In this document: positions 1 to 45,838 of the stretch, one piece after another
Numbering within the stretch: position 1 is the first letter of the stretch
Layout of the letters: each line of letters begins with the position of its first letter
Assembly (NCBI GenBank): GCA_014143165.1
Contig: GCA_014143165.1_4843.1
DNA from: a phage
DNA length: 45,838 nucleotides
Strand: one strand, 5' to 3'
Position numbers and translations under genes: made by a program
Notes under the pieces: generated by a model
Database searches by the model: none
Seen by the model: the letters and a program-made list of their open reading frames with translations, nothing else
Told to the model about the DNA's origin: nothing

Positions 1-763
1 GCGCATAGATGACATTGTCATATACAAACGTTTTATCCTGCGTCCAGGCGTTGTACCACGGTGTATCTGTAATTTTAAATAACTCTCCCTGGATAAAATC
101 TTCAGAAGCATAAAAAAGAGGCTGACCAGGAATACGTTCATATACAAAACGAGTATTGACGAATCTACTAATGTCAGGCAGGGATGTGACCTTATATGTC
201 TTCCCATTGCCATTAATTTTCTGACCAACTGGTGCGGCGTTTAATACGCCATTAAGCGCTGAGGTGTCATCGGTGACCCCATCACCTTTTGCATTCCACC
301 CGCGCGGGTCGAATGTGTCTCTCCATCTTGCGATCTGCAAACCTGGATATTTTGTTGCGCCATCAGGGTCAGAAAGCTGGCTTCTTAATGAAGCATCACC
401 AACACTCACCCAAGCCCCCAGACCAACACCACCAGATGTTTCAGGTGTTGAACCGGCTGGAACGTTTTTTGGAAACTCCCCATCCCAACGATAATATTCT
501 CCGTTCGCTTCATAACGCAGTGTCTGATTTGGCAATGTCAGTGTCGCGCCATCTTCAAAGCTATCCATTGTGATGTAGCCGTAGTTACGGATAGCCTCTT
601 CTGCTGTGTACTGAAAGCCAGCAATTGTCCAGCGGCGTACTCCGAAGCGATCGGTGTAGCAATGTGCGTCAGATGTCACCACCTCGTCGATTTTCCCGGC
701 ATTAAATTTCAGGTCGCGCGTGTCTTCTGACGGAATTGGTTTATTGGTTGGTGTGGTAGCCAT
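1..763 (-). CDS. Tailspike / receptor-binding protein, N-terminal part (partial, continues past window start)
   Basis: Hand translation from ATG at 763 (AAGGAG at 775-780): MATTPTNKPIPSEDTRDLKFNAGKIDEVVTSDAHCYTDRFG...NGEYYRWDGEFPKNVPAGSTPETSGGVG. This is the conserved particle-anchoring N-terminus seen in many enterobacterial phage tailspikes. It is followed by GWNAKGDGVTDDTSALNGVL, a typical opening of a pectate-lyase-like beta-helix. Open to position 1, and absent from the ORF track because no stop lies in the window. Confidence 0.75.
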   Translation of the reverse strand, partial: MATTPTNKPIPSEDTRDLKFNAGKIDEVVTSDAHCYTDRFGVRRWTIAGFQYTAEEAIRNYGYITMDSFEDGATLTLPNQTLRYEANGEYYRWDGEFPKNVPAGSTPETSGGVGLGAWVSVGDASLRSQLSDPDGATKYPGLQIARWRDTFDPRGWNAKGDGVTDDTSALNGVLNAAPVGQKINGNGKTYKVTSLPDISRFVNTRFVYERIPGQPLFYASEDFIQGELFKITDTPWYNAWTQDKTFVYDNVIYA

Positions 764-802
764 TATAATAAATGCTCCTTTGTGAATTTGATGTATATTG
801 TA

Positions 803-4603
<3,801 letters not shown>

Positions 4604-4604
<1 letters not shown>

Positions 4605-6979
4605 TATTCGGTTGCTCTCCTGTTGGCGTTGTAGTTCCTACCGATGCTTTGCCCTATAGGTCCGTTGTTCTCAATATCACTCACAATCGTCTCAATTGTC
4701 ACGCTGCCGTCACCATTATCTCTGGCGCTGCTGCTAACCTGCGCTGAGCTGTTGTTGATGACGTTATTATAAACCACAACGCCACTGCTACCTCCGGTAA
4801 GGTCTTTATTGCTGATTACTGAACCATCGTTGCCTGGAATCATATACTGGCGACCGTTGGATGCCTGGAATATTTCTGGTGCGTTTCCCTCGCCCACTTC
4901 GTACATACTTCCGGCGCTAACAGGGCCACCATTTTTTCGCTTGCCAGCAATACCCATTGCCAGTGCGCCGAGAACGGCACCTACACCAATTGCAGCCGCG
5001 CCACCGAATGAGCCGATTGATGCCACGATTGCCGCTGGAGTCCATGCCGCCGTGGTGGTTGCTGCTGCCGCCGTTGATGCTGCTGTTGTGGTTGCCAGCC
5101 CTGCTGTTTGCGCTGCTGTGGTGGTAGCTGTTGCCGCAACCTGCGCAGTCTGCCCCATAACGGCGGATTTAACCCACTGAACTCCCATTTCAACAAAGCT
5201 GTTTACCAGAGAATTCAGCACCGTAGAGCCGAGGCTGCGCATTGCATCCTGAACGCTCATTGTGCCTGTGAGCAATCCAGTGATGCTGTTTGATGCTGTG
5301 CTCATCGCTGAATCAAGCGCCGTGCCGAACAATTGCGCCCCGAGGCTTTGCTGCTGCCATTCAGCCCACATCGCATCCATTCTCTGCTGGCGATACTGCG
5401 CTTCAATTGCTGCGCGAGTCTGCTCAATCTCCGTTATTTTCTGCGGATATGCTGCGGCGTAGGCGTCAAGGTCAGCCATGCGTTGCTGGTATTCGCTATC
5501 AATGCCAGTCGTTGGAGACGCAATGGCACGCAATCCCTGATATGATTTTTCTACGCGCTGCTTTTCCTTCTCCGCCGCCGCCTGTTCCTTCAGTGCGCTT
5601 TTCTGGTCCCAAATCTTCGCAGCGTACTCGCCAGCCAGTTTTATTTGCTCCTGAGTGGCAGCTTTGCCAAGCGATTGTTGCGCGTTGAGGATGGCTTGCT
5701 CGCGGGATAGTTCGCTGGTAGATGTTGCATTTAGCATGGTTTGCTGGCGTAATTTCTCCAGCTTTTCAGCTACTGATTCAGCTTGTCGTTCTTCGGCGCT
5801 TTTGCCCTTTCCTTTTCCTTTTTTGTCTTTTGTTGGTGCTTGTGCAATCTTCAGGTGTTTTGTTGCTTCAGCCTGTTTCTTTGTCTGCTCGTAACCTTCT
5901 GCTGATGCCTTGACGAATCGCTCGACCTGATCGTTATATTGTTTTTGCTTCTCAATATCATCATCACCAAAAAGCGCATCGACTCCCATCTGCGCCCATG
6001 CGCCCGGGTTTAGCTTAGAAATGACAGTGGCGAGAGATAAAATCTTATCGCTTGTGCTGGTTGATTTGTCGCCGAGGAAATCAATGTATTTTGCCAGCTG
6101 GTCGATAATCTCTACTGCTGTTTTTGATGCACCAGTGGCATCGTTAACGGCAACCACAAGTTTGGAGAATGAAACTTCAAGAGAACCAACAGCCTGATCC
6201 ATTGTGCGAGGAAGTTTTTCAAACTCAGCATTGACCACGCTTGTCCTGTCCTGAATGGCATTTAGCGCATCTTCTGCTGTCAGTTTGCCATCGAGCATTC
6301 TGGCGCGAAGTTCACCCATTGAAATACCAAGACCCGCCGCAATCTGGCGAGCAAGCTCAGGCATCTGCTCAAGGATGGAGTTAAATTCTTCGGCGCGGAT
6401 TGTACCAGAAGCAATTGACTGACCGAACTGACGCAGGGCGTTCGCCATTTCTTCTGTTGATGACCCGCCGATTCGACCTATTTTTTGCAGGGTATCGGTA
6501 AGGTTCAGAACCTGCGCATTTGTCGCGCCAGCCTCCTTCAGTGATGACGTTAATGTTTCCCACAACTTCGTAGTGTCACTGAGGCTTGCGCCAGTGGTTG
6601 AGGCGATATTTGCCAGTGAACTGAATGTTTCGTTCGCGGTTTTCGCATCAGTTGATAATCGAGCAATCCTTGCCTGAAGCTGAGTCATGTTATCGGCAAC
6701 CTCAAGGAATCGCTTTCCCCATTCGATAATCAGTGACACGGATATTGCGCCAGCAAGAGCTGTCATCTGCGTTTTTAGCCCTGAAGCTGCGCCGCCAGCA
6801 TTCTTCATCCCACTGCCAGCATTTCTGGCGTTTTTATCCAGCTTGCCAAGCGCGCTTGTGGTTTTGTTGGTTGATGATTCAAGGTCATCTAAAGTCTTAT
6901 TGGCTGTTGTCGCACCAGCTTTCAGGCCTTTAACATCCATCCCGACTTCATAGACAATTCCGCCGACTTCTTCAGCCAT
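4604..6979 (-). CDS. Tail tape measure protein
   Basis: 791-aa ORF, long alpha-helical Ala/Gln/Lys-rich sequence with C-terminal hydrophobic Ala/Thr/Gly segments (ATTTAA repeats). Located between the chaperone and the tip genes. Confidence 0.9.
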
Positions 6980-7695
6980 TATGTATTCCTCGCTTTTTTC
7001 GCTTTGCGTTCAGCCAGTGCCTTCATACGCTCGCGGTCTGCTTTAGCCTGATCGTACTCTGCCGCGCGCTCTTCTTTCGTTAACCCTTTCGGCTCTGGGT
7101 ATTTATTTTTAATCATCATCTGAAACTCTGTCATAGACAGGTTTTCAGCTTCGTCACGTGTCATATCGAAATGCGTGCGTGCTGAGATGATGTATTGCGA
7201 CGCATGAAACTCGTTTGTGGTTTTCTTCCCCCGCTCTTCCAGACGTTCAGGCACTTTGAGTGGCGACTTGCCAATGATGCCGTGCTGCATCAGGTTGCGC
7301 GCAATAATAATAATGTCACTCACTGGCATCATGCCAGGAACGTATCGCACGCCGCGTGGTGTTGGCTTCCATCCACCAATCAGCACTGAAACATCATCTT
7401 CGCAACATGACTGCATGACAATATAGGCCGCGCTCAGCACGTGTCTACCATACACAGGCTTGCTGATAGTTTTCATAACCTGCATCTGAGCACCAAATGG
7501 CAGGTATTCTACGTGCTGCAATGGCGCAACATAATCAATGCCATTGAGTCTGGCGTACACCTCGACGATTTCTTTTGGTGTGCCGATTTCATTCATTGCG
7601 CGGAATGATGGCTTAAAGAAAAAACTTCTGTCAGAAAGCGAGATGCGCATCTCTCCGATTTCTGTTAGTGGCGTGCGATTGCTCATGTTTTGCAT
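6979..7695 (-). CDS. Putative tail assembly chaperone (single ORF; positional)
   Basis: 238-aa ORF directly upstream of the tape measure, with a basic/acidic helical C-terminus. No second overlapping frame typical of G/GT was found. An alternative start at 7686 (MSNRT) has a better AGGA spacing. Confidence 0.5.
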   Translation of the reverse strand: MQNMSNRTPLTEIGEMRISLSDRSFFFKPSFRAMNEIGTPKEIVEVYARLNGIDYVAPLQHVEYLPFGAQMQVMKTISKPVYGRHVLSAAYIVMQSCCEDDVSVLIGGWKPTPRGVRYVPGMMPVSDIIIIARNLMQHGIIGKSPLKVPERLEERGKKTTNEFHASQYIISARTHFDMTRDEAENLSMTEFQMMIKNKYPEPKGLTKEERAAEYDQAKADRERMKALAERKAKKARNT

Positions 7696-7715
7696 CCTGA
7701 ATTTGACTGATGTTG

Positions 7716-7724
7716 ATTATATCA
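7716..7724 (-). promoter_or_regulatory. Extended -10 promoter TGATATAAT (leftward, drives chaperone/TMP/tip genes)
   Basis: The reverse complement of ATTATATCA at 7716-7724 is TGATATAAT. The same 9-mer recurs at 9115-9123 and 19105-19113, each time just upstream of a minus-strand late gene block. Confidence 0.55.
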
Positions 7725-7735
7725 TCTCAGTGGTG

Positions 7736-7764
7736 TTGACACCTGTGAGGTGGTGATGTAGATT
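7736..7764 (+). promoter_or_regulatory. Sigma70-type promoter TTGACA-17-TAGATT (rightward)
   Basis: TTGACA at 7736-7741, 17-nt spacer, TAGATT at 7759-7764. The first plus-strand gene starts at 7788. Confidence 0.65.
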
Positions 7765-7787
7765 CAAGTCATCGAAACGAGGTATGA

Positions 7788-7994
7788 ATGAGGTTAGCTA
7801 TGGACGTTGTTATTTTGTTGTTTTTTGTTGGCTTGGTGATATTTGCGTACCTTCTGCCATCTTTTGTGGCCCTGCAACGCAAGCACGTAAACACGACTGC
7901 AATCTGCGTACTGAATATTCTTGTCGGATGGAGCTTTATTGGATGGGTTGCGGCACTGGTTTGGGCATTGGTTAAAAGTGGCGACAAGAAATGA
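7788..7994 (+). CDS. Small membrane protein, superinfection-immunity (Imm_superinfect-like) family
   Basis: 68 aa with two TM segments. NILVGWSFIGWVAALVWAL matches the GW..GW..AL.WA signature of the small superinfection immunity protein family. Confidence 0.6.
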   Translation: MRLAMDVVILLFFVGLVIFAYLLPSFVALQRKHVNTTAICVLNILVGWSFIGWVAALVWALVKSGDKK

Positions 7995-8134
7995 ACGAGC
8001 AAACAAAAGCAGACCTGATTTTCTACACTGAACTGTATGTTGATGCAGGTTACGACTATGAAGAAGCTGAACGCATGGCGAAAGACTTACTCCGCGTGAT
8101 TGGTGTTATTTTTGATGAGGACAAGGTGATATGA
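7991..8134 (+). CDS. Hypothetical small protein (47 aa)
   Basis: Hand-translated: MNEQTKADLIFYTELYVDAGYDYEEAERMAKDLLRVIGVIFDEDKVI. ATGA overlaps with both neighbours suggest translational coupling. Below the ORF-track cutoff. Confidence 0.4.
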   Translation: MNEQTKADLIFYTELYVDAGYDYEEAERMAKDLLRVIGVIFDEDKVI

Positions 8135-8331
8135 GCCAGTGGATTAAGTGTGGTGAGATGCTTCCTGGCGATGGGTATACGGATAAGGAGTTCCTGGTGT
8201 ATGAAATGTTGAATAACGCAGTTCAGCATGATTATTACATCGTTCCTGATGATGGTAGAAAGCCATTCTGGAATCACTATGGTAAGTACGTGACTCACTG
8301 GATGCCACTACCAGAGCCACCACAAGAATAA
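8131..8331 (+). CDS. DUF551-like protein
   Basis: 66 aa with WIKCGEMLP near the N-terminus and VTHWMPLPEPP at the C-terminus, the hallmark of DUF551 phage proteins. Confidence 0.65.
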   Translation: MSQWIKCGEMLPGDGYTDKEFLVYEMLNNAVQHDYYIVPDDGRKPFWNHYGKYVTHWMPLPEPPQE

Positions 8332-8334
8332 AAC

Positions 8335-8360
8335 AAAGCCCCTTTCGGGGCTTTTTCTTT
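8335..8360. terminator. Bidirectional intrinsic terminator
   Basis: AAAGCCCC-TTTC-GGGGCTTT hairpin (8335-8354) followed by a T-run. Lies between convergent genes ending at 8331 (+) and 8362 (-). Confidence 0.8.
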
Positions 8361-8361
8361 A

Positions 8362-9078
8362 TCAGGATACGGTGCAAGCCGTGCTCAGGATAACTTCAGG
8401 GTCAGTAGATGAATCAGTTACCGTAACGGTATACACGCCAGCAGTTGGGCTTGCCAGTGATGCGCCAGATTCGCCGCCAACAACCGCGCCATCTTTGCGC
8501 CATACATAAGTGTAAGGTGTAACGCCACCCTCAACAGCAACAGTTAACGGGCTGCCAGTGCTGCCAGTTGATTGCAGGTCGGTGGTGAATGCCAGAGGTT
8601 CAAGGCTTTCAATTGACACCGTATCGCCGTCGTAAGGCTTGAACTCAACGGAACCGGTGACAATATCGTTTGTTCCACCTTCCCATGACAACCCGGTGAT
8701 GTTGCAGTACGCGGTGGTGATGGTGCTGCCAGTGACTTGACGAACCCACAGAGACGGTTGCCTGCGCGCACTCATCTCAGTGGTGAACATCTGGATTAGT
8801 TTATGAATACCATACTCGTCTGATTTATCATTTTTTTTAATTTCAAAATCACCGCTGATAGTCATGTCCGCTGTTGTCACCAGAGTGGCGACGAAGCCGC
8901 TATTGGTATCAGCTTCACTTGATGTGGTATTAGGGCTGAAATCAACCCCGTTATTGGTGAGTGAGCCAAAATACTTCCAATCTTCCTGTGACGGTTCTGC
9001 ATCTGAGCACCCGTCAGCAAGGAAGATTCGCATCATTCTTCCCACCAGAATTCCGTTGTTATTTGCACAAATAGCCAT
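8362..9078 (-). CDS. Major tail protein with C-terminal Ig-like domain
   Basis: 238-aa ORF upstream of the chaperone/TMP genes. The C-terminal ~80 aa (LTVAVEGGVTPYTYVWRKDGAVV...GVYTVTVTDS) look like a bacterial Ig-like domain, as is common on siphovirus tail tube proteins. Confidence 0.75.
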   Translation of the reverse strand: MAICANNNGILVGRMMRIFLADGCSDAEPSQEDWKYFGSLTNNGVDFSPNTTSSEADTNSGFVATLVTTADMTISGDFEIKKNDKSDEYGIHKLIQMFTTEMSARRQPSLWVRQVTGSTITTAYCNITGLSWEGGTNDIVTGSVEFKPYDGDTVSIESLEPLAFTTDLQSTGSTGSPLTVAVEGGVTPYTYVWRKDGAVVGGESGASLASPTAGVYTVTVTDSSTDPEVILSTACTVS

Positions 9079-9114
9079 TTCGATCTCCGAATTGTGTTAG
9101 CTGCTAACGTGGTG

Positions 9115-9123
9115 ATTATATCA
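9115..9123 (-). promoter_or_regulatory. Extended -10 promoter TGATATAAT (leftward, drives major tail gene)
   Basis: The reverse complement of 9115-9123 is TGATATAAT, about 37 nt upstream of the ATG at 9078, with GGAGA as SD. Confidence 0.55.
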
Positions 9124-9129
9124 CAGGTG

Positions 9130-9158
9130 TTGACAGTGATTATTTTGTGGTGTAGATT
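9130..9158 (+). promoter_or_regulatory. Sigma70-type promoter TTGACA-17-TAGATT (rightward, drives the non-coding unit)
   Basis: TTGACA at 9130-9135, 17-nt spacer, TAGATT at 9153-9158. The flanks share blocks with the 7713-7770 promoter cassette (GATTATATCA, GGTGTTGACA, TGTAGATT, AAGTC). Confidence 0.65.
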
Positions 9159-9164
9159 AAAGTC

Positions 9165-9640
9165 TACTTAAGATATGAATTGATTTATGCGTGAGTTTTC
9201 AACTTTCTGAAAGGAAGGTGACCAAAATGAATGAAATCTCAATTTGAAGAGGTCAAAATAATTAGCGGTCGAGAGACGCCGGACGCGTAACCGGCACACA
9301 ACAGGTAAGAGCATTGGTGTACCAGAAGCCCGTGGGTTATGGCTAAGGAGTCCCAAGTGAGCGCATAAGTGCTCTTTCCGTTGTGGTGAATGCGCAGGCT
9401 GATGCGCGAAAGACATTGCAGCTATTGCGGAAAAGAGCTGTTCGGCGGGGCAATTAAACGCCCGTGAGAGTCTGAAATAACCGCAAGCCGGAGATCAGCA
9501 CCGGCCACCACAACACTTAATATCCAGCATTATCGCAATCATATGTAGGGGTATGTATGGGTTACGGGGCTGGATATTAAGAAAGCACGCTGGCAATGCT
9601 TAAACCAGTAATAAGGCCGCCAAGTGCGGCTTTATTTATT
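9165..9640 (+). ncRNA. Candidate structured non-coding RNA (~0.47 kb), class unknown
   Basis: Bounded by the promoter at 9130-9158 and the terminator at 9613-9640. No plus-strand ORF exceeds ~25 codons. Multiple hairpins are present: 9278-9282/9291-9295, 9359-9364/9369-9374, 9392-9396/9403-9407, 9419-9423/9436-9440, 9487-9491/9501-9505, a perfect 13-bp stem 9516-9528/9569-9581, and 9583-9587/9597-9601. Confidence 0.45.
9613..9640 (+). terminator. Intrinsic terminator of the non-coding unit
   Basis: GCCGC-CAAGT-GCGGC (9616-9630) followed by TTTATTTATTT. The opposite strand lacks a T-tract, so it should act mainly on rightward transcription. Confidence 0.7.
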
Positions 9641-10010
9641 TAACAACCCGCAAAAGCAACTCATGCACAGGTCTTTTTTCTTCCGTCAGCATTGGCCTAC
9701 CGAGCGGAGCCTGCAACTGGATGTAGTTCACGCACAAATCAATCGGATGCGTCTTGATGTATTCGATAATCTCATTGGCTTTAGCGTCAACATCCGACAC
9801 GTTATACTGTCCATGTTTGCCGACAACGTACAGCGAGAAATAAAAGTCACCACCAAGTCCATCCATCACCTGCGTGCCGCCGTTGGATTGCAGGACAATA
9901 AATTGCTCGTTGCCATTTTCGGTGTCATTCCAGAACTGCAATTGCGAAGTCCAGCCATCATACAATCCAGCATCCTGAAGATATGCATCAACCAGCTCAA
10001 GCATATTCAT
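9636..10010 (-). CDS. Tail completion / tail terminator-like protein (positional)
   Basis: 124-aa ORF, last of the head-tail joining block before the major tail gene, with an ATGA overlap with the upstream gene. Confidence 0.5.
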   Translation of the reverse strand: MNMLELVDAYLQDAGLYDGWTSQLQFWNDTENGNEQFIVLQSNGGTQVMDGLGGDFYFSLYVVGKHGQYNVSDVDAKANEIIEYIKTHPIDLCVNYIQLQAPLGRPMLTEEKRPVHELLLRVVK

Positions 10011-10408
10011 TAGAGTGTCATCTCCTTCTTAATTACGCTATCAACAAGGTCTTTTGTGCGCTGCGCCGCTTTGGTCAGGAATTGTGGTTCACCACCCGGC
10101 GACCAGTATGTGCCATTTCCGTTGCTGCGTGGTTTACCTGCAAGTTTGCCACTGGCGCTATGAACGTACAGCGCATATTTTGCAGAGTAGCCAACTTTGC
10201 CAGTGATTCGCGTTCCGCTAACTTCCACAGTATCAAACTGACTGTTAATCAGCGTCGATGTATCAATTGGCGTTAGCGTGGCTGATTCGGTGCGGATGAT
10301 GTATGTCGCCGATTTCATAGCACGCACAGCTTTCGTGGCAATTATCTCACCCACAATCTGCGATGTTCTGGCGATGGCTTCGTTAATACCTTTGAGTTTT
10401 GCTGGCAT
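10010..10408 (-). CDS. HK97 gp10-like neck / tail-attachment protein
   Basis: Sequence MPAKLKGINEAIARTSQIVGE...GYSAKYALYVH...FLTKA resembles the HK97 gp10 family. Start chosen at 10408 (TAAcATG after the upstream ORF). The track ORF extends to 10471, which would overlap ORF 10410-10607. Confidence 0.55.
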   Translation of the reverse strand: MPAKLKGINEAIARTSQIVGEIIATKAVRAMKSATYIIRTESATLTPIDTSTLINSQFDTVEVSGTRITGKVGYSAKYALYVHSASGKLAGKPRSNGNGTYWSPGGEPQFLTKAAQRTKDLVDSVIKKEMTL

Positions 10409-10409
10409 G

Positions 10410-10607
10410 TTAGCACCACTCCATCCATCCAAAGCATTTTTTGTATGCCCCACCACAGGATAAATCATCACTTTTTCTTGTGGCCTTGGATGCCTTTCTT
10501 TTCCAGTACCTGCCAGATGGTTTTACATACGCACTAAACCAGATTCTTGAGCCTGATTTGTTTCTGCTCTGTTTGTGGTTCTTGAGCTTTAATTTTTCAT
10601 CTTTCAT
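10410..10607 (-). CDS. Hypothetical very basic small protein (65 aa)
   Basis: The ATG at 10607 overlaps the stop of the upstream gene (TAATG), and its stop lies 1 nt before the ATG at 10408. About 25 percent of residues are Lys/Arg. Coding status is uncertain. Confidence 0.35.
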   Translation of the reverse strand: MKDEKLKLKNHKQSRNKSGSRIWFSAYVKPSGRYWKRKASKATRKSDDLSCGGAYKKCFGWMEWC

Positions 10608-10954
10608 TATGTAATCAACGCAAAGTCAGGTGGCTCAGCGCGATTGAACGTATTGCCGTAATTAATCACATTCAGAATCTGGTTTGCGCCAGCCACCAGC
10701 GGGTCAGCTTCTGTCACCGTGCCAATCATGATGTAATCACCTACCTTAGCGCCAGTGTATTCTGTCCAGAAAGTATTCTTCTGCACAATCTCATTGCCTT
10801 TCGCGTCAGTCGATACATCATCGTTAAAGCCATAATCGCACATGATGCTCACTGGCGCATCAAAAGTCGGCTTGCCGTACTTGTCAGTTCCGCTTTTGTG
10901 CCAGATGGTGCATGGTTGCGTATAGCTCCAGTTAGCCAGCGAGGTCATTTGCAC
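10607..10954 (-). CDS. Head-tail joining / head closure protein (positional)
   Basis: 115-aa ORF in the connector block. Its size and beta-rich sequence are typical of head-closure proteins. Confidence 0.55.
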   Translation of the reverse strand: MQMTSLANWSYTQPCTIWHKSGTDKYGKPTFDAPVSIMCDYGFNDDVSTDAKGNEIVQKNTFWTEYTGAKVGDYIMIGTVTEADPLVAGANQILNVINYGNTFNRAEPPDFALIT

Positions 10955-11337
10955 TTACTCCCACGCACAACCGCAAACCACGGTTTACCGCTTCCGTCAG
11001 GGTCTTCCACTAAATCGCCAGTGCATCCGGCTGTATCCAGTAGTTTCATCTGATTGTACAACGCCACCCACGGCTTACTGCCATACGCGAATGATTGTGA
11101 AGCTCCAGATGGTGCGCTCTGACTGGTAACGTAGCGACCGGCGGTATTTGCGCTAATCAGGATGGAAGCCCACAGCATGATCGCATTTTGTCGGCACTCA
11201 TCATTTGGATAGTTCAGTTCAAGGCATTCGCTGATTGACGCCACAAGGCACAGAATGCCAGATGCATCTGTTGTGGTGATAGTCATTCCGCGCGATGCCA
11301 TCTGACTAACCAGTTCTTCAGGTGTTGGTGCTGTCAT
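10945..11337 (-). CDS. Head-tail connector (gp6-like adaptor, positional)
   Basis: The track ORF starts at 11373. The internal ATG at 11337 (MTAPTPEELVSQ...) is the more likely start. It is the first gene of the connector block. Confidence 0.5.
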   Translation of the reverse strand: MTAPTPEELVSQMASRGMTITTTDASGILCLVASISECLELNYPNDECRQNAIMLWASILISANTAGRYVTSQSAPSGASQSFAYGSKPWVALYNQMKLLDTAGCTGDLVEDPDGSGKPWFAVVRGSKCK

Positions 11338-11602
11338 TTCTTTTTGACTCCCGGACTTTCCACCATATCTCAAACAGATTCTTTATTACCAGAGACAGAG
11401 CGCCGAGGATTGACGCCACTGCCGCCAACTCCGTCAGGCTGTGTGGAATCATAGCTTCAAAATAAGACTGCGCGACAGGTGTTTGCTCTGCAACCTTCAG
11501 GCCAATGCCAGTGCCAATAGAAGCATAGCCGGCCTTATCAATCACCTGCCCCGTCGTCCCGCTTATAACTTGCTCTGCGACCTGTCTTAGTGTTTCGTTC
11601 AT
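11318..11602 (-). CDS. Hypothetical membrane-associated protein
   Basis: 94-aa ORF with a C-terminal TM-like segment (LAAVASILGALSLVIKNLF). Confidence 0.5.
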   Translation of the reverse strand: MNETLRQVAEQVISGTTGQVIDKAGYASIGTGIGLKVAEQTPVAQSYFEAMIPHSLTELAAVASILGALSLVIKNLFEIWWKVRESKRNDSTNT

Positions 11603-11634
11603 TGCGAGTATCGCTGATGATATGTTTCCAGTGG

Positions 11635-12075
11635 TTATAGATTTGAATCAGCGAAAAAACGATAGCAACCACGCCAAGAATAATGTCCAATTTCGCCGGC
11701 CCATTTAAAAGTGATGGAAAGGATGAACAGATGGATGCCGATAATAATAAATGCGTACTGCGCATGAAGCGGCGTTTCTACAGGCGTGATAAATTCCCAT
11801 ACGAATGACTCTATCGCAACCAGCCATTCGTAAAGGCTCATCGTCAGCACGCAGAGCGCCATTTTTGTACTTTTGCGCAGCGCAATAGCCGGAAACAACC
11901 AGACCATAGACTGTGCAAGGTAATACAGATATTCGGCGGGAAATGAATCAACAAGCACCCATCCAAGATACACAGACATCGCCATTGCCGGAATGAACAC
12001 CAGAAACGCAACCATGCCCGTGCAGGCGAACCCCAGCACATACATGATCATGATGGCAATGTCTGCGCCGAACAT
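11635..12075 (-). CDS. Hypothetical multi-pass membrane protein
   Basis: 146-aa ORF with at least 4 hydrophobic segments. Confidence 0.55.
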   Translation of the reverse strand: MFGADIAIMIMYVLGFACTGMVAFLVFIPAMAMSVYLGWVLVDSFPAEYLYYLAQSMVWLFPAIALRKSTKMALCVLTMSLYEWLVAIESFVWEFITPVETPLHAQYAFIIIGIHLFILSITFKWAGEIGHYSWRGCYRFFADSNL

Positions 12076-12194
12076 TATTTTTTACCGCGCGATGGTGAGC
12101 GGGCAGAGCCGTTTGGTTTCACTGCGCCAGTTTTGCCGCCAGTTTTGGTATTGCCAGTAGCGCGAGAACGAGACGGACCGTTTGTTGAACCCAT
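12075..12194 (-). CDS. Hypothetical small basic protein (39 aa)
   Basis: Hand-translated: MGSTNGPSRSRATGNTKTGGKTGAVKPNGSARSPSRGKK. GGAG lies 8 nt upstream, and the stop overlaps the next ATG (TAATG). Below the ORF-track cutoff. Confidence 0.4.
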   Translation of the reverse strand: MGSTNGPSRSRATGNTKTGGKTGAVKPNGSARSPSRGKK

Positions 12195-12241
12195 GTTCAA
12201 ATCTCCTGTTGTTTGATTAGCATGATTTTAGCATATTCCTG

Positions 12242-12270
12242 TTGACGTAGATTGACGTAGCGTTTATAGT
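12242..12270 (+). promoter_or_regulatory. Promoter TTGACG-17-TATAGT with tandem TTGACGTAG repeats
   Basis: TTGACG at 12242-12247, 17-nt spacer, TATAGT at 12265-12270. The region contains GACGTAGATT (12244-12253), GACGTAGCGT and GATGTAGAAA (12275-12284). Confidence 0.55.
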
Positions 12271-12293
12271 TGTTGATGTAGAAACAGCAATAA

Positions 12294-12485
12294 ATGTTAG
12301 AGGTGATGAAAATGGAAGGTGAAACAGAAGTTTTTGCTGTTGATGTTTTTTATCAAGCATCAGACGAAGGCATTCCAGCTCACTGGTGCTGCCAGTTTAT
12401 TCGCGATGGATGGACTGGTTATGAATATTTTGATAACTCAGAAGATGCATATAACTATGCTTACTCACATGGATTTCAAGGATAA
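12294..12485 (+). CDS. Hypothetical protein
   Basis: 63-aa ORF. The start may be the ATG at 12306 or 12312, downstream of AGAGG. Confidence 0.5.
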   Translation: MLEVMKMEGETEVFAVDVFYQASDEGIPAHWCCQFIRDGWTGYEYFDNSEDAYNYAYSHGFQG

Positions 12486-12488
12486 ACA

Positions 12489-13298
12489 ATGAAAACACTC
12501 AGCAAAATATATTCAGACAAAGAAACGCGCAACGGCATCGCTGTTAACAAAACCTATCTCGTGCCAGTTGAGCAAATCTATCTGGAACCGGGCTACAACA
12601 TCCGTGAAGCAGATGAGCAGCATGTGGAATATTTCGCGCAGTGCTGGGAATCAGGTCAGCCACTGCCAGCATTAACAGTTATTCCTGACGAGAAGGGAAT
12701 CCGCATTCTTAATGGTCAGCATCGCTATCTCGGCGAATTGCGTGCCATTGAGCGTGGCGCGCCAATCGTTCGCATTGAGTGTAATGATTTTACAGGAGAC
12801 GAAGCAGATAAAATCGCCTTCATGGTGTCATCCAGTCAGGGTAAGCAGCTCGACCCGTTTGAGCGCGCAAAGGCTTACACGAGACTGAAAGGTTTTGGCT
12901 GGACGAATGAAGAAATCGCCAAAAAGGTAGGCCGCTCAGTATCTGATGTGCAAATGCATCTGTCACTGGGTGATGTTCCAGCGGAAGTGAAAGCGCGCAT
13001 CAGTGCAGGACAAATCAGCTATGCAAATGCCGTAGCGGTAACGCGCGAGCATGGTGATGATGCGGCTAAAGTTATCGACGAGGCAGTCGAAGAGGCCAAA
13101 GCACAAGGCAAAGACAAGGTCACAGCGAAAGTACTGAAGGCGAAAAAGATTAAGCCAGTAGACCGCCTGATTGAGTTATTGAAGCCAGCCGACCATGTGA
13201 TTCTCCCCGCTGGTCATGTGGTGGCAGAGGATGAGGAATTTATCCAGATTCCTGTCGCAGACATTCACGAGGTTATGGCAATTCTGGAGAAGATGTGA
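12489..13298 (+). CDS. ParB-like nuclease-domain / HTH DNA-binding protein
   Basis: 269 aa. The ParB N-terminal domain signature is present (ILNGQHRYLGELRA), followed by an HTH-like WTNEEIAKKVGRSVSDVQ. Confidence 0.8.
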   Translation: MKTLSKIYSDKETRNGIAVNKTYLVPVEQIYLEPGYNIREADEQHVEYFAQCWESGQPLPALTVIPDEKGIRILNGQHRYLGELRAIERGAPIVRIECNDFTGDEADKIAFMVSSSQGKQLDPFERAKAYTRLKGFGWTNEEIAKKVGRSVSDVQMHLSLGDVPAEVKARISAGQISYANAVAVTREHGDDAAKVIDEAVEEAKAQGKDKVTAKVLKAKKIKPVDRLIELLKPADHVILPAGHVVAEDEEFIQIPVADIHEVMAILEKM

Positions 13299-14095
13299 TG
13301 ATAGTCCACTACTACAATGAGTGGGACAAGGGCGCAGCGGCATGGCTGCGCGAATTAATTAACAATAAACTAATTCCTTACGGATATGTCGATGAGCGAT
13401 CAATTACCGAAGTCACCCCTTCAGACCTGGAAGGATTTACACAATGTCACTTCTTTGCCGGAATCGGAGGGTGGCCCCTTGCACTCCAGCTGGCAGGAAT
13501 ACCAGAGAGCACTCGACTCTGGACAGGATCACCACCTTGCCAGCCGTTTAGCGTTGCCGGTCAGTCTCGCGGATTTGATGACGAACGACACCTTGCCCCT
13601 GTATTTCTCCGGCTCATCAGAGAGTGCAAACCTGAATTGCTATTTGGAGAGCAGGTTGCGGCAGCAATTGCAAAGCACTGGCTCGACTTTGTATTCCTTA
13701 ACCTGGAAGAAAAAGGCTACACCTGCGGGGCGGCAGTATTGCCAGCTTGCAGCGTCGGCTCTCCACAGGAAAGGAAAAGAACCATCTTTGGCGCGAGGAT
13801 GGGCGACACCAACAGCGCGAGGATGGAAGGATTATGGGAATCTCAGCAAGTCATTTTACAGAAAGGACGGAAAATTCAGGAACGATACTCTTTATCGCCA
13901 GATGTGGCTTCATGTTTATGGGATTCATGGAAACCCAAACATGGAGCAGATAAAGAAACTAGAGTCATACCAGGCGGATTTTGCGAGGCAACTCATGGGG
14001 TATCCGCAAGAGTGGGACGACTGCGCGGTTATGGCAATGCCATAGTTCCACAAGTCGCAGCAGAATTCATTAAAGCATTCATGAGGTCCGTTTAA
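13295..14095 (+). CDS. DNA (cytosine-5) methyltransferase, short-TRD phage type
   Basis: Motif I FFAGIGGW, motif IV SPPCQPFS, motif VI-like FGEQV, motif VIII SPQERKRTIF, motif X GNAIVPQVA, preceded by GVSARVGRLRGY as in phage Dcm-like enzymes. Confidence 0.85.
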   Translation: MMIVHYYNEWDKGAAAWLRELINNKLIPYGYVDERSITEVTPSDLEGFTQCHFFAGIGGWPLALQLAGIPESTRLWTGSPPCQPFSVAGQSRGFDDERHLAPVFLRLIRECKPELLFGEQVAAAIAKHWLDFVFLNLEEKGYTCGAAVLPACSVGSPQERKRTIFGARMGDTNSARMEGLWESQQVILQKGRKIQERYSLSPDVASCLWDSWKPKHGADKETRVIPGGFCEATHGVSARVGRLRGYGNAIVPQVAAEFIKAFMRSV

Positions 14096-14268
14096 TGACA
14101 CCAGAACAATTCATCGAAAAACAACTACGCGCCAAACTGCCGGACATCGACCAGATGGCAATTGATGCGGCAATTCAGTATTACAAGCGCAATCAGAGCG
14201 AAAAGAAGGGTGGCATTTTTGAAGAGTGCCTGAAGGTTGCAAAACAACACATGATTAAGGTGAAGTGA
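14095..14268 (+). CDS. Hypothetical small protein (57 aa)
   Basis: Hand-translated: MTPEQFIEKQLRAKLPDIDQMAIDAAIQYYKRNQSEKKGGIFEECLKVAKQHMIKVK. TAATG and TGATG overlaps with its neighbours. Confidence 0.5.
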   Translation: MTPEQFIEKQLRAKLPDIDQMAIDAAIQYYKRNQSEKKGGIFEECLKVAKQHMIKVK

Positions 14269-14807
14269 TGAAACTAAAAATCAGCAAATTATTACTTGAA
14301 TCAGCATTAATATTTCAGGCTCGCAACGATGTGCGGTATTACCTGAATGGAATCTGCTTCATGCCTGATGGTCGCATTGCATCAACTGACGGTCATCGCG
14401 CATTTATTGGTGGCAACCATGACAATACGCTGACAGAAAATGTGATTATCAAGATTGGCAAGTCACCAACAAAGCGCTATGACTACGCCATCATTGATAC
14501 CAAAGCGAAAATTGCAACGTATCATGATGAAGCTGGTGTGATGGTTGGCACTGGTATCTGCGAAGAGATTGACGGACGATTCCCGGATATTGACCGCATC
14601 ATTCCGAAGCAGATCTCGCCAACAGAGGAAATTGGCTTCAATGCTGGCTATCTTGTTGATGTCGAGAAAGCTGCGAAGCTATTTAACCCTAGATTATGTG
14701 GAGTTAAGTTTGAATTGAATGGAAATACAAATGCCGCAGTTTGCTGCCTTAGTGCGCCAACTGGCGAAACTGCGAAGATTGTTGTTATGCCGATGAGGAT
14801 TTATTAA
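14268..14807 (+). CDS. Truncated DNA polymerase III beta-clamp (DnaN)-like protein
   Basis: 179 aa from the ATG at 14268. DVRYYLNG, STDGHRA, DGRFPDIDRIIP, EIGFNAGYLVDV and the C-terminal IVVMPMRIY match E. coli DnaN domain II and the C-terminal half of domain III (from memory of the DnaN sequence). Domain I and roughly 60 aa of domain III are absent. Confidence 0.75.
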   Translation: MKLKISKLLLESALIFQARNDVRYYLNGICFMPDGRIASTDGHRAFIGGNHDNTLTENVIIKIGKSPTKRYDYAIIDTKAKIATYHDEAGVMVGTGICEEIDGRFPDIDRIIPKQISPTEEIGFNAGYLVDVEKAAKLFNPRLCGVKFELNGNTNAAVCCLSAPTGETAKIVVMPMRIY

Positions 14808-15088
14808 TGAGTGAAGAGATGAAGCCATGCAGGCTTTGCGGAGTTAAGCAAAGCGGCGTCGATGAACATAATAATGAATACGAAAAACTTGTCAGCCTTG
14901 TTCTTCGTTCTGGAGACGAAAGAGAACTGCTTGAGTTGATTGACCTGATGAGAGGCAAAATAATAACGTCGGTAACAACATCAATTGGTAGCAGTAAGTT
15001 GGCATATGAAAGCCGCGAACTTTATCATGTTCAAGTCATGCATGACGCAATATCTTTACTGCGTGAAAAGCTAATTTCCAGACAGTAA
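14807..15088 (+). CDS. Hypothetical protein
   Basis: 93-aa ORF, ATGA-coupled to the DnaN-like gene. It has an N-terminal CRLCG motif. Confidence 0.5.
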   Translation: MSEEMKPCRLCGVKQSGVDEHNNEYEKLVSLVLRSGDERELLELIDLMRGKIITSVTTSIGSSKLAYESRELYHVQVMHDAISLLREKLISRQ

Positions 15089-15091
15089 ACC

Positions 15092-15119
15092 AAAGCCCCT
15101 TTACGGGGCTTTTCTTTTA
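15092..15119. terminator. Bidirectional intrinsic terminator
   Basis: AAAGCCCC-TTTAC-GGGGCTTT hairpin plus a T-run, between convergent genes ending at 15088 (+) and 15120 (-). Confidence 0.8.
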
Positions 15120-15968
15120 TCACGCCAGATAAGTATCATCCTCAAACCACGAGACATACGCATTGATATTCTGCACCGCAGTATCCAGTGATGTTATGCG
15201 AAGCAAATACGTCGTATTTGGTGCCATGATAATCTGCTCGCCGAGTTTCGCCTGCGAGTTACCCTGACCCTGATTCGATGCGTTGCCCTCACTGTACGTC
15301 GCCGCCACCGTCAGCTGCCCAATACTTGTGATTGTAGAGCCAGTCAGAAGCTGCGCCGTAGCTGCCTGCGGCGTTATGTCGTTTGGGTTGTTAATCTCTG
15401 CCGCCGTACCGCCAGTGGCAACCGCGCCGCGATAGATTGATGCAACAACACCTTTCCCCGTATAACCAATAATGCGCTGGTTGAATATCACCTGCTTTGT
15501 TCCGGTGATAAAGATGCTGTCAAGGTTTGAGCTGCCAGCGACATCAGTTACTCTGCGCGACGCAGTGAACAGCTTGCCTTGCTTATTGGCGCGTTCAATA
15601 TATGACTGCGTGGTGATGTCGCTTAGCGCAACATCTGGCTGAAGGTTTACCACCGATTGCGGAGACACGCCAGCTCGCCACGCCGAAACGCGCAGCGAGT
15701 TTACTGCCGCTGGCAATTCAGTTTTGATTATCTTCAGGCGCAGCGCTACGCCGTAATAATTATTATTGTTGACGTCAATCCAGTAGTTGCCAGACTCAAA
15801 TGGCGACACCTTCACGGACACGGTTCCGCTCACCAACGGCGTGTATGCGCCAGATGAATTAAGCGGCATCACGTTAACCTGTAGCGCAGTCCAGTCAGCG
15901 GACATCAGCTCGTCAAGCGTCACCTCGCCGTCATCCCGCGTGGTGAATATGTCGTATCTTACAGCCAT
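15120..15968 (-). CDS. Hypothetical virion-associated protein
   Basis: The track ORF starts at a TTG (15980). The ATG at 15968 (MAVRYDIF...) is preferred. The beta-rich sequence lies downstream of the capsid genes. Confidence 0.5.
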   Translation of the reverse strand: MAVRYDIFTTRDDGEVTLDELMSADWTALQVNVMPLNSSGAYTPLVSGTVSVKVSPFESGNYWIDVNNNNYYGVALRLKIIKTELPAAVNSLRVSAWRAGVSPQSVVNLQPDVALSDITTQSYIERANKQGKLFTASRRVTDVAGSSNLDSIFITGTKQVIFNQRIIGYTGKGVVASIYRGAVATGGTAAEINNPNDITPQAATAQLLTGSTITSIGQLTVAATYSEGNASNQGQGNSQAKLGEQIIMAPNTTYLLRITSLDTAVQNINAYVSWFEDDTYLA

Positions 15969-15980
15969 AGAAACCCCCAA

Positions 15981-16004
15981 TAAAAAACCCGCATAATGCG
16001 GGTT
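15981..16004 (-). terminator. Intrinsic terminator (leftward)
   Basis: AACCCGC-ATTAT-GCGGGTT followed on the minus strand by TTTTTTATT. Lies after the capsid gene block. Confidence 0.7.
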
Positions 16005-16008
16005 CAGT

Positions 16009-16206
16009 TTACTCTGCTTTCTTTTTCTTTGTCGTCTTTTCTTGCGGGGTTGCGACTTCGAAAGACTTTTCCAGTTCTGGCATAACGCGCAGCTTTGACA
16101 TCAGATGATCAGCAGGCTCCGTGATAACCTCGCCAAGCTGTAACTCACGAATCTTGCCTTTCTCTTTCACAAAGATTCCTCGTGCGATGACTTCGTATTT
16201 AGCCAT
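16009..16206 (-). CDS. Hypothetical protein
   Basis: 65-aa ORF with a lysine-rich C-terminus, located between two hairpins. Confidence 0.5.
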   Translation of the reverse strand: MAKYEVIARGIFVKEKGKIRELQLGEVITEPADHLMSKLRVMPELEKSFEVATPQEKTTKKKKAE

Positions 16207-16224
16207 TATTCACCTCAAATTCAC

Positions 16225-16245
16225 AAAGGGGCTTTCGCCCCTTTT
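16225..16245 (-). terminator. Hairpin / partial terminator directly after the major capsid gene
   Basis: AAAGGGGC-GAAA-GCCCCTTT on the minus strand, 4 nt after the capsid stop, with a moderately T-rich tail. Confidence 0.55.
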
Positions 16246-16248
16246 CTA

Positions 16249-17319
16249 TTACTGCGGAGTTTGTGTACCGTAGCCGTTGAACACTTTGGACTTACCGGAG
16301 AAATCCTTGCGCACCTGAAGCCCCATAGCAGACCATACGAGGAAGTTAAAGTTATCGTGCGGATTGTCACGGGCTGCCGCATAGGTGGAAACAGGCTGAG
16401 CAACACGCGGACGGATGTACATGTCGTTGCGAACGTAGCCAACGAAATGGTTGCCAGTCAGCAGGAAGTTGGTGCCAATCTTGCCGATGCGACCATTGCC
16501 GAATTGCGTGATGTACTGCTCAACAGTGCCGCCTTTGAAGCCTGCCGCATCAGAATACGGACGCATGAAGCTACGACGCACTGCCGGGGAAACCCACAGA
16601 GTCACCTGCTCAAATACGTTCTGTGCATCCAGAATAGCCTGGAAATCCTGATTGAAGAATTTCACGATTTCGTCTGGCGTTGCGGTTTGCAGGTCGATAT
16701 TCAGACCGCCGGAAGCATTCAGGTTAACCTGAATAGTGTTCGGGTGGTTGGTGATACCGTAGCCAGTGTAAACGCCATTCACGTTCAGAGTCTGGTCGCC
16801 AGTCAGCAGGTACTGCGCCATATCGGAACGCAGGTTGAAGGTGACGTTAGCCTGATCGTCCAGTAGTGGGTCAAAACCTTCAGACTGCATACCCAGCAGT
16901 TCGCGCCATTCGCGGCTGTAGCCAGTCTTGAAGATTGGAATCACATCGCCAGTGTAATCGTAGCGAGTTTTATCCAAATCTTCTGGCTCCTGACCAGACA
17001 GAGTGCGAACAACTTTACCAGCATCGGAAGCAATGCGGCTGATTGCCACAGTCTTACCGATATTGATGTTTGCCGCGATGCCCATCAGGTCAGCCATCAT
17101 ATCCTGACCAGCTTCGTTGCGGAAAACGCGAGTGGTAACGTTATCCACGTCGCGCCAGTAATCTTTCGTTACCAGTGCTGTGGCGTTAACGCCGTAAGTT
17201 TTCGCCAGTTCAGCTTCTGCATTGCAGAACACTTTACGGTCGATGGTCAGATGTTTCCACTGGTCAGCCACTACTGCGGAGTTGGCTACCAAATCTTTGG
17301 TAAAAATAATCTTTTCCAT
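16249..17319 (-). CDS. Major capsid protein
   Basis: 356-aa ORF following the scaffold and decoration-like genes. Size and position are typical, and it is flanked downstream by a strong hairpin. Confidence 0.8.
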   Translation of the reverse strand: MEKIIFTKDLVANSAVVADQWKHLTIDRKVFCNAEAELAKTYGVNATALVTKDYWRDVDNVTTRVFRNEAGQDMMADLMGIAANINIGKTVAISRIASDAGKVVRTLSGQEPEDLDKTRYDYTGDVIPIFKTGYSREWRELLGMQSEGFDPLLDDQANVTFNLRSDMAQYLLTGDQTLNVNGVYTGYGITNHPNTIQVNLNASGGLNIDLQTATPDEIVKFFNQDFQAILDAQNVFEQVTLWVSPAVRRSFMRPYSDAAGFKGGTVEQYITQFGNGRIGKIGTNFLLTGNHFVGYVRNDMYIRPRVAQPVSTYAAARDNPHDNFNFLVWSAMGLQVRKDFSGKSKVFNGYGTQTPQ

Positions 17320-17321
17320 TA

Positions 17322-19075
<1,754 letters not shown>

Positions 19076-19104
19076 ACTAACCCCTGCTGTTGGTTAACTT
19101 AGGA

Positions 19105-19113
19105 ATTATATCA
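19105..19113 (-). promoter_or_regulatory. Extended -10 promoter TGATATAAT (leftward, drives scaffold-capsid block)
   Basis: The reverse complement of 19105-19113 is TGATATAAT, 30 nt upstream of the ATG at 19075. It overlaps the ATG (19113) of the opposite-strand endonuclease-like gene. Confidence 0.55.
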
Positions 19114-20510
19114 TGCCGAAGAAGATGACTATTGATGAGCTCAAAGAAAAGATTCGTAGCGTTCATGGCGAGACGTATGAGTATGATTTTCATACCTTCC
19201 ATGGCTGCCACTCACCAATGAAAATAGTATGCAAAAAGCATGGGGAATTCTGGCAAAAGCCATCCAAACACCTTCATGGTCAGGGGTGTGCAAAGTGCCA
19301 AAGGGGCGTTATTTCTGTCGATGACTTCAAATCAATGGCCTCCGCTATTCATGACGGGAAATATGACTATAGCAAGGTTTTTTTTGAAGCGTTTTCAAGG
19401 GCAAAGATAACAATCGGATGCCCGATTCATGGGTGGTTTGAGCAATTGGCCTACATTCATCTGAAGAGGGGTAATGGATGCCCAAGGTGTGGAGATGAGA
19501 GATCGAGAAAAGCCAAGTTAAAAAAGTTCAGCAATTTTGTTGATGATGCGAAATACGTCCATGGTGATAAGTATGAGTATTCCCCGAATGGTTTTACTGG
19601 TTCTCGAGGCAAGATTAATATCTTATGTCCTACACATGGTGAGTTTACTCAAGGTGCCGCAAATCACCTGGCTGGTAATGGGTGCCCATCGTGCGCAAGA
19701 GTGATGTCAAACATAGAAGCCGATATCCTTGCATTTGTTAAGTCACTGGACCCACATGTGATCAGCAGGGATAGAGCAACGATAGCACCATATGAACTGG
19801 ATATAGTCTCAAGAGCAAAATCATTAGCCATAGAGGTAAACGGCACATACTGGCACTCGGAGAGGGCTGGGAAAGATAGGTTATATCACAAAATGAAAAG
19901 AGAGATGGTTGAAGAATCTGGGATGAGATTGATAAGCATAAGAAGTGATATATGGAGAGATAAGCGCGAATTAGTAGAGGAAATAATAATTAATGCCATG
20001 GGGGCATCTGAGAGCAGGAAGGTTGACGCAAGAAAGTGCACCATTAAAGATGTATCACCATCTGAATCAAGGGCTTTTCTTGATAGATACCATGTTATGG
20101 GAGGGAGGAATGCCAGTAGGCACTTCGGTTTATTTTGTGGCGGTGAACTGGTATCTGTTATGTCATTTACAGTAAGGAAAGGTTCTGTTGAGTTAGTTAG
20201 ATTCGCATCTAAATGCAATGTTCGTGGTGGGTTAACAAAGATGCTAAAACACTGCTCATCAGTTGTTGGTTTTGATAAGTGTTTCAGCTATGTAGACCTT
20301 GATTTGTTTACCGGTAAATCATACCTCTTAGCTGGCTTTAAAGCTGTAAGCATAAAACCCGGATTCGCGATTGTTAACGGAAATCATGTGGAATCAAGGC
20401 AAAAGTGGAATAAGGCACCTAATGGCATGACTCAGAGCGAATGGTACGAATCTGAAGGCGTAAGCAGGATATGGGATAGCGGACAAATGAGAATAGAGTG
20501 GAGTAAATAG
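19113..20510 (+). CDS. Homing-endonuclease-like protein (three Zn-ribbon repeats + Vsr/PD-(D/E)XK-like core + C-terminal domain)
   Basis: 465 aa. A module HG..Y.Y......I.C..HG.F.Q....HL.G.GC..C is repeated three times. It is followed by ELDIVSRAKSLAIEVNGTYWHSE (a Vsr/DUF559-like nuclease motif) and a ~170-aa C-terminal domain. This is a solitary plus-strand gene with its own terminator. Confidence 0.55.
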   Translation: MPKKMTIDELKEKIRSVHGETYEYDFHTFHGCHSPMKIVCKKHGEFWQKPSKHLHGQGCAKCQRGVISVDDFKSMASAIHDGKYDYSKVFFEAFSRAKITIGCPIHGWFEQLAYIHLKRGNGCPRCGDERSRKAKLKKFSNFVDDAKYVHGDKYEYSPNGFTGSRGKINILCPTHGEFTQGAANHLAGNGCPSCARVMSNIEADILAFVKSLDPHVISRDRATIAPYELDIVSRAKSLAIEVNGTYWHSERAGKDRLYHKMKREMVEESGMRLISIRSDIWRDKRELVEEIIINAMGASESRKVDARKCTIKDVSPSESRAFLDRYHVMGGRNASRHFGLFCGGELVSVMSFTVRKGSVELVRFASKCNVRGGLTKMLKHCSSVVGFDKCFSYVDLDLFTGKSYLLAGFKAVSIKPGFAIVNGNHVESRQKWNKAPNGMTQSEWYESEGVSRIWDSGQMRIEWSK

Positions 20511-20516
20511 AAAGTA

Positions 20517-20542
20517 AAAGGTGTCATTTGACACCTTTTTTT
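20517..20542 (+). terminator. Intrinsic terminator
   Basis: GGTGTC-ATTT-GACACC (20520-20535) followed by T7. Confidence 0.8.
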
Positions 20543-20658
20543 GTGGTCGAATTATAACACAGGGAGATATAGCACCATGAGGCGGTAGCCAGTGCAAATA
20601 ATGGCGAATCGGTGAGTGCGTATAGCGTGAGAAAGTAAGGGATGGGGATTATGTTCAT
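20524..20658 (-). CDS. Hypothetical small hydrophobic protein (44 aa)
   Basis: Hand-translated: MNIIPIPYFLTLYALTDSPLFALATASWCYISLCYNSTTKKGVK. AGGAGG lies 6 nt upstream, and the start codon falls inside an 8-bp inverted repeat (20656-20663/20683-20690). Confidence 0.35.
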   Translation of the reverse strand: MNIIPIPYFLTLYALTDSPLFALATASWCYISLCYNSTTKKGVK

Positions 20659-20713
20659 GGGCTACCTCCTGATTAAATGATAGCAGCCCATGATGAACAA
20701 AAGATATACGGTG

Positions 20714-20860
20714 TTAGTCTGAAATCACATCATCCATGAATGCAAGCGCAGCACCTGAAAGACAGAACAGAGCGCCATAGCAAATCATCTGGTAGAGAGT
20801 GTCAGCCTCAAATACCCTCGCGAATGCGTAAGCGGATAAAATCCACAGTAATGGAATCAT
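20714..20860 (-). CDS. Hypothetical small membrane protein (48 aa)
   Basis: Hand-translated: MIPLLWILSAYAFARVFEADTLYQMICYGALFCLSGAALAFMDDVISD. ATGA overlap with the upstream gene. Confidence 0.4.
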   Translation of the reverse strand: MIPLLWILSAYAFARVFEADTLYQMICYGALFCLSGAALAFMDDVISD

Positions 20861-21183
20861 AACCCAGCCTCCTGCTTTGCGCGGTGAACGTATGACATAA
20901 ACTTGCCAATTGGCATTTCCTTGCGGATTTGCGCCAGTATCGCCCCGTGAATCATTCTTTCCTCGCCGTAATACAACTTATCAAGTCGAGTTTTAATGAG
21001 TGCTCGCGTACGTTTCATGTGGTCGCGTGCCTTAAGTGCTTTCTCATGCCATACGCGGTCATTCTTCTTATCAGCATATTGCAGTTGGCGTTCAACAGTT
21101 TCGATTTCAAACGCCAGTTGCACGTCATAATCTTCGAGCTGAATGATGTCTGCTTTCATAATGTCGTTTAGTTGGATAATCAT
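20857..21183 (-). CDS. Hypothetical protein
   Basis: 108-aa helical ORF, ATGA-coupled to the upstream gene. Confidence 0.55.
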   Translation of the reverse strand: MIIQLNDIMKADIIQLEDYDVQLAFEIETVERQLQYADKKNDRVWHEKALKARDHMKRTRALIKTRLDKLYYGEERMIHGAILAQIRKEMPIGKFMSYVHRAKQEAGL

Positions 21184-21557
21184 TTTTTCACCTTTAAGTT
21201 GTGTTTTGTTAATTCATTAATGACATCATTTTGGTCGCACAGCAGCAAATGCATATTGCTTAGGTCAATCTCAATTGCTGCGCGAGATGCTTGCCATGTT
21301 TGCCAGTGACCTTGGACATCATCAATCACATACTGACCACCAACATTACCACTGCCAACCTCGTGGTGATTTTCAGGGTAACGAACAAGGTCTGATTCCT
21401 CACCTCCGCGTCGCAACCAGCTTGTTTCAAACTGCTCTCTACTCGTCATCTTCACTTCCTCCACTATCCATCCCATCTCTTTACGGTTATTGGCAATAAA
21501 CTCATCTGATGTCACAAACAGAGTTCTGCCGGATTTATGCTTAATAGCCCATCTCAT
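21180..21557 (-). CDS. Hypothetical protein
   Basis: 125-aa ORF in the leftward small-gene block. Confidence 0.55.
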   Translation of the reverse strand: MRWAIKHKSGRTLFVTSDEFIANNRKEMGWIVEEVKMTSREQFETSWLRRGGEESDLVRYPENHHEVGSGNVGGQYVIDDVQGHWQTWQASRAAIEIDLSNMHLLLCDQNDVINELTKHNLKVKK

Positions 21558-21682
21558 TTAGTGCATCCTCAGCAAGTTTGCGGAACATGATTTGCACTCT
21601 TGCCACCTTACGCCATTCCGCTTCGGTGAGAATCACATCCTCATGCTGCGGCATTCCCGACATTTCGCATGGCGGTAATGGC

Positions 21683-22171
21683 TCATACTCTTGCTTCTTG
21701 CGTTTGGCTTTCCCCATAATGACCCCTCACATTGCGAAGAAGTGAATTGAACAGGTTGCTGACGTTAACTTCCTGCTCACGCCACGAATAACGCCACAGC
21801 TTCTTGTGGTGGTCATAGCTTCGCGTCACATCACCGTTATGAAACATGATGCGGATTCTGCTTTTCACGATTCGGTAATCAATACCAGTGGCTACGCTGA
21901 TTTCTTTCACTTCCGCGCCAGCATTATCAAGCAGGTGACACTTAATCGCATCATCAATGCCAGCAGCATCATCAGAGATGAAATATTTATACTGCCACTT
22001 GCCACCACGAATCACTGACTTCTCACGGCGAATGAAGCCAAGAGCAAGCATCTCATGCAAACGATGCGTTGTAGTGCTTGAATGTTTTCCGCTGCAATGC
22101 TTCTCAATGTATGCGCGAGTTGCACCAGGATGATTGATAATCACGCGCATGATTTGTGATTTATAATCCAT
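21683..22171 (-). CDS. Putative winged-helix DNA-binding protein
   Basis: The track ORF begins at 22336. The ATG at 22171 (MDYKSQIMRVIINHPGATRAYIEKH...) has AAGGA upstream. MarR-like wHTH segments are present (HRLHEMLALGFIRRE). Confidence 0.5.
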   Translation of the reverse strand: MDYKSQIMRVIINHPGATRAYIEKHCSGKHSSTTTHRLHEMLALGFIRREKSVIRGGKWQYKYFISDDAAGIDDAIKCHLLDNAGAEVKEISVATGIDYRIVKSRIRIMFHNGDVTRSYDHHKKLWRYSWREQEVNVSNLFNSLLRNVRGHYGESQTQEARV

Positions 22172-22418
22172 AATCGCGTTCCTTTGCTGCATGATTGAAG
22201 TCGTCGGCTGTGTAGAGGTGTCCGTTGCGGGTATTCCATCTTCCCTTTGCGCTACGTAATCTGACGTATTCTTCACTTTTCTTGCCACAATCAAGGCATT
22301 CAATAATCCATCCGTGAGGTACTGCGCAAGGAACAACCCTTAAGCCACCGCAATTATCACACTCTAGCAATCCGTGCTCATTCATCATCGGCATATATGG
22401 CACTGTCATTTTATCCAT
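22161..22418 (-). CDS. Lar-family restriction-alleviation-like zinc-ribbon protein
   Basis: 85 aa. C.NCGG...(16)...C.DCG...(13)A..RWNTR matches the Lar family pattern (CxxCG ... CxxCG ... WNxR). Confidence 0.55.
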   Translation of the reverse strand: MDKMTVPYMPMMNEHGLLECDNCGGLRVVPCAVPHGWIIECLDCGKKSEEYVRLRSAKGRWNTRNGHLYTADDFNHAAKERDYGL

Positions 22419-22600
22419 TCTCCAATGTTGTTAAATTTAGGCGTATCACCAGACCAGTCGATAACGTCTCTTTGCTGACTGCGTTTGCGTTGCAGGCGGT
22501 TTCGCACCTCTCGCAGTTCACATTCCAGCCATTCGCAAGTACGCTCAACTTCATCCAGTCGCTGGATTAGCGATTGCTCGTACAGTTCGTCATGCGCCAT
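22406..22600 (-). CDS. Hypothetical protein
   Basis: 64-aa helical ORF. Confidence 0.5.
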   Translation of the reverse strand: MAHDELYEQSLIQRLDEVERTCEWLECELREVRNRLQRKRSQQRDVIDWSGDTPKFNNIGEWIK

Positions 22601-22660
22601 TTATAATTTCTCCCGTAGAATTTGATAACAACGTGCTCAACGCACAGATAACCTTCATCT

Positions 22661-22858
22661 TCAACCGTTACTGGTTGAACTATAAACCAACGCAGATATA
22701 AGTTCGTCAGCCTTTTCACGACCTGCAACCTCCGCTTCAAGCGCCAGTGAACACATGGCAGTTTCCACATACTTAATGGTATCTTCGCGAACGTTAAGGA
22801 TTTCCATAACCTCGCGCACCTCTTTCTGATATCTCGCTGCTATTTCTTTGTATTGCAT
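22661..22858 (-). CDS. Hypothetical protein
   Basis: The track ORF starts at 22888. The ATG at 22858 (MQYKEIAARYQKE...) has GGTGATGTGG upstream. Confidence 0.5.
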   Translation of the reverse strand: MQYKEIAARYQKEVREVMEILNVREDTIKYVETAMCSLALEAEVAGREKADELISALVYSSTSNG

Positions 22859-22880
22859 TTCCACATCACCTTTTCCGTTG

Positions 22881-22924
22881 TGGTACAATCTACGTCAATA
22901 AGTATTGACTAAATGATGTAGATT
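22881..22924. promoter_or_regulatory. Divergent promoter / operator region
   Basis: TGgTACAAT (22881-22889, plus strand) is an extended -10. An imperfect inverted repeat AATCTACGTCAATA (22887-22900) / TAAATGATGTAGATT (22910-22924) carries two copies of the GAYGTAGATT motif. Confidence 0.5.
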
Positions 22925-22958
22925 GGTCAACAATAATTTCCGAAAAGGAGTAGTAAAT

Positions 22959-23174
22959 ATGCCAAGACCACGACGCGAGCCGATGGACATTATCACCAGC
23001 ATTGTGGAGAAGCGGCAGCCGCTGACGCTCCGTGATGTTCGCTACTTTGCCCGTTGCTATGTGGCGCTGGCTGATATGTCTAAAAATGACATGTATGATT
23101 TAATTCGTGCCAACTTCAGTGTTGACGAGAATAACAAAGTCACAATAAAGGAGAGTGATGATGGATTGGAATGA
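22959..23174 (+). CDS. Hypothetical protein
   Basis: The ATG at 22959 (MPRPRREPMDII...) has AAGGAG 8 nt upstream. The track ORF starts earlier at 22923. Confidence 0.5.
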   Translation: MPRPRREPMDIITSIVEKRQPLTLRDVRYFARCYVALADMSKNDMYDLIRANFSVDENNKVTIKESDDGLE

Positions 23175-23643
23175 TGTGTTCGAATACCGTGATGGGTTGC
23201 TATATTGGAAGATAAAAACAAACAGAAACATGAAAATAGGGAGGATGGCAGGAAGCATGGCAGGTAATGGGTACATGCAGGTTCATTGCTTTGGAAAAGT
23301 GCGACTGATGCATAGAATAATTTGGGAAATGCACAATGGTGAGATACCGGAGGGGATGGAGATTGATCATATAAACCACATTCGTGATGATAATAGGATT
23401 GAGAATCTCAGATTGGTAAGCAGAAAGCAGAACGCCAAGAATCTTTCTATGCGATCTGATAACACGAGTAATGTTGTCGGAGTTAGTTGGGATAATAAGA
23501 GTAAGAAATGGTATGCAAAGATTGCCGTGAACGGAAAGCAGATTGCGCTTGGCAGATTCTCAAACTTGTCAATGGCTGCAGAGTGCAGAAAAGCAGCTGA
23601 GGAAAAATATTGTTTCCATAAAAATCACGGAGCATTAAAGTAA
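23155..23643 (+). CDS. HNH homing endonuclease with AP2-like DNA-binding domain
   Basis: 162 aa. The HNH_3-type core is present (GYMQV...HRIIWEMHNGEIPEGMEIDHINHIRDDNRIENLRLV), followed by GVSWDNKSKKWYAKIAVNGKQIALGRF..MAAECRKAAE (AP2 domain). Confidence 0.85.
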   Translation: MMMDWNDVFEYRDGLLYWKIKTNRNMKIGRMAGSMAGNGYMQVHCFGKVRLMHRIIWEMHNGEIPEGMEIDHINHIRDDNRIENLRLVSRKQNAKNLSMRSDNTSNVVGVSWDNKSKKWYAKIAVNGKQIALGRFSNLSMAAECRKAAEEKYCFHKNHGALK

Positions 23644-23913
23644 ATGAAAGATACAGATCAACTCATCACCGAACGCGGCAATCGATACGGTAAATTCAAA
23701 GATGGCGCTGAAATTATGCAGGAACTGAAAGATGTGATGCGAGAAGTGGATGGATGGCATAATCTCACACCAAGCCAACGCGAGGCACTCGACATGATTC
23801 AGCACAAGATTGGGCGCATCCTGAATGGCGACCCGACATATGATGATAGCTGGAAGGATATTGCTGGCTATGCAACGTTAATTGTTAATGAACTGAATGG
23901 AGAGATTAAATAA
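23644..23913 (+). CDS. Hypothetical protein (DUF6378-like, tentative)
   Basis: 89 aa. The N-terminal ERGNRYGKF and the helical remainder resemble a common phage family of unknown function. Confidence 0.5.
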   Translation: MKDTDQLITERGNRYGKFKDGAEIMQELKDVMREVDGWHNLTPSQREALDMIQHKIGRILNGDPTYDDSWKDIAGYATLIVNELNGEIK

Positions 23914-24221
23914 TGGCATTCTGCGACATCACCATCGCGCAACGAAACGCGAACTATACCAACATTGCTGACACATCAGCACAACTGGTATCACTGAACA
24001 GTGACGGCGGCGCAGTGCTGAAAATCGGCACTGAAACAGCGCAATTCATCGTGCAGAACCTGTCGCAGGCAAACGCGAAGCAGATGCTGATTAGCACTGG
24101 CAGCGTGCTGTTTTTGGCTGGTAATTACAATGCACCTAATCTTGAGTGTTCGCTGGTGCGCATCATTGAAACTGCGACTGAGGAATCTATTGATGAGCCA
24201 GCAACATTGCCAGCAGAGTGA
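23913..24221 (+). CDS. Hypothetical protein
   Basis: 102-aa ORF, ATAATG-coupled to the upstream gene. Confidence 0.5.
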   Translation: MAFCDITIAQRNANYTNIADTSAQLVSLNSDGGAVLKIGTETAQFIVQNLSQANAKQMLISTGSVLFLAGNYNAPNLECSLVRIIETATEESIDEPATLPAE

Positions 24222-24352
24222 ACCACCAAAACCATCGGCATGGTGCGAGGAAATGGAACGCAATGCGAAAGATGGCGATGAGGCGTATGTTTATTTCCAG
24301 CTAAAGTAGATGTGGAAACAGAGAGAAAACTCAGAGCAAGCCAATTAAACAC

Positions 24353-24376
24353 AAGCCCCGTCATGGGGCTTTTTTT
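24353..24376. terminator. Intrinsic terminator between convergent blocks
   Basis: AAGCCCC-GTCAT-GGGGCTT (24353-24371) followed by T6. Confidence 0.8.
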
Positions 24377-24717
24377 CATCCCTTAAACCTTATCCAGCCG
24401 AACATCCTGACACCAAGCCACATAACGCCAGCTCTCAGTGATGAAACACCACTATCCTTTAATGCCTGCCTGAAGCAATCATCAGCAAAATGCCTGTCTG
24501 AATGGGTGGCGTACAGATAGTCATGAACGGCTGAGGCTTTCTGACCAACGTCACCAATAGAAGCGAACAGGTAAGGAAGCCTCGGGCCACTGGCAAAATC
24601 AGTGCGAAATCCTGCTGGAACTTTTATTTCCTGATTCCTGAACTCATAGATTAATGGCTCCATTAGCGTCCACGTTGAGTTTTTGTTCAGCTTGACGATA
24701 AGGTCGGATTTGAACAT
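24376..24717 (-). CDS. DUF1353-family protein
   Basis: 113 aa. VPAGFRTDFASGPR ... AVHDYLY ... ADDCFRQAL matches the DUF1353 pattern. Confidence 0.65.
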   Translation of the reverse strand: MFKSDLIVKLNKNSTWTLMEPLIYEFRNQEIKVPAGFRTDFASGPRLPYLFASIGDVGQKASAVHDYLYATHSDRHFADDCFRQALKDSGVSSLRAGVMWLGVRMFGWIRFKG

Positions 24718-25206
24718 TTATTTTTGTCTCCTTGTCAGTGATTCATATTGCTTCTGGCACGCTAATCCCGCTTCTCTTGCCCTGTCAGCGTAATCTGCCA
24801 GTTGTCGATTTCTTTCGACAGATTTGCTGAGCACGTCTCCAAGCAAAACTCCGGTTTCTGCGGCTGGATTGCCAATGGACTCAGTGGTGGAATATCCGAC
24901 GAGCTGCTTGCGGATGTTTGCAAGTTGTTGCTGCAACCTGCCAGACTTAGCGGCAGCATTAACAGCATCATTGCGCGCAGCATCAATCCTTTGCTGTGCA
25001 TCAGCCTGAATCTTTTGCAGTTCTGCATTGCGTCGTTGCTCCTCTTGTTCGTCTGCGGCCTTCTGGTCTTCGATAGCTTGAGCTTTGCCTTCTGCGTATC
25101 GCTGGTCGCCGTACTCTATAACCCCTCCACGAATCCACAACGCGCTAGCGGCAACAATTATAATAATTGCCAGCGGTCGCCAGTATTTAGCGAGAATCGA
25201 CATCAT
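24718..25206 (-). CDS. i-spanin (Rz-like)
   Basis: 162 aa. An N-terminal TM (YWRPLAIIIIVAASALWI) is followed by a charged coiled-coil periplasmic domain. It contains a nested lipoprotein ORF in the +1 frame. Confidence 0.8.
   Translation of the reverse strand: MMSILAKYWRPLAIIIIVAASALWIRGGVIEYGDQRYAEGKAQAIEDQKAADEQEEQRRNAELQKIQADAQQRIDAARNDAVNAAAKSGRLQQQLANIRKQLVGYSTTESIGNPAAETGVLLGDVLSKSVERNRQLADYADRAREAGLACQKQYESLTRRQK
24762..24983 (-). CDS. o-spanin (Rz1-like lipoprotein), nested in the i-spanin gene
   Basis: MLRAMMLLMLPLSLAGCSNN..: a signal peptide with lipobox LAGC and a Pro-rich mature part, fully embedded in 24718-25206. The start is taken at the internal ATG 24983; 25001 is also possible. 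Confidence 0.75.
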   Translation of the reverse strand: MLRAMMLLMLPLSLAGCSNNLQTSASSSSDIPPLSPLAIQPQKPEFCLETCSANLSKEIDNWQITLTGQEKRD

Positions 25207-25426
25207 CGCGCAGCCTCCGGTTTTCCTTCCTCATGCCGTGCATTTTGCTGAGGATGCCAACAAGCATGATTGAGTAGCTCACACCTTTAACCACGATTGG
25301 CGGTAGCGCCGCTTTCAGGTCATCCGGCATCATTACCCACACATGCATCATTGCATCAGGCCATAGCTGTAACAATGAGCAGAATGAAATCCACGCGCCG
25401 AGCAGCCAGTTGCTTAGCTTTTTCAT
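25187..25426 (-). CDS. Holin-like small membrane protein
   Basis: 79 aa with two hydrophobic segments and a highly charged C-terminus (KENRRLRDDVDSR). Lies between the endolysin and the spanins. Confidence 0.5.
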   Translation of the reverse strand: MKKLSNWLLGAWISFCSLLQLWPDAMMHVWVMMPDDLKAALPPIVVKGVSYSIMLVGILSKMHGMRKENRRLRDDVDSR

Positions 25427-25863
25427 TGCCCCATATACATAGCGCGCTCTGCGTTACGCCTCCGCGTCAGGCCATTCATAACCTTGCCAGCAGCACGATT
25501 CCACACGAGGAACTGACTCGCTGCGCAGGTGTAGCACTTCTCATTATGTTTGCGCAGCAGAGTTGATTTGCGGAAATTTCCCAGACCGATGTTGTAGGCC
25601 AGAGACACCATTGCATCGAATTGCGACTGAGTGGTTGGCGCAGCTAACAGTGCTGACACGCCATCCTCAAACTTCTTCACGTCACTATCCAGCCATGCGT
25701 TAGCCATTTCCTGCGTCACTGTCATTCCAGGCTTCACGTCTGCGCCAGTGTGGCCATATCCAGCAGTCCACGGAGCGCCACCCGTAGCCGGGTCAGGATA
25801 AGCACTAAGCTCCAGCCCTTCAAATGACTTGATGAGTTCTTTGCCGCGTTGCGATAGTTTCAT
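25423..25863 (-). CDS. Endolysin, T4-lysozyme-like (GH24)
   Basis: 146 aa. LIKSFEGLELSAYPDPA..GAPWTAGYGHT and later conserved blocks (QFDAMVSLAYNIG, RRRNAE) are typical of GH24 phage lysozymes. Confidence 0.9.
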   Translation of the reverse strand: MKLSQRGKELIKSFEGLELSAYPDPATGGAPWTAGYGHTGADVKPGMTVTQEMANAWLDSDVKKFEDGVSALLAAPTTQSQFDAMVSLAYNIGLGNFRKSTLLRKHNEKCYTCAASQFLVWNRAAGKVMNGLTRRRNAERAMYMGQ

Positions 25864-25889
25864 TCTGCCTCCTGTTCAAATAATGATTA

Positions 25890-25898
25890 ATTCTATCA
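25890..25898 (-). promoter_or_regulatory. Extended -10 promoter TGATAGAAT (leftward, drives lysis cassette)
   Basis: The reverse complement of 25890-25898 is TGATAGAAT, 27 nt upstream of the endolysin ATG. AGGAGG serves as SD. Confidence 0.5.
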
Positions 25899-25906
25899 CA
25901 ATGATA

Positions 25907-25937
25907 TTGACGTAGATTGAGTGGTGGTGCATAGTAT
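25907..25937 (+). promoter_or_regulatory. Promoter TTGACG-17-CATAGT(AT) with flanking inverted GAYGTAGAT motifs
   Basis: TTGACG at 25907-25912. GACGTAGATT (25909-25918) and the inverted GATGTAGATA (25935-25944) form an imperfect inverted repeat around the spacer. Confidence 0.5.
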
Positions 25938-25967
25938 CTACATCAAATGACGAATGAGGAATAAAAG

Positions 25968-26351
25968 ATGGGAATGTACACAGAATTGGTTCTGAAGTGT
26001 CAAATCAAGGGCGACGCACCGAAAGAGGTGATGGATGTAATCCAGTACATGTTTGCTGGTGCAGATGAGCCAGCAAAGCTTCCTGAGCATGAATTTTTCA
26101 CACTACCGCGCTGGGATTCCATTGGTAACTGCTGTAGCTTTTACCATCACCCATCAGTAGTCAATAGTTGCCCAAAATTTGACTACAGCGAAGAGCAATA
26201 CATCTTCAGTCGTAGCGATATCAAAAACTATAGCGGTGAGATTCAGGCATTTCTGGATTGGGTAAAGCCTTACATTGACGCAATGGAAGGCCAGTGCATT
26301 GGTTGGACTTGGTATGAAGAAGAATTGCAGCCTACATTAATTATCTTTTAA
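25968..26351 (+). CDS. Hypothetical protein
   Basis: 127-aa ORF, first gene of the plus-strand cassette. Confidence 0.55.
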   Translation: MGMYTELVLKCQIKGDAPKEVMDVIQYMFAGADEPAKLPEHEFFTLPRWDSIGNCCSFYHHPSVVNSCPKFDYSEEQYIFSRSDIKNYSGEIQAFLDWVKPYIDAMEGQCIGWTWYEEELQPTLIIF

Positions 26352-26360
26352 GGTTAAATC

Positions 26361-26504
26361 ATGGTAATGGTCAAATTCAAAGAAAACGGACGCTGCGGAG
26401 TGTTCAATCTTGAGCAAATCAAAATCCGTCCGTGCGGTAAGGTGGTTGCGCCATTTGGTATGGTGCAGATGCGCGAAGTTGAGATTGTTGAATATATTAA
26501 GTGA
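26361..26504 (+). CDS. Hypothetical small protein (47 aa)
   Basis: Hand-translated: MVMVKFKENGRCGVFNLEQIKIRPCGKVVAPFGMVQMREVEIVEYIK. AAGG lies upstream, and it fills the gap between neighbouring genes. Confidence 0.4.
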   Translation: MVMVKFKENGRCGVFNLEQIKIRPCGKVVAPFGMVQMREVEIVEYIK

Positions 26505-26510
26505 GGTTGC

Positions 26511-26762
26511 ATGAAAGAGTTTAAGGGAATCCCGGGGTCGTGGCATTACGATGATGAACTTGGTTGGGTCTATATTAAAGGCAGCCAATTCGTGTGCGAT
26601 GTTACCGATAAGGATAATGCCAACCTCATCGCCGCAGCGCCTGAGCTTCTGGAGGCTTTGCAGAAAATGCTCAGCAAAGCGTATAAGCAAAACTGGAATG
26701 ATGCATACCCAGAAGAGCTTAAATCAGCACAGAGTGCAATCAACAAAGCACTGGGAGAATGA
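26511..26762 (+). CDS. Hypothetical protein (AAAPELLEAL-motif phage family)
   Basis: 83 aa. NANLIAAAPELLEALQ is a motif recurrent in small enterobacterial phage proteins of unknown function. Confidence 0.55.
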   Translation: MKEFKGIPGSWHYDDELGWVYIKGSQFVCDVTDKDNANLIAAAPELLEALQKMLSKAYKQNWNDAYPEELKSAQSAINKALGE

Positions 26763-26763
26763 A

Positions 26764-27369
26764 ATGAAACTTATCGACCTGTTAGTTCAAGAATTACCTA
26801 AGCGTGGCGGGTGGCCTCATAATGCTCTGTCAATTACTCAAGATGATGACGGTTCGCTGTGTGTATGGGACACGAATGATCCCCACTATGATGGATTTTC
26901 ATGGAAACATCACACTGGGAATAGCCTTGTGCATTACTGGCATGGAATTGAGGACGTACCTTTATCTTGCGACCACAGGGAGTCGATAGTGACCTATTGG
27001 CAATATAAAGCAGCACTCGCCGCATCGCAAAAGCCAACATGGAACGGCGAAGGTCTTCCTCCTGCTGGGTGTGAGTGTGAGTTTATAAGCAACGACACAT
27101 CATGGGGAGTTGTCAGAGTTATTGGAATGGATGATGACAAGGTTGTAATTAAGCCGTCTGGAGAAATTTATTACGGAATAACTCCATCTAATAGACAGGT
27201 ATTCCGCCCACTCCGCACAGAAGCGGAAATGAAGCATGAGGCAGTGCTTGAATCTATCTGCGCGGTATTAGAGATGGTAGCGCAGGATTACAAGCGCAGT
27301 GATGAGGCCAAACTCATTTATGAAGCTATCGCAGCAGGAAAGATTCCCGGCGTTAAACTGGATGATTAA
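26764..27369 (+). CDS. Hypothetical protein
   Basis: The track ORF (26551) overlaps the previous gene. The in-frame ATG at 26764 (MKLIDLLVQELPKRGGWP...) directly follows its stop. Confidence 0.55.
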   Translation: MKLIDLLVQELPKRGGWPHNALSITQDDDGSLCVWDTNDPHYDGFSWKHHTGNSLVHYWHGIEDVPLSCDHRESIVTYWQYKAALAASQKPTWNGEGLPPAGCECEFISNDTSWGVVRVIGMDDDKVVIKPSGEIYYGITPSNRQVFRPLRTEAEMKHEAVLESICAVLEMVAQDYKRSDEAKLIYEAIAAGKIPGVKLDD

Positions 27370-27449
27370 AACAATATTCAGCGTCGTAGAGATATTGTGC
27401 TATGCGATAATAATATTTGTTCTGTGCATGCTGATAAGATAAATCAAAT

Positions 27450-27474
27450 CCCTCACTTAGAGGGCTTTTTGTTT
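27450..27474 (+). terminator. Intrinsic terminator
   Basis: CCCTC-ACTTA-GAGGG followed by CTTTTTGTTT. It overlaps the 3' end of the convergent minus-strand gene. Confidence 0.65.
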
Positions 27475-28403
27475 GCCAGTTGCCATGCTTCGCGCTGTTT
27501 ATCAAGTCTTCCCTGTGACGACTCAAGAATAACTGGCTTGCCATCCATTAACAATGCAGGTGCTTGCGCGCAGTGACAATTATATCTGTTGCCATTCTCG
27601 CTGTAGAACGTGTCAATTTCTTCTGGCGTGTAAAACCGTCCATGCCGTGCCGCATGAGTCTGGCGGGTTGTGCGCATTAATGCAGATTGCCACAGCATTA
27701 CCGTCTCAATACCCAACTCCTCGCGCGCCTCAATGACTTCTTTCCTGTTAGCCTGCCGCAGTGTTCCGGTGATTTCAGTCTGCGCTATCTGTTTCGCGTA
27801 GCTGTGAGACACATCGACACGCTTAACGATATCATCTTCAACATCGCGAGGGTTAGCGCCGCGAGCAATGCCTTCCATAATGACAGATGCCAGTTGCTGG
27901 CGGGAGTAATCACTCAATCCGCGCCAGTCTGAATATCCTGCTGTGTACGCCAATTGGAGTCGACTCAGGTAAGCTTCACTGTAGAGTATCGCGGCAATCG
28001 GCCTCTGTTCTGCATAAACAGGAGACAGACTTGACAGTTCAGAGTTAGCCTTCTGCGTGCCAGCCTGATACGCATCACCAATGAACACGTTAGCCCACAG
28101 TCTGCCGTGACTGAAATCATCACCTTCAAGCAGAATCTCGTCAATCAGCGCCTGCAACTCATCCATGAACGTGGCAGCTCGCGCGCTGCTGAAATCATAG
28201 AAATATAGGCCGCTTGATTCTGCGTTAGCCTGACTACTCGGAATAGTGCGAAACAACTCAAGCGCACGAGTCCTGAGTTGTTTGTATTTACGCGTTATAA
28301 CCTTGTCCATTTTAGACAAGCGAGTCGCAGCGCCCAACGGGTCGGTCAGGCTCTGTGATATGCGCGGTTGGGGAAGTCTTGTGTTAAACCTGAGTATCTT
28401 CAT
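27453..28403 (-). CDS. Head morphogenesis protein (SPP1 gp7 / Mu F-like)
   Basis: Follows the portal gene. The C-terminal part ([18 protein letters not shown]...NCHCA) matches the gp7/MuF family signature. The start is taken at ATG 28403 (MKILRF...); the track ORF extends to 28484. Confidence 0.75.
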
Positions 28404-29796
28404 TTTCGTCTTCCGGTGGTGTGTCTTCGCGGTAGGCTTCGTCGAGTTCAATCGGGTCCATACCAACCATGCCGCGAGCCTCATCGACGGTCAGCAATGC
28501 AGATTGACCAGCATCAAAGAACGACTTGTTCGCAGTGGCGAGTTTAGCCAGCAATTCAGCTTTATCCAGTTCCGATGGTGCCAGCAGGTCATCCCATTTA
28601 ACCTTGTAGCCATTTGCCGTGGCTTTATCGACAATGCCGAACTGAATCATGCGCTCAACGAACATTGAAATAACATAGTCAACCCACGTTTCACGGCGCT
28701 GTTTGGCGGTCATCGCCTCCTGCATCTTGTCTTCATCACTCGCAAGGCGTCCGGTTTGCTGACCAAAAATGACGGTGAACGGAAGCGCCATTGATGCAGC
28801 GAACTGGTTGGCTGCCACCTCCCATGTGGGTTTCGGGTCAGCTGGAGTCACAGCGAGAACTTTTGCATCCGCACCCATTGTGAACATAGCGGCGTCGATG
28901 CCTGAGTTTAACGCCTCAATGTTCTCATTCATGATGTCGGTAAGTTCTTCAATATCGACACCCATCGACTGCGCAAGACTTGCTGGCGTTACGTTATCTT
29001 TCGTGTAGTTAACTGCCAGTTGACGGCTGGCATTCTTCAGGAAGCCTTCTGCTGAGCTACCGGAAACCTTCGCCATGTCGATAAGGCTGTTGTAGCCAGC
29101 ACGCAACATCGGGATGCCACTGAACATGCTGCCGTCAAAACTACCCTCAGCCAGAATAATGATGCGGTCAGGGTGAATCTGTACAGAACGCTCAGGTTTG
29201 CCGTCGCTATCAAAGTCCTCCACGGCGCTTTCCTGGTATTCGTACATCTCAGGCATGCCGTAGTCTTCGCTGGTTTCATCGTTATTCCATGCGCTGGCGC
29301 GGAGCTGCTCTTCCCACACTGGAATGAAGCGAACGATGGATTTATCTTTAATGCGGCGGGTTTTGGTGATATCTACCGGTTCGTTCCACTGGCGACCATC
29401 ACGGATTTGCAGGATAACAGCGGAATAGCGGTTGATGGCGTTGCGCTTGTCAGCCTCTTTGATGAACGGATATGCGCGCTTCATTATGTCGTTGATGGAT
29501 AGCTCCCACGACGTTGAGTTCTTATCATCCTCGCCATCTTCAACTACTTCAGGGTATTTCTGCCAGCATTTATTAATAATGCGGTTAATGCCAGCAGCGG
29601 CGGCTGGATGTCGCTCATAGGCGTAGCGGAACATCTCGGCGGTGATTTCCTGCGGGTATCCCAGTTCCTTCCACATAAATTCACGTTTCTGGTCCAGATT
29701 CTTCCCGCCAGCGCAAAGCCGTTGCTGCTGAATCGCCCGGTTATTGTTCGCCACGCGGTCGCGTATATAAGCGTTTAGTGCATCAATTTTGGACAT
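28384..29796 (-). CDS. Portal protein
   Basis: 470-aa ORF with an acidic C-terminus, lying in the head-gene block between TerL and the MuF-like gene. Its size is typical. Confidence 0.8.
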
Positions 29797-29804
29797 ATGT
29801 CACC

Positions 29805-29833
29805 AATAAAAAATCCCTCACGATGGAGGGATT
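29805..29833 (-). terminator. Intrinsic terminator / attenuator just upstream of the portal start
   Basis: AATCCCTC-CATCGT-GAGGGATT followed on the minus strand by TTTTTTATT. It ends about 8 nt before the portal ATG. Confidence 0.6.
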
Positions 29834-29858
29834 ATAGCATGACTGCTTGGCGCAAAAG

Positions 29859-30200
29859 TCATCCAAAGAACGACTTATTTGGTATTGTCGCCTCAGACTT
29901 AATTATGTATTTCCTGTAATCATCATCACCATTTTCTTTATGTGACAGATTTCCTTTCGGATTGGTTTCAAACATGCCAACAGGCAGATATTCACGAGAG
30001 AAGACGTTATGCCATTTACCATATTTTGTTAATTGACCATCTGAGTAGTGTGTTGGACCACACGCTGAACACAACTTCATCCCGCGACGCTCTGGAGCGT
30101 AAGACCAGTCAAAGAAACCCTCAAAGATACCAACGAAACCCTGAGACGACAGAGCTGTGTTCTCTACGCAGCCGCAATTATCACATTGGAATAAACTCAT
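29859..30200 (-). CDS. Hypothetical zinc-ribbon protein
   Basis: The ATG at 30200 (MSLFQCDNCGC...CSACG) has GAGGTG upstream. The track ORF extends to 30299. Confidence 0.5.
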   Translation of the reverse strand: MSLFQCDNCGCVENTALSSQGFVGIFEGFFDWSYAPERRGMKLCSACGPTHYSDGQLTKYGKWHNVFSREYLPVGMFETNPKGNLSHKENGDDDYRKYIIKSEATIPNKSFFG

Positions 30201-30229
30201 TATTTCACCTCTATTTAATATATAAATGG

Positions 30230-30478
30230 TCACTTGTTGCGATTTCGATTTCTGTATGCCGGATAGAATTTTGACAGAGGCCACACCCAGAATTTCCACA
30301 GCATCTCATCGTAGCTTGGTAGCGCCTCATGAAACACCCTCCCGGAGGAATAACCATCAGGGTCTTCTGTATAGAAGTAGTCTATAAATCTCCCACGGGC
30401 GATATAAACAAGCTGATGTCTTATCAGGATATAAACAAAGAACGCCGTAACGATAAGAGTAAGAATTATTCCTATCAT
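30230..30478 (-). CDS. Hypothetical membrane protein
   Basis: MIGIILTLIVTAFFVYILI is an N-terminal TM segment. AAGGTGGAG lies upstream of the ATG at 30478. Confidence 0.5.
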   Translation of the reverse strand: MIGIILTLIVTAFFVYILIRHQLVYIARGRFIDYFYTEDPDGYSSGRVFHEALPSYDEMLWKFWVWPLSKFYPAYRNRNRNK

Positions 30479-30487
30479 CACTCCACC

Positions 30488-30649
30488 TTATTTAATGCAT
30501 TGATACAACAGAAACGGCACGACGCCAGTTACCACGGAGAAAAACGAACCAATCATGAAGTGTATCTTGCTTAGCTGTTGCACTCCAGCGGCTATAAACC
30601 ACCAGAATATAAAGTTCAATGGAATCCATAACGACCAGAATAGTGCCAT
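30488..30649 (-). CDS. Hypothetical small membrane protein (53 aa)
   Basis: Hand-translated: MALFWSLWIPLNFIFWWFIAAGVQQLSKIHFMIGSFFSVVTGVVPFLLYQCIK. TGATG overlap with the upstream gene. Confidence 0.4.
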   Translation of the reverse strand: MALFWSLWIPLNFIFWWFIAAGVQQLSKIHFMIGSFFSVVTGVVPFLLYQCIK

Positions 30650-30837
30650 CACTCCACCTTTTCGAATTTATCAATGACAACATCAATACCTTGCTCTCGT
30701 AGCTTAGCAACTGCATCATCAGAAAAGAATTTATCTAACGCCGTCACGGCGCTATCAGCAATTGCGAGTCTTCCTATCTTCTCAGCAATGCAGCCGTTAC
30801 TCAGCACCACTTCAGCATGAATAAAATAAACGCTCAT
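30649..30837 (-). CDS. Hypothetical protein
   Basis: 62 aa from the ATG at 30837 (MSVYFIHAEV...), TGATG-coupled. Confidence 0.5.
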   Translation of the reverse strand: MSVYFIHAEVVLSNGCIAEKIGRLAIADSAVTALDKFFSDDAVAKLREQGIDVVIDKFEKVE

Positions 30838-31004
30838 CACTCAATCTCCTCACCATTAATCCAGCGCTGCAGGACTTCGATTAGCTGCGCAGCCTGTTGT
30901 TTATCAATCCTGACATAATCTCCAGTAAAATCCTGCACACAAATAGTGTCGTAATCCGTGAACACATTAATCTCCAGACAGTTAGCTGTTTCCTCAATTT
31001 TCAT
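30837..31004 (-). CDS. Hypothetical protein (55 aa)
   Basis: Hand-translated: MKIEETANCLEINVFTDYDTICVQDFTGDYVRIDKQQAAQLIEVLQRWINGEEIE. GAGGGTG lies upstream. Confidence 0.45.
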   Translation of the reverse strand: MKIEETANCLEINVFTDYDTICVQDFTGDYVRIDKQQAAQLIEVLQRWINGEEIE

Positions 31005-31008
31005 CACA

Positions 31009-31215
31009 TCACCCTCTCAAAAAATCATTCTTGCAGCAGATACCCTTATATCCGCGCTTCTCTTGCAGGTTAACGAAAACATCATCAATAACGCGCAGCA
31101 GGAAATCCTCGTCGATGTCATACCGACGGCAAATTACCTCGTCAGGCACACCAGCACGCGCTAGTGAATAAACCCGCTCTTTCTCCTCCTGTGTGAATCC
31201 TGCATAGCTGCGCAT
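31009..31215 (-). CDS. Small HTH-like DNA-binding protein (tentative)
   Basis: The ATG at 31215 (MRSYAGFTQEEKERVYSLARAGVPDEVICRRYDIDEDFL...) has GGAGA upstream. Its helix-turn-helix-like core resembles resolvase/Psq-type HTH. First gene after the promoter at 31247-31275. Confidence 0.45.
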   Translation of the reverse strand: MRSYAGFTQEEKERVYSLARAGVPDEVICRRYDIDEDFLLRVIDDVFVNLQEKRGYKGICCKNDFLRG

Positions 31216-31246
31216 AGTTATATCTCCGATAAACCTGATGTAGATT

Positions 31247-31275
31247 ATACTATGCGCTCGGTGTAGATTGGTCAA
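31247..31275 (-). promoter_or_regulatory. Promoter TTGACC-17-TAGTAT (leftward) overlapped by plus-strand GRTGTAGATT copies
   Basis: Minus strand: TTGACC (31270-31275), 17 nt, TAGTAT (31247-31252). Plus-strand motif copies lie at 31237-31246, 31260-31269 and 31283-31292. Confidence 0.5.
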
Positions 31276-31291
31276 GTGTGGTGATGCAGAT

Positions 31292-32716
31292 TTATCTCCT
31301 GCGCCGGATTAGCATCCCGCTACCGCGCTGGACGATGTGATCATTAAGTGCGTAACGAACCGCATCCCAGTAGTGGTTATATGCATCAACAATATCAGTC
31401 AGCACATTCCCTGTCAGCTTATCGACCTTGTAGCTGTACATTGCAGCTTCATTCTGCATCTCCTTGCATCGTTCGTGAATAACAATGCCGTCACAGCCGC
31501 GCAGCCACGTTACACCATCTTCAACGCTACCTGGCCATTTCGTGCATGGATGAATATCAAATCCAGAACGCTTTATGTGGCTGATTGTTTCAGGCCGAGC
31601 ACAGTCGGCATACCATCGTGCGCGCTTAGCCATCGGGAATGATTGTTGCATCGCGGCTGGCGTGTCAGTAATCTCAAGCCCAACCCTGCCATACTCGCGA
31701 TTAATATAAATGTTGCGCCGTCCACCTGGTAATTCTTCGATGTAAACCTCAACCATCGCGGTAGGGTCAGTGGAGAAACCGAAGTCCATACCGAAGTATG
31801 GTCCATGCCATTCAGGTTTAACCTCAAAGTTGTCGACGCGCCATTTGCCGCCGAAGACTTGTTCGTCGCTGCGCTTGTTGAAGGATCCCATCCAAATCCA
31901 GCGATAACGGTCGTAATCAGTTCGCTTCATTTGCTCCATAGCGGATGGCAACGGCGTATCCCAGAACCACGGGTTGTCTGAATAGTTACATTCGATAATC
32001 AGTATTTCATCATTTTCGAATATGCCATCAACCATCTGTGAGTGATAGGGGGCAATCCAGTTTTTCCACGTCGGGTCTGTGTCTTTGTTGGGGTTGAATG
32101 AGCACCACAACTCAGAGTTTGCAGCACGGATGGTAGGCACGAGAATATCCCAGCTTGTCTGGCTGACGTTCTCTGCTTCCTCTACCCAGCCAACGGTAAT
32201 GCCAGCAAAACCTTTAACCGTAGTCTGGTTGCGATACAACCCTTTGAAGCGGAATTTAGCTTTGGTCTTCTTGTGTGTTATCTCGTTGTTGATAACACGG
32301 AACTCAGCTGACTCACCCTTACGCGCTATTTCGTCGCACAATTCCTGATAGCTTGAGTCTTCAATGGATTGCTGAATCTCACGAAAGCAGGCGAAACGGT
32401 CAGGTCGAAACCTTGCACGCTCAGTAAGTATAGTGATAATCGTTCTCGTCTTACCTGACCCGCGGCCACCGTAGACAAACTTGAATCGTTTGGGATAAAG
32501 CAGGCGCTCCAGTTTTGCAGGAATCAGGTGGTCGGCATGATTAGTTACATTGGTCACATCATCAACGCCAGTGGCGGTCATCCTTAACCGCTTAATGACA
32601 TTCTTCTGCATGTCGCAGATGCCAAAGATAGCTGACTCTGCAACATCAGTCATTGCATCATCAATCTGCGCTTCCAGCTTTTCGATTGCTAGAGCGGAAA
32701 GGCGTTTACGAGCCAT
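31292..32716 (-). CDS. terL: Terminase large subunit (PBSX / Terminase_3 type)
   Basis: 474 aa. It has the Walker A motif YGGRGSGKT and nuclease-domain acidic motifs in the C-terminal half. Confidence 0.9.
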   Translation of the reverse strand: MARKRLSALAIEKLEAQIDDAMTDVAESAIFGICDMQKNVIKRLRMTATGVDDVTNVTNHADHLIPAKLERLLYPKRFKFVYGGRGSGKTRTIITILTERARFRPDRFACFREIQQSIEDSSYQELCDEIARKGESAEFRVINNEITHKKTKAKFRFKGLYRNQTTVKGFAGITVGWVEEAENVSQTSWDILVPTIRAANSELWCSFNPNKDTDPTWKNWIAPYHSQMVDGIFENDEILIIECNYSDNPWFWDTPLPSAMEQMKRTDYDRYRWIWMGSFNKRSDEQVFGGKWRVDNFEVKPEWHGPYFGMDFGFSTDPTAMVEVYIEELPGGRRNIYINREYGRVGLEITDTPAAMQQSFPMAKRARWYADCARPETISHIKRSGFDIHPCTKWPGSVEDGVTWLRGCDGIVIHERCKEMQNEAAMYSYKVDKLTGNVLTDIVDAYNHYWDAVRYALNDHIVQRGSGMLIRRRR

Positions 32717-32852
32717 TGATTAGCCCCTGCAAAACAGTCATCACCTCTTCATCGGTCATTGCTTTATCAAATGTAACGCCGCGACTACTGCTGTTGCGTG
32801 GCAATAGCACCTCATCACATTTTGATTTATAGTTATTTGCTTCATCATCCAT
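32706..32852 (-). CDS. Hypothetical small protein between terS and terL (48 aa)
   Basis: The in-frame ATG at 32852 of track ORF 32706-33059 gives MDDEANNYKSKCDEVLLPRNSSSRGVTFDKAMTDEEVMTVLQGLINGS. It overlaps the TerS stop by 8 nt and the TerL start by 11 nt. Confidence 0.35.
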   Translation of the reverse strand: MDDEANNYKSKCDEVLLPRNSSSRGVTFDKAMTDEEVMTVLQGLINGS

Positions 32853-33264
32853 TCTGCTGCTCCAGTAATTTCTCCAGTCGCTCAAGTCGCGCGGCGAGTT
32901 CGGTGACTTCTGCAATATCCAGTCCTGTCCTGATAACTTCAGCAAATGTCTTGCCAATGTCCACAGGCATGACGCCAGATGCGATGCCTCGAATAACGGC
33001 ATCAATCTTCTGAACGGGGGTTCCATCATCAGGGAAGTCCACCTCAAACACCGGGGCAACAGGTTTAGGTAATGGGCTGAATCGAACGATAAGCTCCTTC
33101 ATCATCGCGGTGTCACGTTCAATCATTGCCATCTCAACGATGGTGTCATAGAGCTTTTCCTCACTAAACCCCTTTCTCTCAAGAGCTTCAACGAGCAACT
33201 TACGCTTGTCTTTTCCGCGTTTATTTTGCGGTTGATTTTCTTTACTGAATAGCTTTTTAGCCAT
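32845..33264 (-). CDS. terS: Terminase small subunit (positional)
   Basis: 139 aa with a basic N-terminus (KENQPQNKRGKDKRK) and a helical oligomerisation-like C-terminus. Located directly upstream of terL. Confidence 0.6.
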   Translation of the reverse strand: MAKKLFSKENQPQNKRGKDKRKLLVEALERKGFSEEKLYDTIVEMAMIERDTAMMKELIVRFSPLPKPVAPVFEVDFPDDGTPVQKIDAVIRGIASGVMPVDIGKTFAEVIRTGLDIAEVTELAARLERLEKLLEQQNG

Positions 33265-33307
33265 AGATAAAACCTATCAATATTCCGCTATTTTTCCGTT
33301 ATTCGAT

Positions 33308-33327
33308 ATTGTAACAGATTCTACACC
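33308..33327 (-). promoter_or_regulatory. Late-operon promoter candidates (TGTTACAAT extended -10; GGTGTAGAAT motif)
   Basis: The minus strand reads GGTGTAGAATCTGTTACAAT. It lies between the early-operon terminator and the terS ATG at 33264. Confidence 0.45.
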
Positions 33328-33340
33328 ATGACGTTAATGG

Positions 33341-33367
33341 CAAAAAAGAACCCGCACAAGGCGGGTT
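33341..33367 (-). terminator. Intrinsic terminator ending the leftward early operon
   Basis: AACCCGC-CTTGT-GCGGGTT followed on the minus strand by CTTTTTTG. Confidence 0.75.
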
Positions 33368-33411
33368 AAAGGTTGGGTGATGATATGAGTGAAGCAATGG
33401 TTGTTATGCGT

Positions 33412-33591
33412 TTATTGTACACCATCATTATCACGCTTGCCAGCATAGCACCATGCATTTTCATTTCGCGTCTGCACATGAACGATTTCAAGCGCATCAG
33501 GGAATGTCTTTGCGACCTTCGCGATGAAATCGTCCAGTTCGTGTTGTTTGGCGAGATTCCAGACTTTCTGCTTAGTGGTTTGCATTAGCAT
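33412..33591 (-). CDS. Hypothetical protein (59 aa)
   Basis: The ATG at 33591 has GAGGG upstream (MLMQTTKQKVWNLAKQHELDDF...). The track ORF extends to 33651. Confidence 0.45.
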   Translation of the reverse strand: MLMQTTKQKVWNLAKQHELDDFIAKVAKTFPDALEIVHVQTRNENAWCYAGKRDNDGVQ

Positions 33592-33751
33592 AATCCCTCG
33601 TGGAGCACATGCACTTAATGTTATGCACGCCATTGTCAGGCACAACCTCAATGTAATTACCTATCTGCACCATCATGTAATGACATGTCTTCATACTGTC
33701 CCAGTAGCGCTCCCACATGTTTTGCATTGCGTCACTGATATCGTTAAACAT
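33572..33751 (-). CDS. Hypothetical protein (59 aa)
   Basis: ATG at 33751 (MFNDISDAMQNMWERYWDS...). The track ORF starts at a TTG at 33760. Confidence 0.45.
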   Translation of the reverse strand: MFNDISDAMQNMWERYWDSMKTCHYMMVQIGNYIEVVPDNGVHNIKCMCSTRDYANANH

Positions 33752-33851
33752 AATGCACAACTCCTGCGATAGCGGCTACCAGAGCCAGAGCGTACACAGC
33801 AAGGAAGATTTTATCGCCAGCGGTGTAGCGGCGTCGTTGGTGTCTGGTCAT
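33744..33851 (-). CDS. Hypothetical small membrane protein (35 aa)
   Basis: Hand-translated: MTRHQRRRYTAGDKIFLAVYALALVAAIAGVVHYV. GGAGGA lies upstream. Confidence 0.4.
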   Translation of the reverse strand: MTRHQRRRYTAGDKIFLAVYALALVAAIAGVVHYV

Positions 33852-33914
33852 ATGTATTCCTCCACTAAAGCGTGCGCCACAAAGAGCGCACTGATAATTA
33901 ATATGAACGGGTAG

Positions 33915-34382
33915 CTATTCACTTTTAGCCAGGGTTTCGAATTGCTGGTTGGTCGTGTCGCAATGGGTATCAGTATCTTTTGCATCACCGCTTAACTTTG
34001 CGTGCAAATGGATAACGCGCCAACCTCTACTAATCCAGTCATCTGCAATACCCTTGCTGCGAGTTATTGCTGGAATGCCAAGTCCATTATCATAATGAAT
34101 CCATGCCATTGGTTCATTGCTATAAGCGTTACGAAGTTTCTGTATCTCATCATCCATAGACAAAAACTTCTCGTGTGCCAATTTGACAGCTGCATCCGCT
34201 TTTCTCATTGACTCCATAGCTAATTCATTCTCAGCTTCCAGCGCCGCGCATTTGGCTTGCAGCGCCTCGTAGTCACGGTGCCTTACATAAATACCATCAT
34301 CCGAAAGTTCCATTCTGGCTTCGCTAAGGTTGCAATTACCATCCATATCGCCAACAAGGTCATAACGCTTAACTTCACTCAT
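33915..34382 (-). CDS. Hypothetical protein with central coiled coil
   Basis: 155-aa ORF. Confidence 0.55.
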   Translation of the reverse strand: MSEVKRYDLVGDMDGNCNLSEARMELSDDGIYVRHRDYEALQAKCAALEAENELAMESMRKADAAVKLAHEKFLSMDDEIQKLRNAYSNEPMAWIHYDNGLGIPAITRSKGIADDWISRGWRVIHLHAKLSGDAKDTDTHCDTTNQQFETLAKSE

Positions 34383-34385
34383 ACC

Positions 34386-34613
34386 CTAACCCCCCATAAT
34401 TTCTTCGTAATAGCTATCTTCTTCAAACTCAATCTTTGCGATTTTGAATGCATCCTCATCGGTGATGTCAATCGCTTTGAATTTGCACTTCGCCAGCACG
34501 ATGCAGCCAGACAGGATTAGCCACTTATTCCACCAGCGAACTCGCTTAATTGCCTTGCTCGCATACATTTTGTTCTGTACAAACCAGAGCTCGTATGTTT
34601 TTACTTTTGCCAT
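34386..34613 (-). CDS. Hypothetical protein
   Basis: 75-aa ORF. Confidence 0.5.
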   Translation of the reverse strand: MAKVKTYELWFVQNKMYASKAIKRVRWWNKWLILSGCIVLAKCKFKAIDITDEDAFKIAKIEFEEDSYYEEIMGG

Positions 34614-34617
34614 ATCA

Positions 34618-35267
34618 TCACCCTATTTCACATATCATATAAACTTTCCTCATTAGGCCGTCAAACAGCATTGGGTGTATAGAATCACATAACCCCTTAA
34701 TTTGCTTTGCTTGCTTTATCTTTTCATTCTTCCATGCCTGATGCGCTTCAATCACCGAACTGAAATAGCCTAAAAATACTGTACGACCATTGCCATCACC
34801 TATGTGCGCTTGATAGGCGCCAGAACACTTATTAAATGACACACCTATAGGCAAGTCACCTCTCGAGGCATTCCTTGCTGTCACGAAGTTGTTTAGGTGT
34901 GGAGGCACGTAAACACATGCTTCAGGTGAGTAAGTCAAATTACCCGGAATCAATATATCCTTATCAAGGTGCCACCCTTCAACGTAATGGTTCTTCCACC
35001 ACAAATTAAAGTTTGAAAACATCAGCCACTCATTACAACAAGTAACATTCTCATATGTTTTGTGTTGTTTTTGAATCCATCATCAAAACACCTCCTGAGC
35101 ATTTGATACCATTGGCTATATCCATAATGTTGCACCTTTTTACCATCAACTTTCATCGCAACACCGAAGCCACAATCATTAACTCCAACACCAAATATTG
35201 GCTTTCTTTTTCCTTTCTTTATATCTCTGTTAAGCTCCATTTTTATGGAGAGATTTTTCTTTTGCAT
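34618..35267 (-). pseudogene. Frameshift-split homing endonuclease (AP2-domain type)
   Basis: Two abutting ORFs (35267-35022 and 35022-34618). The alternative frame across the junction reads KTYENVTCCNEWLMFSNFNLWW, continuous with the second ORF, so one frame shift in or near the A-runs at about 35046-35065 splits the gene. The C-terminal GVSFNKCSGAYQAHIGDGNGRTVFLGYFSSVIEAHQAW is an AP2 domain. Confidence 0.6.
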
Positions 35268-35367
35268 TTCTTTTCCTCATGGCCTTTAGTCTGCAATATG
35301 GACAGCAGTACTTCTTGTCACTTCTGCATCCTGGCAACAGGTCTTTCCCGCACATCAAGCACTTCAT
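35230..35367 (-). CDS. Hypothetical small zinc-ribbon protein (45 aa)
   Basis: Hand-translated: MKCLMCGKDLLPGCRSDKKYCCPYCRLKAMRKRNAKEKSLHKNGA. It overlaps the 5' end of the split endonuclease gene. Confidence 0.35.
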   Translation of the reverse strand: MKCLMCGKDLLPGCRSDKKYCCPYCRLKAMRKRNAKEKSLHKNGA

Positions 35368-35469
35368 TATTAATCCTCACAATAAAGATAACACATAGCT
35401 GTTATCATATCAAGATGTAATGCAATCCATTATCACAATAAAACATATCAAAAGTGGTAGCTTTCCTGT

Positions 35470-35652
35470 TCAGAACACGATAATCAGCTCATCCATTACT
35501 CTGCGCTTACCTTCACCATTAAACACGCGCACAACGCGATTTACACGTATAGATTCCATTGCATTGCGTGCCTGCTTGCTCATAAAGTTCTGCGCGCCAA
35601 CATGACCAAGTTCTTGTTCCAGCTTCTCTCGTCGATAGATAGTCTTTGCCAT
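35470..35652 (-). CDS. Hypothetical protein
   Basis: 60-aa ORF. Its ATG directly follows the stop of the upstream mini-ORF. Confidence 0.5.
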   Translation of the reverse strand: MAKTIYRREKLEQELGHVGAQNFMSKQARNAMESIRVNRVVRVFNGEGKRRVMDELIIVF

Positions 35653-35736
35653 TTATTGCACCTCGTAAGAATTAGTGATTGCCTTAATGCGGCGACGATA
35701 CCATTGCATGATGTGCTCGTTATGCCAGTTGCTCAT
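35653..35736 (-). CDS. Hypothetical mini-protein (27 aa)
   Basis: Hand-translated: MSNWHNEHIMQWYRRRIKAITNSYEVQ. Tightly packed with its neighbours. Confidence 0.3.
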   Translation of the reverse strand: MSNWHNEHIMQWYRRRIKAITNSYEVQ

Positions 35737-35740
35737 TCTG

Positions 35741-35836
35741 CTACCCCTTGTACCCTGATTTAGAAACTGCCACTGCGATAATGATGAACGCCACGATAAC
35801 AATACTGGCGATAAGTTCTAATGCTGCGCCTGTCAT
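35741..35836 (-). CDS. Hypothetical mini membrane protein (31 aa)
   Basis: Hand-translated: MTGAALELIASIVIVAFIIIAVAVSKSGYKG. ATGA overlap with the upstream ORF. Confidence 0.3.
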   Translation of the reverse strand: MTGAALELIASIVIVAFIIIAVAVSKSGYKG

Positions 35837-35979
35837 TTGCTTAACCCATACGCGGATATTAAAGCCTGCATTGCTGCGTTCCAGAATGCTTCGGCAAGAA
35901 TGCTGTTGTTTGTGCGCTCAACTGCAATGCGTGCCATAGCCTGAGCATCCTCAAATTCTTCAAGGTCTTTGTTCTTCAT
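35833..35979 (-). CDS. Hypothetical small protein (48 aa), first early gene
   Basis: Hand-translated: MKNKDLEEFEDAQAMARIAVERTNNSILAEAFWNAAMQALISAYGLSK. GAGG lies upstream, and it sits about 30 nt downstream of the promoter at 36010-36038. Confidence 0.35.
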   Translation of the reverse strand: MKNKDLEEFEDAQAMARIAVERTNNSILAEAFWNAAMQALISAYGLSK

Positions 35980-36009
35980 CTCTTCAACCTCACTTGTTTC
36001 GATGAGTTC

Positions 36010-36038
36010 AATCTACATCAGATGTGATTCTACGTCAA
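36010..36038 (-). promoter_or_regulatory. Leftward early promoter TTGACG-17-TAGATT
   Basis: Minus strand: TTGACG (36033-36038), 17 nt, TAGATT (36010-36015). It contains two motif copies, GATGTAGATT (36010-36019) and GACGTAGAAT (36027-36036). Confidence 0.65.
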
Positions 36039-36204
36039 CACACAGAGAAAGAAAAAGAACGACTAAATGTTAGTGAACGTTAGCTTACATGCATAGTTAC
36101 ATGTATCACTAATAGTAACCTTTGTTTATTACCTCTATAAAGTATATTAAGATCTTCTTTATATTTATTATAGATATTAATACCTTACGCTACAGAAAAA
36201 CGAA

Positions 36205-36230
36205 AACCAGCAATTAAGCTGGTTATTTTT
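36205..36230. terminator. Bidirectional hairpin between the early promoter and the iteron region
   Basis: AACCAGC-AATTAA-GCTGGTT (36205-36224) has T-runs on both strands (ATTTTTTAG on plus, TTCGTTTTTC on minus). Confidence 0.5.
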
Positions 36231-36252
36231 TAGTGGTTTTTAGTATTTTTTT

Positions 36253-36480
36253 GCTTCCCGGGCTTCCCGTGATTTCTGGTAAGCGTTTTTTTCTTTGTTT
36301 TCAGTAGCTTCGTAGTGTTTTTTGTATCGCTTCCCGCTTCCAAGAAAAATAATTTTTGAATTTTAAAACTCTCAATTTTTTCGAAAATCTTCTCGGGAAG
36401 CGGGAAGTTGGGAAGCGACCACTTAAACCATTGATTTTTCTGTATTTCCGCTTCCCGGGTTAAAATAAACATTGGGAAGC
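36253..36480. repeat. Iteron array GGGAAGC / GCTTCCC around an AT-rich core (putative replication origin)
   Basis: GCTTCCC at 36253, 36262, 36329 and 36450, plus a degenerate GCTTCCA at 36336. GGGAAGC at 36395, 36410 and 36474, plus GGGAAGT at 36402. The AT-rich spacer at 36343-36390 separates oppositely oriented copies. The array lies immediately upstream of the primase/helicase operon. Confidence 0.6.
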
Positions 36481-36647
36481 CAAATTATTGAAAAATAAAG
36501 AAAAGTTGCCACTCTGGAAGCTGTTATACACCTGTTGGAAATTGTTGTCAACAACCCGGAGCCTGGATCAGCTGCGTGGAATATGCTTGCTGATGTGTCT
36601 TTTTTCCTTTATTCTTTTTTTTGCCAAAAACCAAGCGGAGGTGAGTG

Positions 36648-36878
36648 ATGAGCAACGTGAAGAACGACTACAGATTTGGCAGTGCGATTGGCGAGGTCTG
36701 GGATTTTGTGCGTGATATGTTGGTTGGTGAGTGTAAGGAGTTTAACTTTGATGAGTTAACCGCTAATGAAGGATTAAGGGGATTCAGAGTTAACCTTCAT
36801 AAGGTTGCAGTGCGGAACGGATGGATGTTTAAAACACGAGCTAAGGCTGGTGGTTTGTGGGTTAAGCGGATTAAGTGA
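36648..36878 (+). CDS. Hypothetical protein
   Basis: The ATG at 36648 has GGAGG 6 nt upstream. 76 aa. First gene of the rightward replication operon. Confidence 0.55.
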   Translation: MSNVKNDYRFGSAIGEVWDFVRDMLVGECKEFNFDELTANEGLRGFRVNLHKVAVRNGWMFKTRAKAGGLWVKRIK

Positions 36879-37312
36879 GGTGTTGGGATATGAAAAGGTA
36901 CTACATTGAGGCAGTTGGGCCTGATGGTAAAAAGGTGTATGCCAGCGGTAGATGTGGTTTTCTGCATGATTTTACCTATGCCAAGTTTTTCAAAACAATA
37001 GAGGAGGCTGAGAGGTATATGGCGTTGCGGAAGCCGCATCTCCCATGTGAAATAAAATGCAAGGAGCAAAGGGTAAAAAAACGGGCCGCGTCTGTGCGGG
37101 AGCAAAAACCGACAATGGAGGGAGAGGCTCGAAGCTTCGTCTACCGACTTGGTTTGGGTAAGGGAAAGCATTTTGTGTTTGATGATTTTGCGTTGATAAG
37201 GAGTATTGAGCAGTTGAGAATTGCGCTTTCCGTAGTTGGTAAGAAGCTGCAAAAAAAATTCAGTGTCAAGATGGTTGCACGTAATACCGCTTATGTGGTG
37301 AGGGTTAAATGA
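36875..37312 (+). CDS. Hypothetical basic protein
   Basis: 145-aa ORF, coupled to its neighbours by overlapping start/stop codons. Confidence 0.55.
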   Translation: MRCWDMKRYYIEAVGPDGKKVYASGRCGFLHDFTYAKFFKTIEEAERYMALRKPHLPCEIKCKEQRVKKRAASVREQKPTMEGEARSFVYRLGLGKGKHFVFDDFALIRSIEQLRIALSVVGKKLQKKFSVKMVARNTAYVVRVK

Positions 37313-39642
37313 TGATTGGTTATGAAGATTACCGCAAATGTGGCTTCCCTATTATTGGAATCCATGCAATGGATATCGACCGCAATTGCACATGCGGTGA
37401 TCCAGAGTGCAATGCTGCTGGTAAGCATCCGGTTATGAGTAACTGGCAGCTTGGAGTTATATGGGCTGATGACCAGATTGAAAATATGGCTGAATATGGT
37501 CAACTGCAGTCATTCGGTGTCCTTGTGAATGGTTATCTGGTCGTTGATATTGATCCACGCAACGGAGGTAATGATGGATATGAATCTCTTTGTGATGCCT
37601 TAGACGTAGAGCTTGCTGACGAAGCTGGTTTTACGGTTAAGACTGGCGGTGGTGGTCGGCACATCTATTACAAACTTCCTGAAGGAATAAAGCTGCGCTC
37701 TCATGACAGAAGGTTTAAGGGTATTGACTTTAAATCATCTGGTTTTGTTGTTGGCTGTGGTTCTTTTCATAAAACCGGAAACTTTTATGAGGCCGAGCAT
37801 GGATCCCCTTCAGAGATAACTGAATGTCCATCTGAACTTATTGAGCTTTTGTTGCGCCCTGAGAGAACAGAAGACGAGGTTTTCACGCTTGATAGTAAAA
37901 ATTACAGCATTGCCGAAATGGAGGATATGCTCAAATACATCAAAGATGGTGATGAGTATGACCCATGGCTTCATGTAGGTATGGCTATCCACGAAGCTAC
38001 AGAAGGCAATGGTTTTGAGCTTTGGGATAGATGGTCATCGCAGTTCAGCAAATACAGAGCTGAAGAGATGGACGCAAAATGGCACTCCTTTGGAAAGGAC
38101 GGCGTTAGCGAAAAGATAACCGAAGCAACGCTGGTTTATCTCGCGCAAGAGGGAGGGTGGGTAAGGCAAGTAACTTTTGAGGCTACTCCAGAGGAAATTG
38201 AGAAACTTGAGTCTTTCGAGCGAGAGATGGCAATGGGTGTTGGGGAATGCCCTGTAGAGTACAAAAGTGTTGATGTCCGTTATCCCCCTGGATTTGTTGG
38301 TCGCCTTACGGCGTGGATTAATAAGAACTGTGCAGAGAAGCGAGAGAATATTGCAGCACTTGCTGCATTGCACGCTGCATCCATGATTTGCGGTGCGTCA
38401 TCTGATATTTACCTTACAAACAGGAAGGCTTTGCCAAACCTGTTTGCTGTTGGTATAGCTGGTTCAGGTTCTGGTAAGGGTGATGTTCTTGCTGCGCTAC
38501 AAAAGATAATTGATTGCTCAGGATTGAGCAAGACTGTCGCCGGTAAGATACGTTCAGAGCGTGCGATATATGAAGGTCTTTGCGCTAACCAGATGTTTAA
38601 TATCATCATGGATGAGATTGGGATAAAACTTGGGAGTGTTGTTGGTCAGAAAGTAAGCGAGTACAACATGGCAACCGCTGGTGCGATCATGGAGGCTTAC
38701 ACGTCAGAAGTTCTTTATTGTGACCAGCGGGTTACTGAGGATTTCATTAAGTCTTTCGAAAAAAGAAAGGCTATGCTGTTAATGGCTATTGAGGAAAATG
38801 AGATACAGGCAGACCCCGTAGACATTAAGTGTCAGTTTGATGATGTGATAAACAGAATTGACGGAGCTATAAGGAATCCATTTTTTTCAATCTTTGGTGT
38901 GTCTACTGATGATCAGTTTAAGCGACTTATCACTGAAGAAAACATTAAGTCAGGTCTTATGGGTCGCGCAATGATTATGCAGGAGTTACAGGAGATTGCT
39001 GACGAAAACGAAAACGTAAACTACTGTGATCTACCTATGGATATGCAACTGACCATAAAAACAATAATAAATGGCGGAACGGCTGGGCACAAAAACTGGA
39101 CAGACTCAATAATCAGTCAAAAAGAAAGACGGATTATAAAAGCTACGCCTGAAGTTTCTCAGCTCGCTAAAGAGTTCTTCTCATGGATTAAAACCGTTGC
39201 AAGAAAGCATGTAGAAAATGGTACTGGTTATCACCCATTGATAAACAGATGCGCCGTGAAGGTGGCAAAGATTGCTGGCATTCTCGCGTGCGATACTGGC
39301 GTCATAACCATGGAGCACTTGAGATATGCGGTAGCATTAACAATTAAATCAACAAGCGATCTGATGATGCGTGCTGACAGTATCGCCGGAGCGAAGTCTA
39401 AAGCTATGGAAGAAAGAATTGAAGGTATTTTCTCCATGGTTAAAGAATATGTTAAGCGTGGAATGACCAAAACAGCAATGGTTAGAGGGGTAGCAAAAGA
39501 AGGTGGGTATAAACGTGCTGATGTCGAGAGGTGCGTAGAGAAGTTGTTATCAGATGGTATTATTTGCATTGATGAAAATGCAAAAAGAACATCTCACAAC
39601 GTAATAATTTACAAATTAACAAATGATGAGGTTGAGATATGA
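37309..39642 (+). CDS. Bifunctional primase-polymerase / SF3 (D5-like) helicase
   Basis: 777 aa. The N-terminal prim-pol-like region (GYLVVDIDPRNGG ... GGGGRHIYY) is followed by a PriCT-like middle region (YDPWLHVGMAIH ... WDRWS) and a C-terminal P-loop (GIAGSGSGKGDV) with Walker B IIMDEIG. Confidence 0.8.
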   Translation: MMIGYEDYRKCGFPIIGIHAMDIDRNCTCGDPECNAAGKHPVMSNWQLGVIWADDQIENMAEYGQLQSFGVLVNGYLVVDIDPRNGGNDGYESLCDALDVELADEAGFTVKTGGGGRHIYYKLPEGIKLRSHDRRFKGIDFKSSGFVVGCGSFHKTGNFYEAEHGSPSEITECPSELIELLLRPERTEDEVFTLDSKNYSIAEMEDMLKYIKDGDEYDPWLHVGMAIHEATEGNGFELWDRWSSQFSKYRAEEMDAKWHSFGKDGVSEKITEATLVYLAQEGGWVRQVTFEATPEEIEKLESFEREMAMGVGECPVEYKSVDVRYPPGFVGRLTAWINKNCAEKRENIAALAALHAASMICGASSDIYLTNRKALPNLFAVGIAGSGSGKGDVLAALQKIIDCSGLSKTVAGKIRSERAIYEGLCANQMFNIIMDEIGIKLGSVVGQKVSEYNMATAGAIMEAYTSEVLYCDQRVTEDFIKSFEKRKAMLLMAIEENEIQADPVDIKCQFDDVINRIDGAIRNPFFSIFGVSTDDQFKRLITEENIKSGLMGRAMIMQELQEIADENENVNYCDLPMDMQLTIKTIINGGTAGHKNWTDSIISQKERRIIKATPEVSQLAKEFFSWIKTVARKHVENGTGYHPLINRCAVKVAKIAGILACDTGVITMEHLRYAVALTIKSTSDLMMRADSIAGAKSKAMEERIEGIFSMVKEYVKRGMTKTAMVRGVAKEGGYKRADVERCVEKLLSDGIICIDENAKRTSHNVIIYKLTNDEVEI

Positions 39643-40034
39643 TTAATTACAAGTATCTGGTGATGAGAGGTTTGTATGACTATTTTGAGTCAGAAAATCC
39701 TGAGCGCGCACATGATAACGCAATATCCATGATGACAGGAAAGCACCTGATGGAAGTTTACTACTGGAAAATGCCTGTATTCCGCTGCAATATGGGTATC
39801 TGCATTGATGATGACGTACTGTTTTGTCGAATACAATATGAAAACAATGTTGGCATAGTGACAGCATCGTACAGGGATGTTGCAAGAAAATCCGGGAACT
39901 GGCATCCAAGCGAAGTATTTGCTGGTGACGCACTATTTAATTTCTGTAAGGCGTTTGGTGTTTTGTATGAGGATGTAAGCAAAGAGTATAGCGGAAGGCG
40001 TGAGAAAGATAGCTTAAGCTCAAAAGGAGCATAA
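39639..40034 (+). CDS. Hypothetical protein
   Basis: 131-aa ORF, ATGA-coupled to the primase gene. Confidence 0.55.
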   Translation: MINYKYLVMRGLYDYFESENPERAHDNAISMMTGKHLMEVYYWKMPVFRCNMGICIDDDVLFCRIQYENNVGIVTASYRDVARKSGNWHPSEVFAGDALFNFCKAFGVLYEDVSKEYSGRREKDSLSSKGA

Positions 40035-40035
40035 C

Positions 40036-40062
40036 AAAAAGCCCGCAAACGCGGGCTTTATT
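40036..40062. terminator. Bidirectional intrinsic terminator
   Basis: AAAGCCCGC-AAAC-GCGGGCTTT is flanked by A-runs and T-runs. It lies between convergent genes. Confidence 0.8.
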
Positions 40063-40303
40063 ATTTAACAATCCATTTTGTAACAGCTGGCCTTAAATCT
40101 TCCTTTCTGAAAAATCCACCAGTAAGTTTCTCGGCATCAATTGCTGCTGTAGCGCTAATTCTTCCTCTTGACACCCACTGATTGACAGCCTGTTTTGACA
40201 CACCAAGAAACCTTGCCAGTTGTGATTGCCCTCCAACATAATCAATCAGCTCTGACAGCTTCGTCTGTTCCATTTCTCTTATCTGTTCTGCGATGCTTTT
40301 CAT
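40061..40303 (-). CDS. Cro / YdaS-like HTH transcriptional regulator
   Basis: The ATG at 40303 (MKSIAEQIREMEQTKLSELIDYVGGQSQLARFLGVSKQAVNQWVSRGRIS...) has GAGGT upstream. It carries a classical HTH with the QAV.QW signature of the Cro/YdaS family. Confidence 0.7.
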   Translation of the reverse strand: MKSIAEQIREMEQTKLSELIDYVGGQSQLARFLGVSKQAVNQWVSRGRISATAAIDAEKLTGGFFRKEDLRPAVTKWIVK

Positions 40304-40332
40304 GTGTTTACCTCTGCTATCTGTATGCAGCA

Positions 40333-40394
40333 ATAATGAACTCAAAAAAAATTTTCGTCAAGGTATTGCGTTTACCATCACGTTGACGTATCTT
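40333..40394. promoter_or_regulatory. Divergent promoters (leftward TTGACG-17-CATTAT; rightward TTGCGT-17-TATCTT)
   Basis: Minus strand: TTGACG (40356-40361) and CATTAT (40333-40338). Plus strand: TTGCGT (40366-40371) and TATCTT (40389-40394). Confidence 0.45.
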
Positions 40395-40437
40395 TAAGTC
40401 ACACCAGCGATATGCTGAGTTAAATCGAGAGGACACT

Positions 40438-41280
40438 ATGAGCTTATCAATGATTCAAAAACCAAAACCAGCAGCGCCAATCATAACATTGGTTGGTACT
40501 CCAGGTGTAGGCAAGACAACTCTTGCGGCGCTATTCCCAAACCCAGTGTTTATTCAGGCTGAAGAGATCACTGGTGTTTTTGATGACTGGGATGATGAAA
40601 AGAAACCTGATTCATTTCCTGTTCTGAAGCGCGCTGACGCTAAACGCAAAACAAGCACAAAGGATGATTTGCTGTCACAGCTACGCGCATTAATTACTGA
40701 GGAACATAATTACAAAACGCTTGTAATTGACTCAATCACAAGCCTGCATTCAATGTTTGAGCATGAGGTTTGTGAAAATTACGGTGTTGACAACGTTGGT
40801 TCTGCGGCTGGTGGTTACAACAAAGGATATATTGTTGTTTCTGAAATGCACGCTGAAATAATAAATGCATGTAAGTATCTTCGCAAAGAAAAAGGGATGA
40901 GCATTATTTATCTTGCGCACGCAGGTGTTAAAAAGATGAAGAATCGCCCTGATGCTGATGAATACACTGTTTACACACTTGACATGCATGATGCTTCTGT
41001 TTCTGGTTATGTGAATCTTAGTGATGCTGTTATTTACATCAGGAATGAGGAGTTTGTGAAAGGTACTGAAACTGATAAAAAAGGTCAGGTAACTAAGTTT
41101 GGTAAAGTTGTTCAGACTGGTCAGCGAGTTCTTATTACCTCTGGTGATGGTCGCATTGGGTATGTTAATGCTAAAAACAGATACAACCTTGAGCCTGAAA
41201 TTCCTTTTGAAAAAGGTGAGAACCCGCTTTTGAGTGAGATTAAATATTATGCATCTCTACGAGATAACCAAACAGCTTAA
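40438..41280 (+). CDS. Sak4-like RecA-fold ATPase (AAA_24 family)
   Basis: 280 aa. Walker A LVGTPGVGKTTLA is present. Gene context (Gp157 and a DUF669-type SSB downstream) is the typical Sak4 recombination module. Confidence 0.7.
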   Translation: MSLSMIQKPKPAAPIITLVGTPGVGKTTLAALFPNPVFIQAEEITGVFDDWDDEKKPDSFPVLKRADAKRKTSTKDDLLSQLRALITEEHNYKTLVIDSITSLHSMFEHEVCENYGVDNVGSAAGGYNKGYIVVSEMHAEIINACKYLRKEKGMSIIYLAHAGVKKMKNRPDADEYTVYTLDMHDASVSGYVNLSDAVIYIRNEEFVKGTETDKKGQVTKFGKVVQTGQRVLITSGDGRIGYVNAKNRYNLEPEIPFEKGENPLLSEIKYYASLRDNQTA

Positions 41281-41728
41281 TGAACTGCTGGCGATGGAGG
41301 ATATTCCACGAGAGCAGATTGAAGATACTATAAACCTTATTGAAGAGGAGTTTGAAGGAAAGGCTGAAATGGTTGCTGCTTACATTCGTGAGCTTGAAGC
41401 TGATGAGGCCGGACTGAATTCTGAGATTGACCGACTTTCTGAGCGTAAGCGTGTTTTAGTTTCGAAGATTGATAATCTTAAGGATTATCTTCGTCAGAAC
41501 ATGATGGCTTCAGGAAAGACGAACATCAAAGGTAAGTTGTTCAGTATCACGCTTGGCAAACCATCACCAGTTCTTGATGTGTTTGTTCCTGTTGAGCAGC
41601 TTCCTGAGCAGTACCGTGTTGTGAAAGTGTCGGCAGATAACGCAGCGATTAAAAATGCGATTAAAGCCGGGATTGAAATTAATGGTTGTGCCATCACCGA
41701 CGGCAAACCGAAACTGATCATCAAATAA
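41249..41728 (+). CDS. Siphovirus Gp157-family protein
   Basis: ATG at 41249 (MHLYEITKQLNELLAMED...); the coiled-coil N-terminal half is typical of Gp157. The track ORF starts at a GTG at 41234. Confidence 0.65.
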   Translation: MHLYEITKQLNELLAMEDIPREQIEDTINLIEEEFEGKAEMVAAYIRELEADEAGLNSEIDRLSERKRVLVSKIDNLKDYLRQNMMASGKTNIKGKLFSITLGKPSPVLDVFVPVEQLPEQYRVVKVSADNAAIKNAIKAGIEINGCAITDGKPKLIIK

Positions 41729-41744
41729 TCGAGAGGACACAAAA

Positions 41745-42266
41745 ATGGGTTTCTGGAATCTTTCTGACGGTAAAGCTGTTGAATCTAAATCTGAATTTGA
41801 GCTGGGTGGTGGTTTCGAAGTAATTCCTGATGGTAGCCGTGTTCTTGCTGCCGTTGAAGAATGTAAAGACGACCAGTGGGAAGGTGAGCGATTCTTCAAT
41901 CTTAAGTGGAGAATCCTTGAGGGTGAATATAAAAATCGCATCATCTTCCAGAAGCTGAAAGTATTTAGCTCTAAAGAAAAGCAGCGAGACAATGCTATCA
42001 CTATGCTTGCAGCAATTGACGCAAACGCTGGTGGAAAGCTGATGGCATCAGGAAAAGAGCCGACTGATTTTGCTATTGCCAGTGCGCTTGCGAATCGCCC
42101 GATGATTCTTCTTCTGCGCGTTTGGGAATCTGAGGATAAGCAAAAAACTGGTAACTATGTGGCTGGTGTATTTGGTCGTCAACAGACAAAAGCAGCACCT
42201 GCTACTAAGCAGTCAGCGCCGTCTAACGAGCCGCCGATGGACTTTGATGATGACATTCCGTTCTGA
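41745..42266 (+). CDS. DUF669-type single-strand-binding-like protein carrying a bacterial SSB C-terminal tip
   Basis: 173 aa. The C-terminus, APSNEPPMDFDDDIPF, reproduces the E. coli SSB acidic tip. The body does not look like a canonical OB-fold SSB, but its position after Sak4/Gp157 fits the cognate DUF669 partner. Confidence 0.65.
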   Translation: MGFWNLSDGKAVESKSEFELGGGFEVIPDGSRVLAAVEECKDDQWEGERFFNLKWRILEGEYKNRIIFQKLKVFSSKEKQRDNAITMLAAIDANAGGKLMASGKEPTDFAIASALANRPMILLLRVWESEDKQKTGNYVAGVFGRQQTKAAPATKQSAPSNEPPMDFDDDIPF

Positions 42267-42288
42267 TGATTTGATGTTTGTTTAAATG

Positions 42289-42313
42289 AAGCCCCGTTAA
42301 GGGGCTTTTAATT
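42289..42313 (+). terminator. Hairpin / partial terminator
   Basis: AAGCCCC-GTTAA-GGGGCTT followed by TTAATT. It lies immediately before the next SD, so it is probably an attenuating or stabilising hairpin. Confidence 0.5.
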
Positions 42314-42323
42314 GGAGTTTTAT

Positions 42324-42701
42324 ATGTACGAAGTTATCTGTGATTACTGCAATATTGCAACAAGACTAGCTAAAGGGAGTGAAATTTACCCGCACAGACA
42401 AGATCTTTATGCGCTTAATTTCTATCTGTGCGATTCCTGTGGTGCTTATGTTGGTTGCCATAAAAATGGTGATGGAAAAAGGCCTCTTGGAAGGGTAGCA
42501 AATGAAGAATTAAGGAAGGCAAAAAGCAAAGCACATGCTGCATTTGATCCTCTATGGAAATCAGGAAAAATGTCGCGAGGTGCTGCTTACTCTGCATTAG
42601 CTAGTTCGATGGCAATAAAAAAAGATAAATGCCACATAGGAATGTTTGATGTTAAACAATGCGAGTATGTTGTCGAGTGGTGCAAGGAGTTTTGTTTATG
42701 A
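42324..42701 (+). CDS. DUF3268-like zinc-finger protein
   Basis: The ATG at 42324 has GGAG 6 nt upstream. CDYC...IYPHR.DL....FY.CD.CGAYVGCH......PLGRVAN.ELR.AK..AH..FD.LW matches the DUF3268 pattern. Confidence 0.6.
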   Translation: MYEVICDYCNIATRLAKGSEIYPHRQDLYALNFYLCDSCGAYVGCHKNGDGKRPLGRVANEELRKAKSKAHAAFDPLWKSGKMSRGAAYSALASSMAIKKDKCHIGMFDVKQCEYVVEWCKEFCL

Positions 42702-44563
42702 AATATACGCTAAGGCCATACCAACAAGAAGCTGTGGATTCAGCTATGGCACACATTCGCAGCACCATCTCCTCATGCGTTATCATCCTCCCGACAGGTG
42801 CAGGAAAATCTATGGTTGTGGCAGAACTTGCATCTCGTATTTATGGTATGAGCAAAAAGCGAGTTTTGTGTATTGCTCCCACAGCGGAACTCGTCACACA
42901 AAATCGCGCTAAATATCTTCTTACTGGAGAGCCAGCCAGCATGTTCAGTGCGAAGGCCGGACCAAAGAACCTGCGCCATCCGGTTGTTTTTGGCTCACCA
43001 GTTACAATCAAGAACTCAATAGAGATGTTTGGTGATAAGTATGGTGCTGTCATTATTGATGAGTGTGATGGAATAACACCAACCATTAAATTTATTATTA
43101 ATGAGATGAAGCGCCGAAATCCAAAGCTGCGTGTTATTGGGATGACCGCTACGCCTTATCGCCTTGGAACTGGATACATCTACAAAGAGCACTACCTAGA
43201 CGGTCCTACAGATGAAGAAACAGCCATAGACCCATATTACGACAAAGTCGTTTATGAGCTTGAAGCTAAATTTCTCATCGAAAATGGATATCTTACGCCA
43301 CCAGTTACAGATCCTGTTTTTGACGAGTATGATACGTCTTGTCTTGAAAAGGATAAGTTAGGTCGGTACACAACAGCTTCAGTTGAAAAGGCGATGGTTG
43401 GCAAGGGGAGGAAAACATCACGCATTGTTGAAGATATTATCCGTCGCTCTGTTAATCGGCGCGGAACGATGATTTTTGCCAGCACCAAGAAGCACGCTAT
43501 GGAGATAATGGAGTCGCTTCCTCCAGGTTCTTATAGCTATGTTTTTGGTGATATGCCAACATCAGATCGCAACAAGGCAATATCAGACTTCAAGTCGCAA
43601 AAAGTTAAATACATCGTCAACCAGAATATCCTTACTGTAGGGGTGGATGTTCCTCATTGTGATCACATAGCAGTAATGAGAGCCACAGAATCACCAAGAC
43701 TGTACCAGCAAATAATTGGCAGGGGGACGCGTCTTTATGAAGGTAAGCAAGACTTTCTTGTCAGCGATTACGCAGGCAATATTCAGCGACACTTTTCTGA
43801 GACCGGGGACTTGTTCACTCCAGAAATAAAAGCAACAAGGAAAAAACCATCAGTCCCAATGGATGTTAAATGCCCGTTATGTGGATTTATCAATGAATTT
43901 GGTGTGCGTCCTAATCCTGAAAATCTTGAAGTTGACAAGGAAGGTTACTGGCTTGATTTGGCTGGTGACAGAGTGATGATTGATATTTTTGATAAGTCAG
44001 GTGAAAAAATTGGAAGCAAACCTATGCCTGCTCATTTTGGCAGAAGATGTAAAAACTACGTTATGCAAGGTCCACTAAGAGAAATGCACAGATGTACTTA
44101 TAAATGGTCGGTAAAAGAGTGTCCTGATTGCGGGTTTGAAAATGATATAGCGGCAAGAAACTGCACATCATGCGGCGCTGAAATCATTGACCCAAACCAA
44201 AAGCTAAAGGAAGAAGCTGACAGGCTTGATTCTTCTCCTTATGCAACCAAGCAATCAAGCGTAACCATGATGAACATCATGAAGCATTACGTTTCAAGCG
44301 GTGAAGATTTGGTGCACGTAAAATTTGCTATTGAACAGAAACCATTTTTTGTTAGCAAGTTCTACAATCCAAACTCTGAGAAGGAATGGATGAAGAAGGA
44401 GTGGGAAGAGTTTTGTGAGAAGTGCTTTGGTGAATCCGACATGTCAATTGATGACGCAATAGCAAAAAGAGATGAGGCTGTCGCGCCATCAGTGATTATG
44501 TTCAGAAGAGATAAGGGTAGTAAATATTTCAACGTTAAAGGCATGTATTGGGGGGTATTATGA
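42698..44563 (+). CDS. SF2 DEAD/DEAH-box helicase with C-terminal zinc ribbons
   Basis: ATG at 42698 (AAGGAG upstream). Motif I LPTGAGKS, motif II IIDECD, motif III MTATP, motif VI QQIIGRGTR. The C-terminal part carries CPLCG, CPDCG and CTSCG ribbons. Confidence 0.85.
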   Translation: MKYTLRPYQQEAVDSAMAHIRSTISSCVIILPTGAGKSMVVAELASRIYGMSKKRVLCIAPTAELVTQNRAKYLLTGEPASMFSAKAGPKNLRHPVVFGSPVTIKNSIEMFGDKYGAVIIDECDGITPTIKFIINEMKRRNPKLRVIGMTATPYRLGTGYIYKEHYLDGPTDEETAIDPYYDKVVYELEAKFLIENGYLTPPVTDPVFDEYDTSCLEKDKLGRYTTASVEKAMVGKGRKTSRIVEDIIRRSVNRRGTMIFASTKKHAMEIMESLPPGSYSYVFGDMPTSDRNKAISDFKSQKVKYIVNQNILTVGVDVPHCDHIAVMRATESPRLYQQIIGRGTRLYEGKQDFLVSDYAGNIQRHFSETGDLFTPEIKATRKKPSVPMDVKCPLCGFINEFGVRPNPENLEVDKEGYWLDLAGDRVMIDIFDKSGEKIGSKPMPAHFGRRCKNYVMQGPLREMHRCTYKWSVKECPDCGFENDIAARNCTSCGAEIIDPNQKLKEEADRLDSSPYATKQSSVTMMNIMKHYVSSGEDLVHVKFAIEQKPFFVSKFYNPNSEKEWMKKEWEEFCEKCFGESDMSIDDAIAKRDEAVAPSVIMFRRDKGSKYFNVKGMYWGVL

Positions 44564-45015
44564 TTTTTCCAGAAGGCGTTAAGGTATATGGCGATTTAGA
44601 TTACAGAAACAAAAAGTGCCCGTCAGAAGATGCTGAGCTGGAGACTTTTGTTAATCAGATAAGGAAGCTATATCCTGACTTTGCAAGAGTTATGATTCAT
44701 GTGCCAAATGAAGGAAAGCGTAAAGGGTATGAAGTTGAAAACCTGAAGAAAAAGGGCGCGTTAAACTTCGGCGCCTCGGACATCATTATCGTCGGAAAGC
44801 AATCATTTGTTATGGAGATGAAAAGAATGGATCATACTTTATCAAAATGGCAGCCAGGTCAAATGGCATACCTCAAGGCTGCAAAAGAATTAGACTCCTT
44901 CGCGTGTGTATGCCTCGGTTGGGAAGCGGCGATGATGGCATTTAACGACTGGAGAGCAATAAATTACCCAAACTATAAAAAACCATCAGAGCCATTGATA
45001 TTTGATGGTTTTTAG
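44560..45015 (+). CDS. VRR-NUC domain nuclease
   Basis: The ATG at 44560 overlaps the helicase stop (ATGA). GASDIIIVG...FVMEMKR......Q..Y matches the D..(E/Q)xK VRR-NUC core. It ends at TAG 45013-45015. Confidence 0.8.
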   Translation: MIFPEGVKVYGDLDYRNKKCPSEDAELETFVNQIRKLYPDFARVMIHVPNEGKRKGYEVENLKKKGALNFGASDIIIVGKQSFVMEMKRMDHTLSKWQPGQMAYLKAAKELDSFACVCLGWEAAMMAFNDWRAINYPNYKKPSEPLIFDGF

Positions 45016-45132
45016 CAACCACGCCAGCAATCAGGCCAACAACCGCAACGACAACAACAGCCACCAAAACAACAAAGCCCACAAGGAGGGAATGAGCCTC
45101 CTATGGACTTCGATGATTCAATACCCTTCTGA
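45016..45132 (+). other. In-frame post-stop extension encoding an SSB-type disordered linker plus acidic tip
   Basis: The 38 codons directly after the VRR-NUC TAG, in the same frame, read QPRQQSGQQPQRQQQPPKQQSPQGGNEPPMDFDDSIPF followed by TGA (45130-45132). There is no usable internal start and no SD. Confidence 0.6.
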
Positions 45133-45142
45133 TGATAAAACT

Positions 45143-45168
45143 AACCCCGCCGAAGCGGGGTTTTGTTT
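45143..45168. terminator. Bidirectional intrinsic terminator
   Basis: AACCCCGC-CGAA-GCGGGGTT followed by TTGTTTATT. It lies between convergent genes. Confidence 0.8.
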
Positions 45169-45169
45169 A

Positions 45170-45838
45170 TTACTTCTGTTCAAGAGCAGAAAGTCTGGCT
45201 TCGATTCTTTCCAGTTTTCTTCGCTGATAAGCAGCTTCAGCAAAGAAAATTCCGTCAGGCCGAACACCCCATTCCTCACCCTCTTCGTGAATAACCACCT
45301 CGGTGTATACAGGTTCTTCCGTGGTAGTGACATTACCCTCATCGTCAGTGTGTTCAACGATTTCATTGTGCGAAAATACCATATCGGTAAACCGTGGATA
45401 CTTGTCATAGCACAGAACGGCATAACGACAATCCGTACTGTTTTCGTCCATCAGACCATGTGCAATGAATACATCACGAATTTGCTGAGCAATAACCCCG
45501 AAGTGAATACGAGCATCATTGCCTTTCAGTTGAACAGCATCTAACCACTGGTACATGATGTAGTGAACGTCACCCCAGGCATCCAGGAAAGCATCATCAA
45601 AAACTACCGGCTCTGTCTTTAATGTTCCGTCACTGGTAACCACAGGATTGGAGCCAAGATAAACTGTCGAGAACCTGTTTCTCGGACCACCAAGAGCATT
45701 TACATTATCACGATAAGGTTTAACATCTCCGTTCTCAAAAAGATGTTCGAGTGCGTTATATACCGCGCGACGTGGAGTACTGCTTCCGGAACCATGCAAC
45801 GTTATCATTGCACCATCTGCTGAAGACGTTGTTTCACC
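45170..45838 (-). CDS. Tail fibre / tailspike C-terminal end with intramolecular chaperone (peptidase S74-like) domain (partial)
   Basis: The reading frame is open to the window end, so the first Met of the track ORF is not the true start. RFSTVYLGS.PVVTSDG..K ... ARIHFGVIAQQIRDVF..HGL.......YAVLCYDKY ... a terminal coiled coil ending ..RLSALEQK is the pattern of endosialidase / L-shaped-fibre auto-cleaving chaperone domains. Confidence 0.75.
   Translation of the reverse strand, partial: GETTSSADGAMITLHGSGSSTPRRAVYNALEHLFENGDVKPYRDNVNALGGPRNRFSTVYLGSNPVVTSDGTLKTEPVVFDDAFLDAWGDVHYIMYQWLDAVQLKGNDARIHFGVIAQQIRDVFIAHGLMDENSTDCRYAVLCYDKYPRFTDMVFSHNEIVEHTDDEGNVTTTEEPVYTEVVIHEEGEEWGVRPDGIFFAEAAYQRRKLERIEARLSALEQK

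Follow-up and report, generated by a model that had tools for sequence, protein, structure and literature searches.

In the engineered tRNA scaffold, in mascRNA and in the tRNA-miRNA units of MHV68, a tRNA-like body provides processing and stability; we know of no natural counterpart of the tRNA scaffold in a bacterial phage. The large phage-associated RNAs GOLLD and ROOL and the bacterial Y-RNA-like YrlA are structured RNAs frequently found in prophages beside tRNA genes, and YrlA has a tRNA-like module. The function of the species 1 and 2 RNAs of phage T4 has been unknown for decades. Finally, mycobacteriophage DS6A has a "TLD-only" RNA, and for a TLD-only RNA an inhibition of tmRNA has been reported, possibly through titration of SmpB (PMC4131195), which is a precedent for a decoy role.

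Here we analyse a phage locus in GenBank assembly GCA_014143165.1, contig GCA_014143165.1_4843.1, whose whole stretch of 45,838 nucleotides is called the window below. The locus lies between two tail genes, the major tail gene and the gene for tail completion, and the putative stable-RNA cassette in it runs rightward, on the plus strand. We favour, with a probability of roughly 0.55, the view that it is a rightward phage stable-RNA operon encoding a tRNA mimic, and not a protein gene.

A non-coding cassette inside the tail operon

The first-pass annotation had proposed a near-consensus rightward promoter at the start of the cassette. A sigma-70-type promoter is present at 9130-9158, with TTGACA at 9130-9135, a 17-nt spacer and TAGATT at 9153-9158 (10 of 12 matches), and the segment 9079-9158 is without any change across four relatives (alignment A1). 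Its proposed paralogy with an upstream cassette was also borne out, as a second copy of the promoter lies at 7736-7764 and the two cassettes can be aligned over about 80 nt. In Klebsiella and Jersey-like phages, the same promoter stands upstream of the tmRNA-like M unit. At the other end, the predicted terminator was found as an intrinsic-terminator-like hairpin on the plus strand, GCCGC-CAAGU-GCGGC plus UUUAUUUAUUU (9616-9640), the stem GCCGC/GCGGC occupying 9616-9630 and being followed by TTTATTTATTT; a terminator scan called the hairpin 9616-9630 for the minus strand only. The same terminator ends the cassette in ASO78B, 3′ of its tRNAs, and in CECAV048. Promoter and terminator are both kept in relatives, and the cassette is probably transcribed from its plus strand.

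The interval 9160-9640 had been described as non-coding, and its longest open stretch on the plus strand is 40 codons. The 82-codon minus-strand ORF 9168-9416, earlier suspected not to encode a protein, is interrupted by two stop codons in IME207, a relative with 98.4% identity, and is therefore not a gene. We give practically no credence to a protein-coding gene here, be it this ORF or a small plus-strand one: a "hypothetical protein" is annotated beneath the match in some deposited relatives, but the middle of the region is swapped in relatives for unrelated inserts of different lengths. The gap inside the tail operon is a genuine non-coding RNA locus, and annotators should be warned that "hypothetical proteins" called over it are spurious.

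Upon folding, the whole 476-nt transcript was more stable than its shuffled versions (z = −2.9; 0 of 100 shuffles folding as well). The comparative evidence for structure is much stronger than this single-sequence folding. All seven helices picked out by eye in the first reading are exact or near-exact reverse complements at the coordinates given there, and two of them, 9392-9407 and 9487-9505, turned out to be the hairpins that are conserved in a widespread RNA module, which we call the D-core. We describe the elements of the cassette from 5′ to 3′, leaving the D-core for the next section.

The 5′ leader (9165-9262, plus strand) is read as a degenerate "M unit", the positional homologue of a tmRNA-like tag-template module of relatives. 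This segment is identical in IME207 and missing from CECAV048. It contains, as had been noticed, the mini-ORF MNEISI (9227-9247) with an SD-like GGAAGGTG upstream. Its interpretation as a leader peptide had to be abandoned, as it aligns with the tag-template position of relatives and looks degenerate in the window. In alignment A2, the window's UGACCAAAAUGAAU|GAA stands opposite UGACCACAAAGAUAAAU|GCA of ASO78B, HK620 and RCS47; the frame equivalent to the resume codon reads GAA AUC UCA AUU UGA (9233-9247), and no pseudoknot was seen at the window's leader. Judging from the alignment, the mini-ORF may be read as a decayed copy of a tmRNA-like tag template.

A small hairpin, GCCGG-ACGCGUAA-CCGGC (9278-9295, plus strand), follows 5′ of a CACAAC motif. 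Comparable small hairpins are found 5′ of CACAAC at many loci, for example GCCC-GGUGUGAUUAAUAAU-GGGC and CUCC-ACGAAA-CGGAG. The motif itself (X, 9297-9302) begins the "U" hairpin (9297-9385, plus strand), made of X, a 13-bp stem pairing GGUAAGAGCAUUG (9304-9316) with AAGUGCUCUUUCC (9367-9379), a variable tip (9317-9366) and X′ (GUUGUG, 9380-9385), the latter being also part of the closing stem P1 of the D-core. Across 67 distinct copies the U stem is 80-93% paired, with A-U to G-C compensations and one U.U mismatch that is kept; read on the plus strand, 70 or more of the pairs are G.U, compared to about 13 that are A.C. It belongs to the minimum-free-energy fold of the whole transcript.

On the 3′ side of the D-core lies a 13-bp hairpin, CUUAAUAUCCAGC/GCUGGAUAUUAAG, with a 40-nt loop (9516-9581, plus strand). 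Its stem, 9516-9528/9569-9581, is perfectly complementary, as first claimed, and the hairpin is nearly invariant in IME207, ASO78B and CECAV048, which leaves no covariation for judging it. It sits where RCS47 has a U hairpin after its D-cores. The last conserved segment on the plus strand (9583-9611) can form the short hairpin(s) AAGCA/UGCUU or GCUGG/CCAGU. It precedes the point at which IME207 and ASO78B carry tRNA-Ser and tRNA-Arg genes, near the cassette end and before the terminator position: these genes start after ...AAACCAGCACUAAAU, and in the window and in CECAV048 the terminator stands directly there.

A tRNA-shaped core with an exchangeable arm

The D-core occupies 9380-9514 of the plus strand (135 nt). 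P1 pairs 9380-9388 with 9506-9514, its conserved 7-bp part being 9382-9388 with 9506-9512. It is followed by a junction AAU (9389-9391), hairpin A (9392-9407, loop GGCUGA at 9397-9402), a variable arm of 79 nt (9408-9486) and hairpin B (9487-9505, loop AGAUCAGCA at 9492-9500). The two loops kiss, 9398-9402 pairing with 9495-9499 (GCUGA with UCAGC).

Conservation of this structure with compensatory changes was seen when aligned copies were checked for covariation. Over 68 diverse copies, 95.7% of D-core cells are paired, compared to 28-47% for slid controls, and none of 500 shuffles attained the observed pairing score. P1, hairpin A and hairpin B are each 90-100% paired, with 15-34 double-sided changes per P1 pair. 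Exactly seven pairs of P1 are kept (93-100% paired), pairs 8 and 9 falling to 60-68%, and the P1 sequence is wholly different among lineages (for example GUUGUGGUG, GUGUGAUCU, GGAGAG, GGAGCCG, AUGCAGAU). In the loop-loop contact, pairs 23:50 and 22:51 covary: 6 of the 8 copies whose loop A is GGCCGA have UCGGC, or something close to it, in loop B, and one copy with GGUUGA has UCAAC as its loop B partner. On the plus strand, G.U pairs greatly outnumber A.C pairs. The D-core is a conserved RNA structure of the plus strand.

Its dimensions are those of the acceptor, T arm and elbow of a tRNA. The 7-bp closing stem abuts hairpin B on its 3′ strand with 0 nt between them, hairpin B having the 5 bp of a T stem, and hairpin A (5 bp), after a 3-nt linker, stands at the place of the D arm. 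In CECAV048, a canonical D arm and T arm are found inside the same P1, replacing hairpins A and B. An anticodon stem-loop and canonical D and T loop sequences are absent from the D-core, ARAGORN found no tRNA or tmRNA anywhere in the window, and the Rfam tRNA model gave no match at the D-core. CCA is encoded at tRNA positions 74-76 in 3 of 79 and 7 of 106 copies, and CC at positions 74-75 in about 18-25%. In Pseudomonas copies P1 can be extended to about 17 bp, a length that would suit a closed stem better than a free acceptor end. A further copy of the P1 3′ strand lies upstream, its sequence being CACAAC in enterics and CCGAUGC in Pseudomonas. The 5′ strand of P1 can alternatively pair with this copy, which could point to a switch acting in cis.

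The arm varies from 6 to 176 nt among copies, minimal copies having an insert of just 6-12 nt, and 157 copies fell into 96 insert clusters unrelated in sequence. Long, well-folded, allele-specific arms are nevertheless 96-99% identical in unrelated phages, which suggests that the arm matters. A role as guide RNA or spacer was rejected, as no protospacer-like matches to arms were found elsewhere in 2.9 Mb of phage and prophage DNA. One arm cluster resembles helix 11 of 16S rRNA (29 nt, 90% identity), and T-arm-like hairpins occur in 4 of 239 arms; these cases are real but rare, and mimicry of rRNA or tRNA was therefore rejected as a general property of the arm.

The whole window gave no match to any of the 4227 models of Rfam 15 at gathering score, in agreement with the expected novelty. 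At E≤10, only chance-level matches were seen in 9050-9700, to Leu_leader (19.6 bits, versus 50) and to rydB (13.7 bits), the latter falling on hairpin B, and copies with inserts of 6-25 nt had no match at E≤5. Hammerhead, HDV-like and twister ribozymes, raised by eye from a CUGAUG...GAAA string, were rejected: the GAAAGAC stretch falls in the variable arm, the strands of the junction show no conservation, and none of the Rfam ribozyme models gave a match. The literature examined on the conserved strings, tag peptides, phage tmRNA and structured-RNA surveys contained no description of the module, the 10,006 unnamed RNA candidates catalogued from IMG/VR (PMC10690425) being outside this comparison. 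The Pas sRNAs (bioRxiv 10.64898/2026.05.13.724894) are Hfq-bound RNAs and not the same as the module.

Distribution, neighbours and tag templates

The module was found in more than 200 viral contigs (IMG/VR) and in more than 100 bacterial species among Gamma-, Beta-, Alphaproteobacteria and others. About 12 20-mer matches in Xanthomonadales, Rhizobiales and related genomes, all in a repeated CATGTCGAT... context without the module, were taken for a coding-sequence coincidence and excluded. The allele with the window's arm is present in 851 of 5426 E. coli genomes, annotated in none, and the conserved 5′ block in 628 of the 5426. Lambdoid, P1-like and Klebsiella phages also carry the D-core 9380-9514 with exactly this arm, and this wide recurrence is at odds with the initial picture of one monolithic RNA of about 470 nt peculiar to this phage. 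The locus can fairly be called "a moron whose cargo is RNA". It is a string of exchangeable modules.

The suggested antisense brake on tail genes found no support: copies of the module follow cI, stand between Q and lysis genes, or lie within tRNA clusters. In HK620 the module is flanked by the annotated promoter pR′ and by the late terminator. The orientation of the module always agrees with that of local transcription and of the tRNA genes. Where tRNA genes exist, the module is linked to them: they adjoin it, co-oriented, at 8 of the 9 tRNA-bearing loci among L008-L067, and likewise at L232, L259, L299 and RCS47. Among the contexts surveyed, no partner protein was linked to the module.

We examined whether these data are better explained by a DNA-level element with an incidental RNA fold, for instance a mobile element of small size or a "module boundary" for recombination, that was spread by horizontal transfer. 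The distribution is patchy, unrelated phages share copies that are 96-100% identical, short direct repeats (CACAAC...CACAAC) border the unit, and tandem arrays exist. This explanation is nevertheless very improbable: four helices and the loop-loop contact are kept by compensatory changes across bacterial classes, the excess of G.U is confined to one strand, orientation is tied to transcription, and no transposase or integrase is linked. For the same reasons of strand-specific G.U excess and covarying internal helices with a kissing loop, the module differs from MITE-, REP- or ERIC-like repeats.

The places where the module is found, where operons meet (behind cI, between tRNAs, and in the pR′ leader ahead of late terminator and lysis genes), would also be in keeping with an element that acts in cis, for processing, "punctuation" or insulation, the released RNA having no function of its own. 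The tRNA-like fold would then serve only to recruit RNase P and RNase E, to cut polycistronic phage transcripts and cap 3′ ends or, in another form of the proposal, the alternative X/X′/X pairing would be a switch. The alternative pairing of the P1 5′ strand is kept, with different sequences, in Enterobacteria and Pseudomonas, and the variable arm is dispensable, as seen from the 6-nt inserts. However, in the window and in CECAV048 the cassette is a unit with a promoter and a terminator of its own, and no gene lies downstream that it could process or regulate (in the window, no co-oriented gene follows the terminator). The near-identity of allele-specific arms in unrelated phages, suggesting that the arm matters, also counts against this reading. 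No regulated gene is common to the surrounding contexts, which are heterogeneous and do not place the module at a constant position upstream of a gene, as a riboswitch or attenuator would be. We regard a cis-acting element as unlikely.

The relatives' tag templates call for another comparison. They lie 200-850 nt upstream of D-cores, and encode ANDDVVLMAA, ANEEMYLAVA, ANDEQFLAVA, ANDDLMLMAA and others (pattern A-N-[DE]-[DEN]-x-x-L-[AMI]-[AV]-A), the differences being synonymous or conservative. Each is followed by an H5-like hairpin and then a covarying pseudoknot. Rfam tmRNA models align at the tag region only, below threshold (27 bits, cut-off 47), and a 24-mer of the template is present in at least 120 viral contigs. 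From this, and from the resemblance of the D-core to the tmRNA domain in one respect, a tRNA shape minus the anticodon arm, one may suppose that the D-core is the tRNA-like domain of a phage trans-translation system, decayed in the window, in which the charged D-core, or a U hairpin with a T arm, works with the tag template of the same transcripts. This is rather improbable on several grounds. No lineage inspected has G3.U70 in P1, the 3:70 pair being U-A or A-U; alanine identity was not found for the D-core, and an encoded ACCA end, which together with G3.U70 marks the tRNA-like domain of tmRNA, is not a feature of the D-core, in which even CCA is rare. The template is outside and 5′ of the tRNA-like domain, and RNase P cleavage would therefore separate the two. 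A D-core lies within 1.1 kb of 42 of 98 templates, 31 of the 98 having no tRNA-like partner at all, and a template accompanies only 20 of the 336 D-core loci; these counts led us to reject an obligatory coupling of template and D-core. With default settings ARAGORN reported no tmRNA; at a relaxed threshold of 85% it called tmRNAs around the relatives' templates, with doubtful tRNA-like domains, and we found these calls unconvincing, some of them being inside coding genes.

A probable tRNA mimic and its relation to known systems

According to the tRNA-mimic reading, the cassette's own promoter would drive, in order, the decayed tag-template module, the U hairpin, the D-core, the long hairpin and the terminator. 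The closing stem and hairpin B, stacked without linker, would represent acceptor and T stem, 12 bp in total, hairpin A would take the D-arm position, and the elbow would be made by the Watson-Crick pairing of the loops. An arm of any sequence and of any length from 6 to 176 nt would stand where a tRNA has its anticodon arm. Host tRNA-maturation enzymes would then cut and trim the transcript, RNase P on the 5′ side, exonucleases and possibly CCA addition on the 3′ side, and thereby free a compact, nuclease-resistant tRNA look-alike. Such an RNA may act in trans on a host factor that reads the shape of tRNA or tmRNA and not the anticodon. It might be a decoy or competitor; alternatively, it might be a tRNA scaffold stabilising and displaying the variable arm. 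Transcription, this processing and the role in trans are what we infer; the structure, its conservation, its strand and its linkage to tRNA genes, where these exist, are observed. Several observations count against a tRNA mimic: encoded CCA is rare, D and T loop sequences are not canonical, and tRNA finders make no call; to these are added the long P1 in Pseudomonas, the alternative P1 pairing, and arms and neighbours without target or partner.

More broadly, and as a tentative suggestion that we think unlikely as a whole, proteobacterial phages may carry an unrecognised toolkit of exchangeable RNA modules mimicking parts of translation, comprising the kissing-loop tRNA look-alike together with U hairpins that resemble minihelices and tmRNA tag templates that stand alone, a toolkit that interferes with or replaces host ribosome rescue or tRNA surveillance. 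It would act during infection and lysogeny, and could for instance titrate SmpB or tRNA-targeting defence nucleases, or put phage-specific tags on nascent proteins; the hypervariable arm would be an evolving specificity determinant.

If the tRNA-mimic reading holds, a compact RNA fold has stood unannotated in about one sixth of E. coli genomes and in prophages of many bacterial classes. It would be a natural instance of the "tRNA scaffold" principle, in which the body keeps the shape of a tRNA and the arm can be exchanged at will, and tRNA-like and tmRNA-like RNAs would join tRNAs as phage cargo, expressed from the cI operon, the late leader or stand-alone promoters. As it is carried by HK620, by P1-like phages and by prophages of E. 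coli, the module is easy to approach by experiment. It would open the way to two questions, namely the role of non-tRNA stable RNAs in phage tRNA clusters, a question posed since T4 species 1 and 2, and how phages handle tRNA- and ribosome-directed host systems.

In shape the D-core is close to tRNA (RF00005). Both are closed by a stem of 7 bp that stacks, with no linker, on a hairpin of 5 bp; both have another hairpin in the place of the D arm, a four-way or three-way junction and an elbow formed through loop-loop contact, and the D-core adjoins, co-oriented, genuine tRNA genes in the same cassette, as in phage tRNA clusters. The D-core differs from tRNA in lacking the anticodon arm and the G18G19 and T-psi-C loop sequences; its elbow is a 5-bp Watson-Crick kissing helix, it seldom encodes CCA, and it is missed by ARAGORN and by the Rfam tRNA model. 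With the tRNA-like domain of tmRNA, including two-piece tmRNA, it shares a tRNA shape with a large insertion in place of an anticodon arm, and in relatives the transcripts that contain it also bear a tmRNA-like tag template followed by a pseudoknot. Unlike tmRNA, it has no G3.U70, no ACCA end and no canonical T loop, and the tag template is outside the tRNA-like domain and often missing.

T4 species 1 and 2 (rnaC and rnaD) are likewise phage-encoded small stable RNAs and end a tRNA gene cluster, rnaC with a T-arm-like hairpin and rnaD with a CCA-like end. A comparison by eye revealed no sequence or structural homology with the module, and the T4 RNAs are known only from T4-like phages, whereas the module spans many phage types and bacterial classes. 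GOLLD, ROOL and YrlA are, like the module, structured non-coding RNAs whose function is unknown or partly known; the module has no Rfam match to any of them, is far smaller than GOLLD or ROOL, and no Ro/Rsr gene was seen near it. As for the engineered tRNA scaffold, mascRNA and the MHV68 units, these are artificial or eukaryotic-virus cases, but in the D-core too a foreign arm stands in for the anticodon stem.

Coding status and boundaries of the locus

The gap under study (557 nt) is flanked by two minus-strand genes, the major tail gene (8362-9078) and a tail-completion-type gene (9636-10010), of a Jersey-, Skate- or Shuimu-type siphophage, whose closest deposited relative, IME207, is 98.4% identical across 9100-9614. 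The locus is non-coding and is placed between a promoter and a terminator. As the first-pass annotation had described, the predicted promoter TTGACA-17-TAGATT (9130-9158, with a twin at 7736-7764), the terminator hairpin GCCGC/GCGGC with its T-run (9616-9640) and the seven named helices, a perfect 13-bp stem among them, were all found. Plus-strand open stretches do not exceed 40 codons, and the 82-codon minus-strand ORF is interrupted by two stop codons in IME207. The region was therefore taken as non-coding, as had been claimed, and the chance that it codes for a protein is negligible. Gene calling returned no tRNA or tmRNA in the window, and the Rfam search that had been suggested gave no Rfam 15 family for the locus at the gathering score, nor at E<=10.

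The twin promoter precedes three small rightward ORFs (7736-8331). The first of them, at 7788-7994, would encode 68 aa with two hydrophobic segments and has a counterpart in CECAV048, a close relative with the same cassette, where it is annotated 'superinfection immunity protein' (L002 1200-1394).

A conserved tRNA-shaped fold

A conserved tRNA-shaped fold was found in the locus, within a 135-nt module hereafter called the D-core. A closing stem, P1 (9380-9388 with 9506-9514), is followed by the junction AAU (9389-9391), hairpin A (GCGCA-GGCUGA-UGCGC, 9392-9407), a variable arm (9408-9486) and hairpin B (GCCGG-AGAUCAGCA-CCGGC, 9487-9505), with a loop-loop contact of GCUGA (9398-9402) with UCAGC (9495-9499).

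One genome per bacterial species was scanned with a 20-mer from hairpin A only, chosen to avoid bias for P1 or hairpin B. Among the matches listed were Enterobacterales, Pseudomonas, Xanthomonadales, Halomonas, Burkholderiales and other Betaproteobacteria, Rhizobiales, along with a small number of Desulfo-, Bdellovibrio-like and other assemblies. Hairpin B was near-invariant across these copies while P1 was wholly replaced (for example GUUGUGGUG/CACCACAAC, GUGUGAUCU/AGAUCACAC, GGAGAG/CUCUCC, GGAGCCG/CGGCUCC, AUGCAGAU/AUCUGCAU). The 20-mer GAATGCGCAGGCTGATGCGC is also found in Xanthomonadales, Rhizobiales and related genomes, embedded in a repeated CATGTCGATSGCSA-...-GCCGGACATCAGCTCGGCGAACAC context (L247, L251, L262, L266, L300, L301, L306, L308, L310, L328, L338 and L342). 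P1 is absent there, and these loci were set aside as conserved coding sequence with a chance look-alike of hairpin A.

Pairs were counted in an alignment of 68 diverse scaffolds from which inserts had been taken out (A3). Paired cells amounted to 95.7%, versus 28-47% when partners were slid one to three columns, and none of 500 shuffles reached the observed covariation. Compensatory change, which the first-pass annotation had wanted to see in a conserved RNA structure, is abundant, with 15 to 34 double-sided changes per inner P1 pair. Hairpin A (GCGUA/UACGU, GCGAA/UUCGC, GCGGA/UCCGC) and hairpin B (GCAGG/CCUGC, GCUGG/CCAGC, GUUGG/CCAAC) have compensatory variants as well. The loop-loop contact was invariant in those sets because the search itself had fixed loop A, and a separate scan for loop-A variants was therefore carried out. 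In 6 of 8 copies with a GGCCGA loop A, loop B carried the matching A-to-G change (UCGGC, AUCGGU or ACGGC), and the single GGUUGA copy had UCAAC in loop B. Covariation thus supports the predicted kissing interaction, and the paired changes imply that the loops are held by the fold rather than by an invariant recognition sequence.

The correspondence with tRNA extends to each part of the body. Like an acceptor stem, P1 keeps exactly seven pairs (93-100% paired, pairs eight and nine only 60-68%). Hairpin A begins three nucleotides after P1, as a D arm; hairpin B, as a T arm, has a 5-bp stem abutting the P1 3′ strand with zero linker; and the two loops form a corner at the place of the elbow. In CECAV048 the same P1 (GUUGUGGUG/CGCCACAAC) surrounds canonical tRNA arms where hairpins A and B would be: a D arm (AGCUCAAUGGCGAGCU) and a T arm (CAGGUUCGAUUCCUG). 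The D-core nevertheless differs from tRNA in having neither an anticodon arm nor canonical loop sequences, in encoding CCA at positions 74-76 in just 3 of 79 and 7 of 106 copies, and in a P1 of up to ~17 bp in some Pseudomonas. It was rejected as a true tRNA for its lack of an anticodon arm, its non-canonical loops and its escape from tRNA finders, and as a tmRNA on the G3.U70 and ACCA tests. The D-core has the topology that defines a tRNA body and appears to work like a tRNA mimic.

The D-core is preceded by another conserved element, the U hairpin (9297-9385, plus strand), formed by CACAAC-A-GGUAAGAGCAUUG, a variable tip and (C)AGUGCUCUUUCC-GUUGUG. Over 67 distinct copies pairing in its 13-bp stem runs at 80-93%, A-U pairs are exchanged for G-C, and one U.U mismatch is conserved; many of the tips have a canonical T-arm hairpin at their end. 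On the plus strand G.U pairs number at least 70, versus ~13 A.C pairs, an excess which identifies the plus strand as the RNA strand. Since GUUGUG is both the end of the U hairpin and the outer part of P1, two pairings compete: the P1 5′ strand may pair with the downstream 3′ strand or with an identical copy of that strand upstream of the U hairpin (strands 9297-9302, 9380-9385 and 9509-9514). This three-strand arrangement is kept with differing sequence, CACAAC/GUUGUG in Enterobacteria and CCGAUGC/GCAUCGG in Pseudomonas (L244, L292, L304 and others). The arrangement may act as a structural switch or may simply result from tandem arrays, in which units are also found. A switch would agree with a role purely in cis, as a processing, punctuation or switch element, which we regard as possible but rather unlikely.

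Spread, variable arm and genomic settings

The first-pass annotation had read the locus as one discrete RNA. The structure stands, but as a series of modules that can be exchanged rather than one RNA peculiar to this phage: the 150 nt of 9366-9516 are 96-99% identical to unannotated intergenic DNA elsewhere. Copies lie directly downstream of cI in lambdoid phages (mEp460, L004 2501-2650; Stx2 phages), directly after tRNA-Asn and tRNA-Thr in the P1-like RCS47 (L005 3001-3150), at L006 3001-3137, and in Klebsiella phages. Of 5426 complete E. coli genomes, 851 carry the window allele with its 79-nt arm. Such identity between a virulent Jersey-like phage, lambdoid/Stx2 phages, a P1-like phage-plasmid and E. 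coli genomes suggests that unrelated phages have recently exchanged a ~150-nt RNA module horizontally. That the segment acts as DNA, as a mobile or recombination module, would fit such exchange but seems improbable beside the compensatory changes.

Exact-word scans of IMG/VR, one for each end of the 150-nt segment, gave at least 120 matches each. The copies share a 5′ block, (CAGUGCUCUUUCC)GUUGUGGUGAAUGCGCAGGCUGAUGCGC, and a 3′ block, AAGCCGGAGAUCAGCACCGGCCACCACAAC, separated by inserts of 6 to 176 nt (median 74) that fall into 96 unrelated sequence clusters in 157 distinct copies. The arm of the D-core is therefore modular. One arm family (…AGCUAGAUGGUGAGGUAAUGGCUCACCAUGGCGACGA…; L063, L072, L082, L085, L159, L162, L215) resembles 16S rRNA helix 11, with 90% identity over 29 nt to nucleotides 254-282 of E. 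coli rrsH; the same segment also lies elsewhere in loci L373, L406, L450 and L458.

ORFs were clustered around 336 module copies. The module, always co-oriented, recurs in four settings. In 70 loci it follows a cI-type repressor gene; in ~50 it separates the Q antiterminator (with NinG, RusA) from the genes for holin, endolysin and Rz; elsewhere it lies within tRNA clusters, or, as in the window, alone behind a promoter of its own. In these clusters no protein family accompanies it constantly, so a partner, if there is one, has to come from the host or be the RNA itself. Adjoining, co-oriented tRNAs were found in 8 of the 9 tRNA-bearing IMG/VR loci of L008-L067, at bacterial loci L232, L259 and L299, and in RCS47. 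The module is linked to tRNA genes, where these occur, and to positions in phage operons that are highly expressed. In deposited relatives of the window the same gap holds tRNA-Ser, tRNA-Arg or tRNA-Met genes. The 13-bp hairpin and short hairpins downstream of the D-core are conserved among close relatives; in IME207 and ASO78B they are followed by tRNA-Ser and tRNA-Arg(UCU), then by the same terminator; both tRNAs have been lost from the window and from CECAV048.

Two of the carriers hold other RNA matches. In mEp460, on the far side of the immunity region (L004 1-184), above-threshold isrK (67 bits) and C4 antisense RNA (56 bits) matches represent well-known prophage RNAs that have nothing to do with the module. 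RCS47 has a sub-threshold STnc100-like match (38 bits versus a cut-off of 47) downstream of the plp/upl genes (L005 3706-3826).

Tag templates, proposed function and known systems

Sub-threshold matches of relatives to Rfam tmRNA models (27 bits versus a cut-off of 47) led to a tmRNA-like tag template, ...UUUUCGU..GCGACUUUGCGG..UUUAGAAACUGACCACAAAGAUAAAU followed by GCA AAC GAU GAU GUU GUU CUG AUG GCG GCG UAA, which encodes ANDDVVLMAA. The E. coli SsrA tag is ANDENYALAA. Variants (ANEEMYLAVA, ANDEQFLAVA, ANDDLMLMAA, ANDNTFLAVA, ANEERFLMAA) differ by synonymous or conservative changes, the stop codon lies inside an H5-like hairpin, and the pseudoknot that follows covaries (CCGA/UCGG, CCAG/CUGG, CCAA/UUGG). 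Such templates, standing alone, are found in phages of enterobacteria (L001 2560-2700, L351 1530-1700, L005 2330-2470 and L353-L445), and a 24-mer from them in at least 120 viral contigs of IMG/VR; the templates escape tmRNA finders run with default settings. In Jersey-like and Klebsiella phages the template begins ~12 nt past the same promoter as in the window, and in HK620 the stretch from the annotated pR′ promoter to the late terminator contains both template and D-core. The mini-ORF MNEISI noticed by the first-pass annotation does exist; the window's leader, mini-ORF included, aligns with the template, though with a frame shortened to GAA AUC UCA AUU UGA; we read the leader as a putative decayed template copy (9195-9262).

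As U hairpins share their stem sequence, helices could form between the 5′ strand of one and the 3′ strand of the following one. This would enclose the template in a tmRNA-like topology of outer and inner helices, a fold that ARAGORN proposes at an 85% threshold in L024 (785-1087 of the extract). That the D-core serves a phage trans-translation system as its tRNA-like domain is quite unlikely. Obligatory coupling was rejected, as a template occurs in 20 of 336 D-core loci, and a D-core within 1.1 kb of 42 of 98 templates; 31 of the 98 have no tRNA-like neighbour. A tRNA-like domain with G3.U70 and ACCA was sought alongside templates, ARAGORN calls at 85% included, and was not found.

We slightly favour (probability about 0.55) a tRNA look-alike acting in trans, or a scaffold. 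RNase P and 3′ trimming would mature the transcript into a stable look-alike, which would act as a decoy or competitor on a host factor reading tRNA or tmRNA shape; alternatively, the D-core would be a scaffold for its variable arm.

The module has no match in Rfam 15, and RefSeq has no feature under it among the matches listed (851 E. coli genomes with the window-arm allele, 628 with the 5′ block). It may be present, unnamed, among the 10,006 IMG/VR candidates of PMC10690425. A full-text literature search with module sequences and tag peptides found no description. A 2014 survey confined phage tmRNA genes to mycobacteriophages and Bacillus phage G, and noted that an RNA made of the tRNA-like domain (TLD) only can inhibit tmRNA, perhaps via SmpB titration (PMC4131195). 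This TLD-only RNA, of DS6A, and the tRNA-like domain of tmRNA are among the nearest precedents; GOLLD, ROOL and YrlA are precedents as tRNA-associated phage or bacterial RNAs. None was homologous to the module in the comparisons made. The species 1 and 2 RNAs of the T4 tRNA cluster are also near, in a likeness that is conceptual only: rnaC (species 1, L230 1409-1547) carries a canonical T-arm hairpin close to the 3′ end, and rnaD (species 2, L230 1554-1672) contains GUCGGACUGAUGG and a CACCA end. Given its tRNA-mimic topology and the outcome of the literature search, we rate the module as a probable, previously undescribed representative of the tRNA-like viral RNAs.

Follow-up and report, generated by a model that had tools for sequence, protein, structure and literature searches.

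The question raised by this locus is what a phage might do with a relative of the bacterial beta sliding clamp (DnaN) that has kept the predicted docking cleft for clamp-binding motifs (CBMs) and has lost the parts that close the ring. In bacterial replication and repair, the cleft of the beta clamp serves as the central docking site, and its value as a target of antibiotics has been validated (griselimycin and mycoplanecin). The gene was found in a 45,838-nt stretch of phage DNA (the window, here always meaning the whole stretch that was analysed), which represents a Jersey/Skate-like siphovirus sharing ~92% identity with Escherichia phage ZCEC08 and with Salmonella phage ST1UNAM. Its ORF spans 14268-14807 on the plus strand, with an alternative GTG start at 14265, and encodes a 179-aa product that we refer to as the mini-clamp.

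Genetic setting and relationship to DnaN

The mini-clamp gene belongs to a cassette on the plus strand, whereas the head and tail genes around it are on the minus strand. Read from its 5' end, the cassette encodes a 63-aa protein of unknown function (phrog_37822; 12294..12485), a ParB-like DNA-binding protein (HTH_ParB/KorB; 12489..13298), a C5 cytosine DNA methyltransferase (PF00145; 13298..14095), a 57-aa protein (phrog_4439; 14095..14268), the mini-clamp, and a 93-aa protein without a family match (14807..15088), for which no counterpart is annotated at that position in ST1UNAM. At four successive junctions the stop and start codons overlap by 1 nt (TGATG or TAATG) and are preceded by purine-rich tracts, and the TGATG overlap at the end of the 57-aa ORF couples its translation to that of the mini-clamp. 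The cassette is closed by a strong hairpin (AAAGCCCC-loop-GGGGCTTT, then a T-run; 15092..15112), an intrinsic terminator for both directions, and a sigma-70-like sequence (TTGACG-17-TATAGT, 10/12; 12242..12270 on the plus strand) lies upstream of it; the count of such sites was not above that in shuffles, and it is the position of this one that argues for it as the putative cassette promoter. The mini-clamp gene is part of a small operon that is complete in itself and runs against the structural genes on either side, and the single operon with a ParB-like protein and a C5 methyltransferase described in the first-pass annotation is real and translationally coupled. The methyltransferase, however, is a variable passenger rather than a fixed part of the cassette: it is absent in seszw, ZCKP8 and pIS4-A, where ParB, the small ORF and the mini-clamp persist, while the ParB-like gene is a conserved neighbour in Guernseyvirinae-like phages. 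Membership in a defence system was also considered and rejected, as the mini-clamp and its small neighbours had no match among the PADLOC models, the methyltransferase matched generic MTase models only, and the context was not defence-related.

When the mini-clamp was compared with PDB sequences by phmmer, all matches were beta sliding clamps (best E=1.3e-13), with residues 7-115 aligning to E. coli beta 136-250 (domain II) and residues 116-178 aligning to beta 310-366, and a profile built from the mini-clamp family matched E. coli beta at E=2e-31. In a global alignment 63 of the 140 aligned positions were identical; the E. coli beta sequence used there agrees in its length (366 aa) and its segments with those printed by phmmer. 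The similarity to beta clamps is far above chance. The DnaN-like blocks quoted in the first-pass annotation were all reproduced by phmmer and the global alignment: DVRYYLNG is identical to beta 150-157, and TDGHR, DGRFPD, EIGFN and VVMPMR match beta 172-176, 238-243, 316-320 and 360-365, respectively. The curated profile HMMs were matched only below threshold (PF02767, 17.1 bits; PF02768, 16.4 bits; curated cut-off 27 for both); TIGR00663 scored 32.2 bits against a cut-off of 137.65, and PF00712 gave no match. With these sub-threshold scores, the mini-clamp is a homologue of DnaN but not a bona fide DnaN.

Domain I of beta has no counterpart in the mini-clamp. The spacing between the equivalents of P249 and N320 is 11 aa as compared to 70 aa in E. 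coli beta, so that ~59 residues of domain III are gone, in agreement with the ~60 residues of its first half that had been reported missing; the second helix of domain II (beta ~197-207), whose loss had been overlooked, is also deleted in the subfamily of the window. Residues 1-113 (14268..14606, plus strand) are the counterpart of domain II (beta ~130-249) and carry the pocket residues R23, Y24, Y25, L26, T40, G42, H43, R44, A45, P106, R110 and I111. The linker KQISPTE (14607..14627, plus strand) replaces the ~59 domain III residues, among them I272, L273, E298 and E300, and residues 121-179 with the stop codon (14628..14807, plus strand) form the pocket-proximal part of domain III, in which a helix (126-139) carries N125 and Y128 and the C-terminal strand V172-I178 matches beta V360-L366. 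Because domain III is internally pseudo-symmetric, HMMER can alternatively place residues 116-153 on its first half (beta 252-288), a register in which I272 falls on a lysine; judged by the pocket motifs FN..Y and MPMR, the C-terminal half is the better placement.

Structure prediction bore out the DnaN-like fold. The AF2 model, computed from a 124-sequence alignment, had a pLDDT of 95.4 and a pTM of 0.90 and contained the processivity (clamp) fold of the individual domains, and in a Foldseek search its top 50 PDB matches were bacterial beta clamps, mostly from E. coli (probability 1.0, TMq up to 0.69, alignments across ~257 clamp columns). Just two long helices per chain were modelled (7-16 and 126-139), compared to six per beta chain, so that most of the channel-lining helices have been lost. 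The beta dimer is held together by I78 and F106 of domain I with I272 and L273 of domain III and by ion pairs to E298 and E300 (PMC11139829). This head-to-tail interface is absent from the mini-clamp, since domain I is gone and beta 250-315 is replaced by the 7-residue linker. As both halves of the interface are lost, closure of a beta-type ring is ruled out, as had been proposed, and capping of host beta through the canonical interface, which had been offered as one possible activity, is likewise excluded. The missing pieces were not found elsewhere: tblastn of E. coli beta, of domain I and of the missing domain III piece against the window returned only the mini-clamp ORF itself. The scan of window ORFs gave no match to a clamp loader.

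A conserved family with a constrained cleft

The truncation is shared by a large family. By tblastn the mini-clamp was detected in 289 phage records, 278 of them at a coverage of at least 80%, with identities down to 27%; a search of 5.8 billion proteins returned 765 matching clusters, and an exhaustive search of 50%-identity cluster representatives gave 1,799 matches at E<=1e-3, the best 150 of which were all <=250 aa. In an alignment of 124 members (159-236 aa in length, spanning members down to 20% identity), the linker that replaces part of domain III was 9-18 aa in every member, as compared to 70 aa in E. coli beta; with its 11-aa linker and 179 aa, the mini-clamp fits the fixed truncation of this family (length ~160-240 aa). 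It also matched phrog_3007 at E=1.6e-62, residues 1-178 covering profile positions 1-186 of 190, and many phage entries in the BFVD have this compact fold (TM 0.8-0.89). The mini-clamp differs from its phrog_3007 relatives in having no domain II helix 2 at all and no C-terminal tail, a tail that 76% of the family carries; a long-form relative (P0267, pLDDT 94.1) was modelled with a vestigial 4-residue helix where domain II helix 2 stood and with an ordered C-terminal tail. The subfamily of the window is the shortest form of the family. The short phage proteins annotated as 'DNA polymerase III beta subunit' (Bcep781 gp15, seszw gene 16, TheodorHerzl gp07 and the one in Pantoea phage LIET2) share the architecture and fold of the mini-clamp. 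Purifying selection was indicated by dN/dS values of 0.06-0.15 among four orthologs. The family is already known as phrog_3007, with the truncation noted for Bcep781 gp15, and it is large, conserved and uncharacterised; no functional or structural study of it was found in the searchable full-text literature. The mini-clamp is a member of this uncharacterised family, a variant of the sliding clamp.

The cleft was evaluated with the pocket definition of a review, in which subsite I comprises R152, L155, T172, G174, H175, R176, L177, P242, R246, V247, V360 and M362, and subsite II comprises H175, N320, Y323, V344, M362, P363, M364 and R365 (PMC11139829). Ten of the 12 residues of subsite I are identical between the mini-clamp and E. 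coli beta (the changes are L177A and V247I), as are seven of the eight of subsite II, where V344 could not be mapped reliably; in total, 15 of 18 pocket residues are the same. Across the 124-member alignment, the mean frequency of the top residue was 0.77 at pocket positions and 0.37 at the others (Mann-Whitney p=2e-8). The ten most conserved columns were T40, L26, G42, R23, Y25, P106, G103, D107, R110 and M174, eight of which are in or next to the pocket while the remaining two belong to the same loop. In the family consensus, it is the N-terminal strand that varies. The cleft is the most strongly constrained part of the family, and these results uphold the 'pocket-only' anatomy of the first-pass annotation. 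Part of this signal could reflect folding constraints, since the pocket residues are among the most conserved in DnaN generally. Overall, the residues retained predict that a CBM cleft is present in the mini-clamp. The closest PDB match of a member from a Burkholderia phage was also E. coli beta; given the uneven coverage of hosts in the PDB, this comparison is uninformative as to whether the pocket tracks the host.

Replication context and dispensability in seszw

In keeping with the earlier description of the window as devoid of a DNA polymerase, no family A, B or C polymerase was found in it, and its replication module consists of a PrimPol-PriCT2-DUF3987 helicase, an AAA_24 ATPase, Gp157, a DUF669 protein and an SF2 helicase. 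The first-pass annotation had linked the mini-clamp to the dependence of such a phage on the host replisome. This link is not supported, as Bcep781 (gp62), TheodorHerzl (gp41) and an Achromobacter temperate phage carry their own PolA in addition to a member of the family. In the Achromobacter phage the gene lies directly downstream of PolA, in a lambdoid prophage between cII and O-like/DnaC-like genes, in Citrobacter and other prophages in an early operon with the repressor on one side and the integrase on the other, and in Bcep781 and TheodorHerzl within the head module, where it stands alone on the opposite strand; members in temperate phages are located in early, replication or recombination regions. 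The family thus represents an early or DNA-metabolism accessory gene, found both in phages with a polymerase of their own and in phages without one. None of the phage-encoded neighbours recurs in all lineages. The search for a phage-encoded CBM as the cognate ligand also gave a negative result, as CBM-like motifs were not enriched in the 81 window ORFs (4 observed as compared to 4.6 +/- 2.4) and none was present in three phage PolA proteins. Two single candidates were discarded: QMHLSL in the ParB-like protein lies inside its ParB HTH domain match (residues 120-202) and probably occurs by chance, and nothing supports QLALL, close to the N-terminus of the primase of Bcep781, as a CBM. Since no phage partner is conserved across lineages and CBMs are not enriched, a partner common to all carriers would most plausibly be host-encoded.

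Genetic evidence on the requirement for the gene is available for one phage. In successive rounds, Yuan et al. (NAR 2022) removed genes from Salmonella phage seszw, and they deposited the genomes of the mutants, a gene being classed as non-essential when it was absent from isolated mutants (PMC9825161); we inferred the essentiality class of the mini-clamp from these deposited genomes. Gene 16 of seszw, which has no annotated polymerase, encodes a mini-clamp 91.5% identical to the window protein. At an identity of at least 99%, 72 records contained the essential coat gene and 47 contained that of the mini-clamp, which was missing from ~25 of ~67 seszw-derived genomes. In seszw_180S, seszw_290S and seszw_300L.2, genes 16 and 17 are deleted and the ParB-like gene 18 is kept, as checked in the deposited genomes, and the counterpart of the 57-aa ORF was co-deleted with the mini-clamp in seszw mutants. 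The genome of seszw_300L.2 (36,655 bp) matches the smallest mutant, seszw_300L, a large-plaque and genetically stable isolate (PMC9825161). The burst size of 300L fell from 140 to 37 (PMC9825161), a reduction that is not assignable to the mini-clamp because 20% of the 300L genome is missing. Phages without the mini-clamp are thus viable, and the gene is dispensable for laboratory growth of this one phage. As these mutants are viable without gene 16 and no polymerase is annotated in seszw, the mini-clamp is neither an obligatory bridge to the host replisome nor an essential component of the replisome.

Possible roles of the mini-clamp

We propose that the mini-clamp is a stand-alone, non-ring derivative of beta whose CBM cleft would be built from domain II together with the part of domain III next to the pocket, and that it would mimic host beta in trans as a soluble protein. 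The cleft would be offered to CBM-bearing host proteins, candidates being the clamp-loader delta subunit, Hda, MutS/MutL, Pol II/IV/V and Pol III alpha/epsilon, and clamp-dependent DNA transactions would be diverted or modulated during infection. That a soluble mimic of host beta competes for such proteins has, in our estimate, about an even chance of being correct, and the mini-clamp is probably an accessory host-manipulation or fitness factor rather than a part of the replication machine. A naturally short clamp is known in E. coli, where beta*, an internal product of dnaN, comprises domains II-III. Work by Skaliter and Livneh in 1996 is said to have found that beta* oligomerises and stimulates Pol III. 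Beta* lacks domain I like the mini-clamp but keeps the whole of domain III, whereas the mini-clamp lacks its ring-closing half. The nearest laboratory analogue of the possible role is the monomeric beta mutant I272A/L273A (PDB 1JQJ/1JQL), which likewise forms no ring and has an accessible cleft, although it is an engineered full-length protein of three domains and the mini-clamp is a natural 1.5-domain version. This mutant binds delta ~50-fold tighter than dimeric beta does and supports no processive synthesis (PMC11139829), and it is this tighter binding by a monomer that makes the mimic reading plausible. Compared to E. coli beta itself (PDB 1MMI, 2POL), the mini-clamp is alike in the sequence and fold of domain II and C-terminal domain III, with a cleft almost identical residue for residue, but it has 179 aa and two helices in place of 366 aa and six long helices per chain, and neither domain I nor the ring-closing interface.

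Several phage strategies are also centred on the clamp as a hub, including the clamp inhibitor gp168 of Twort (PDB 7EVP), MuC of phage Mu (PMC12867686) and gp45 in T4 late transcription (PMC2988020). These systems bind or use the clamp of the host or of the phage, whereas the mini-clamp would imitate it and target its partners, and there is no relationship to them in sequence or fold. The herpesvirus processivity factors HSV UL42 and HCMV UL44, which form no ring either, consist of two full domains, bind DNA through a basic face and work with a viral polymerase dedicated to them; none of these features is evident in the mini-clamp. If a cleft distilled into a ~20 kDa soluble, non-ring protein proves true, it would constitute an undescribed viral way to disturb or protect clamp-dependent transactions, in which the hub is mimicked rather than bound, and it would provide a minimal natural scaffold for studies of CBM recognition and for ligand screening without a ring; its importance is tempered by the accessory nature of the gene in seszw, the sole phage in which loss has been observed.

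Three points speak against mimicry in its simplest form. Lambdoid carriers and those that lack a polymerase need Pol III alpha and delta, and a trap for CBMs in general would compete for these as well, so that selectivity or a low dosage must be assumed. The C-terminal tail present in most of the family, ordered in the long-form model, could occupy or regulate the cleft, which complicates the picture of a simple decoy. Finally, the adjacency to PolA or an O-like initiator in some phages hints at a positive role in replication. In such a role, a phage ParB-like protein, PrimPol-helicase, PolA or O-like initiator would hold the mini-clamp, whose cleft would bring host enzymes with a CBM (Pol III core, Pol I, ligase, clamp loader) to the DNA of the phage. 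This adaptor would account for the gene directly 3' of PolA in the Achromobacter phage, its position between cII and O-like/DnaC-like genes in the lambdoid prophage and its translational coupling in the ParB operon of the window, and it would suit the window phage, which has PrimPol only and no replicative polymerase. However, the gene is dispensable precisely in seszw, where the need of host Pol III should be greatest, and seszw mutants keep the ParB-like gene while losing the mini-clamp; neither the neighbours, none of them conserved across lineages, nor the phage proteins, with no CBM in PolA and no enrichment in the proteome, point to a holder. We therefore regard the adaptor as unlikely.

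Target mimicry, in which a free copy of the docking cleft absorbs host clamp partners or else clamp-plugging toxins or defence effectors, was judged quite unlikely; if true, the first option would be a novel form of host takeover and the second a novel class of decoys against defence. In the latter option, the free cleft would soak up lethal effectors, of the host or of a competitor, that plug the beta-clamp pocket (SocB-type or other clamp-targeting toxins) and would thereby shield replication. Clamp-targeting toxin systems exist (e.g. PMC12795458), and an anti-defence function would explain the conservation of the gene in nature, its occurrence whatever the replication strategy of the phage, its dispensability on a single laboratory host and the strict conservation of the pocket. 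Against it, PADLOC gave neither a match nor a defence-related context, clamp-targeting defence in enterobacterial hosts was not found in the literature searched, and the argument is purely inferential; we consider it very unlikely.

Very little credence is given to a novel oligomeric clamp acting as a processivity factor, in which each chain would contribute three of 12 wedge units to a four-chain ring or two half-domain IIIs would pair to restore one domain. Such pairing is geometrically conceivable, given the pseudo-twofold symmetry of clamp domains, and one lineage places the gene beside PolA. However, each chain has just two long helices, which leaves little of the channel lining, the pI is near-neutral (7.6; family median 6.9), the conserved columns cluster at the cleft and not on the variable N-terminal strand, no clamp loader was found among the window ORFs scanned, the phage PolA proteins lack a CBM, and seszw grows without the gene.

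The readings suggested by existing labels, a decayed remnant of a full-length phage dnaN (GenBank describes Bcep781 gp15 as 'DNA Pol III b subunit fragment') or a RusA-like resolvase (the label of phrog_3007), can be dismissed, the former by the dN/dS of 0.06-0.15, truncation boundaries identical in 124 members down to 20% identity and a pLDDT of 95, and the latter by the clamp fold, the absence of a RusA (PF05866) match in Pfam even at E<=10 and the separate genuine RusA, gp22, of Bcep781. The phrog_3007 name in PHROGs, 'RusA-like Holliday junction resolvase', is wrong and has spread through RefSeq; with 'DNA polymerase' and 'DNA polymerase III beta subunit' it makes three names on this gene in hundreds of phage genomes, an annotation error to be corrected.

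Family naming, C-terminal tail and pocket variation

The profile phrog_3007, the family to which the product of window 14268-14807 belongs, carries the label 'RusA-like Holliday junction resolvase', a name that has been passed on to RefSeq phage records such as NC_054651, NC_054637 and NC_071150. The same gene is named 'DNA polymerase' or 'DNA polymerase III beta subunit' in other records. A RusA identity was rejected for the mini-clamp, the half-sized non-ring DnaN relative encoded there, since the protein showed no RusA similarity and its fold is that of a beta-clamp; the RusA-like label on phrog_3007 is a spreading annotation error.

In the family alignment (A1), 94 of the 124 members (76%) carried a C-terminal tail of at least 8 aa beyond the MPxR strand, and P-x-W/F patterns were frequent in these tails. 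The tail of P0267, a long-form member, was predicted by AF2 to be ordered at residues ~188-205 (model madc92a78297e; pLDDT of 85-90). The window mini-clamp has no such tail. Because the C-terminus of beta sits in the cleft, the family tail could fill or regulate the pocket, the groove in which clamp-binding motifs dock. The pocket position equivalent to R152 of E. coli beta was Arg in 122 of the 124 members. The ortholog of Salmonella phage ST1UNAM (L001:22718-23254) has DVSYYLNG, with Ser at this position, which could reflect either natural variation in the pocket or a mistake in sequencing.

In three phages that carry the mini-clamp, the PolA proteins (L007:5820-7934, L005:28123-30090 and L006:16622-18913) have in common a C-terminal W-x-x-G/D-x-P-L-x-A-x-G pattern. 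This pattern bears a loose likeness to the P-G-L-P-x-W tails of long-form mini-clamps, a likeness whose meaning may be nil.

Placement of the mini-clamp and its cassette neighbours

The mini-clamp lies, as a lone gene or in a small cassette, on the strand opposite to the flanking head-morphogenesis genes in three phage lineages that are not related to one another: Bcep781 gp15 (L003:7998-8579), TheodorHerzl gp07 (L004:7992-8510) and the window cassette (12294-15088). Within the ParB/mini-clamp cassette, comparison with loci L016, L017 and L018 indicated that the C5 methyltransferase (window 13298-14095) is a variable insert; the window and ST1UNAM carry it, seszw and pIS4-A lack it, and ZCKP8 has a small, unrelated ORF in its place. 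Residues 155-160 of the ParB-like protein (window 12489-13298), QMHLSL, match the hexameric clamp-binding-motif consensus. This match is probably coincidental, since the ParB HTH domain match (residues 120-202) encloses it and such motifs occur across the phage proteome no more often than chance predicts.

Mosaic modules, prophage decay and probably inserted ORFs

Close relatives differ in a mosaic fashion in their replication and recombination modules (window 37309-45544 compared with L001/L002 and L023). The window module encodes a PrimPol-D5-like helicase, AAA_24 (Sak4-like), Gp157, DUF669 and an SF2 helicase; in ST1UNAM and seszw their place is taken by a separate primase and helicases, together with a set made up of a recombinase, an exonuclease and an SSB. 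Downstream of an intact mini-clamp ORF, the lambdoid prophage of Symbiopectobacterium, a decaying prophage of an insect symbiont, has its O-like initiator and DnaC-like loader broken into fragments (L010:8537-10249, L011:7683-9225).

Endonuclease signatures mark two plus-strand ORFs that lie among the minus-strand structural genes of the window, one with DUF723 and REase_MTES_1575 matches (19113-20510) and the other with HNH_3 plus AP2 (23155-23643); both are likely homing-endonuclease insertions.

What the first reader, a model, noticed from the sequence alone, without database searches (positions are those of the whole stretch)
31237..31292. A 10-bp motif G-R-Y-GTAGATT recurs in the intergenic promoter regions inspected, sometimes where it cannot be a -10 element
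Plus-strand copies:
- 7755-7764 GATGTAGATT
- 9149-9158 GGTGTAGATT
- 12244-12253 GACGTAGATT
- 12275-12284 GATGTAGAAA
- 22915-22924 GATGTAGATT
- 25909-25918 GACGTAGATT
- 31237-31246 GATGTAGATT
- 31260-31269 GGTGTAGATT
- 31283-31292 GATGCAGATT

Minus-strand copies:
- 22887-22896 GACGTAGATT
- 25935-25944 GATGTAGATA
- 33318-33327 GGTGTAGAAT
- 36010-36019 GATGTAGATT
- 36027-36036 GACGTAGAAT

Interpretation:
- At 7759, 9153 and 36010 the TAGATT part lies exactly 17 nt downstream of TTGAC(A/G), so there it is simply the phage's preferred -10.
- Elsewhere that reading fails. At 12244, 22887, 25909 and 36027 the motif overlaps a -35 hexamer, giving TTGACGTAGATT. At 22887/22915 and 25909/25935 it forms inverted pairs.
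- In 31237-31292 three plus-strand copies sit over a minus-strand promoter, with no plus-strand gene downstream.

Inference: the motif doubles as an operator for a phage regulator that coordinates the many separate cassettes. Candidates are the Cro/YdaS-like protein 40061-40303, the wHTH protein 21683-22171 and the small HTH-like protein 31009-31215. Alternatively it is a phage-specific promoter element.

I scanned by eye, so the count is not exhaustive. Partial matches such as GATGTAGTTG do occur inside genes.
Basis: partly seen in the sequence, partly recalled or inferred. Interest (0 to 1): 0.5.

Follow-up and report, generated by a model that had tools for sequence, protein, structure and literature searches.

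The report
Shared operator-like motif on phage promoters
An 11-base sequence (T-G-R-Y-G-T-A-G-A-W-W) sits on top of nine promoters of the small-gene cassettes in this lytic phage and all its relatives, and it most likely serves as the binding site of one phage protein that switches those promoters off together.

Summary
GRYGTAGAWW occurs 13 times against about 1 expected, and every copy lies in the 11% of the window that is non-coding. It is among the most over-represented 10-mers in the window. It is equally enriched (12-19 copies against about 0.7 expected) in eight related phage genomes.

All 14 listed copies fall between -35 and +8 of nine sigma-70-like promoters, in both orientations and in five different registers. 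At two orthologous promoters in distant relatives the copy is kept but flipped or shifted. The core G..GTAGA never varies, while the last two bases are fixed as TT only where the site also serves as the -10.

This fits an asymmetric operator for a phage-encoded repressor better than a promoter element.

The Cro-like gene and the winged-helix gene are each missing from some motif-bearing relatives, and both are missing from a viable genome-reduced one. The 68-aa protein survives these tests.

No binding was tested. This is a new member of a known kind and is moderately interesting.

The parts
31237..31246 (+). Motif copy GATGTAGATT. It is inverted relative to the minus-strand promoter it overlaps and covers about -6 to +4 of that promoter.
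   Evidence: Its 9-bp core shows no variant in 34 distinct relatives, while the 5'UTR next to it varies.
31260..31269 (+). Motif copy GGTGTAGATT. It is inverted and lies directly downstream of the -35 hexamer (about -29 to -20), reading TTGACCAATCTACACC on the minus strand.
31283..31292 (+). Degenerate third copy GATGCAGATT, upstream of the -35 and ending at the stop of the large-terminase ORF (31292). It reads GATGC(A/G)GATT in relatives. In swi2, Sa179lw and most IMG/VR relatives it adjoins a full motif-bearing promoter that drives a divergent cassette absent from this window.
31247..31275 (-). Predicted sigma-70 promoter TTGACC-N17-TAGTAT of the operon 31215 to 29859 (the 68-aa protein plus five small genes).
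   Evidence: It is conserved in 34 relatives.
7755..7764 (+). Motif copy that is itself the -10 (TTGACA-N17-TAGATT). The promoter drives the superinfection-immunity cassette 7800-8331.
9149..9158 (+). Motif copy that is itself the -10 (TTGACA-N17-TAGATT). The promoter reads into a 557-bp stretch with no good ORF.
12244..12253 (+). Motif copy overlapping the -35 (TTGACGTAGATT, about -33 to -24) of the promoter TTGACG-N17-TATAGT. That promoter drives the ParB-like / methylase / RusA operon.
12275..12284 (+). Motif copy GATGTAGAAA at about -2 to +8 of the same promoter. It reads GACGTAGAAA in Sa179lw, YX3973 and pIS4-A.
22887..22896 (-). Motif copy GACGTAGATT at about -2 to +8 of the minus-strand promoter TTGACC-N18-AATACT.
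22915..22924 (+). Motif copy shared by two divergent promoters. It sits in the spacer (-26 to -17) of the plus-strand TTGACT-N18-AACAAT. It sits inverted just after the -35 of the minus-strand TTGACC-N18-AATACT. At the orthologous minus-strand promoter in contigs L044 and L045 the -35-proximal copy is flipped to the forward, -35-overlapping form TTGACGTAGATA.
25909..25918 (+). Motif copy overlapping the -35 (TTGACGTAGATT) of the promoter TTGACG-N17-CATAGT for the cassette 25968-27369.
25935..25944 (-). Motif copy GATGTAGATA, inverted, at about -7 to +3 of the same promoter. It lies in the opposite orientation in Klebsiella phage YX3973.
33318..33327 (-). Motif copy GGTGTAGAAT in the spacer (-26 to -17) of TTAACG-N18-TACAAT, upstream of the 139-aa protein / large-terminase operon and just after a terminator.
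   Evidence: It is conserved in YX3973.
36010..36019 (-). Motif copy that is itself the -10 of TTGACG-N17-TAGATT. The promoter drives the small-gene operon 35979 to 33412.
36027..36036 (-). Motif copy GACGTAGAAT overlapping the -35 of the same promoter.
790..799 (+). Weak extra copy GATGTATATT, inverted just after a TACAAT -10-like hexamer upstream of the tail-spike gene.
   Evidence: Not examined further.
12489..13298 (+). ParB/KorB-family DNA-binding protein (269 aa). It is the top candidate for the motif-binding regulator.
   Evidence: Pfam HTH_ParB 2.5e-11 and KorB 6.5e-6. PDB sequence matches to Spo0J 2e-11 and KorB 5.7e-4. It is present in all eight motif-bearing relatives with an invariant helix-turn-helix. 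It is retained in the reduced genome.
31009..31215 (-). 68-aa protein (p68), a three-helix HTH-like fold. It is the second candidate and is the first gene behind the promoter in the finding.
   Evidence: AlphaFold2 pLDDT 83. Only non-significant HTH fold matches. No Pfam family. It is 95-97% identical in the enterobacterial group and 52-54% in the Klebsiella group.

Best explanation
The 11-bp asymmetric sequence T-G-R-Y-G-T-A-G-A-W-W is an operator. It is a protein-binding site laid over the core of the strong sigma-70-type promoters that drive the many small-gene cassettes, the cassette holding the 68-aa protein, and the terminase operon. Each of the nine promoters carries one or two copies somewhere between -35 and +8.

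A phage-encoded DNA-binding protein made early in infection would occupy these sites. It would block RNA polymerase by steric occlusion and shut the whole set of promoters down together. The late structural and lysis operons would not be affected, because they use a different, motif-free class of extended -10 promoters.

Where the site coincides with the -10 hexamer it has to satisfy both sigma-70 (TAGATT) and the regulator. The most likely binder is the ParB/KorB-family protein 12489-13298, and the second candidate is the 68-aa protein 31009-31215.

Shown here: the enrichment, the placement, the conservation, the orientation changes, and the presence or absence of the candidate genes. Inferred: that a protein binds, that it represses, and which protein it is.
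For: 1. Enrichment and location. There are 13 copies against about 1 expected, all in the 11% of the window that is non-coding.

2. Conservation. There are 12-19 copies against about 0.7 expected in IME207, Sa179lw, ECO95, ECO111, EI_sp1, YX3973, pIS4-A and seszw_280L. The motif is among the most over-represented 10-mers in the three genomes ranked this way: the window, YX3973 and pIS4-A.

3. Placement. An independent sigma-70 scan finds nine promoters in the motif-bearing gaps, and all 14 copies lie within -35 to +8 of one of them. The registers are -33/-24, -30/-20 (inverted), -26/-17, -16/-7 and about -7/+8. Ten copies are forward and four inverted.

4. The site is kept while its orientation or position changes at orthologous promoters. 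The second site of the 25907 promoter is inverted in the window but direct in YX3973. The -35-proximal site of the 22930 promoter is TTGACC+AATCTACATC here but TTGACGTAGATA in L044 and L045. Site B of the 68-aa gene's promoter is shifted by 3 nt in those contigs.

5. The pattern of constraint is not that of sigma-70. G1, G4, T5, A6, G7 and A8 never vary. T10, which is the essential -7 T when the site acts as a -10, is relaxed to A at sites that are not the -10. It is TT in 25 of 26 sites that have a good -35 at N16-18.

6. Footprint at the finding itself. In 34 distinct relatives site B, which lies over the discriminator and transcription start, has no variant in 9 columns, while the adjoining 5'UTR varies at most columns.

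7. A second, motif-free promoter class exists. TGNTAKAAT has 7 hits, all on the late-gene strand, and at least five lie 27-37 nt upstream of the start of a late operon.

8. Candidate binder. A genuine ParB/Noc/KorB-family protein is universal in the group, its helix-turn-helix is invariant, and it is retained in a viable reduced genome.
Against: No binding, transcription-start or expression data exist for any of these phages.

Twelve of the 14 copies point towards a gene within about 75 nt. Five proximal copies lie 28-36 nt upstream of a start codon, so a directional promoter-element reading is not fully excluded.

Several promoters are clearly paralogous. The flanks and the 5'UTR also match between 7755, 9149 and 36010. 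Part of the conservation may therefore reflect duplicated promoter modules rather than independent selection on the motif.

The sigma-70 scan as a whole is not above chance (24 against 21, 29 against 25, 30 against 28.5), so promoter calls rest on position and conservation.

Known ParB, KorB and Noc sites are 13-16-bp palindromes, and this motif has no dyad symmetry. The 68-aa protein has an acidic presumed recognition helix (YDIDEDFLLRV).

A temperate phage with a 49%-identical ParB-like protein lacks the motif. This says little either way, because its recognition helix differs.
Confidence: 0.6

Rival explanations
1. The motif is only this phage lineage's preferred sigma-70 promoter sequence. 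On this view the -10 is TAGATT with a favoured upstream GRYG, the -35 is TTGACG followed by chance or by descent by TAGATT, the whole was copied around the genome with the promoter modules, and no dedicated protein reads it.
For: Three copies are perfect -10 elements 17 nt after TTGACA or TTGACG. Twelve of 14 copies point towards a nearby gene, and five lie 28-36 nt from a start codon. Flanks and 5'UTRs are shared between 7755, 9149 and 36010, which indicates duplicated modules. TAGATT is a workable -10 hexamer; that it is the -10 of lambda PRM is recalled from memory and was not checked here.
Against: Eleven of 14 copies cannot be the -10 of the promoter they lie on. Copies at 31237 and 31260 point into the end of the terminase gene with no gene to serve. 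Orientation flips at orthologous promoters. The invariant bases G1, G4 and G7 are not sigma-70 determinants, while the -7 T is relaxed at sites that are not the -10. The TG sits at -14/-13, not at the -15/-14 of an extended -10.
Confidence: 0.2
2. The motif is the site of a host protein, such as a global regulator or nucleoid protein, that the phage exploits to time its early promoters.
For: The motif is unchanged across phages reported on Escherichia, Salmonella, Shigella, Klebsiella and Aeromonas hosts, even though most phage proteins diverge. No phage protein has been shown to bind it.
Against: I compared the motif by memory with the sites of CRP, FNR, IHF, Fis, DnaA, H-NS, MetJ, NarL and LexA, and none fits the invariant GTAGA core. 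This was not a database test. The composite promoter form has no hit in 185,579 bacterial and archaeal genomes, so it is not a recurrent host regulatory module.
Confidence: 0.08
3. The repeated promoter sequence matters mainly as a recombination substrate that lets cassettes be swapped between related phages, like the promoter-plus-stem-loop modules of T4-type phages.
For: Cassette content differs widely between relatives at exactly the motif-bearing junctions. One example is the divergent cassette present next to the 68-aa gene in swi2, Sa179lw and most IMG/VR relatives but absent here. Cassettes are bounded by a motif-bearing promoter and a terminator.
Against: Ten or eleven base pairs is very short for homologous exchange. 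This reading does not explain the strict placement within -35 to +8, the inverted copies, or the flips at otherwise conserved promoters. It is compatible with the operator reading as a side effect.
Confidence: 0.07

Closest known systems
Phage P1 C1 repressor and its dispersed asymmetric operators (recalled from memory, not checked in the literature here)
   Same: A short asymmetric site is scattered over the genome in more than ten copies. Copies occur singly or in pairs, in either orientation, and overlap promoter core elements, so that one protein controls many separate transcription units.
   Different: P1 is temperate and C1 is its immunity repressor, with 17-bp operators. This phage group is described as lytic, no C1 homologue was seen, and the site is 11 bp.
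Mycobacteriophage L5/L1 gp71 repressor, with asymmetric 13-bp operators and stoperators (PMC1934351, found; details from memory)
   Same: One phage protein recognises many asymmetric sites in short intergenic regions.
   Different: Most L5 sites lie inside transcription units in one orientation and stop elongation. Here every good site lies on a promoter and both orientations occur.
KorB of IncP plasmids, a ParB-family global repressor with 12 operators
   Same: The window encodes a true ParB/KorB-family protein. A set of dispersed promoters shares one site, some copies overlapping the -35.
   Different: The KorB operator is a 13-bp palindrome (from memory). The motif here has no dyad symmetry, and binding by the phage protein is untested.
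Phage T4 MotA box of middle promoters
   Same: A phage-specific sequence near -30 combines with a sigma-70 -10.
   Different: The MotA box replaces the -35 at a fixed position and in a fixed orientation, and it activates. Here canonical -35 hexamers are present and the site varies in position and orientation.

Membership tests
Sigma-70 -10 hexamer | A TAnnnT hexamer lies 16-18 bp downstream of a -35-like hexamer. | tested here: inconclusive
   Met for 3 of 14 copies (7755, 9149, 36010). Not met for the other 11, whose best -35 match at N16-18 is 3 of 6 or worse.
Extended -10 promoter element (TGn) | TG lies at -15/-14, one base before the hexamer. | tested here: not met
   In the motif, G4 lies directly before TAGATT, so the TG is at -14/-13. 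True TGNTAKAAT elements exist elsewhere in the window, on the late-gene strand.
Dispersed asymmetric repressor operators (P1 C1 / L5 gp71 type) | An asymmetric site occurs in many dispersed copies that overlap promoters, in either orientation. | tested here: met
Dispersed asymmetric repressor operators (P1 C1 / L5 gp71 type) | The site is bound by a dedicated phage repressor. | not testable with these tools
   No binding data exist. Only the presence or absence of candidate genes was tested.
L5-type stoperators | Sites lie inside transcription units in one orientation relative to transcription. | tested here: not met
   All strong sites lie on promoters. The few coding-region hits are at the chance rate of about one per genome.
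ParB / KorB / Noc site (parS, OB, NBS) | A palindromic 13-16-bp site is read by a dimer. | tested here: not met
   No conservation extends beyond the 11 bp and there is no dyad symmetry. Pairs of copies occur at variable spacing and orientation.
ParB / KorB / Noc protein family (protein 12489-13298) | The protein has an N-terminal ParB domain followed by a ParB-type helix-turn-helix. | tested here: met
   Pfam HTH_ParB and KorB hits are above their cut-offs. Sequence matches to Spo0J, ParB, Noc and KorB structures together span residues 25-224.
T4 MotA box | The site has a fixed position near -30 and a single orientation, and it replaces the -35. | tested here: not met
   Five registers and both orientations occur, and consensus -35 hexamers are present.

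The most novel reading that the evidence does not exclude
The lytic phage uses a ParB/KorB-family protein as a genome-wide transcriptional switch. The protein would load at asymmetric 11-bp sites on every early-cassette promoter, possibly as a CTP-dependent clamp as in KorB. It would silence these outward-facing promoters so that the motif-free extended -10 promoters can transcribe the late operons on the opposite strand without head-on conflict. This would extend ParB-family gene silencing from plasmids and chromosomes to the temporal programme of a virulent phage, and to a non-palindromic site.
Probability: 0.2. Interest if true: 0.7.

Novelty: new member of a known kind. Interest (0 to 1): 0.45.

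Why it matters
This phage group spans eleven enterobacterial genera plus a Klebsiella/Aeromonas cluster (PMC11769527). At least 206 sequenced records carry the group's 68-aa marker gene. Members are widely isolated for therapy and biocontrol, and one of them is a genome-reduction chassis (PMC9825161). I found no description of how their transcription is organised.

The motif gives a ready map of one regulon. It marks nine promoters that drive most of the unknown small genes, including a superinfection-immunity homologue, Lar-like restriction-alleviation genes, and homing-endonuclease-type inserts. It also points to a simple two-class promoter logic that can be tested directly.

For engineering, the map shows which junctions carry regulated promoters and which small set of proteins might control them.

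Tried and rejected
- A first ORF-length gene call was too crude. I replaced it with a codon-usage call.
- Rfam found nothing in the window at gathering thresholds, and nothing in 9079-9640 at E up to 1. ARAGORN found no tRNA.
- The Cro-like and winged-helix proteins were rejected as the universal binder on presence/absence grounds. The basic DUF7540 protein 35470-35652 was dropped as well, because it is absent from the viable reduced genome.
- I tested whether the motif follows the ParB-like gene outside the group. Phage Bas97 has a 49%-identical homologue and only one motif copy. This is not informative, because its recognition helix differs.
- The fold search of the 68-aa model gave only non-significant HTH matches (E 0.37 or higher). 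Pfam gave nothing for it, even at E up to 10.
- The tandem half-copy GACGTAGCGT at 12254 was rejected as a site because it is not conserved in Sa179lw, YX3973 or pIS4-A.
- The supplementary gene-essentiality table of the genome-reduction paper is not held.
- Literature searches for the phage names, for TAGATT, and for ParB-like phage repressors found nothing on this motif.
- Comparison with host transcription-factor consensus sites was done from memory only.
Full report
**What the window is**

The window is most of the genome of a lytic siphovirus. It is patchily 88-92% identical to Salmonella phage IME207 (Shuimuvirus), Escherichia phages swi2 (Swiduovirus) and Sa179lw (Buchananvirus), Shigella phage Sf11 and others.

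Its layout is unusual. The structural and lysis operons lie on the minus strand. They are interrupted by many short cassettes of small genes, most on the opposite strand, and each cassette has its own promoter and terminator.

**Check of the observation**

- GRYGTAGATT occurs 9 times against 0.35 expected. GRYGTAGAWW occurs 13 times against 1.04 expected. No shuffle out of 100 reaches either count.
- The copy at 31283 (GATGCAGATT) is a one-mismatch variant.
- Under a codon-usage gene call, 11.1% of the window is non-coding, and all 13 strict copies lie there (binomial P = 4e-13).
- TTGACGTAGA and TGATGTAGAT are among the most over-represented 10-mers in the window, found without any prior pattern.
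- A weight-matrix scan leaves a clean gap between the listed sites (14.7 or higher) and all other positions (12.7 or lower). It adds one weak site at 790.
- The base before G1 is T in 98 of 105 distinct contexts, and nothing further is conserved. The element is therefore a compact, asymmetric 11-mer, T-G-R-Y-G-T-A-G-A-W-W.

**Where the copies sit**

A consensus scan that knows nothing of the motif finds nine sigma-70-like promoters in the motif-bearing gaps.

| Promoter (strand) | Sequence |
|---|---|
| 7736 (+) | TTGACA-N17-TAGATT |
| 9130 (+) | TTGACA-N17-TAGATT |
| 12242 (+) | TTGACG-N17-TATAGT |
| 22905 (+) | TTGACT-N18-AACAAT |
| 22930 (-) | TTGACC-N18-AATACT |
| 25907 (+) | TTGACG-N17-CATAGT |
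| 31275 (-) | TTGACC-N17-TAGTAT |
| 33337 (-) | TTAACG-N18-TACAAT |
| 36038 (-) | TTGACG-N17-TAGATT |

Genome-wide, this scan is not above chance, so it serves only as a ruler. Measured against it, all 14 copies fall between -35 and +8, in five registers.

| Register | Copies |
|---|---|
| -33 to -24, overlapping the -35 | 12244, 25909, 36027 |
| -30 to -20, inverted, just after the -35 | 31260; 22915 read on the minus strand |
| -26 to -17, in the spacer | 22915 read on the plus strand; 33318 |
| -16 to -7, being the -10 itself | 7755, 9149, 36010 |
| about -7 to +8, over the transcription start | 12275 and 22887 (forward); 25935 and 31237 (inverted) |

In the region named in the finding, the minus strand reads cTTGACC-AATCTACACC-gagcgca-TAGTAT-AATCTACATC, followed by the 5'UTR and the ATG at 31215. 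The third copy lies upstream of the -35 and is degenerate.

**Conservation**

The same motif is present 12-19 times, against about 0.7 expected, in eight related genomes:

- IME207, Sa179lw, ECO95, ECO111 and EI_sp1;
- the much more distant Klebsiella phage YX3973 and Aeromonas phage pIS4-A;
- the genome-reduced mutant seszw_280L.

The composite TTGACGTAGAWW-N7-GRYGTAGATT has no match in 185,579 bacterial and archaeal genomes. It has 74 matches in IMG/VR. Apart from three short fragments (5-21 kb), these lie on contigs of 31-51 kb, the size class of this group. The motif is therefore a lineage-wide, phage-specific feature.

**Operator or promoter element**

Four results favour a protein-binding operator.

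1. Only three copies can be the -10 of the promoter they lie on.

2. At orthologous promoters the copy is kept while its orientation or register changes.
   - The second site of the 25907 promoter is inverted here but direct in YX3973.
   - The -35-proximal site of the 22930 promoter is TTGACC+AATCTACATC here but TTGACGTAGATA in contigs L044 and L045.
   - Site B of the 68-aa gene's promoter is 3 nt closer to the -10 in those contigs.

3. The pattern of constraint is wrong for sigma-70. Across eight genomes G1, G4, T5, A6, G7 and A8 never vary. The last two bases are TT in 25 of 26 sites that have a good -35 at the right distance. They relax to AA, AT or TA elsewhere, even though the final T would be the essential -7 base of a -10.

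4. In 34 distinct relatives of the finding's own promoter, site B lies over the discriminator and transcription start. It has no variant in nine columns, while the adjoining 5'UTR varies at most columns.

Some points count against the operator reading.

- Twelve of 14 copies point towards a nearby gene.
- Five proximal copies lie 28-36 nt from a start codon.
- Some promoters are evident paralogues that share flanks and 5'UTR.

A pure promoter-consensus reading therefore keeps some weight.

**A second promoter class**

Extended -10 elements (TGNTAKAAT) occur seven times, all on the minus strand. Five of them (7716, 9115, 19105, 25890, 29831) lie 27-37 nt upstream of the first gene of a tail, major-tail, capsid, lysis or portal operon. 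None carries the motif.

The genome thus has a motif-bearing class of -35/-10 promoters for the cassettes and a motif-free class for the late operons. Differential control would require exactly this arrangement.

**Who binds**

- The Cro/YdaS-like protein (Pfam YdaS_toxin 7.6e-18) has no homologue in IME207, EI_sp1 or pIS4-A.
- The winged-helix protein is absent from ECO95, lacks its N-terminal 45 residues in IME207, and is 37% identical in the Klebsiella group.
- Neither is detectable in seszw_280L. This is a viable 37-kb derivative of a 45.9-kb Skatevirus produced by iterative CRISPR reduction (PMC9825161). It still carries 15 motif copies.

Two DNA-binding-type proteins are universal and are retained in that mutant.

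*The 68-aa protein.* It is 95-97% identical across the enterobacterial genera and 52-54% in the Klebsiella group. It folds with confidence into three helices (pLDDT 83). It matches no Pfam family and no solved fold significantly. Its presumed recognition helix is acidic and differs between groups, although the motif does not differ.

*The 269-aa protein at 12489-13298.* It is a genuine ParB/Noc/KorB-family member:
- Pfam HTH_ParB 2.5e-11 and KorB 6.5e-6;
- PDB Spo0J 2e-11 and KorB 5.7e-4;
- 97-98% identity in the enterobacterial group and 78-80% in the Klebsiella group;
- its helix-turn-helix (TNEEIAKKVGRSVSDVQMHLSL) is identical in all eight related genomes.

It is also the second gene behind a two-operator promoter.

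I rank it first, with reservations. Known sites of this family are palindromes, and this motif is not one. A host factor cannot be excluded either.

**Mechanism proposed, and what is inferred**

Shown:
- a conserved asymmetric 11-mer on the core of nine promoters;
- two promoter classes;
- two universal candidate binders.

Inferred:
- a phage protein made early occupies the sites and occludes RNA polymerase;
- this turns off the cassette promoters together, and the extended -10 promoters then carry late expression;
- repression of the plus-strand cassettes would also remove transcription that runs head-on into the late operons.

**Comparison with known systems**

The arrangement works like the dispersed asymmetric operators of P1 C1 and mycobacteriophage L5 gp71. 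In gene content it recalls the KorB regulon of IncP plasmids. It is not a MotA box, an extended -10 element or a stoperator set, because defining features of each were tested and not met.

I found no description of the motif in the literature searched.

**Verdict**

This is a real, strongly non-random and conserved regulatory motif. It is most likely a shared operator (confidence 0.6). It is a new member of a known kind. Interest is moderate, and would be higher if the ParB-family protein proves to be the binder.

Noticed in passing
window 7716-7724, 9115-9123, 19105-19113, 25890-25898, 29831-29839, 3376-3384, 20551-20559 (all minus strand): Extended -10 elements (TGATATAAT, TGATAGAAT, TGCTATAAT) lie 27-37 nt upstream of the first gene of the tail, major-tail, capsid, lysis and portal operons. 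This is a distinct, motif-free late promoter class. At 7716 and 9115 the element is back to back with a motif-bearing promoter.
   Followed up: partly
window 35980-36647: A 668-bp non-coding region holds many GGGAAGC / GCTTCCC repeats in both orientations and an AT-rich stretch. It lies between the 36038 promoter and the primase module. It looks like iterons of a replication origin.
   Followed up: no
window 9159-9635: The strong promoter at 9130 reads into about 480 bp with no good ORF. There is only a 6-codon ORF after a strong ribosome-binding site, and a terminator-like hairpin at 9359-9374. The syntenic spot carries tRNA genes in pIS4-A (swi2 is also reported to carry a tRNA-Met, position not checked); here ARAGORN and Rfam find nothing. 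It may be a small RNA or a decayed tRNA region.
   Followed up: partly
window 7765-7785 and 35989-36009; also in IME207, Sa179lw and pIS4-A: The transcribed leader just after the motif copies that act as the -10 is itself conserved between unrelated cassettes (..TCATCGAAAC(A/G)AG..GAGG). This suggests a shared 5'UTR element or a duplicated promoter-leader module.
   Followed up: no
window 19113-20510 (+): A 465-aa ORF has DUF723 and restriction-endonuclease-like hits. It has no homologue in IME207, Sa179lw or ECO95. It sits between the capsid operon and an early cassette and is probably a mobile homing endonuclease. A second HNH/AP2 endonuclease gene lies at 23158-23643.
   Followed up: partly
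L007 (Klebsiella phage YX3973), for example 27033-27042, and pIS4-A 12300 region: A variant sequence, GATGTAGTTA / TTGTAGTTAAC, is itself over-represented in YX3973 (8 copies of TGTAGTTA against 0.6 expected). At some promoters it replaces the standard motif. It may be a second operator type or a weaker class.
   Followed up: no
window 40304-40449: The divergent promoter region between the Cro-like gene and the Sak4/Gam/SSB operon carries TTGACGTATCTT and TTGACGAAAATT. These resemble the motif-bearing -35 form but lack the GTAGA core. The replication module here seems to lie outside the regulon. In IME207 and pIS4-A, which have a different replication module, that module does carry the motif.
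   Followed up: partly
window 31009-31215 and database entries P0001, P0002, P0004, P0006: Several database entries annotate the 68-aa protein as 113 aa by starting 45 codons upstream. That extension runs through the promoter and both operator copies and is not conserved in distant relatives, so it is probably an annotation artefact.
   Followed up: partly

Follow-up and report, generated by a model that had tools for sequence, protein, structure and literature searches.

The non-coding gap between the divergent operons of this phage contains a dense cluster of short repeats, which raises the question of whether the cluster is the origin of replication and, if so, which phage protein reads it. 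The locus lies in a 45,838-nt contig (GCA_014143165.1_4843.1, from assembly GCA_014143165.1), the whole of which is referred to here as the window. A first-pass annotation made from the sequence of the window had proposed an iteron-type origin recognized either by one of two adjacent small proteins or by the prim-pol/helicase encoded downstream. Comparison with relatives supports the origin assignment, as far as sequence data allow, and points to the second of these readers. We put at about two in three the probability that the array at 36253–36521 is the replication origin of the phage, similar in type to the origins of staphylococcal pathogenicity islands (SaPIs), and that it is read by the C-terminal winged helix of the primase-helicase.

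A repeat array in the divergent intergenic gap

Eleven copies of the heptamer GGGAAGC, seven exact and four with one mismatch, are located within 36253–36521 (1.09 expected), and the consensus over these 11 sites is Y-GGGAAGC-G (Table 1). Seven of the nine exact copies in the window are confined to 228 nt (Poisson tail ∼2e-16), while the other two, at 37343 and 44921, are isolated; no second GGGAAGC cluster is present in the 45.8-kb window. The array is also the sole cluster of any 7-mer with five or more copies, and in 100 dinucleotide shuffles the biggest cluster for any 7-mer contained six copies, a size reached once. The repeat positions given previously (four GCTTCCC, one GCTTCCA, three GGGAAGC and one GGGAAGT) all proved exact on rechecking, and two further one-mismatch copies, GGTAAGC and TGGAAGC, were found. 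The AT-rich spacer is flanked head-to-head by two minus-strand and three plus-strand copies, and these inner blocks form a 12-bp dyad (CTTCCCGCTTCC / GGAAGCGGGAAG). The strong AT bias ascribed to this core was borne out, but its length is 52 nt rather than 48 nt.

Table 1. Features of the repeat array and of the neighbouring genes (window coordinates).
Feature	Coordinates	Strand	Description
Hairpin	36205–36224		Bidirectional intrinsic terminator; AACCAGC-loop-GCTGGTT, 7-bp stem, T-runs on both strands; left bound of array
Left outer block	36253–36268	−	Two exact GGGAAGC, 9 nt apart, T-tract before
Degenerate copy	36278–36284	+	GGTAAGC, one mismatch; relative ECO95 has GGAAGC at the same place
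Left inner block	36329–36342	−	GCTTCCC (36329) and GCTTCCA (36336), contiguous
Spacer	36343–36394		52 nt, 81% AT; dyad symmetry centre ∼36368
Right inner block	36395–36416	+	GGGAAGC (36395), GGGAAGT (36402), GGGAAGC (36410); 7- and 8-nt spacing
IHF consensus match	36424–36436	−	WATCAANNNNTTR (AATCAATGGTTTA); consensus match only
Smaller second dyad	36450–36480		GCTTCCC (36450–36456) and GGGAAGC (36474–36480), 17 nt between
Outermost degenerate copy	36515–36521	+	TGGAAGC, one mismatch
Putative weak rightward promoter	36588–36616	+	TTGCTG-17-TATTCT, read by eye; small-protein/helicase operon
Two small basic proteins	36648–37312	+	76 aa and 140 aa (C-terminal half of the latter repeats the same domain); phrog_28700; first in operon
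Primase-helicase	37309–39642	+	777 aa; AEP Prim-Pol, PriCT-2, MCM-like AAA+ core (DUF3987), lid, C-terminal winged helix; proposed initiator
Winged-helix domain	39406–39639	+	aa 700–777; model pLDDT 90.9, H-H-H-β-β topology, winged-helix fold matches
Helix 3 and wing	39505–39618	+	aa 733–770; residues co-varying with repeat type: 737, 740, 748, 751, 753, 754, 763, 764
131-aa protein	39639–40034	+	phrog_33005, function unassigned; translationally coupled to helicase; weak co-variation with repeat class

As the first-pass annotation had described, the array occupies a gap, here of 665 nt, between a leftward promoter and the rightward helicase operon. The leftward promoter is a sigma-70-like sequence on the minus strand (36038–36010) that was recovered by a promoter scan and is conserved in relatives. 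The rightward candidate was not reported by the scan, and it aligns with better promoters in Sa179lw (TTGCCT-17-TATATT) and YX3973 (TTGCGC-16-TATAAT); it is to the right of the last repeat, at a distance of at least 67 nt. A position 5′ of an operon and between divergent promoters is one at which regulatory sites are also expected. The open reading frames drawn across the repeats are not conserved in relatives and, as the minus-strand frame at 36230–36472 is not kept in relatives that are 91% identical, the view that the region is non-coding was upheld. The hairpin that bounds the array scores as a terminator in both directions, in agreement with the T-tracts noted on its two strands. Relatives have a hairpin at the matching position, with different stem sequences in L025, L026 and L027, and where the gene order differs it closes the helicase operon just ahead of the repeats.

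To the left of the hairpin the sequence between 36100 and 36200 is 77% AT, compared with 54% for the whole window. This stretch had been counted as part of the origin. The AT-rich block itself (36067–36183) is real, but it probably does not belong to the specificity-bearing origin core, since it is conserved whatever the repeat class and is located outside the array. The window contains two IHF consensus matches, a total not above chance, one of which is within the array; equivalent matches were identified by eye in Sf11-type loci, L026 and L030. IHF may have a role at the array. DnaA boxes are not enriched in the window (90 versus a shuffle mean of 107), and the region contains one match with a single mismatch, at 36524. 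The cumulative GC-skew minimum near 36000 coincides with the coding-strand switch and is therefore not independent evidence for an origin.

Layout is conserved while repeat sequence changes

Twelve loci fall into five repeat types, and in all of them inverted blocks of two to three tandem copies are separated by a spacer of 33–57 nt. GGGAAGC repeats are present in the window, ECO95, L005, Sf11-type phages, L026 and L027, GGCAWWTAG repeats in Sa179lw, L020, YX3973 and L025, AGACTTTAG repeats in VLCpiS13b and L028, and TCTGTAAA repeats in L030. Arrays also lie beside the gene in distant relatives with helicases that are 32–35% identical, comprising GATAGTA in H103, GGGATC in Brucella phage Tb and AAGGTTAAAG in Vibrio phage L3. 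Repeat arrays were found in phages ranging from those of Escherichia, Shigella and Klebsiella to those of Brucella, Vibrio and Pseudoalteromonas; Yersinia phage P400 (L029) displays no clear array of this type. The location of the array is variable. In VLCpiS13b, L028 and L030 it lies 3′ of the helicase gene, with one or two small genes and a terminator in between, and in H103 it directly follows that gene. Conservation of the iterons among relatives had been suggested as a check on the origin assignment; the inverted-block layout is indeed kept, but the sequence of the repeat changes from phage to phage.

Repeat type tracks the winged helix of the primase-helicase

The primase-helicase matches phrog_3022 (‘DNA primase', E 7.7e-177), and its Prim-Pol (64.9 bits), PriCT-2 (67.7) and DUF3987 (44.5) domains score above the respective Pfam cut-offs of 22.8, 22 and 27. 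[quoted passage not shown] Neither SaPI Rep nor an SF3 helicase is among the Foldseek matches listed, Pfam finds no D5-type domain, and comparison with PDB chains (phmmer and family profile) returned nothing significant. These features are consistent with the description of DUF3987 proteins as SF6, MCM-related helicases with a C-terminal wHTH and as predicted phage replicative helicases (PMC4889955), one member of which was shown to unwind DNA (PMC11724360). Homologues were collected with the full-length query, which was needed as the C-terminal 218 aa alone yielded two matches.

The repeat type follows the C-terminal end of the helicase, and not the small proteins, the Cro-like repressor or the terminase. 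The GGGAAGC and GGCAWWTAG classes are told apart by only 10 of the 777 helicase columns, eight of which fall at aa 737–764, a clustering with a chance probability of ∼3e-8; the class-separating residues map to helix 3 and the β-hairpin wing of the modelled winged helix. Similarity reverses along the protein. Over aa 1–699 the window helicase is 94–95% identical to those of phages from the other class and 70% identical to those of L026 and L027, whereas over aa 733–770 it is 68% identical to the former and 76–79% to the latter. The comparison of repeats with winged-helix residues covered 15 loci from a family of several hundred members, and the co-variation is correlative and represents ∼3–4 independent specificity switches. 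The correspondence is not complete, as the Sa179lw-type and YX3973 repeats differ at two of nine positions (GGCAAATAG versus GGCATTTAG) despite identical helix 3 and wing sequences.

That the layout stays constant while the repeat sequence varies, tracking helix 3 and the wing of the helicase, supports the origin assignment and suggests how initiation may proceed. The primase-helicase would bind the 7-bp repeats through its C-terminal winged helix. Because the repeat blocks that flank the spacer face outwards, two helicase rings would assemble in opposite orientations. The rings would then melt the AT-rich spacer, the predicted site of first melting, with the helicase loading itself without a separate loader, and priming would be performed by its own N-terminal AEP primase.

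Other proteins were considered as readers of the repeats. The prim-pol/helicase named in the first-pass annotation is favoured by the winged-helix co-variation, but the adjacent small proteins that the annotation offered as alternatives (36648–36878 and 36875–37312) were rejected as specificity determinants. Their similarity tree crosses the repeat classes, one of 79 columns separates the classes, and Sf11-type phages combine a Sa179lw-like small protein with GGGAAGC repeats. The Cro-like repressor was also discarded, its helix-turn-helix and own promoter region being identical across repeat classes, as were the terminase and packaging proteins, which display no co-variation with the repeats. 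Among the neighbouring genes there is no Rep_3, RepA, TrfA, lambda O or other separate initiator family, and no DnaC-, lambda P- or other loader-type family.

Alternative explanations of the array

It is conceivable, although quite unlikely, that the array is an origin whose reader is the 131-aa protein, which would then recruit the helicase. The protein, for which 15 homologues were found, is conserved throughout the group, the two main repeat classes differ consistently at 8 of its 131 columns, and it is 99% identical to that of Sf11 and 85–88% identical to those of phages with the other repeats. At the DNA level the helicase patch runs directly into the N-terminal half of the 131-aa gene, the half that contains the eight class-separating columns, and therefore a single mosaic patch could carry both, with the 131-aa protein as the true binder. 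By the same token, its separating columns directly adjoin the helicase patch and may be hitch-hiking. These columns are mostly conservative (Y/F, M/L, I/V), the protein has no match to a DNA-binding family and is mildly acidic (pI 5.9), and it is only 55–61% identical in L026 and L027, which use the same repeat. It is less probable again that the inverted repeats act as nucleic-acid structure, in the form of RNA or single-stranded DNA hairpins, rather than as protein sites. The sequence at 36235–36530 does fold far better than shuffled sequences on both strands (z = −5.9 and −5.1), and dyads are kept in relatives despite their different sequences, exemplified by the 22-nt perfect inverted repeat of YX3973. 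Equal fold stability on the two strands is, however, what symmetry at the DNA level predicts. Besides the dyads there are tandem direct repeats and additional single copies of the unit, for which a stem has no need; the repeat sequence co-varies with a protein domain, and no Rfam family matches the region at E values up to 1. Hairpins extruded after melting could contribute to origin function, and in this respect the structural explanation is partly compatible with an origin read by the helicase.

The repeats could instead be operator or enhancer sites for the divergent promoters, bound by an autoregulating helicase winged helix or another phage protein, with no role in replication. Initiators often autoregulate through their own iterons, as in iteron plasmids, a precedent that, together with the location of the array in the gap between the leftward promoter and the helicase operon, favours such a function. 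Nevertheless, the explanation is unlikely. Every copy is at least 67 nt upstream of the putative rightward promoter, the bidirectional terminator and ∼170 nt separate the repeats from the leftward promoter and, in phages with the other gene order, the array is 3′ of the helicase operon and its terminator, away from the operon promoter. Furthermore, the sole recognizable transcription factor nearby, the Cro-like protein, has a helix-turn-helix that is invariant across repeat classes, and the arrangement seen here, with opposed blocks on either side of an AT-rich spacer, is the one described for helicase-loading origins (PMC9371898). The least probable explanation is that the region is a physical genome end, either a terminal-repeat boundary or a packaging start, and that the repeats are packaging signals. 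In the deposited Sf11 genome the two ends share an identical 335-bp sequence, which begins 11 nt left of the first rightward GGGAAGC and stops inside the small gene, and the leftward operon leads to terminase genes 3–4 kb away. In the Sa179lw record, in contrast, the termini overlap by 127 bp at an unrelated position, a pattern typical of assembler artefacts in circular or permuted assemblies, and the ends of IMG/VR contigs from close relatives are scattered over many positions. The terminase large subunits of the window and Sf11 are 59% identical yet these phages share the same repeats, whereas the TerS-like protein of the window shares 98% identity with its counterpart in YX3973, a phage with different repeats. 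The accessible literature provides no data on the genome termini of Skate and Sf11.

Relationship to known initiation systems

The closest known system to the origin proposed here is that of the SaPIs, in which Rep/PriRep helicases load themselves. In SaPI origins multiple short iterons flank a central AT-rich region, with two or more per side and the two sides in opposite orientation. Recognition is by a C-terminal winged helix of the replicative helicase itself, with a specificity that differs between related elements, and in SaPI5 a primase is fused to the helicase (PMC9371898, PMC7581432). The window displays the same inverted-block layout, with at least two opposed repeats per side of the AT-rich centre, as do its relatives. 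It also has element-specific repeats, a predicted C-terminal winged helix on the helicase and 11 copies of a 7-mer, within the range of 6–12 short iterons typical of SaPIs. The differences are equally clear. The helicase gives no significant sequence match among solved structures, those of SaPI Reps included. It joins a DUF3987 MCM-like helicase to an AEP Prim-Pol, and its first fold match is MCM. The repeats are 7–9 nt rather than 5–6 nt, and the SaPI origin is immediately 3′ of rep while the array in the window precedes the operon (helicase start at 37309) and is ∼2.9 kb from the region coding for the winged helix. Finally, the element is a tailed enterobacterial phage and not a satellite. 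The resemblance to SaPIs is thus one of mechanism, not of family.

The P4 alpha protein combines primase, helicase and a C-terminal origin-binding winged helix in one polypeptide, and recognizes short repeats in both orientations. In these respects it resembles the window protein, and both are 777 aa long. P4 has, however, another primase and an SF3 helicase in place of AEP Prim-Pol and an MCM-like helicase, and requires a second repeat site (crr), which has no counterpart among the GGGAAGC repeats of the window. The P4 origin-binding domain is absent among the winged-helix fold matches, and membership of the P4 alpha family was excluded by the helicase fold and the absent second site. In SV40 large T antigen and papillomavirus E1 systems, inverted motif pairs beside an AT-rich tract direct two opposed helicase hexamers. 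The analogy between SaPI-type origins and those of SV40 and E1 was also drawn in PMC7581432. These eukaryotic viral proteins belong to the SF3 helicases and bind the origin through an N-terminal domain of another fold, and the likeness is functional only. The origins of iteron plasmids (pSC101, F, R6K and RK2) and lambda (ori/O) contain 17–22 bp iterons, mostly direct, that are bound by a dedicated non-helicase initiator, and in most cases they require DnaA boxes together with a helicase loader. They share with the window repeated initiator sites beside an AT-rich unwinding region and a possible IHF-consensus site, but here the units are 7–9 nt in inverted blocks, DnaA boxes are unenriched and no dedicated initiator was found among the neighbouring genes.

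Fusions of an AEP primase to an MCM-like AAA+ domain with a C-terminal wHTH, such as BcMCM from a Bacillus cereus prophage, are present in phages and mobile elements (PMC2715239, PMC3273815, PMC4889955, PMC5862659), and the same domain content was confirmed in the window helicase. No cognate origin or iterons are described for these fusions in the accessible literature, the word ‘iteron' being absent from PMC11724360, and the searchable literature contains no origin for the Sf11/Sa179lw/YX3973 siphophage group or the widespread DUF3987 primase-helicase family. The element added by the present analysis is the proposed link from the DUF3987 winged helix to a specific repeat array. It supplies an exactly located candidate origin, names a candidate reader domain and lists a few residues predicted to set specificity, which would be of use in annotating phage genomes and in designing minimal or rebooted ones. 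A broader and more tentative proposal, to which we give rather less than even odds, is that the DUF3987 winged helix and its cognate 6–9 nt repeats constitute a specificity cassette that can be exchanged throughout a very large family of phages. Recombination would swap the helix 3/wing patch and the origin jointly, even when they are 3 kb apart, and residues 737, 740, 763 and 764 would set a readable recognition code. If so, closely related phages that co-infect a cell would replicate only their own genomes, a SaPI-like ‘replication identity'. For the array of the window itself the concept is already established in the staphylococcal islands, and the present case would extend a known mechanism. 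Recognition of the array by the helicase winged helix would also explain the joint evolution of two small patches 3 kb apart in otherwise near-identical phages.

A repeat array in the gap before the primase-helicase operon

The window is a siphophage genome of ~46 kb, one of an enterobacterial group to which Shigella phage Sf11, Escherichia phage Sa179lw and Klebsiella phage YX3973 also belong. The gap that holds the array separates a leftward operon of small genes, followed by an HNH endonuclease and the terminase, from a rightward operon encoding two small proteins, the 777-aa primase-helicase and a 131-aa protein. Next come a Cro-like repressor, encoded on the other strand, followed by Sak4, Gam, SSB and another helicase. 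The Cro/P22-type repressor gene and its promoters are nearly unchanged group-wide, even in phages described as lytic. Mosaicism is evident in the packaging genes: the TerS-like protein shares 98% identity with its YX3973 counterpart and 44% with that of Sf11, while the large terminase shares ~59% with each of the two and is without a match in Sa179lw.

The first-pass annotation had proposed an iteron-type origin in this gap, and each of its motif coordinates proved exact on re-checking against the sequence. Of nine exact GGGAAGC/GCTTCCC copies in the window, seven lie inside 228 nt; with one mismatch allowed, 36253-36521 holds 11 copies, where 1.09 would be expected at the frequency seen elsewhere in the window. 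The array consensus is Y-GGGAAGC-G. No other 7-mer forms a cluster of at least five copies anywhere in the window, and the largest cluster of any 7-mer in 100 dinucleotide-preserving shuffles was six, seen once. The sole other 7-mer cluster listed, overlaps of GGGAAGC aside, is GACGGAA (four copies within 250 nt), which lies inside a long minus-strand ORF. The inner blocks, which together form a 12-bp dyad, flank a spacer of 52 nt that is 81% AT. ORFs drawn over the repeats are not conserved in 91%-identical relatives, and the hairpin to the left scores on either strand as an intrinsic terminator. The putative IHF site, a consensus match only, is one of just two in the window; several relatives have such matches at the equivalent place, a sequence-level hint of a bending factor at the array.

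The AT-rich block is ~90% conserved in relatives of any repeat class. The TTGTCAA(C) motif, possibly an upstream element of the promoter or else a conserved site for a binding protein, occupies the equivalent relative position in all repeat classes (window, ECO95, Sa179lw, YX3973 and Sf11-type).

Features of the window and of its relatives' loci (L numbers)
Feature	Sequence	Position	Remark
GACGGAA cluster	window	729-980	inside ORF 803-3289 (minus strand)
Packaging genes	window	31292-33264	
Large terminase	window	31292-32716	
TerS-like protein	window	32845-33264	
Intergenic gap holding the array	window	35980-36645	665 nt
AT-rich block	window	36067-36183	76% AT; between leftward promoter and hairpin
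Near-palindrome in AT-rich block	window	36134-36152 / 36156-36174	41 nt
Hairpin	window	36205-36224	
Leftward-facing blocks (two)	window	36253-36268, 36329-36342	
Rightward-facing block	window	36395-36416	three copies
IHF-consensus match	window	36424-36436	
Smaller inverted pair	window	36450, 36474	
Outlying copy	window	36515	
TTGTCAA(C) motif	window	36546-36553	TTGTCAAC; between last repeat and rightward promoter
Small basic proteins	window	36648-36878, 36890-37312	pI ~10; phrog_28700
Cro/P22-type repressor gene	window	40061-40438	divergent TTGACG promoters
Homopolymer C/G runs	L027	3519-3585	C-run opposite G-run across spacer
Homopolymer C/G runs	L026	3514-3568	C-run opposite G-run across spacer
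Homopolymer C/G runs	L006	2483-2490	
Homopolymer C/G runs	L028	7457-7464	
Homopolymer C/G runs	L029	6934-6992	
Homopolymer C/G runs	L030	6807-6813	
Second repeat	L030	6710-6725, 7127-7142, 7196-7212	TTAGAAGCGTTAGA; inverted orientation
Second repeat	L029	7002-7085	TTAGAGACG

Relatives keep the layout and change the repeat

The GGGAAGC sites are retained in ECO95 and in the IMG/VR contig L005. Sa179lw and YX3973 have the flanking promoter, AT-rich block, hairpin and helicase in common with the window at 87-94% identity, but GGGAAGC is absent from their gaps, which carry GGCAAATAG (Sa179lw) and GGCATTTAG (YX3973) instead. The arrangement is that of the window, with tandem copies in opposed orientation on the two sides of a spacer, and the YX3973 array includes a 22-nt perfect inverted repeat. 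When the set of relatives was enlarged by a search with the helicase protein, GGGAAGC-type repeats were found in loci L026 and L027, AAATAG-type repeats in L025, AGACTTTAG in VLCpiS13b and L028, and TCTGTAAA in L030, where an AT-rich spacer of 36 nt has three copies on one side and three inverted copies on the other. Even in the distant Pseudoalteromonas phage H103, Brucella phage Tb and Vibrio phage L3, whose helicases are 32-35% identical, short repeats in both orientations adjoin the helicase gene. A conserved layout combined with sequence turnover is the pattern expected of a protein-binding array co-evolving with its reader. This conservation, together with the enrichment of the array and its co-variation with the helicase, supports the view that the array is an origin of replication.

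Runs of C or G, 6-10 nt long, edge the AT-rich spacer in many relatives, although the window has none; these could be priming start sites. The second repeat that flanks the TCTGTAAA array of L030, a form of which occurs in Yersinia phage P400 (L029), points to an additional binding protein in such phages.

The winged helix of the helicase is the likely reader

The reader had been sought among the adjacent small proteins or the prim-pol/helicase. The helicase part of that claim is supported by co-variation at residues 737-764, while the small proteins are ruled out, as their similarity cuts across repeat classes. The Sf11-type small protein is 85-87% identical to that of Sa179lw, yet its phage has GGGAAGC repeats; conversely, the window and Sf11 proteins are only ~46% identical, yet the repeats are alike, and just one of 79 alignment columns separates the classes. 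The C-terminal half of the 140-aa small protein is a second copy of the 76-aa domain, relatives have either one or two phrog_28700-type genes, and a small ORF at the equivalent place in Brucella phage Tb (L031 277-504) shows, by eye, a similar C-terminal pattern. The Cro-like repressor was also excluded, its helix-turn-helix and own promoter region being identical in all four reference phages, and the terminase proteins do not track repeat type.

A whole-genome protein comparison leaves three candidates that are near-identical in Sf11 but have diverged in Sa179lw as well as in YX3973: the helicase, the 131-aa protein and the Cro-like protein, all encoded in a single linked block. Only 10 of the 777 helicase columns lack a residue common to the GGGAAGC and GGCAWWTAG classes, and eight of these are residues 737, 740, 748, 751, 753, 754, 763 and 764 (probability of such clustering ~3e-8). 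Across residues 1-699 the window helicase is 94-95% identical to other-class phages and 70% to L026/L027, whereas within residues 733-770 the values are 68% and 76-79%, respectively. The array and the co-varying patch are ~2.9 kb apart in the window with well-conserved sequence between them, making physical linkage a weaker explanation than functional coupling. Independent specificity switches are few (~3-4), and two types of phage whose helix 3 and wing are identical have repeats differing at two of nine positions.

A model of helicase residues 600-777, built from 119 sequences (pLDDT 90.9), ends in three helices and a β-hairpin, and Foldseek matched it to winged-helix regulators with weak E-values. 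The class-separating residues map to helix 3 (737, 740, 748), the next strand (751-754) and the wing tip (763, 764), the usual DNA-contacting parts of winged helices. Judged from these comparisons, the repeats are likely read by the winged helix of the helicase rather than by the small proteins. The 131-aa protein may be a partner of the helicase or even itself the reader, as eight of its own columns separate the classes and its gene abuts the co-varying helicase patch; however, it is mildly acidic, has no DNA-binding family match, and its class-separating changes are conservative.

Other roles for the array

A regulatory role alongside that of an origin is possible, although the copies overlap neither core promoter and, in the other gene order, lie away from the promoter of the helicase operon. 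That the array works as a nucleic-acid structure is very unlikely. Both strands fold far better than shuffles (z -5.9 and -5.1), but this is an expected consequence of DNA dyad symmetry, and a structure leaves the tandem direct copies unexplained. Least probable is that the region is a genome terminus. The Sf11 record (NC_054636) carries an exact 335-bp duplication at both ends (1-335 and 46120-46454), which starts next to a repeat, at TTTTTTTGCTCGGGAAGC, has its end within the small gene gp1 and corresponds to window ~36384-36700; it could be a genuine terminal repeat or reflect overlap in the assembly. The 127-bp terminal overlap of the Sa179lw record, however, is at an unrelated position and resembles an artefact of the assembler, and no co-variation with the repeats is seen in the packaging proteins.

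A candidate self-loading helicase origin

The full-length helicase model (pLDDT 88) best matched MCM subunits (E as low as 7e-5); archaeal Cdc6/Orc1 on origin DNA was another match. These matches agree with the literature, in which DUF3987 is an MCM-related SF6 helicase with a C-terminal wHTH, frequently fused to AEP primases and predicted to be a phage replicative helicase (PMC4889955, PMC5862659); DNA unwinding has been shown for one PriCT-DUF3987 protein (PMC11724360).

The closest established system is the SaPI origin, where the Rep helicase, fused to a primase in SaPI5, reads iterons of 5-6 nt through a C-terminal winged helix; six to twelve iterons, at least two per side, lie in opposite directions around a central AT-rich region, and two hexamers, one per side, are thought to load with no separate loader (PMC9371898, PMC7581432). 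The window's array and the C-terminal winged helix of its helicase match this account point by point, with two exceptions: its array is 5' of the operon, whereas the SaPI origin is immediately 3' of the gene, and its helicase is of another family. By analogy, we propose that the array is a SaPI-type self-loading-helicase origin in a virulent-type enterobacterial siphophage, with the DUF3987 MCM-like primase-helicase as reader. The enzyme would bind the GGGAAGC copies through its winged helix, assemble on both sides of the spacer in opposite orientations, melt the spacer and load itself, priming then being performed by its own AEP domain. The mechanism itself is already known. For the DUF3987 family, however, no origin or iterons are reported in PMC4889955, PMC5862659 or PMC11724360, and the literature searched describes neither the origin nor the reader domain nor the candidate specificity residues, all three directly testable.

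Gene order around the array

In VLCpiS13b, L028, L030 and H103 the array follows the helicase operon on its 3' side, right after the terminator, whereas in the window it is 5'. One set of relatives has the block comprising the Cro-like, helicase and 131-aa genes inverted relative to Sak4 and the array (L021 5762-9910; L028, L029 and L030, compared with window 35980-40440), which places the array 3' of the operon there. The position of the array after the terminator in these relatives suggests that an inversion of the helicase segment, with terminator and repeats left in place, produced the order found in the window.

Follow-up and report, generated by a model that had tools for sequence, protein, structure and literature searches.

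Introduction

Akira-, Jersey- and IME207-like siphophages carry a bacterial-type ssb gene (e.g. Akira QBZ71415.1, 161 aa, PF00436). The gene order in this sister group (Akira, ASO78B, IME207 and Klebsiella VLCpiS13e) is helicase, nuclease, exonuclease, recombinase, ssb, terminator and tail fibre. In the phage DNA analyzed here (45,838 nt of contig GCA_014143165.1_4843.1, in its whole length referred to as the window), the last 38 codons of such a gene, its triple stop, the terminator and the adjacency to the tail-fibre gene are the same, whereas the start, the ribosome-binding site and the OB-fold are missing, and ~370 nt of ssb are gone together with the exonuclease and recombinase genes. These 38 codons directly follow, in the same frame, the amber stop of a nuclease gene.

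Three other described systems invite comparison. The tail of the E. coli SSB has the same linker and tip architecture (DFDDDIPF, within the full tip MDFDDDIPF, as compared to DFDDSIPF in the window), but the window peptide has no DNA-binding core and is most probably untranslated; the truly host-like tip in the window belongs to a different (DUF669) protein. In programmed read-through, as in the Qbeta A1 protein, which is a read-through extension via UGA, an open reading frame likewise continues directly after the stop; among relatives of the window, however, neither the stop nor its context is conserved, and some of these phages have an interrupted or frame-shifted extension or none. Finally, gene remnants and conserved boundary sequences occur at the mosaic junctions of phage genomes, among them, in lambdoid and T-even phages, flanks through which tail-fibre cassettes are exchanged. 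The fragment in the window is a truncated module-boundary piece of the same kind, common to diverged genomes and with breakpoints inside it, albeit differing from the usual mosaic remnants in that it encodes a protein-interaction motif and is by chance in frame with the upstream gene.

No description of the remnant was found in the literature on Sf11, on Sa179lw, on VRR-NUC together with tailspike, or on phage mimicry of the SSB C-terminal tip. The paper on the K1 phage JSSK01 reports a genome that is organized differently.

Results

Genome context

The features of the region are collected in Table 1. The helicase (27% identical to the Akira helicase, E 7e-43) provides a syntenic anchor with the ssb-carrying phages, and the two architectures have homologous helicases and nucleases. 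Gene maps place the recombination/SSB module upstream of the helicase in the window lineage. The Sak4-like, Gam-like and DUF669 genes constitute an alternative recombination module in place of the exonuclease, recombinase and ssb of the sister phages, and the DUF669 candidate SSB would make a canonical ssb dispensable. This protein carries an E. coli-like acidic tip at 42225-42263 (the range 42228-42266 given for it in an earlier note on this DNA includes the stop codon), and in 3173 records the 3' end of the chromosomal E. coli ssb matches the segment 42214-42272 with an identity of at least 99%.

Table 1. Features of the window discussed in the text
Feature	Coordinates	Strand	Details
Sak4-like annealase and Mu Gam-like genes	40438..41728	+	phrog_124, phrog_253
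DUF669-type SSB (PF05037), candidate working SSB	41745..42266	+	phrog_9002 'single strand DNA binding protein', E 2e-69
DEAD/ResIII helicase gene	42659..44563	+	PF04851, PF00271, PF00270
VRR-NUC-like (PD-(D/E)xK) nuclease gene	44560..45015	+	151 aa; own native stop TAG 45013-45015
Vestigial ssb 3' end	45016..45129	+	38 codons, 114 nt, QPRQQSGQQPQRQQQPPKQQSPQGGNEPPMDFDDSIPF; without OB fold, without 5' start
SSB-Ct nonapeptide MDFDDSIPF	45103..45129	+	in-frame ATG 45103, 13 nt past AGGAGG 45084-45089
Triple stop of the ssb gene itself, TGA TGA TAA	45130..45138	+	identical in intact ssb loci
Bidirectional intrinsic terminator	45143..45162	.	8-bp stem, 6 G-C pairs, T-runs on both strands
Tail-spike gene 3' end	45170..45838	-	endosialidase catalytic C-terminal part (PF12219) and Peptidase_S74 chaperone (PF13884)

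The strong terminator that the earlier note had seen after the TGA of the tail is a G+C-rich hairpin scoring on both strands, common to the ssb-carrying phages; the ASO78B annotation likewise has a terminator on each strand. The early/replication operon terminates here on the plus strand and the tail-spike gene on the minus strand. The 3' end of the latter matches K1F and IME207. The gene runs past the end of the window into its start; in relatives, the tail-spike N-terminus and the tail gene are collinear with these two ends joined.

The nuclease ends at its own stop codon

The start codon of the nuclease gene overlaps the helicase stop as ATGA, and the gene is predicted to be translationally coupled to that of the helicase through this overlap. 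The VRR-NUC label given to the product in the earlier note holds at the level of fold but fails at the Pfam threshold. A Pfam search with the window protein returned no match; the VRR_NUC profile (PF08774) matched 2 of 17 homologues, with a best E of 0.12 that is below threshold; a sequence search against the PDB was likewise empty, and PHROG 824, into which the protein falls, is annotated as being of unknown function. By contrast, a Foldseek comparison of the AlphaFold model (mean pLDDT 65, pTM 0.66) with the PDB gave VRR_NUC structures for all of the top 7 fold matches (TM 0.53-0.68), the best one being 4qbl (prob 1.0, E 6e-3). Owing to the moderate model quality, this is supportive rather than conclusive of a VRR-NUC / PD-(D/E)xK fold. 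D74, E86 and K88 (SD...EMK), by analogy the candidate catalytic residues, are invariant in an alignment of 17 sequences, as is the C-terminal phenylalanine. The protein is 35% identical to the product of the syntenic Akira gene.

The reading frame ends with ...PLIFDGF-TAG at 45013-45015, as originally described. One of the possibilities raised at that time was an ancestral fusion of the nuclease with an SSB tail, broken by a nonsense mutation in this isolate, and a search of orthologues for a sense codon at 45013 had been proposed. The only features in its favor are the in-frame arrangement itself and the alignment of TAG to CAG when compared to ssb alleles with one CAA fewer. The codon is a stop (TAG, TAA or TGA) in every one of the ~34 related loci. 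It follows the invariant terminal Phe, which is also the C-terminus in tail-less relatives. No fused homologue was found among 57 homologue clusters (drawn from 5.8 billion proteins), none of them exceeding 152 aa or covering the tail. The ancestral fusion is effectively refuted, and we regard it as extremely improbable.

A separate proposal, in which an SSB tail captured earlier would account for the hypervariable C-terminal extension of the nuclease (...KQNEPSPPITINHF, ...PVIIDNF, ...PLIFDGF), was unsupported. When the 3' ends of 14 nuclease genes were aligned locally, as DNA, with 32 ssb tails, against a null of 1500 random window segments, P values were mostly 0.1-0.4; two ends reached ~0.005, which is attributed to CAA-rich low-complexity matches.

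The tail is the 3' end of a phage ssb gene

As the earlier note had stated, 38 codons continue the nuclease frame after the TAG and end in TGA. They comprise 25 codons of a Q/P-rich disordered linker followed by the tip NEPPMDFDDSIPF, and their reading as an SSB linker and acidic tip is upheld by a DNA identity of 93-97% to annotated phage ssb 3' ends (for Akira, 96.6% with E 3e-63). Across its first 69 nt the stretch does not differ from Akira ssb (69/69). Its remaining 45 nt, taken together with the stop and the next 80 nt (128 nt in total), are closest to the IME207 ssb locus. Tails equal or almost equal to the translation occur in 63 full-length SSBs, as well as in Akira and ASO78B. Judged from this agreement, the likeness to ssb is not a chance resemblance.

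The homology begins at 45014-45016. Upstream of this junction no significant DNA similarity to ssb was detected, the score being no different from that of shuffles (P 0.32). A tblastn search of the whole window with Akira SSB matched only residues 148-161, at 45088-45129, and no homologue of the OB-fold, the exonuclease or the recombinase was present anywhere in the window. Of the features of a bacterial-type SSB gene (PF00436), the locus possesses the tail (linker and ...DFDD[DS]IPF-COOH) and lacks the OB fold and a start and RBS of its own. Of the sister ssb gene the window thus keeps the tail only, and, as in a gene remnant, the homology is confined to a single end of a gene that relatives carry intact at the syntenic position. 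Microhomology was considered for the junction; it amounts at most to the 'AG' of TAG, common to ssb alleles with one CAA fewer.

The earlier claim that the stretch has neither a Shine-Dalgarno sequence nor a start is correct for its beginning, where CAA directly follows the TAG, but not for its interior, where a perfect AGGAGG precedes the only in-frame start, an ATG inside the tip (Table 1). Expression of the tail alone, as a small SSB-Ct peptide competing with the host SSB for its partners, could take the form of a 9-aa product from this signal in the window or of a 22-24-aa MKPSNTQKPPANEPPMD(FD)DDIPF in the Klebsiella-phage clade, made by termination-reinitiation at TGAATG. The signals do exist, and an ATG stands directly after the stop in 9 of the 10 clade-2 remnants. 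Taken together, both forms are nevertheless highly improbable. The 13-nt spacing between AGGAGG and ATG is poor, and both elements also occur within full-length ssb genes, being part of the internal ssb sequence. Clade-2 remnants lack this sequence and the SD-like motif; in one of them (L021) ATT replaces ATG. No translation signal is common to both clades, and the remnant is dispensable, as types D and E illustrate. The AGGAGG-ATG pair was inherited from intact ssb genes, and this putative start probably goes unused.

An open reading frame of 180 aa in an alternative frame (45002-45544, TTG start), the counterpart of the annotated Sf11 gp12, was rejected as spurious, since it crosses the terminator, is antisense to the tail-spike gene and has a downstream part that is unconserved among relatives, which have different spikes.

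The remnant is polymorphic and often disabled among relatives

Five junction states were observed, with 38-40 codons, 21-23 codons, 15 codons, ~18 nt or nothing retained. Two of the 13 close relatives have nonsense codons inside the tail, one of them an internal TAG (L013), the other a CGA to TGA change accompanied by a 1-nt frameshift (L203). In one further lineage (L112 and L116) the 15-codon tip lies in frame +1. Nine relatives have no tip: two (L110 and L118) keep ~18 nt, and seven (L113, L114, L117, L119, L120, ECO95 and gmqsjt-1) have no tail, the stop leading straight to the terminator. Up to 44678 ECO95 and the window share 94.5% identity, and yet ECO95 is without the remnant. Such presence/absence polymorphism and disabling mutations are characteristic of a gene remnant. 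All 25 remnants seen have an intact tip, which 21 of them carry in the nuclease frame. Of the three junction classes, two are in frame. Each class lies within 0-4 nt of the nuclease stop, an abutment more orderly than expected of a random scar unless the origin was single. They may go back to one event followed by internal deletions in the linker.

These data bear directly on the suggestion that programmed or tolerated read-through, or amber suppression, yields a minor form of the nuclease carrying an SSB linker and tip that docks into host SSB-tip pockets. In its favor, clades 1 and 2 have the tail in frame, and most remnants preserve an intact tip. A UAG with C as its next base terminates relatively weakly in E. 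coli, and for this reason a small amount of the extended protein is likely to be made in some hosts, and far more in supE strains. However, the stop with its next base is TAG-C or TAA-C in clade 1, TGA-A or TAA-A in clade 2 and TGA-A or TGA-C in type C, so that no leaky context is conserved. The nonsense codons, the frameshift, the +1 tips and the nine tip-less relatives, among them ECO95 with its near-identical replication module, also speak against a tagged nuclease of this kind. Stops, frame changes and loss of the tail in relatives are just what the earlier note had named as grounds for refutation. In addition, a tRNA search of the phage found none, and thus no phage-encoded suppressor tRNA; the local RNA fold (z -1.88) is not significant and is driven by the terminator; and Rfam returned no family, with only sub-threshold terminator-like matches. 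Given also the substitution pattern described below, which equals that of functional ssb alleles, we consider this suggestion very unlikely.

Substitution pattern and recombination

Comparison of the two tips in the window had originally been taken to indicate a peptide under selection and not a decaying scar. The count behind this argument (synonymous differences at 6 codons and a non-synonymous one, D to S over 3 nt, at 1) is correct, but the argument is misleading, for the remnants resemble functional alleles in this respect: the ratio of synonymous to non-synonymous differences is 66:37 when remnants are set against the closest functional allele, and 101:60 when functional ssb alleles are compared with one another. 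The synonymous bias is no sign of selection on the remnant, since selection acted in functional ssb genes and in the host ssb, from which the two tips derive. Functional alleles are the nearest neighbours of the remnants, and nearly every amino-acid variant of the latter, including MDDDIPF, occurs in full-length SSBs too. Nonsense codons are confined to remnants, with none in functional alleles.

Recombination in the tail is apparent in several comparisons. In two phages (L020 and L022) the tip and downstream sequence are identical to functional ssb loci at 128/128 and 127/128 positions. YX3973 and L017 share 71.5% identity across helicase and nuclease and have unmatched linkers; starting at the tip, they agree at 92.3% over 2470 nt. 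Between Sa179lw and ssb-carrying phages only two homologous DNA blocks were found in ~9 kb, one consisting of the ssb tail and terminator (150-158 nt, 89-90%), the other of the tail-spike N-terminus and tail gene (~1.85 kb, 86-87%), and the two bracket the variable spike. Recombination breakpoints fall inside the tail, and every member of clade 1 has a different spike downstream of the same remnant. The argument that recombination refreshes the remnant depends on co-circulating ssb-carrying donors, and such donors are present in the same metagenome (IMG/VR 3300045988).

Could the remnant itself be selected as a cis-acting DNA linker for tail-spike exchange with ssb carriers, rather than hitch-hike? 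The breakpoints inside the tail, the small number of homology blocks around the variable spike (two, of which tail and terminator are one), and the diversity of spikes behind one remnant in clade 1 are all in line with this idea. On the other hand, the terminator alone is shared and spikes are diverse in the tail-less types D and E as well, it is difficult to demonstrate second-order selection for recombinability, and passive co-transfer explains the data equally well. We regard such selection as possible but rather unlikely.

Discussion

Overall, the tail is very probably a non-functional remnant of a bacterial-type phage ssb, kept 'fresh' by recombination with ssb carriers and not by selected translation. 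Among the three readings offered in the earlier note, this corresponds to a displaced ssb gene whose remnant is in frame by chance, and the comparative data (ssb homology, synteny, the missing OB fold and polymorphism) bear it out; the tagged nuclease and the fusion broken in this isolate did not withstand the comparison with relatives.

We envision the following history. The window lineage would have lost, or never received, the exonuclease-recombinase-ssb block, save for the last 38 ssb codons, with the junction placed at the nuclease stop codon; the order of events may have involved a deletion or, alternatively, illegitimate acquisition together with the tail-spike cassette. The remnant would then sit in the 3' untranslated region of the nuclease gene, just upstream of the terminator that originally ended ssb. 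It is presumably untranslated; its in-frame position would be a coincidence, and the peptide would be made in no selected amount. In this scenario, the ssb tail and terminator may serve as the left homology arm of an exchangeable tail-spike cassette, a role that would matter here; recombination at this arm would renew the alleles and make the remnant look 'fresh'. Exchange with ssb-carrying phages would repeatedly overwrite it with alleles shaped by selection on functional genes, while a remnant not overwritten would decay or be deleted. The recognizable interaction motif and the chance frame with the nuclease gene are what made it look functional.

Retention of the tip in most lineages might still be aided by SSB-Ct products (a tagged nuclease or a peptide of 9-24 residues) that vie with host SSB for partner proteins in infected cells and arise from low-level UAG-C read-through, AGGAGG-ATG initiation or, in Klebsiella-phage relatives, TGAATG reinitiation, although we attach little credence to such a contribution.

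The remnant of the window is an ordinary pseudogene fragment at a module boundary, of a kind that is routine in phage mosaicism, and it carries little mechanistic weight. It does advise caution, as an in-frame, motif-bearing stretch with a high ratio of synonymous to non-synonymous differences may be a scar whose conservation is imported from functional paralogues or alleles. The region is also an annotation trap, as illustrated by Sf11 gp12, which was called across it in another frame. At the same time, the comparison locates to the nucleotide one of the two homology arms for spike exchange between ssb-carrying and ssb-less enterobacterial siphophages, a map that is useful for engineering the host range of these phages.

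Identity of the stretch behind the nuclease stop

The nuclease ORF does end in ...PLIFDGF-TAG (45013-45015) followed by 38 in-frame codons, as the earlier note described. In a megablast search of 50,697 phage records, 45014-45170 matched the 3' ends of annotated single-stranded DNA-binding protein genes with 91-97% identity (Akira, ASO78B, Segz_1, KFS-SE2, HC6 and others). These phages encode an SSB of about 161 aa (PF00436) in the gene order helicase, small nuclease-like protein, exonuclease, recombinase, ssb, terminator and converging tail-fibre gene. The 38 codons correspond exactly to the last 38 of Akira ssb (C-terminus ...GKRDDSGQQQPRQQSGQQPQRQQQPPKQQSPQGGNEPPMDFDDSIPF), the initial 69 nt being identical (69/69), with the triple stop and the terminator shared as well. 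Homology to ssb begins at the nuclease stop codon; the sequence 5' of the junction has no similarity to ssb beyond chance, and no OB fold, Akira-type exonuclease or recombinase was found anywhere in the window. Akira carries homologues of both the helicase (27% identity, E 7e-43) and the nuclease (35%, E 3e-20) in syntenic positions, while in the window the module upstream of the helicase (a Sak4-like annealase, a Mu Gam-like protein and a DUF669-type SSB with its own tip) replaces exonuclease, recombinase and ssb. Taken together, the 3'-end match, the synteny, the missing OB fold and the different module show, by sequence comparison, that the stretch, located at a module boundary, is what remains of a canonical ssb gene, namely its 3' stump, in agreement with the suggestion of a displaced ssb that is in frame by chance. 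An ssb gene as such was rejected, since OB fold and start are both absent.

Features at the junction and of the second SSB gene
Feature	Position	Strand	Remark
DUF669-type SSB gene	41745-42266		own acidic tip at 42225-42263
Nuclease ORF	44560-45015	+	ATG at 44560; ATGA overlap with helicase stop
Remnant, 38 codons, QPRQQSGQQPQRQQQPPKQQSPQGGNEPPMDFDDSIPF	45016-45129	+	same frame as nuclease
TGA TGA TAA	directly 3' of remnant	+	triple stop
G+C-rich hairpin	45143-45162	both	scored as intrinsic terminator on each strand; folded
Tail-spike gene (endosialidase C-terminal part and S74 chaperone)	from 45170	-	converges on remnant

Some details of the original description required adjustment. The VRR-NUC label falls short of the Pfam VRR_NUC threshold and finds its support at the fold level, the top matches of the AlphaFold model (pLDDT 65) in a PDB fold search all being VRR_NUC structures. 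The count of six synonymous and one non-synonymous codon differences from the second tip stands, with the position of that tip corrected to 42225-42263. The stretch had been said to have no Shine-Dalgarno sequence and no start; it contains a perfect AGGAGG (45084-45089) and, 13 nt past it, an in-frame ATG (45103) from which translation would give precisely the SSB-Ct nonapeptide MDFDDSIPF (ending at 45129). This arrangement is an inheritance from intact ssb genes. GenBank annotates a 60-aa hypothetical protein, Sf11 gp12 (locus L005, 3606-3788), over the remnant in another frame; it and its window counterpart, ORF 45002-45544, which crosses the terminator and runs antisense to the spike gene, are probably annotation artefacts.

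Comparison with related phages

About 34 loci carrying this nuclease of 151-152 aa were compared (GenBank phages, IMG/VR, Logan, ENA and JGI), and they show five states 3' of its stop.

States of the sequence 3' of the nuclease stop
Type	Sequence after stop	Representation	Nuclease identity
A (clade 1)	38-40-codon tail, in frame	13 distinct sequences	94-99%
B (Klebsiella-phage clade)	21-23-codon tail, in frame, M/I-KPSNTQKPPANEPPMD(FD)DDIPF	10 sequences	about 65%
C	15-codon tail QQ[TP]PNS[PQ]PMEDDIPF, one-nt offset (frame +1)	L112, L116	
D	tip absent, about 18 nt	L110/L111, L118	
E	terminator immediately after stop	L113, L114/L115, L117, L119, L120, ECO95 1-6-1, gmqsjt-1	

In type B the tail corresponds to the C-terminal end of full-length SSBs in Klebsiella phages (e.g. 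VLCpiS13e and KP591P3), the junction lying at a different place within ssb than in type A. ECO95 1-6-1 is 94.5% identical to the window across 36000-44678 and yet has no remnant, so the remnant is dispensable.

These relatives bear directly on the proposal that read-through or suppression of the stop yields a tip-tagged nuclease. The tail is missing from some of them; a TAG interrupts the linker of one type A locus (L013), and another (L203, a 46-kb contig) has CGA changed to TGA plus a 1-nt frameshift; findings of this sort had been listed in the earlier note as refuting read-through. The stop itself varies between TAG, TAA and TGA (in type A, TAG in 11 of 13, TAA in Sa179lw and Sf11; in type B, TGA or TAA). 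When the hypothetical product of read-through was used to search 5.8 billion proteins, 57 nuclease homologue clusters were retrieved, none with a member longer than 152 aa or spanning the tail, and the tail part of the query matched full-length SSBs only. No tRNA genes are encoded by the phage, and no RNA family or convincing structure was found at the junction. The in-frame state of two of the three junction classes is unremarkable, as at least two of three would be in frame by chance with a probability of 7/27. A read-through extension was thus rejected, as three of its defining features were tested and not found, and we consider it most improbable that even low levels of tip-tagged nuclease or free SSB-Ct peptide are made from the remnant. 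The alternative of an ancestral fusion broken by a nonsense mutation is contradicted by the stop and the terminal Phe, which are native to the nuclease and present in tail-less relatives.

Several related loci deserve separate mention. In type B loci L016-L023, L025 (RSU-F4K5) and L029 (VLCpiS13c) an ATG (ATT in L021) abuts the nuclease stop (TGAATG or TAAATG), opening a mini-ORF of 22-24 codons, MKPSNTQKPPANEPPMD(FD)DDIPF; termination-reinitiation could, with low probability, yield a free SSB-tip peptide in this clade. In two IMG/VR ssb loci (L160 and L168) the tip ...PPMDF[SD]DDIPF is internal, with about 15 more residues (…IPFAPFGLQYGKSRIYAL and …IPFAPVTLPFPRHAIHAI); stop-codon loss or fusion may have buried it. 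The 151-152-aa nucleases have a C-terminal extension missing from shorter homologues (119-148 aa). This extension (window 44968-45012, the last 15 codons; alignment columns 138-152) varies more than any other part of the protein, with an invariant terminal Phe mostly after I-[DNE]-x, and could be a partner-docking motif; an origin from an ssb tail was tested with a negative result. In ECO95 1-6-1 (L007) a TAG (…KQN*PSSPITISHF*) stands about 36 nt before the usual stop, where gmqsjt-1 has GAG (…KQNEPSPPTTINNF*), so its nuclease ends 12 residues early, without the otherwise invariant terminal Phe.

Substitution pattern and recombination

The earlier note had read the excess of synonymous differences as an indication that the peptide is under selection. 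This is not borne out when the remnants are set against functional ssb tails from IMG/VR (23 distinct sequences). Most remnant amino-acid variants (QQQLP, KQQGP, SQQGG, QQRQQSG, QQSQR, NEPT), as well as the MDDDIPF deletion form, also occur in full-length SSBs; the nearest neighbour of a remnant is usually a functional allele, not another remnant; and synonymous to non-synonymous counts are alike (66:37 for remnants versus nearest functional alleles, 101:60 among functional alleles), with nonsense codons in remnants only. These observations argue that the pattern arose in functional genes and was then imported.

Several comparisons provide direct evidence of recombination inside the tail. The type A phage YX3973 and the type B locus L017 share 71.5% identity over helicase and nuclease, have unalignable linkers, and reach 92.3% identity over the 2470 nt that begin at the tip. 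L020 and L022 match functional ssb loci at 128/128 and 127/128 positions, respectively, through tip, terminator and downstream DNA, and IME207, an ssb carrier, is 96.5% identical to the window over tail, terminator and 3' end of the spike. Within about 9 kb, Sa179lw shares only two blocks of homologous DNA with ssb-carrying phages: 150-158 nt (89-90%) covering the ssb tail and the terminator, and about 1.85 kb (86-87%) covering the tail-spike N-terminus and the tail gene next to it. The two blocks flank the variable receptor-binding part of the spike.

The endosialidase gene of podovirus K1F and its relatives and the large myophages YX22, PBM-2 and PBM-3 match the spike C-terminal region (45159-45749) with 90-98% identity, indicating that a K1-capsule depolymerase module has probably moved across morphotypes. 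Sa179lw, Akira, ASO78B and IME207 have a tail-spike N-terminus and tail gene collinear with 45170-45838 joined to 1-2734, so the window looks like a complete circularly permuted genome of ~45.8 kb, its tail-spike gene split over the ends.

Origin and persistence of the remnant

Overall, the stretch is a piece of the 3' end of ssb that lies where replication module and tail-spike cassette meet; it is polymorphic, decaying and a recombination breakpoint. It could have arisen when the Sak4/Gam/DUF669 lineage lost an exonuclease-recombinase-ssb block, or when two crossovers, one homologous and one illegitimate, brought in the tail-spike cassette of an ssb-carrying phage. All three tail-bearing junctions lie within 0-4 nt of the nuclease stop, and the type C tail begins CAACAACCAC, resembling ssb as it reads at the junction of type A; a putative single ancestral junction with later deletions in the repetitive CAA/CAG linker would account for this clustering. 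The remnant would be untranslated except for unavoidable background read-through, and its 114 nt would persist at little cost, a fresh copy being re-importable at each spike exchange. Its role as a homology arm might be under selection in its own right. Gene remnants at mosaic junctions are a well-known kind, to which this one conforms by its sequence features; a search of the literature found no earlier account of this one, which is apparently undescribed.

The DUF669-type SSB gene, over its final ~50 nt and a few bases past its stop (42214-42272), matches the 3' end of chromosomal E. coli ssb, with at least 99% identity in 3173 of 5113 matching records. In relatives the tips of this SSB have diverged (DVPF, DFSDDIPF and, in a Klebsiella phage, EEPPVDYDDDIPF). 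The non-canonical phage SSB thus appears to have captured, or been homogenised with, the host SSB tip, which, if true, would be the productive counterpart of the dead remnant.
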